DNA from: a virus
Lineage: Duplodnaviria > Heunggongvirae > Uroviricota > Caudoviricetes
DNA length: 20,158 nucleotides
IMG/VR virus record: IMGVR_UViG_3300031760_000027
Span: 1-20,158 of that record
Direction: 5' to 3' (one strand)
Positions 1 to 20,158 of the stretch are shown piece by piece (the first letter of the stretch is position 1; every line of letters begins with the position of its first letter). The notes under the pieces were generated by a model. The model ran no database searches. It was not told where the DNA came from and saw nothing but the letters and a program-made list of their open reading frames with translations. Both the position numbers and the translations under genes were made by a program.

Positions 1-2
1 TT

Positions 3-830
3 GAAACTGGATTCCATGATAATGAATTTTTCAACGACTATGTAGAATATAGAAATATCGCCGCAGGTGATGATGTAGAGTTCTGGACAGATGAAAAGAT
101 TGTTCTGTCTATTGCTCGTGTTAGCGGTGCGCATCACGACTTTATTCTTCAGAGACCTGCTGAAGGTCAGCCTTATACAATTCCGCTTTCCAGATATGGT
201 GCGGCTGTAGGTGCTGATATTGACCGTTATCTTGTTGGTCAAGAAGATTGGGCAACTCTGGTTGGTATGATTGGTAAAGCGTTTACTATTAAAATCCAAA
301 ATGAGATTTTCTCTCAGATGATGAATGCTTATCAGCAAATTACTCCTCAACAGCAGTTTGTTGGTACAGGTACTCTTGCGGCTAATACAAAAGATGCTTT
401 CGACCAAATTATTGCTAATGTTCAGATGGCAAATGAAGCTCCTGTAGTTATTATGGGTACTAAACTTGCTCTGAAGAAAATTAATGCTCTTTCTGATGTC
501 GATTGGAGAGCAGAAATTCAAAAAGAAGATGTGGCTCGTATGGGTAGACTTGGTTCTTATGAGGGAACTACTCTGTTTGAACTTCCTCAAAGATTTGAAC
601 TTAATGATATTACGAGGACACTGGTTAGAGATGACCTTCTGTTAATTATGCCTGCTGTTGATAATAAGTTCGTTAAGTTTATTGACCAAGGTGAAACTGA
701 AATTGATGAAATCACTCAAAAGGGTGAAGAACATGGCAGAATTGATGATGTCATGAAGCATGAAGTTCAGAGAAGCTTCGGTGTAGCTGTTCAGATTGGA
801 CGTTATTTCGGTGCTTGGACTCTTGCATAA
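3..830 (+). CDS. Major capsid protein, 3' part (5' end lies outside the window)
   Basis: The frame of the 267..830 ORF is open back to position 3 (ETGFHDNEFFNDYVEYRNIAAGDDVEFWTDEKIVLSIARVSGAHHDFILQR...), so the 267 ATG is internal. Codon use is GC-richer and typical of highly expressed genes (GGT, GCT, CTG). The C-terminus ...KHEVQRSFGVAVQIGRYFGAWTLA and the position ahead of head-completion and tail genes fit capsid proteins of large Firmicute siphoviruses. Confidence 0.8.
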   Translation, partial: ETGFHDNEFFNDYVEYRNIAAGDDVEFWTDEKIVLSIARVSGAHHDFILQRPAEGQPYTIPLSRYGAAVGADIDRYLVGQEDWATLVGMIGKAFTIKIQNEIFSQMMNAYQQITPQQQFVGTGTLAANTKDAFDQIIANVQMANEAPVVIMGTKLALKKINALSDVDWRAEIQKEDVARMGRLGSYEGTTLFELPQRFELNDITRTLVRDDLLLIMPAVDNKFVKFIDQGETEIDEITQKGEEHGRIDDVMKHEVQRSFGVAVQIGRYFGAWTLA

Positions 831-863
831 TTTTAAATTATTGATTAAAAAGGAGAAAATTTT

Positions 864-1463
864 ATGGCACGTTCAATGAAAACAAAAACAACTGCTAAAA
901 AAGTTGAGACACAAAATATTCAGGATTTAGAAGAAGAAATGATTGTTCCTGAAAAAGAAAATCAAGAGGAAGTTGAGATTAAAGAGATTCCTAAAAAAAG
1001 GACTTTCGGGAAAGAAGATTTAATTCCATGCCATTCTATTATGATTGGAAAAACTTTTGTTACTGGAATTAAATCAGGTAATACTTATGTTTTTGAAACT
1101 ATGGGTGCGGAAACAGAAATTGAATATCAAGATTTAGTTGCATTAGTTAATACTAATTCTTCTTTTCTTTTTAAACCTTTTATTATTGTAGACGATGATG
1201 ATTTCATTAATCAAAGTCCTAAATTAAAAAAATATTATGATGGTATGTATTCAATAGATGATTTAGCAGAAATTTTCCGTCTTCCTTATAATAAGATTCC
1301 TAGTGAACTTGACAGACTCCCTGAAGGAGCAAAGCAATCTATAAAATCTTTAGCTTCTGAATATATTGCTAAAGGAAAACTTGATAGTGTTAAAGTGATT
1401 AAAGCACTTGATGATTATTTCGGCACTCAACTTATGTTACTTACGGGACTATATGATAATTAA
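864..1463 (+). CDS. Conserved phage protein following the capsid gene (possible head-associated protein)
   Basis: RBS AAAGGAG upstream. Lys-rich then Glu-rich N-terminus, followed by a core (KSGNTYVFETMGAETEIEYQDLVAL) resembling the protein encoded after the capsid gene in similar phages. Function not determinable. Confidence 0.6.
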   Translation: MARSMKTKTTAKKVETQNIQDLEEEMIVPEKENQEEVEIKEIPKKRTFGKEDLIPCHSIMIGKTFVTGIKSGNTYVFETMGAETEIEYQDLVALVNTNSSFLFKPFIIVDDDDFINQSPKLKKYYDGMYSIDDLAEIFRLPYNKIPSELDRLPEGAKQSIKSLASEYIAKGKLDSVKVIKALDDYFGTQLMLLTGLYDN

Positions 1464-1477
1464 TTAGGAGGTAAATT

Positions 1478-2002
1478 ATGCTTTCTATTAGTTATGAAGA
1501 AATCTTTTCAAGATTCTATACCAAAGTAGAAGCATATGACCTTATGACTTTATACAATGACGTAACAATGCAGAATGTAACCTTATGCAGTTGGTTACAT
1601 TCTGCTATATCTGCTCCTTACGTCTATAGATTATTTTCTGCTATTATTCTTCCCAAAGAAGATAATATAGTAGAATTAAGTGATAATGATAATGTTATTG
1701 AATTTGAATTAAATCGTTCAATTGATGATTATTCAGATAAAAATTTTATCATAGAAATATTATCATATGGAATTGCTCTAGCTTGGATTGAACCTAAAGT
1801 TAATTCATTAACAAATATAAGTCAAATGTTTGGGAGTTCTGCTGAAAAATGGTATTCTCAAAGTATGCACTTAAATGAAATTAGAAGTTTAAGAGATGAC
1901 TTATATAATAAACAACGCTCTTTAATTAGAGACCGTGGTTATAGTTCTAATGATTATCTTGATGGTGCAAGTGCAAGTTCTACTTTGAGAGGAAGTACAT
2001 AA
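1478..2002 (+). CDS. Putative head-tail connector/adaptor protein
   Basis: RBS AGGAGG at about 1466-1471. 174 aa, mostly helical, with motif EILSYGIALAWIEPKVNS...SQSMHLNEIRSL. Position between capsid and tail genes. Confidence 0.55.
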   Translation: MLSISYEEIFSRFYTKVEAYDLMTLYNDVTMQNVTLCSWLHSAISAPYVYRLFSAIILPKEDNIVELSDNDNVIEFELNRSIDDYSDKNFIIEILSYGIALAWIEPKVNSLTNISQMFGSSAEKWYSQSMHLNEIRSLRDDLYNKQRSLIRDRGYSSNDYLDGASASSTLRGST

Positions 2003-2003
2003 T

Positions 2004-2333
2004 ATGAAAACTATTTATGGTACTTTTTCAGAAGAACAAATGGAGCAATACAAAAAACAACTGCATAATAAAATGTTTTGGATGTTATTATATAAAGACC
2101 CTAAAACATCTGATAAATATTCTGATGTAAATTTTGATAAATATTTTATTAATTTAATGAGAGAAATTGATGGTCTAAATAAAATATTAAATTATCCTTG
2201 TGAAATTGTAGGTATAATGTCTATGCTTGAAGCCGCTAATACAGAAGCTTCAAAAAAAGATTTTGATTATTCTGCTTATAGAAAACTTGTATTAGATGCA
2301 CATAACCTTGTTGATAAAATCAATAGGGGGTGA
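2004..2333 (+). CDS. Hypothetical phage protein (head-completion region)
   Basis: 109-aa ORF starting 1 nt after the previous stop; its end overlaps the RBS of the next gene (translational coupling). Confidence 0.6.
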   Translation: MKTIYGTFSEEQMEQYKKQLHNKMFWMLLYKDPKTSDKYSDVNFDKYFINLMREIDGLNKILNYPCEIVGIMSMLEAANTEASKKDFDYSAYRKLVLDAHNLVDKINRG

Positions 2334-2338
2334 TTATT

Positions 2339-3574
2339 ATGGGTATTATTACTTTAGAAGATTATAAGAATGCTTTACTGAATAGAGGTAAAAATTTATC
2401 TGAGGTAAGAAAAACACAAGCAGATATGATAATGAATGTAACTTTCACTGGAGATATAGGATATAAAAAAGTATATATTTTAGATAAAGATACAGGTTGG
2501 AATTATGTTGATGCCAAATATGGAAAACATGCTTCTTATTCAATTTTAAAAGATGCTGTAGATAGTTATTTAGAATTTCGACCTCATGTGCATTATCCAG
2601 TAGGTACTTATGTATTTATTCCTGATGATGATAGTCCTGATATTGGTTTTCATGATTATCAACCTGATGACCCTTTCCAAGACCCTAATTTTAATGTAAA
2701 TAAATTATGGATGATTGTGGGTAGAGATGATGCAACTCAATTTATTAGATATAATATTATCAGGTGTAATTGGAACTTTAGATGGGTATATAAAGTACAC
2801 GGTGAAATGAAAATTTTACATGTATGGGGAAGTGTTAGGAATGCTAATAGTTATACGAGTGGTGTTTGGAGAGCCGATTATATGACTCAGCTTGACCAAG
2901 TTACTAATGGTTGGATGCCTGATACTTACCAATTATACGGAGATAAATTATATGATTATAATTTATGTGATTCCAGATATATCCAACATGACGAGCGTTT
3001 TATGATTACAAATAATATTATAAATCCTAAAGTCTATCAAGTCACTAAAGTACAAGATTTAGTGCCTTTAGGTATGATAAAAATGACATTCAAACAAACA
3101 GAAGTTGATAAAACTGTTGACAATATAGATTTACTTTTGTGCAACTATTATAATCGTATGGGCGAAGTAAGGTTAAAAGAACCAATAGATATATCTGTAG
3201 AAAATAGGACTTCTATCATTTATCATGCTATAATAAATGATAATATGGAACTTGAAAAAGATGAGAATATTGTAGATACAATAAATATTTCAATGGGAGA
3301 TATTTATTATTTTGTAGCTGAATTTACAGAAGATGATATTATTATGGATAATGTTGAGACAGAATGGAGAGTTACTTTAATAGATGAAGAAAATACTTAT
3401 GATGTTTTAACAAAAGAATATATTGAAAATCTTATTAAAATTATAAAATATGATTATAATACTATTGCTATAAAAGTTGGAAAATCTAAAAAATTATCGG
3501 GTAATAGTTTTATATTATCTGTGAAAGATAAAGATGGATATTATACCGCTTCTGTAAAATTGGAGGTGGAATAA
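2339..3574 (+). CDS. Putative head-closure/neck protein with C-terminal Ig-like domain
   Basis: The likely start is ATG 2339 (GGGGGTG RBS at about 2326-2332) rather than GTG 2330. Beta-rich N-terminal region; the last ~130 aa show an alternating beta-strand pattern (TINISMGDIYYFVAEF...EWRVTL...GNSFILSVKD...ASVKLEVE). Position in the neck module. Confidence 0.5.
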   Translation: MGIITLEDYKNALLNRGKNLSEVRKTQADMIMNVTFTGDIGYKKVYILDKDTGWNYVDAKYGKHASYSILKDAVDSYLEFRPHVHYPVGTYVFIPDDDSPDIGFHDYQPDDPFQDPNFNVNKLWMIVGRDDATQFIRYNIIRCNWNFRWVYKVHGEMKILHVWGSVRNANSYTSGVWRADYMTQLDQVTNGWMPDTYQLYGDKLYDYNLCDSRYIQHDERFMITNNIINPKVYQVTKVQDLVPLGMIKMTFKQTEVDKTVDNIDLLLCNYYNRMGEVRLKEPIDISVENRTSIIYHAIINDNMELEKDENIVDTINISMGDIYYFVAEFTEDDIIMDNVETEWRVTLIDEENTYDVLTKEYIENLIKIIKYDYNTIAIKVGKSKKLSGNSFILSVKDKDGYYTASVKLEVE

Positions 3575-3575
3575 T

Positions 3576-4190
3576 ATGCAAAGAGATATAAAAGAAATTG
3601 AAAGGGTTTTAGACGAATACAGTAATAATGATATTGTTTTAAAAAAACAAATATTAAAAGAAATGTTCGAACAAGACCCTGACTTATTAGAAATCTTAGG
3701 GAATTTTGAACCTAGACCTTTAAATAAATATAAAGATGCAGAAAATCCCACTGAAGAAGAACTTCAAAAAAGGCAAGAAATTATGGATTATAATGAATCC
3801 ATAAAACATGATAAAATAGTCCCTTATTTAAAATTAAATGATACTCAAACGGAAGTAATTAATTATATTGCTTTTGATATTGATGACACTGGAACCAGTT
3901 ATTATAATGATACTGTTAAAAATCAAGAAATTATAATTATGTGTTTAGTGCATGAAAATAATATGAAAACCGAATATGATGTTGCCAGAACTGACTTATT
4001 GGCTTATATTATTACTGATTTATTAAATTGGAGTAATGTATTAGGTTTTCAAATTCATTTAATAGAAAGTAGACCTATGATAATTGATGCAAAGTATTAT
4101 TGTAGAAGATTAAAATTTTTAGGTACTGTACCTAATGTAAATAAGGGACACATGGGAAGAAATAATAAGTATGACAGATTCAAAATTTAA
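3576..4190 (+). CDS. Putative tail-completion/terminator-like protein
   Basis: RBS GGAGGTG inside the end of the previous gene. Motif IIIMCLVHE...RTDLLAYIITDLLNWS resembles tail terminator-type proteins. Positional inference. Confidence 0.45.
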   Translation: MQRDIKEIERVLDEYSNNDIVLKKQILKEMFEQDPDLLEILGNFEPRPLNKYKDAENPTEEELQKRQEIMDYNESIKHDKIVPYLKLNDTQTEVINYIAFDIDDTGTSYYNDTVKNQEIIIMCLVHENNMKTEYDVARTDLLAYIITDLLNWSNVLGFQIHLIESRPMIIDAKYYCRRLKFLGTVPNVNKGHMGRNNKYDRFKI

Positions 4191-5022
4191 ATTATCTGAA
4201 TTACAATTATTTTTTGGAGAGCCTTTAGAATATAATGGGATTAAAATGTATCAACCAACTATAGGGGATATTTTAGAATATGATAAAAAATTTGGGGAAT
4301 CTGAATTTTGGCGCATGTTGAATGTTTTTATAGGAAATCCAACTATGTATAGATTAATGCTTTGGGATTTAGGCATAGATTGGAATGAAATTTCAGATTT
4401 TGAATTATTTATCAGTTTAGTAAAAAATCTAGAACAACCAATGACAGAAATAATATTTGGAGATTTAGATTTTACAAAATTTGAGATTTATACAAAACAA
4501 TTGCCCCCTACAATTCAAATTAATGAAGAGACAGGAGAGGAAGAAATTATTCTTTCTGAACCTGTAAGAATTTTATATAAACCCGTTTTATTAGATGAAG
4601 AAACAGAAACAGAATTAGAGCCAGAAATAGAAATAAATGAAGATATTTATAATGTAATAGCTTTATATTATAGAACTATTTTTAATATTTTTCCTAAAGT
4701 TGAAAAAGCTAAAGGGAAAACTACAAAAAAATGGATTATAGAAGAAGATAGAATGAATTATAATTTACATAAAAATGATAGTTCTACTTCTATGTTTCTT
4801 CCTTTAATTTCTTCATGTTTAAATCATTCTGGTTTTAAATATAAGAAGAAAGAATTAAAAAACGTTGGTATATATGAATTTATGGATAGTGTTCAAAGAT
4901 TGCAAATTTATGAACAGTCTACAGCCTTATTAAAAGGTGCGTATTCTGGATTTATGGATAGTAGTAAAATACCTACGGAGCAATTTAATTTTATGCGAGA
5001 AATTTCACATAATAATAAATAA
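4171..5022 (+). CDS. Conserved phage tail-region protein (unknown function)
   Basis: 283 aa, overlapping the previous gene by 20 nt. N-terminal LFFGEPLEYNGIKMYQPTIGDILEY motif. Sits immediately before the major tail gene. Confidence 0.55.
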   Translation: MTDSKFKLSELQLFFGEPLEYNGIKMYQPTIGDILEYDKKFGESEFWRMLNVFIGNPTMYRLMLWDLGIDWNEISDFELFISLVKNLEQPMTEIIFGDLDFTKFEIYTKQLPPTIQINEETGEEEIILSEPVRILYKPVLLDEETETELEPEIEINEDIYNVIALYYRTIFNIFPKVEKAKGKTTKKWIIEEDRMNYNLHKNDSSTSMFLPLISSCLNHSGFKYKKKELKNVGIYEFMDSVQRLQIYEQSTALLKGAYSGFMDSSKIPTEQFNFMREISHNNK

Positions 5023-5058
5023 AATAATTATAAAATTTTAATGAAAGGAGATAACGAT

Positions 5059-5847
5059 ATGTCTTTCAAATTAGGAGATTTTATTGTTGATAGAATCCAG
5101 ATGGCTACAGCGGAAACTACAGATGGTTCTGAACTGCTGTATGTTCTGACACAGCTTTCTGACGCTTCTATTGAAGTTACTGCGGAATCTAAAGATGCTG
5201 TTGATGCTGAAGGTAACTTAATTAAGAGATTCTGGCAAGCAAAAACAGGTACATTCACAGCTACCAATGCTATGCTTAACCTGAATGTTCTTGGAGCGAA
5301 ATCTGGTAATGACCCTTATATGGCTACTAATGATAATATTATTAATATGCCTAAGATTGTTGTGACTAAAGCCTCTGATAAAACTGTTAACATCCCTGAT
5401 GCTGTTACTGGTTCTATTGTAGTTAATGCTTTTACTAATGATGGTTCTCTTGGTAAAGCTTATACAATTGGTTCTGCGGCTAGTGAAACAGAATTTGCTG
5501 TTTCTGGTACAACTCTGACTCTGCCTACAGATACTTCTAATACTGAAAAGTATATTATTAAGTATGAAAGAAAGGTTAGTGATGGTGTTCGTATTGTTAA
5601 TACAGCAGGTAACTATCCTAAGACTGTTAAACTGACACTTAAAGCTGTTGGTGTAACTCCTTGTGAGCCTGATGTACTGACTGCGCTTTATATTGTCCTT
5701 CCTTCCTTCCAACCTAGCCCTGAAACCACTATTAATCTGACAACTGATGGTCAGCTTGACTTTAATGGTGATTTACAGATTGGTTACTGTGGTGATGAAA
5801 AGGTTCTGTATGAAATCTTTGCCGCCGCTGATGACGAAGAAGAGTAA
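5059..5847 (+). CDS. Major tail (tube) protein
   Basis: RBS AAAGGAG at 5044-5050 favours ATG 5059 over 5041 (262 aa). Thr/Ala/Val-rich beta protein with the same highly expressed codon bias as the capsid gene. Followed by an intrinsic terminator. Ends ...TTDGQLDFNGDLQIGYCGDEKVLYEI. Confidence 0.75.
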   Translation: MSFKLGDFIVDRIQMATAETTDGSELLYVLTQLSDASIEVTAESKDAVDAEGNLIKRFWQAKTGTFTATNAMLNLNVLGAKSGNDPYMATNDNIINMPKIVVTKASDKTVNIPDAVTGSIVVNAFTNDGSLGKAYTIGSAASETEFAVSGTTLTLPTDTSNTEKYIIKYERKVSDGVRIVNTAGNYPKTVKLTLKAVGVTPCEPDVLTALYIVLPSFQPSPETTINLTTDGQLDFNGDLQIGYCGDEKVLYEIFAAADDEEE

Positions 5848-5868
5848 TTTTTAATTTAATTTTAATTA

Positions 5869-5902
5869 GGGAAAGTGGGCTTCAAAACCCACTTTCTTTT
5901 TT
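5869..5902 (+). terminator. Rho-independent terminator after the major tail gene
   Basis: Stem GAAAGTGGG (5871-5879) / CCCACTTTC (5888-5896), 8-nt loop CTTCAAAA, then a T run at 5897-5902. Confidence 0.85.
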
Positions 5903-5906
5903 CTAT

Positions 5907-5924
5907 AGCCATAATATTATGGCT
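5907..5924. promoter_or_regulatory. Perfect 18-bp palindrome (operator or second hairpin)
   Basis: AGCCATAATATTATGGCT is its own reverse complement. It lies between the terminator and the RBS of the 5965 gene. Confidence 0.45.
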
Positions 5925-5964
5925 TTATTTTAATTTTATATGAATTACAAGGAGAAATAATATT

Positions 5965-6447
5965 ATGGGGAAATATAAGAAAACATGTTTACTATGTAAA
6001 AATGAATATAAATATTGTTCAGGATGCTCTAAGTTTAAACATCTTCCAATTTATATGACTATTTTTTGTAGTGAAAATTGTAAAACAATTTATGAAGTAA
6101 TGAATAATTATGAAAGTGGTATTATTGATATAGATACTGCCAAAAAACAATTGGACGAATTAGATACTTCAAGGCATATGTATTATACAAAATCTTTTGC
6201 TAATACATATAATAAAATTTATGGAATCATGAATGAAACGGATGAAGATATTGAAAAAGAAGTAGATAGTAAAACAGATGATTTATCTTCAGTTACTATA
6301 GATAATGTAGTAGTAGATGAAATTGCTTCTAAAACAATTTCTGATGTAATTGAGAATAATACTATTTCTACAGATGAAATATCAGATAATATTGATAAAG
6401 TATCTCAGGCTTCTACTTTTAAAAAGAAGTATAAAAAAAATAAATAA
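5965..6447 (+). CDS. Cys-rich putative Zn-binding protein
   Basis: RBS AAGGAG. N-terminal CLLC-x6-CSGC-x12-FCSENC (six Cys), acidic low-complexity C-terminal half and basic tail KKKYKKNK. Confidence 0.65.
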   Translation: MGKYKKTCLLCKNEYKYCSGCSKFKHLPIYMTIFCSENCKTIYEVMNNYESGIIDIDTAKKQLDELDTSRHMYYTKSFANTYNKIYGIMNETDEDIEKEVDSKTDDLSSVTIDNVVVDEIASKTISDVIENNTISTDEISDNIDKVSQASTFKKKYKKNK

Positions 6448-6498
6448 TTTTTAGTATTGCATATTAATTTAATGCGTTGAATAGTGATTTTAATATAT

Positions 6499-6539
6499 GG
6501 GGAGTATAGCCTACTATTCAAGGCTATACTCCCTTTTTT
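6499..6539 (+). terminator. Strong intrinsic terminator with a loop complementary to upstream sequence
   Basis: GGGAGTATAGCC (6500-6511) / GGCTATACTCCC (6522-6533) form a perfect 12-bp stem around loop TACTATTCAA, followed by TTTTTT (6534-6539). Confidence 0.85.
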
Positions 6540-6554
6540 GTTTTAGGAGGAAAA

Positions 6555-6776
6555 ATGAAAATTGAATCTAATATAAGCAATAAAATTTATCATCCAAGTG
6601 AAGTTGTAAGAATTGTTAATTTACGACAACTTTTAATGTATATTAAACATCATGTTTATCCTATAGATTTATATACTAGTTTAGATGATTATGATAGGGA
6701 TGTGTTAGTAGGGGTATTTTTAAAAAAAGATACAGAAGAAGTATATGAACAATGGTGCAATCATAAATTGAGGTAA
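6555..6776 (+). CDS. Small conserved phage protein (resembles DUF5659-type proteins; unverified)
   Basis: RBS AGGAGG at 6545-6550. 73 aa with pattern IVNLRQLLMYIKHHVYPIDLY...VGVFLKKDTEEVYEQW, recalled as DUF5659-like and not checked by search. Confidence 0.55.
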   Translation: MKIESNISNKIYHPSEVVRIVNLRQLLMYIKHHVYPIDLYTSLDDYDRDVLVGVFLKKDTEEVYEQWCNHKLR

Positions 6777-6782
6777 TAAATT

Positions 6783-7262
6783 ATGGAGTGTAAATTAATG
6801 TCAATAGATTCTTCTACTAATGCTACAGGATATGCTTTTTTTATAAATGGAGTTCTTAAATCTTATTCTACATGTGATTATAGTTATATAAAAAATACGC
6901 AAAAAAGAATTGATAATATGATACTATTTATATGTGAAATGATTGAAAATGAACGTCCAGACATTGTAGTAACAGAATTAACTGTTGTAAATAGAAATGC
7001 TGAAGCACAACGAAATCTTACAATAATACTTGGGGCTATACGTTATAAATGCTTAGAATTAAAAATTGAATATCATTCTTTAAGACCCACGGAATGGAGA
7101 AAATTAATAAAAAATAAAGATGAAAAAATTCCAAGAAAAAGAGAAGAATTAAAAAAATGGTCTATAAATAAAATAAAAGAAAATTATAATATAGAAACTC
7201 ATTCAGATGATTTATCTGATGCTATATTAATTGGTCAAGGATATATTAATAGTTTTAATTAA
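6783..7262 (+). CDS. ruvC: RuvC-like Holliday junction resolvase
   Basis: RNase H-fold motifs: SIDSSTNATGYA (catalytic Asp), PDIVVTE (Glu), LRPTEWRK, and C-terminal DDLSDAILIG (two Asp), matching the RuvC family layout. Confidence 0.8.
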   Translation: MECKLMSIDSSTNATGYAFFINGVLKSYSTCDYSYIKNTQKRIDNMILFICEMIENERPDIVVTELTVVNRNAEAQRNLTIILGAIRYKCLELKIEYHSLRPTEWRKLIKNKDEKIPRKREELKKWSINKIKENYNIETHSDDLSDAILIGQGYINSFN

Positions 7263-7284
7263 TTAGAATAAAAAGGAGTATATT

Positions 7285-7929
7285 ATGGGTGAAGAAAAAA
7301 TTGTTGATACAAATCAAATTTTAAATATAAATGAGAATAAAGAAAATCAAGAAGATAATTTAACTTCTTGGGGCGAAAAGAAAATTGAACTTGATTGGCT
7401 TATTTCTAAATATAATAGTTTTAAAAGCGATGAAGCTAAAAGGGTCTTTTTAGAAAAGACTATAAAAACTGTAACATATACTAATTTTGAAGTTGTATGT
7501 GGCTATGCAGATATTATTGTAGCACAATCTATGTTCAATAAAAATGGAGATATATTAGTAGATTCTTGTAAAAAATATTTGTTATATCTTTATACTTTAA
7601 TTGCTTTTTATACTAATATTAATGTTCATGCTAATAGTTGGACTAAAGAGTTTAATTCAATTTGTAGATATGGATTATTAGATAAAATAATTAAAGCTAT
7701 ACCAGAATCTGAAGTGGCAACTTTAGACGCTGTTCTTGAGATGAAAGTTGGAGATGCAAATATAAATTATTATAATATACAAAATTGGCTTACTAAAAAA
7801 TTAGGGGATTTTTATCCTTATATAGCTAAAAGTCTTGACAGTTTATTAGGGACTTTAGAACAATCTTTAACTAATTTAGATGAAGATAAGATTACACAAA
7901 TGTTAAAAGATATAATAAATAATAAATAA
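7285..7929 (+). CDS. Hypothetical protein upstream of the tape measure gene (candidate tail assembly chaperone)
   Basis: RBS AAAGGAG. 214 aa, helical. Position near the TMP suggests a chaperone, but there is no diagnostic motif. Confidence 0.5.
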   Translation: MGEEKIVDTNQILNINENKENQEDNLTSWGEKKIELDWLISKYNSFKSDEAKRVFLEKTIKTVTYTNFEVVCGYADIIVAQSMFNKNGDILVDSCKKYLLYLYTLIAFYTNINVHANSWTKEFNSICRYGLLDKIIKAIPESEVATLDAVLEMKVGDANINYYNIQNWLTKKLGDFYPYIAKSLDSLLGTLEQSLTNLDEDKITQMLKDIINNK

Positions 7930-7943
7930 AAGGAGGATATGAC

Positions 7944-8525
7944 ATGAGTACAATGGGTGGGATAGCCATGTATAGAAAAATAGACTCTGATATAATGAAA
8001 TTTGCTAGGGCTTTTGGAAAAGCTATAGTAGCTAGGGCTACAGTAGAAATAAATGAATACGCTATAAAGGCTTTATATGATTCTTATTACTCTCAATATA
8101 ATCCCACCTATTATCAAAGAACCGAACAAATGTTATTTAATTCTTATGAACGCTTTATGGTTACTTCTGACACTAGGTGTGAGGGTGGAATAAGAATAAA
8201 AAATAAAGGTATATTTTATAATTTAGGGGGTAGAAATATAACGACTGAAGAAATCGTAGATAATGTTTGGATGAGGGGGTCGCATGGTTGGAGAATATCA
8301 TATTATAAACCATTACCTAGAAATCAAATGTCTAAAAAAAAAGAAAAAGACCTCTTTTTTAAAAATTGGACGAATGAAAAGCATTGGCAAGAAATTATTA
8401 CTACTCCCACACCCTATGATTATTTATGTAATATTGTATATAGTGACAAGTATAAAAATTCTTTAATTGAATACGGACTAACTATAGCCAAATCTCAAAG
8501 ATATACATATTTAAATTTTGGCTAA
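7944..8525 (+). CDS. Hypothetical phage protein directly upstream of the tape measure gene
   Basis: RBS AGGAGG at 7931-7936, 7 nt before ATG 7944. 193 aa; motif YSQYNPTYYQRTEQM resembles virion morphogenesis proteins of this phage type. Confidence 0.55.
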   Translation: MSTMGGIAMYRKIDSDIMKFARAFGKAIVARATVEINEYAIKALYDSYYSQYNPTYYQRTEQMLFNSYERFMVTSDTRCEGGIRIKNKGIFYNLGGRNITTEEIVDNVWMRGSHGWRISYYKPLPRNQMSKKKEKDLFFKNWTNEKHWQEIITTPTPYDYLCNIVYSDKYKNSLIEYGLTIAKSQRYTYLNFG

Positions 8526-8542
8526 AGAGAAAGGGGGTTTAA

Positions 8543-11500
8543 ATGGCAGGCAATAAAGCACAAGCGGTTATATCCATAGTAACCAATTTAGAAGATAATT
8601 TTTCAACTTTGAAGAGTAAATTCGGAAAGCAAATTAAATCTCTACAAGAAATGTCCGAAATAGAAATTAAAGTCAAAGAAGATAGTTTAAAAGAAGCTTT
8701 TAATGATAGTGGAATAGAAAGTTTAATTAATAAAATTGAAAAAAAAGGTTTAAATAAACAATCTTTTAAGGGGATAGATACTACAGGTATTTATGACAAA
8801 ATTTGGGATACTTTATTAGGAGATGGAAAATTAGATGAAAAAAAAGCTGAATTAGAACGAATGTTTAATTTAATTGAAAATACAGCAAATAGATTAAAAA
8901 TGAGTTCAGAAGCTTTTAAAAGAATAGACGTAGCAGGAAATTTTCGAGAAATAGTAAATAGTGATAATATTTTAGATATATTTGATGAAATAAATAAAGT
9001 TGACAGTAAATATAAATTTAATGAACTTAAACCAAATGCGCAAGCTAAAATAATCAACGCCATTGCGGGACAATATTCAAATAATATAAAAGATAAATTA
9101 GCTTCAATGTCAGTTTTAGATTTTTATCAAAAAACTAGAGGAGATAAATTTATAAATAATCGTGGTAAATTACGAGATAAAAATATTGGGACATATGCTG
9201 AAGCAAATATAGGAAATATAAAAAATGAAACAGACCTTCTAGTTACACAATTTGCTAAATATTGGGATAGTGATAAAGGATATTTAGACATAGATAAACT
9301 TGAAGCTGAAGGTAAAGTAGATATACAAGCAATGAAAAGACTTTTAGCGTTAATGGAAGAACGTGAAATTATTGTTAAAGAATGGGATAAAATTAATAAT
9401 AATTTAACACTTAAAGCAACAGGTAATTATGAAAATGCTAAAAAGCAATATAATGATTATTACGATTTATCTATGGGATTAACTGGGGACGAAGAAAATT
9501 ATGAAGAACTTGCTAATGAATATGATAAAAAAATGAAAGAAGCAGAAGATGTTATTCGGAAATATGAAGACTATCAACAAAAACGTGAACAGTTAAGAAC
9601 AATAATAGCAACCAGTGAGAATATTGCAGTTAAAGGAGCAAATGAAATAATAAAATCATTAGAAAAAAAAAGAGGAAGTGATAAAGAAGGAGAAAGAAAA
9701 GGATTATTAGGAGATAAAAAAGATAAAGAAGATGAGATTGCCTATTTACAAAATACTATAAATAAATTAAATCCTGAAACGCAAAAAGACAGTATTGATA
9801 AAGCAAAAAGGCAGATAGAAGAAGAACAAAAAAAAGTAGCACAAATTCAAAGCGAAATAGAAAAAAATGATGCAGAGTTAACTAAGTGGCAAGAAATTCG
9901 ACTTAAAGCAATACAGGCTAGGGATAATAAAGTTAGAGATTTTATGGCAAAGGATAAATCGGCTGAAACTATTAGAGAATCAATTACCCCATATGTTGAT
10001 GATAAAATAAATTATGATAATCGTTATGCGATTGAAGAAGAAGGTCGGCAATATGCTAAAAGTTATATATCTGCTTTAACTACTGAATATGATTCGCTTT
10101 TAAATGCAGAAAAAGAAGCTATAGAAAATTATATTCTTAGAAGATATGGATTGATTGAGGGACTTGAAGCTAAACAAGCGGCAATTGAGAAAAAAAGAGC
10201 CGCTTCTTTAGCCAAAGGAGCAAAAAAACAAACTGAAGAAAATCAACCACAAGAAGACCCTTATGAAAAAGCGATAAAAGATAGGACTAGAGCAATAGAA
10301 ATTGCGAATAAAAGATTACAAGATGAAGAAGCTAAATATGCAACTGAAAGACAAAAAAACGAAGGGCGAATGCAAAAAGGCGTTAATGAATCATGGTATA
10401 AAGATTGGATGAGAATAGGAGATAAAGAAATTTTAGGCTCATCTTCTCATAATACAAATTATTTTCCAGATATAAAATTTAGATTAGAATCTTTAAAAAA
10501 AAACAATTTAGAAAAAGAAGAGCAAAATTTTATTGAGCAATTTGGGAAAGACAAATATATAGAAACTGGGTTACAAGAAAAAACTGAACGAATTAAAGAC
10601 AGTATAAATAAACAAATTCAAGAAGTCGAAGCAGAAATGGAAAAAGTACGAACTTTAAGAGCAGAAGCTATAGAAATAAATGATAAAATCAATAATGAAA
10701 AAGATAGTAAAACAAAAACTTTTGGATTAGATGATGAAACTATAAATAAACTTGAAGCAAGTTTTTCAAAATTAGGAGAAGCTTTAGAGTCAATTTCAGG
10801 TACTTTTAGGATTACGGAAGAAAGTTTTAGCCCTCTTATTACTTCATTAGAAAATATTTTAAAATTGTTAATCCAAATTAATACCGTTCAAGATGATGTT
10901 GAAAGTGGATTTAATTTTGAATATGTTACAGGAGTGGGGGAGGCTAAAGAAATTAAATCTGCTCGTGTAGCTTCTTTAGGCGAAACTTTAGCTAATATTA
11001 AAAATTTAAAAATTGATACTAGTTCTTTCGATTCTTTTGACCAATTAGCCGTAAAAACAAAAGAAATTTCAGATGATTTACGAATTATAAAAGAAGAATG
11101 GGGTCATCTTTTTAAAGATAAATTAGATATGAGTTCGTTCGAAAAAGTCTCAAGGGCTTTAGAAACAATTATAAATCAATTAGCAAATTTATCTGATAAA
11201 GGGATTCAACAAGTTACCCAAACAATAAGTGCAGGAATGCCTATGGATGGAGAGGGTAATTTAGGGGGATTTGAAAGTGCCAGAGAAAAAGTGCAAAGAA
11301 TGATACAGGAGAAAATGCAAGAAAATGCTAAAAATTTTGTTCAATCTTTAACTTTTACTCCTGAAGGGGTAGCTAAAAATCCTTCTGTTTTATTAAATTA
11401 TATTGAATCAACAAGAGCGAAAGCAATCGAAAAATATATTCCCATTCCTAAATTTGGAAAGAAAAAAAGAGAATTATATAATTTTGATGATTTAGTAACA

Positions 11501-14500
11501 AAATATGTAGGCACTCAAGGAATCCATTCTAATGACCCAAGAAAAACTTTTAATATTGAAAGTTCTGCTGATATTATAAATGATAGAATTAATTTAGCAT
11601 TAGGAAATTTTGCTAATAGTGGGGGAACTCAAGTTTTAGAGAATCAGTTACAATATTATGAAGAAGCATTACAAAGGATTATTGATAAACGTAGAGAAAT
11701 GTCTAAAATGATATTGTCTGACACATCTATTAAACAAATGATTCCAGATGATATAAAAGCAAAAGCAGAAGAAACATCTCAAGCCTTATATAAAATGTAT
11801 TCAGAGGGAAAACGTGGAACAGAAGAATATATTGCGGCTCAAATTCAATTAGAAAGATTATTAAGACAATCTGTTATTAATTATGGTGGTGGGGAAACCG
11901 CTAAAGGTGGTATTGAAAAATTAAATGCAGAAAATATAAAAGAAGCAGAATTAAAATTAGCAGAATTATGGAAAGAACAAGGTTCTAATTTTGACCTTTT
12001 TGCTTTAAAAAATACTGATTATTATAAAAATTTATATAAACCTAGTGTTAAAGACCCAACTAAACTTACAAGTGAACTTAATTCTATGCAAGATGTTCTT
12101 CTTAGAGGTTTAGGATTTGAAGGATTTACTGGAACTAATGCAGTTAATACTTTTTCTAAAATGATAGCAGATGCTGAAAGTTTAAAAACAATATTGAAAT
12201 ATATCCAAGATAATTATAATCAAATTAATCAAGCCGCTGAAAGATTAGCTAAATATGGAAGAGTAATAACCGCAGAAGCCCAAGAACAAGCAATAGCTGA
12301 AGGACAAGTAAACGAAGCTGTAGCAGAAACTAAATTAACAGAAGAAGCAGGAAAAGAACCTCAAGATTTGGTTAAAGACCCAAATAAAGATATAAGAACT
12401 GTTAAAGTAGAAGTTACAGTAGATGAAGAAACACTTAATGCAGTACAAGGGAAAATAGATGAGATTATTAATGGAGTTAATACCTCTATATCTAAGATAG
12501 AACCTATTACTTTTAAAGCTAATGAAGAGTCTATTGAATCTTTAAAATCACAAGTAAATGAAATAGTATCAAAAATTTTATCATTGGCTGAAAATCCACA
12601 AATTGCTATAGATTTAAAATATAATTCTCAATCATTAGCAGATATAAATGCTATTAGTGATGCTTTAGTTGAAGAATTAAATGCTAAATTTAGCAACATA
12701 CAAATTCAACCTAATTTACAGATAGATGGGTCTAAAATTGTTATTAATGGTTATCAACCTCCGACACTTCCAATGCCTGATGTTGTCACTCCCGAAGTGA
12801 AAGCCCCTATTTCTCCTGCTGTAGTGTCACAAACAAAACAAGCAGAAGCTGAAATTGAAGAGAGTATAAGAGGGGCAACAAATGCGGTTGAAGAAGAATT
12901 GACTTTGTTTGAAGAACCAACAGGTCAATTTTCTTTATTTGAAAATCTTAACACAGCTTCTGAAAACACTTCTAATACAGTTGTAAAAAATGCTAAAGAA
13001 ATGCGAGATGCTTTAGCATTTTTAAATGGTGGAATGGAAGGACAACTTACTATTAGTGACTATCAGGAAAGAATGAAAAATACAGAAGATAGGCTGTTAC
13101 ATGATGCTAATAGTACGTTAGCTTTATTAGATAAAAGAGTAGATAAAGCAGAAGGTGTAGATTTAAGTAAATATGATAGTGTAAGTACAGATAGTTTAAA
13201 GCGGATTAGAGAAGCAAAAGAAGAACTGAAAATTTATCAAAGACAATTACATAATATGTATAAAGATAATGGAGAAGCTCTTCGTGCTAATGCTCCTAAT
13301 AGGTTAGAAGAAATTTTAGATATTATTGAGAAAATAAAATCTACAATTACTGAAATAAATGATTTGTCTTTAAAAATTAATGTAGCTGATAGTCCAGAAA
13401 ATAGTGCTTTAAAAACTGCTGAAAAAGAAAAGAAAGATAGTATTAAAACTTTAGAAAAAGATTATGGAAAAGCAACAAAAAAAGGGTCTTATGGGTATAA
13501 TGATATTCTTAGTGCTAGTAATTTCCTTGATAAATATGATGGTGTTTCTACTCCTAGATTAGAGGAATATAGAACTAATTTAGAATTACTTAAAATGGCG
13601 AAAGAAGAAATTGAGGGAAGTTTTGATGCTTCTGGGAAATTAAAAGGAAATTATAAAGAAGTAGTAAATCATGTTAAAGCTTATAAAGAATTATTAGGAG
13701 AAATAAGAAAAACTCAAGAAGAAATAGGTTTAGAGGGAAATAAGGCTGAAGAAAATCAAATAATAAAAGATACTCAACATTTAGAAAAAACATATGGGCA
13801 AAAAAGTCAAGAAGGAACTTTATGGGCTAAAGACATTAATGATTTTGAAACTTATACTAAAACCTTTGATGATAGTTTTACTTCTGATAATTTAACAATT
13901 TTAAAAGAAAAAATAAAAGAAATTAAAGATTTAAGAACAGAATTAGCTACAAAATTTGACGATGAAGGGAAAATAATAGGAGACCCTAAAGAAATAACAG
14001 ATATAATTAATAAATATAACGAATTACGTGAAACTATTCTTCAATTAATGAATACTATGCAATCTGCTAATAGTCCTGAAAATAATTATTTAGAAGGACA
14101 AAAAACTCAAGCAATGATGGCATCATCCCAAAGAAGTGCTTTAACTTCTTTTAAAAATGCTAATGATAAATTAGATACTTTAAATATTTATTTTAATGAT
14201 GAAGATTTTAACAAAGGTTTTGTTTATACAGAAGAATATAAACAGTCTTTAGAAGAATTAAATACTAAAGCCAAAGAATTAAAAGAAACTTTAGCAGAAG
14301 TAAAGTGGGGAGACCCTAAAGAAGCTGAAGAAGCTAATAATAAAATAAAAGATTTTACATTACGAGTAAAAGAATTATCTAATGCTAATAGAGATATGGT
14401 TGCTAAAAGCGGAGGGAAACTTTCTAGAAATATAGCAAAGTTCCTTAATGATAATCAAGGTATCACAGAAAAAAGCAGAGAAACTTTACAAGAATATTTA

Positions 14501-15493
14501 GACATGTTAGCAAAAGGTGGAATTAATGCTAAAACTTTAAGAGAAATAGCAAATGGTTTTACTGAAATTCAAGCGGCTGAAGAAAGAGCAGGAAATACAG
14601 GCAAGACTTTCTTTTCTGTACTTCAAGAAAGAAGCCGTTCTTTAGTAGCATCTTTAATGACTTTTATGTCTTTTTATAGAATTATTGGATATATTAAACA
14701 AGGTTTTAATACTTTTAAAGAATTCGATTCAGCTTTAGCAGAAATGCAAAAGGTTAGTAATGAAACTATTAGTACATTGAAAGAATTTCAACAAGCAAGT
14801 TTTGACTTAGCTGATAGTATTGGTACTGATGCTCTTTCATTACAGCAATCTGTTGCTGAATTTATGAGATTAGGTCAAAGTTTAGATGAAGCTACTGATT
14901 CAGCCCAAGCCGCTAATATTTTATTCAATGTATCTGAATTTGATTCTGCTAAAGATGCTTCAACAGCATTAATAGCAATGTCTCAAGCTTATGATGAACT
15001 TAGTAATACACAAATTATTGATGTTATTAATAAATTAGGTAACGATTTCCCGATTTCAACAGAAGGACTCGCAACAGCTTTGCAAGATGGTGCGGCTTCT
15101 TTAACAACAGCAGGAAATGATTTCTATGAAGCCGCCGCATTAGTTACCGCAGGCAATAGAATCACTCAGGATCCTTCCAAGGTGGGCAAGGCGATGCGTA
15201 CCATTGCATTACGTTTAACTGGTACAGAAGCTTCTGCTGAAGAACTTGAAGCTGATGGAGAAGAAGTAGAGGGTATGATTAAGAATGTCTCTAAACTTAG
15301 AGATGTTATTATGCAAGCTACTAAAGTTGATAGCAATAATAATAAAGGTATTGATATTTTAAATGATGTAGGCGCATACAAAAGTACATACGATATTCTT
15401 TTAGAAATAGCAGAAATTTATGATGAAATTGTAGAGAAAGATAAACAATATGGTACTAAACAAGCAAACTTGCTGTTAGAAACAATTGCAGGT
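8543..15493 (+). CDS. Tape measure protein, exon 1 (2,317 codons)
   Basis: RBS GGGGG at 8533-8537. Long charged helical/coiled-coil protein. From about nt 14700 it has the TP901-type tape measure core (FDSALAEMQKVS...AEFMRLG...DVINKLGNDFPIST...TQDPSKVGKAMRTIALRL...LLETIAG). The exon ends at the group I 5' splice site (U15493). Confidence 0.85.
13290..14350 (+). repeat. Degenerate ~110-aa (about 330-nt) repeats within the TMP
   Basis: LEKDYG (13451) / LEKTYG (13781); GNYKE (13646) / GDPKE (13979) / GDPKE (14309); an exact 15-nt repeat GGAGACCCTAAAGAA at 13979 and 14309, 330 nt apart. Confidence 0.6.
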
Positions 15494-17079
15494 AGATTTT
15501 GCCTGAAAAATATGGAAACATATTTTTATAGAACACATTTAACTGCGTTGGTTGCCTAAAGCTTTACGCCACAATATAGGGGAAACTACTATATGAAGGA
15601 TTAAAAAGGTAAAGATGTTACAATGGCTAATTCGCAACGAAGTCCCTAAGTTATGCTTGCATAAAAGTGAATTTTATGTTATCATAATATGGGAAACGCT
15701 CAACGACCATCCCCATGTAGGGTTATTAATATAAATAATAACAATAGGAGTACGGCTCAAATCGTATATGGAGTGGGTGAAAACCCCTTAAATGGAAAAG
15801 GTGTGGCTCTTAACGTAAAGACGAAGAGTTAAAAAATGGTCTGAACTAATATGAAAGTATTAGTATTAATTATATATATTATTATAGAGGTAAAAAAATG
15901 AAAAAAATAGACGATAAAATTATTGATAGGGGTATAGAATTATTTAATCAAGGATATAAATTTGCGCAAATAGCAAGAGAGTTAAATATTTGTGAAGGCA
16001 CTATTCGGAAACATTTAAATAATCGAGGATATTATGGAAGAAGTGTTTTTGATAGGTTAAAAGAAGAGGACATAAAAGAAATTTCTATTTTATATTTAAA
16101 TAATAAATGGGAATGTATTTTTCAAAAATATCCTTTTTTAACTAAAGACAGAGTTTATCATTTGATGTCTAATAATAAAATCCATAAGGAGTCTTATTTT
16201 TGGACAAAAAATGAAGAAAAAATCTTGCAGGAAAATTATGGAAAAAGGACATTAAAAGAAATAAGGGAATTATTAAATAATAGATTTTCTGTAGGGAGTA
16301 TATCAGCTAAAGCTAAAAAGATGAATTTAACAAAAAATAATCTGTGGAGTTTAGAAGAGATAGAAATATTAAAAAATAATTATTCTAAAATTCCAATGGA
16401 TGAAATGATTAAATTATTACCAAAAAGGACAAAAGTCTCTATAACTTTAAAGGCTAATAGTTTAAAAATACCGTCTTATTTTGATTTATGTAATAAATAC
16501 TCTCAGAAGGATAAAGATTTTATAAAAAATAATAGCAAAATTCTTTCTGATAAAGAAATTGCTTTGATTTTAAATAAACCCTTGTCAGGAATCCAAGAAC
16601 AACGTAGGCTTTTAGGAATATATTATTTTGATAAAAATTATTCTAATTATGTTAATATATGTAAATTTTTGAGAGGTCATATTCAAAAATGGAAAGATGA
16701 ATCAATGAAAGCGTGTAATTATCAATGTATATTTACTGGTTCTAAAAATTATGAGATTCATCATATATATAGCTTTAATTTAATTTTAGCAGAAACACTA
16801 AGAATATATGATGATATTTATAAAATAGATTCAGATAATATTAATGATTATACAAAAGAACAACTAGATTGTCTATTAAGAATTTTTAATAAAATTCATA
16901 GTAAATACCCTTTAGGGGTTTGTGTTCATCCAAATATTCATGCTTTATTTCATAAAGAATATGGAACGGGAGGGACTATTCCTGAACAGTGGGAAAGATT
17001 TAAAAATGATTATTATAATCATAAGTATGATAATATATTTAATTAATAGTATGGATTTACGACCCATATTAAAATTTTG
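15494..17079 (+). mobile_element. Group I intron (IA2-like), 1,586 nt, carrying a homing endonuclease ORF
   Basis: P1: CAGGU|A (15489-15494) pairs with UGCCUG (15500-15505), with the U15493.G15501 wobble at the splice site. P10: GAUUUU (15495-15500) pairs with 3' exon AGAAUC (17081-17086). P2: AAAAAUAUG-GAAA-CAUAUUUUU (15506-15527). P3: ACACAUUU (15533-15540) / AAAGGUGU (15797-15804). P4 core: UGCG/CGCA. P6a: UCCC/GGGA. P7: GACCAU (15705-15710) / AUGGUC (15836-15841). Extra hairpins between P7 and P3' (P7.1/7.2-like). P8: GCUCUU/AAGAGU. P9: CUAAUAU-GAAA-GUAUUAG (15846-15863). Terminal G17079. Excision restores the reading frame IAG|KNRAS. Confidence 0.93.
15898..17046 (+). CDS. Intron-encoded HNH homing endonuclease with N-terminal HTH and tandem helical repeats
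   Basis: RBS GAGG at 15887-15890; lies downstream of P9 inside the intron. N-terminal HTH (FAQIARELNICEGTIRKHL), three ~48-51 aa repeats (WTKNEEKILQENY / WSLEEIEILKNNY / YSQKDKDFIKNNS), C-terminal CNYQCIFTG...EIHH...LGVCVHPNIHALFHKEYG. Confidence 0.8.
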   Translation: MKKIDDKIIDRGIELFNQGYKFAQIARELNICEGTIRKHLNNRGYYGRSVFDRLKEEDIKEISILYLNNKWECIFQKYPFLTKDRVYHLMSNNKIHKESYFWTKNEEKILQENYGKRTLKEIRELLNNRFSVGSISAKAKKMNLTKNNLWSLEEIEILKNNYSKIPMDEMIKLLPKRTKVSITLKANSLKIPSYFDLCNKYSQKDKDFIKNNSKILSDKEIALILNKPLSGIQEQRRLLGIYYFDKNYSNYVNICKFLRGHIQKWKDESMKACNYQCIFTGSKNYEIHHIYSFNLILAETLRIYDDIYKIDSDNINDYTKEQLDCLLRIFNKIHSKYPLGVCVHPNIHALFHKEYGTGGTIPEQWERFKNDYYNHKYDNIFN

Positions 17080-20000
17080 AAGAATCGTGCGTCAATAGCC
17101 GCGAGTCTGTTACAATCTCCAGAAATGCTTAAAGAAGCTTATGCTGAAGCTTTAGATGCTGAAGGTTCTGCCGCTATTGAAAATGAAAAATATATGAATA
17201 GTGTTGAAGGGCATTTAATTAAATTAAAAAATGCTTGGGAAGAACTTTGGGCTAATGTATCAACTAGAGAATTTGTAAATGGAGTTATTGATTTAGGAAC
17301 TGGCTTATTAGAAATAGTAAATCATTTAGGAATCATAAAATCTACTCTTGTTGCTTTAGGGGCTTTAGACATAGTTAAATGGATGTTTATGGGTTCTGGT
17401 GGCAAAAAGTCTTCATTATTTGGCGGACTTGTTAATAGTTTACTTCAGTTTAATACTAAGGGAGGTATTAAAGGACTTCTTACAGGTGGACTTGAGGGGG
17501 CTACAGAAACAGCTATTAAAGGAGCAGGAGAAGCAACATCTACTGAAGTTTTAGAAGGGGCTTTAAGCGAAGCCGCAGGGAATTCTGTAGTAAAAGGTGC
17601 TGAAGAAGGTATTTTTAAAGGGCTTGCTTCATCTGGAATAGGAAAAATTGTTGGAAGTATAGGTAGTTCTATAACAAGTTTACTTCCTATTGTAGGTTAT
17701 TTAGCCGCAATTGCAGGAGCAATAGCAATTATTTATTCTGCCCTTAAAGCAGGTCAAAAACAGATAGATAAAATGAATCTTTCTGTTAAAGAAACTAGAG
17801 ATGAAGCTAAAAGTTTAGTTAATAATTATCAAACATCTCAAAAAAATAATAATGCTAATAAAGCAAAAACTGAAGAATTAAGTGATAGATATACTGAACT
17901 TTCTAAAGGGGTTAACCTTTCTAATAACCAGAATCTTACTTTAACAAATGAAGAATATAGCGAATATCTTTCTATTTGTAATGATATTGCAAATATGTAT
18001 CCTAGATTAGTTTCTGGATATGATGCTCAAGGTAATGCTATTCTTAAACTTAAAGGGAATGTAGAGCAATTAACAGAAGCATATAAGCAAGAACAAATAA
18101 CTGCCGCTAGGACTTTAATTCAAGGTGGAGAAAATAAAGAAGATTCACGGTCTATTTGGGATGATTTTCAACATTATAAAGAAAATGACCAACCTGTTGC
18201 ACAAAGAAGAAGAGATTTATTAAATCTTATATTAAATAGTCCAAATGCTCAAGAAGAAGTTAACAAAATATTAAATACCGCAGATTATTATAGTACATCT
18301 GAAATTGACCCAGAACGACAAGAAATTTTTGACCAAAAAGTAATGCTTAAATATGACCTTGGTTTTTCTGTTGATATGGATGAAACTTCTTTTAATGAAG
18401 CTGTTGATAGATTAAAAGCTTCGGCTGAAGAAGCGGAAGTAGAAGCTGAATCAACTTATCAACGAATGGAAGCTATGGGGCAATCTTTCGCTATTGTTAA
18501 TGAAAAATATTGGGATTTAGATGAAACACAACAAGGTTTTATTACTTCAGCTATTAATAACATGGATAGAGAAACATTATCAGGCTTTGAGAGTTATGAA
18601 AGTTATTATAATTATATCAATGACCTTGTTGAACTTGCTAATAATGCTTTTATTAGTAATGAATCTGTTTTTGACGAACAATGGCAAAATATATTGAATC
18701 AAGATGGTTTAGATTATGCAATAGATAATTATGAAAATTCACTTAATAAATTAGAAGAATTAGGCTATAAACAAGAAGATATTATAGACCTTATAAATCA
18801 AGATACTGTAAAAGTAGGTAATGTTAATCTTAGTACAGATAGAGCAATCAATTGGGGCGAAGACCCTACTAAAAATGAAAATTTTGCTAATTTACAAACT
18901 TGGTATGATAAATCTGCGGAACAATTAGCTAGACAATTTAAAAATACGACCTCTACTGTTCTTGGTACTTCTGACGTTTTTACTTTTGGAGATAATGAAG
19001 AAATTGAACTTTCTTTTGCCATGGTTACTGAAGATGGACAAGTGTTGAGTTCAGATACTGTTTATGATTATATTAATAATATTATTGATACGGCAAATAA
19101 AAATAATGAACCTATAACTATAGACACCATTTTAAAGTATGATAGCGATGTAGAGAATGGTGGTATGAACATTATTGCAGGTGCAGGAAAAGAAGCGGGC
19201 GATGCCATGCACGAAATAGAAATCCTTAAAGGTTTCGGTAATGTTGAAGGGGTATATAAAACATTAGATAATTTAGCACAAAAAACAGGAAAATCAATTG
19301 ATGACTTCATTACAGAATATTATAAATTAGGTAGCTTAAAAGATATAAATACCTTTGGAGATGTCTATGCCGATATATTAAATCTTGGCTCTGGAAAAGG
19401 TAATTTAGCGAATGCGAAAACCATGAAGGAATTCCAAGGAATTGCTGATTTTTATCGCCAAGTTTTTGTAGACCAATTTAAAGAAGAAATTGGTGAAGAT
19501 GCAAGTATAGACCTTTTTAATTCCATATTTGATGACCAAGGCAGAAGTGATTTAACAAAGAACTTCAGTGATATGTTACAACAAAAATGGTTATTAGACC
19601 CTAACAGTTCTGGTTATCAAAAATATATGGAACAATTTGAGAATTATAGCTATGATGAAGCTAAAGCTTATGCGAATGCTTTTTCAAAAATAGATAGTTT
19701 ATCTGATGCTGAGATTCAACAAGAATTTTCTAAAGGTTTACGAGATACTGCCGCAGGTGCTTATCAAGCTACTTTAAATATTGAAGAAGAAACCGCCGCT
19801 ATAAATAGTTTAAATTCTGCCATGGCTTCTTCTAATGGTGCAACTGGATTATCGTCTGAAGAAATAACGAATGTAGAGACTTTATATAAAGATTTAGCAG
19901 GTTATGATGCTTCTGAATTATTTGAATCAACAGCTAATGGTGTTCACTTAAACCAAAAGGAATTAAGAAAATTAAATAAAGAATATCAAAAATCTAAAGT

Positions 20001-20158
20001 TAAACAACAAAGTAAACAATATGATGAATTACAAAAACAATTATCAGATAGTAAAGATGCTTTAAAAGATTTAAAAGCCCAATATGAACAAGGAGATACA
20101 TCTATATTAGATGAAATTAATGCTGAAAATAGACGTAAAGAGGGTATTGAAGAAAATA
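17080..20158 (+). CDS. Tape measure protein, exon 2 (runs off the right edge)
   Basis: No stop found in the stretches I translated by hand from AAG 17080, and the frame is still open at the window end (1,026 codons): KNRASIAASLLQSPEMLKEAY...ENEKYMNSVEGHLIKLKNAWEELW continues the TP901-type core. Hydrophobic segments follow (17344-17403, 17680-17745), then the TMP-type motif RYTELSKGV...GYDAQGNAIL. Absent from the ORF track because it has no stop codon in the window. Confidence 0.88.

Follow-up and report, generated by a model that had tools for sequence, protein, structure and literature searches.

The stretch of DNA analysed here (the window, 20,158 nucleotides) is the first part of an 84-kb IMG/VR contig with an estimated completeness of 53%. 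All genes from position 267 to about 58.9 kb of the contig lie on the + strand. A tail tube gene is followed by two small terminators, an ORF of 160 residues, the RNA element that is the subject of this work, an ORF of 73 residues, a RuvC-like resolvase gene, YomO-/YomN-like genes and a giant tape-measure gene (Table 1). No Pfam or PHROG family matched the 160-aa ORF, and the gene order is maintained in distant relatives. The gene for the RuvC-like Holliday junction resolvase (6783-7262), between the 73-aa and YomO-like genes, sits at an odd spot for a DNA-processing enzyme, within a tail module. At 55720-58371 of G000 (L026:1720-4371), an endolysin gene with GH25, CHAP and SH3 domains is split by an intein carrying a LAGLIDADG domain.

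Table 1. Features of the locus, from the tail tube gene to the conserved 73-aa gene; positions are those of the window.
Feature	Position	Strand	Remarks
Tail tube gene	5041-5847	+	Tube gene of relatives matches YomU_Tube
Two tandem terminator-like hairpins	5868-5924		Right after the tail tube gene; neither loop has an upstream complement
Upstream ORF, 160 aa	5965-6447	+	Gene after the tail tube gene; element at its 3' end
Clade-specific spacer, stop codon to box	6448-6476	+	Contains UAGUAUUG (6452-6459) and G6474/C6475
a-box UUGAAUAGUGAUUU	6477-6490	+	6477-6486 form the 5' strand (a) of the alternative (putative antiterminator) helix
Box-terminator linker	6487-6499	+	Length and sequence variable across relatives (alignment A4)
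Terminator 5' arm (b)	6500-6511	+	Sequence differs between lineages, complementarity stays
Terminator loop = a', 3' strand of the alternative helix	6512-6521	+	G6523/C6524 able to join
Terminator 3' arm (b')	6522-6533	+	Variants in close relatives: only C6524U and an added C
U-tract TTTTTTGTTTT	6534-6544	+	Runs straight into AGGAGG
RBS AGGAGG (6545-6550) and conserved 73-aa gene (6555-6776, ATG at 6555)	6545-6776	+	

The 107-nt intergenic region that separates the 160-aa and 73-aa ORFs has a predicted folding energy of -28.8 kcal/mol (z = -3.7 relative to shuffled sequences), and its centroid is dominated by a single hairpin of about -25 kcal/mol (range -24 to -26.5). The stem (6500-6511/6522-6533) consists of 12 perfect pairs and can be extended to 14 pairs with an 8-nt loop and 7 G-C. 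As expected of an intrinsic terminator, the G+C-rich stem-loop is followed at once by a U-tract. The upstream segment UUGAAUAGUG (that is, TTGAATAGTG, 6477-6486) is complementary to the loop TACTATTCAA (6512-6521), with nine Watson-Crick pairs and the wobble pair G6486.U6512; the pairing of a 10-mer with the whole loop, which a preliminary description had pointed out, was thereby confirmed from the sequence, coordinates included. In folds of the growing transcript, C6475-G6523 and G6474-C6524 lengthen the alternative helix (a/a') into the 3' arm, beyond a G.G mismatch.

A full complement of the 10-nt loop arises in about 0.2% of shuffles of the 51 nt upstream. Some ten terminator-like hairpins are found in the 84-kb genome piece, and only at the element is the whole loop matched upstream; the 9-mer is not a repeated genomic motif in that piece. 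By themselves the shuffle and genome counts are suggestive and short of conclusive.

The preliminary description had also stated that the terminator leaves no room for a promoter before the next gene. A consensus scan found no sigma-70-type promoter-like site on the + strand from the terminator stem to the start codon. Two + strand candidates picked out by eye, TTGCAT-17-AATAGT and TAATAT, were discarded: they have a poor -10 or -35 element, are absent from the scan output and are not conserved in relatives. A programmed frameshift or readthrough signal at the upstream stop codon was ruled out by the tandem in-frame stops, the full terminator and the downstream gene's own RBS.

DNA and protein searches of GenBank phages matched neither the region nor the 73-aa protein, and gave only distant matches to the resolvase. 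The exact stem pattern was present in a single close relative in IMG/VR, and word-based protein searches returned near-identical relatives only. The family was opened by HMMER, an exhaustive search yielding 118 remote homologues of the 73-aa protein in metagenomes. Loci were gathered through this flanking protein, blind to the RNA, from three single look-ups, 80 + 80 IMG/VR loci, 80 metagenome loci and one Clostridia metagenome-assembled genome (MAG); the best 80 loci per scan were taken from 192 IMG/VR and 101 metagenome relatives detected.

Two clades share the same locus, one with an identical 73-aa protein and the other with 88% identity. Between them, the 105 aligned intergenic bases show no substitution, and the only differences are three single-nucleotide indels, each in a homopolymer run. 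Divergence is 11% in the flanking ORFs (16-22% at third codon positions), and the adjoining spacer, 5848-5964, shows 8 substitutions plus 17 columns with gaps. The hairpin variants seen in close relatives preserve or lengthen the stem, as C6524U makes a G.U pair and the added C one more pair. On this comparison the whole spacer 6448-6554 is constrained, and relatives this close are unable to show covariation.

Across the wider collection, 214 of 222 loci checked, corresponding to 96 distinct sequences, have the a-box and a terminator with a complementary apex. The nearly invariant box UUGAAUAGUGAUUU is followed 16-94 nt later by a hairpin and U-tract whose apex reads (U/C)ACUAUUCAA or a variant thereof, and this arrangement is conserved down to proteins of about 45% identity. 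Among the eight loci that failed the automated a-box search, L067, L069 and L352 have an insertion after the terminator, and for the L067 contig the element was located further upstream (L191). The extra DNA in these three loci lies between the terminator and the 73-aa gene, upstream of position 1501. L392 and L400 are too short or cut off, L400 keeping the terminator half only, and L391, L393 and L396 have another context and no terminator. L157 passes the a-box search and is devoid of a'. A few sequences (L027, L048, L183, L328) contain an internal mismatch.

Each genome has a single copy of the element, invariably located after the gene downstream of the tail tube gene and before the conserved 73-aa gene. 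A covariance model derived from alignment A4 (66 distinct sequences) finds one copy in the window's genome (63.5 bits) and one in a complete relative of 158.7 kb; a 156-kb relative has one site, with a weak second match on the opposite strand at the same place. In 151 genomes sampled from the class of the Clostridia MAG, the model matched in that MAG only. A DNA pattern made of the two boxes matched more than 115 IMG/VR contigs, and 55 of the 80 examined have the 73-aa gene within 330 nt. The remaining 25 matches mostly lack a terminator and are apparently due to chance in coding DNA, while a few are family members that are cut off or carry an insertion. Homologues of the 73-aa protein at about 34% identity are without the element, which bounds the family and is no test of the helix. 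Metagenome contigs of 508, 273 and 274 kb (L350, L362 and L369) carry the locus; the phage genome measures 156-159 kb in two near-complete relatives. As these contigs are far longer than the phage genome, the phages may be integrated prophages; one relative is labelled 'provirus' in IMG/VR.

The alternative helix emerges from the alignments without prompting. With a plain MAFFT alignment (A4), the RNAalifold consensus is a/a', with nine pairs, two of which show compensatory changes. When eleven pairs are considered in A4, 95.7% are standard pairs, compared with 22-56% in slid registers, and none of 1000 shuffles reaches the observed pairing or covariation. An alignment made from 90 hits of the covariance model is biased in favour of the structure; in it, 97.8% of cells are paired versus 18-62% in slid registers. 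The same alignment has 13 double-change cells versus 2.2 +/- 1.3 in shuffles, and a covariation score of 0.199 versus 0.171 (0 of 500 shuffles in both cases).

Compensatory changes are found at three positions. The pair a6/a'5 is mostly U-A; C-G occurs in 11-14 distinct sequences, spread over three or more sequence contexts, and the intermediate U.G in four. The pair a7/a'4 is A-U, replaced by the intermediate G.U in L028, L152 and L154 and by G-C in L111 and L159. The pair a4/a'7 is A-U throughout, except in L381 and L383, where both sides have changed to give C-G. One-sided changes in a' are almost all compatible with wobble pairing (A-to-G opposite U, C-to-U opposite G), and the equally likely transition U-to-C opposite A is never left uncompensated. 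Mapped on a tree of the tube and 73-aa proteins, a6 changes about six times, with three independent pairs on supported branches (sign test p 0.25); with only three independent pairs, the sign test is unable to reach significance. Identical spacers in different protein clades suggest recombination, so that independent events are fewer than sequences.

The terminator stems behave differently from the apex. They vary freely between lineages and stay complementary (for instance GGGAGUAUAGCC, GGGAAUAUAACAUU and GGGGUAUGUCUC), with energies of -15 to -43 kcal/mol in 95 of 95 folded sequences. Since the stems are free to differ while remaining complementary, the conserved apex reflects more than slow regional evolution. 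Accidental complementarity, or its hitch-hiking along in a spacer that evolves slowly, is accordingly an extremely improbable account of a/a'. The shuffle probability for the window alone, about 0.002 per terminator, is modest given the many features scanned, but it is outweighed by the conservation to about 45% protein identity, by the compensatory changes and by a/a' being kept while the stems drift. Divergent flanking proteins also mean that the loci are not recent copies of one sequence.

We considered whether selection might act on a DNA-level inverted repeat, such as an operator for a dimeric protein or a set of -35-like elements, with the RNA complementarity as a by-product. The sequence of both boxes is strongly conserved, TTGAAT resembles a -35 hexamer, and a weak promoter-like match on the minus strand uses the loop copy. 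However, G.U pairs make up 91 of 785 cells (about 12%), and such pairs would not match in duplex DNA or on the other strand, which points to sense-strand RNA as the selected molecule. In L028 the RNA helix keeps nine pairs, whereas the half-sites agree as DNA in only 5 of 10 positions. The spacing of the boxes ranges from 16 to 94 nt, in contrast to the fixed spacing of an operator; the motif is present once per genome and hence no general promoter; and the spacing of the minus-strand promoter-like match is lost in relatives. We judge this explanation very improbable.

It is similarly hard to credit that the pairing is intermolecular, with the loop of a transcript binding the a-box on a second one or some other target. 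Terminator loops do serve in some sRNAs as modules that pair in trans with mRNAs (PMC11979758). Here, however, the partners are always found in cis, 16-94 nt apart and in fixed order, and a cis hairpin forms far faster than a bimolecular contact. One further copy of the 9-nt loop core exists in the 84-kb piece, in a coding gene (30979), which is about the number expected by chance. The RNA multimers that the preliminary description offered as an alternative, formed by tail-to-loop pairing, gained no support from these comparisons.

Conservation and covariation of the complementarity, which the preliminary description had proposed to test in relatives, are thus borne out: the helix is kept in about 200 phage contigs, with compensatory and wobble changes. 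We consider it highly probable that the a/a' pairing exists and is under selection.

Across the family, the contiguous helix has 8-19 bp, mostly 12-16 bp, and the segment it encloses measures 16-94 nt (median 27). The helix of the window has 10-12 bp. In most lineages it takes in 2-8 nt of one or both terminator arms next to the loop. The earlier statement that the complementarity covers exactly the loop therefore applies to the window's clade and fails for the family, where the helix enters the arms. The loop-only version of the window, together with its two G-C pairs, is the family's minimal form. L055, L066, L070, L071 and L086 (around 1420-1450 of each locus) have a loop of 16-20 nt in which a' is immediately followed by another copy of the box core. 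The upper stem of the terminator consists in these lineages of a' paired with that second copy, so that the upstream box and the internal copy compete for one strand, which is a classic alternative-pairing design.

In the window, no nucleotides separate the 5' arm from a', or a' from the 3' arm. With the order a-b-a'-b' and no linkers, the two helices are mutually exclusive, as the preliminary description had argued; the overlap with the arms in relatives reinforces this. By established pseudoknot geometry, helices of 10 bp and 12 bp without linkers cannot coexist. A stable H-type pseudoknot has linkers that span the grooves; these are missing in the window, and in most relatives a' includes stem nucleotides. 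A stable pseudoknot with both helices standing, one of the two roles first proposed for the element, is therefore unlikely in the window. Because a/a' encloses the 5' arm and leaves the 3' arm outside, every terminator pair crosses every a/a' pair, and no route is open to branch migration. A findpath barrier of about 18 kcal/mol was set aside as an artefact of the nested-structure model, in which a/a' must melt fully before any crossing pair can form; it illustrates the topology only.

Predicted folds of the growing transcript agree with the earlier proposal that a/a' can form before the 3' arm exists. For window transcripts ending at 6521-6525 (up to 6529 if the 5' end is at 6448 or 6470), the minimum-energy fold is a/a', at -8.7 to -16 kcal/mol, and the terminator fold takes over only once 6533 is present. 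With nascent RNA ending at a', a/a' is likewise the minimum-energy fold in 65 of 66 sequences. In the full-length RNA the terminator is the more stable fold, by a median of 6.4 kcal/mol. Assuming that the polymerase shields 14 nt when the transcript is released, the RNA outside it folds best as a/a' in 85 of 96 sequences; this number drops to 53, 24 and 6 if 12, 10 and 8 nt are shielded. In these models, a/a' and the terminator are in finely balanced competition. Because the terminator is always the stabler fold, the effect of a/a' would be purely kinetic unless a factor stabilises it.

We favour the explanation that the element is a cis antiterminator acting on an intrinsic terminator, and regard it as probable. 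By blocking nucleation of the hairpin, it would set, or let a factor set, the leak into the tail genes. The a-box would be made first, followed by the terminator 5' arm and the loop. On emerging, the loop would pair with the a-box (10-12 bp here, 12-16 bp in most relatives), and a/a' would thus occupy the apex, the place where the terminator hairpin nucleates. The crossing pairs and the absence of linkers would prevent the terminator from zipping by simple strand exchange for as long as a/a' stands. Part of the polymerases would then pass the U-tract and transcribe the 73-aa, resolvase-like, tail assembly and tape-measure genes, which have no promoter of their own nearby. The other polymerases would terminate, and the tube-module transcript would exceed the downstream transcript. 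We infer both the lowered termination by a/a' and the ratio of upstream to downstream expression. The attenuator reading of the preliminary description stands in so far as the excluding helix is transcribed first, overlaps the loop and both arms, is conserved and covaries.

Pairing in itself does not explain everything about the a-box. The box is far more conserved than a', which drifts by wobble changes, and since it is non-coding in several lineages, its coding capacity does not account for the conservation either. The conservation exceeds what pairing needs, and probably something else reads the box and could switch termination back on. Candidate readers are a ribosome that terminates at the adjacent stop codon, some protein, for instance the 73-aa product, or a second RNA. 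In 89 of 93 distinct sequences the stop codon of the upstream ORF is found between -15 and +8 nt relative to the box, either ahead of it or within it (there as UAG at a6-8 or, in the C variant, as UGA at a9-11). In most lineages the box would thus be covered by a ribosome terminating there, but densely packed genes could look alike, and we treat this as only a lead. In the window's clade the stop codon is 32 nt before the box, after an apparent 20-nt insertion. This insertion (in 6452-6476) parts the a-box from UAGUAUUG, a stretch that lies immediately before the box in other lineages; it can fold into a weak hairpin of 4 bp (GCAU/AUGC), and the two G-C pairs lengthening the alternative helix come from it.

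As to a sensing part, no leader ORF was found, and no Rfam aptamer in the window and six relatives. The 73-aa protein is predicted with confidence by AF2 (pLDDT 95.5) to be a small alpha/beta domain (strand, helix, strand, strand, helix). No PDB fold matched it at E <= 0.001, and no RNA-binding fold was recognised.

The complete relative G152 (IMGVR_UViG_3300021399_000109) encodes an 878-aa protein on the minus strand (64688-67324, or L316:7688-10324), at the head of the late module. It belongs to phrog_8308 ('unknown function') and matches no Pfam model. Distant tblastn matches connect it to a 925-aa CDS of Spbetavirus BUCT082 and to Enterocloster phage genes, one of which is annotated 'RNA-dependent RNA polymerase', and its GSDQDSD triad aligns with GSDFDYD of BUCT082. 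The protein is probably a YonO-type single-subunit RNA polymerase. The polymerase facing the element could be the host enzyme or the phage's YonO-type enzyme, and the main doubt about the mechanism is whether the latter would stop at this hairpin.

These considerations bear on the possibility that a/a' is selected for something other than antitermination. The helix could be a processing or stability site, for instance one where an endonuclease cuts on the 5' side of a protective hairpin; it could engage the terminator's G+C-rich base in a partial pseudoknot, which would shape or strengthen release; or it could be a protein platform, for example for the adjacent 73-aa product. In favour of such a role, the conservation of the a-box goes far beyond the needs of a pairing partner, with a' drifting by wobble changes; element and 73-aa gene are strictly linked; and lineages with 17-20-nt loops might just fit a pseudoknot. 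In addition, a YonO-like polymerase may ignore hairpin terminators (PMC5467207). On the other hand, the terminator displaces a/a' at equilibrium, so that the helix would exist mainly during transcription, when termination is decided. The overlap with both arms in most lineages amounts to competition rather than cooperation, and the 73-aa protein lacks a recognised RNA-binding fold. We regard a role outside antitermination as possible but unlikely.

More speculatively, the element may belong to a new class of switch, in which a trans factor (a ribosome at the stop codon, or the 73-aa protein) reads the a-box and decides whether the polymerase, host or YonO-type, stops. We hold this for doubtful at present. 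If it were true and the enzyme were of the YonO type, the element would be the first known termination/antitermination signal for a YonO-type RNA polymerase. The element also offers a handle on whether such polymerases obey hairpin terminators, and, under the preferred cis-antiterminator reading, a mutable handle on how phages set abundant tube-module transcripts against long downstream tail transcripts.

An Rfam search, which the preliminary description had proposed, matched no family: Rfam 15 gave no hit at E <= 1 in the window, and in six relatives only an unrelated sub-threshold match elsewhere. Very likely, judging from the sequences, the element is a previously undescribed RNA device and a new RNA family, that is, a conserved structured RNA absent from Rfam in widespread human gut and rumen phages of roughly 150-200 kb.

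The element shares its logic with the trp leader, the T-box, the BglG/SacY RAT and transcriptional riboswitch platforms. In all of them, mutually exclusive helices allow the strand made first to capture part of a terminator; the terminator is the stabler fold, the outcome is decided kinetically or by a factor, and readthrough (here predicted) serves downstream genes. In contrast to these attenuators, the upstream strand takes the loop and the top of the hairpin instead of the 5' arm, and the helices cross, which leaves no branch migration. The element also lies between genes in a phage structural operon and not in a 5' leader; it shows no recognisable aptamer, leader peptide or known protein site and matches nothing in Rfam.

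In plasmids pT181, pIP501 and pAMbeta1, attenuation is controlled by antisense RNA: an upstream 'preemptor' pairs with the terminator 5' arm and prevents termination unless it is sequestered. The conserved a-box could be a target for such sequestration. The pairing here is with the loop, whereas that of the plasmids is with the 5' arm, and no antisense RNA or ligand was identified for the element. In ZTP, fluoride and preQ1 riboswitches, as in the element, an intrinsic terminator faces co-transcriptional competition from a long-range helix in pseudoknot order. Their pseudoknot is part of a ligand aptamer, whereas the element is a plain duplex of 10-16 bp with no evident pocket; as far as the Rfam library holds these models, none gave a hit in the window or relatives.

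The processive antitermination RNAs lambda nut, HK022 put and EAR likewise act in cis, within transcripts of phages or operons, and allow polymerase to read through terminators, as predicted here. However, they modify the polymerase and act on distant terminators, whereas the element is base-paired to one adjacent terminator. Late operons of siphoviruses from Firmicutes, SPP1 among them, offer a similar setting: a hairpin terminator inside them delimits a late gene cluster and no recognisable late promoter follows (PMC6316719). The SPP1 genome paper makes no mention of a conserved upstream partner for a terminator loop (PMC6316719). Read from its sequence relationships, the element is a variation on the terminator/antiterminator theme in an unusual topology, and the terminator would be defeated in an unusual way, by seizing the loop, where the hairpin nucleates, rather than the 5' arm.
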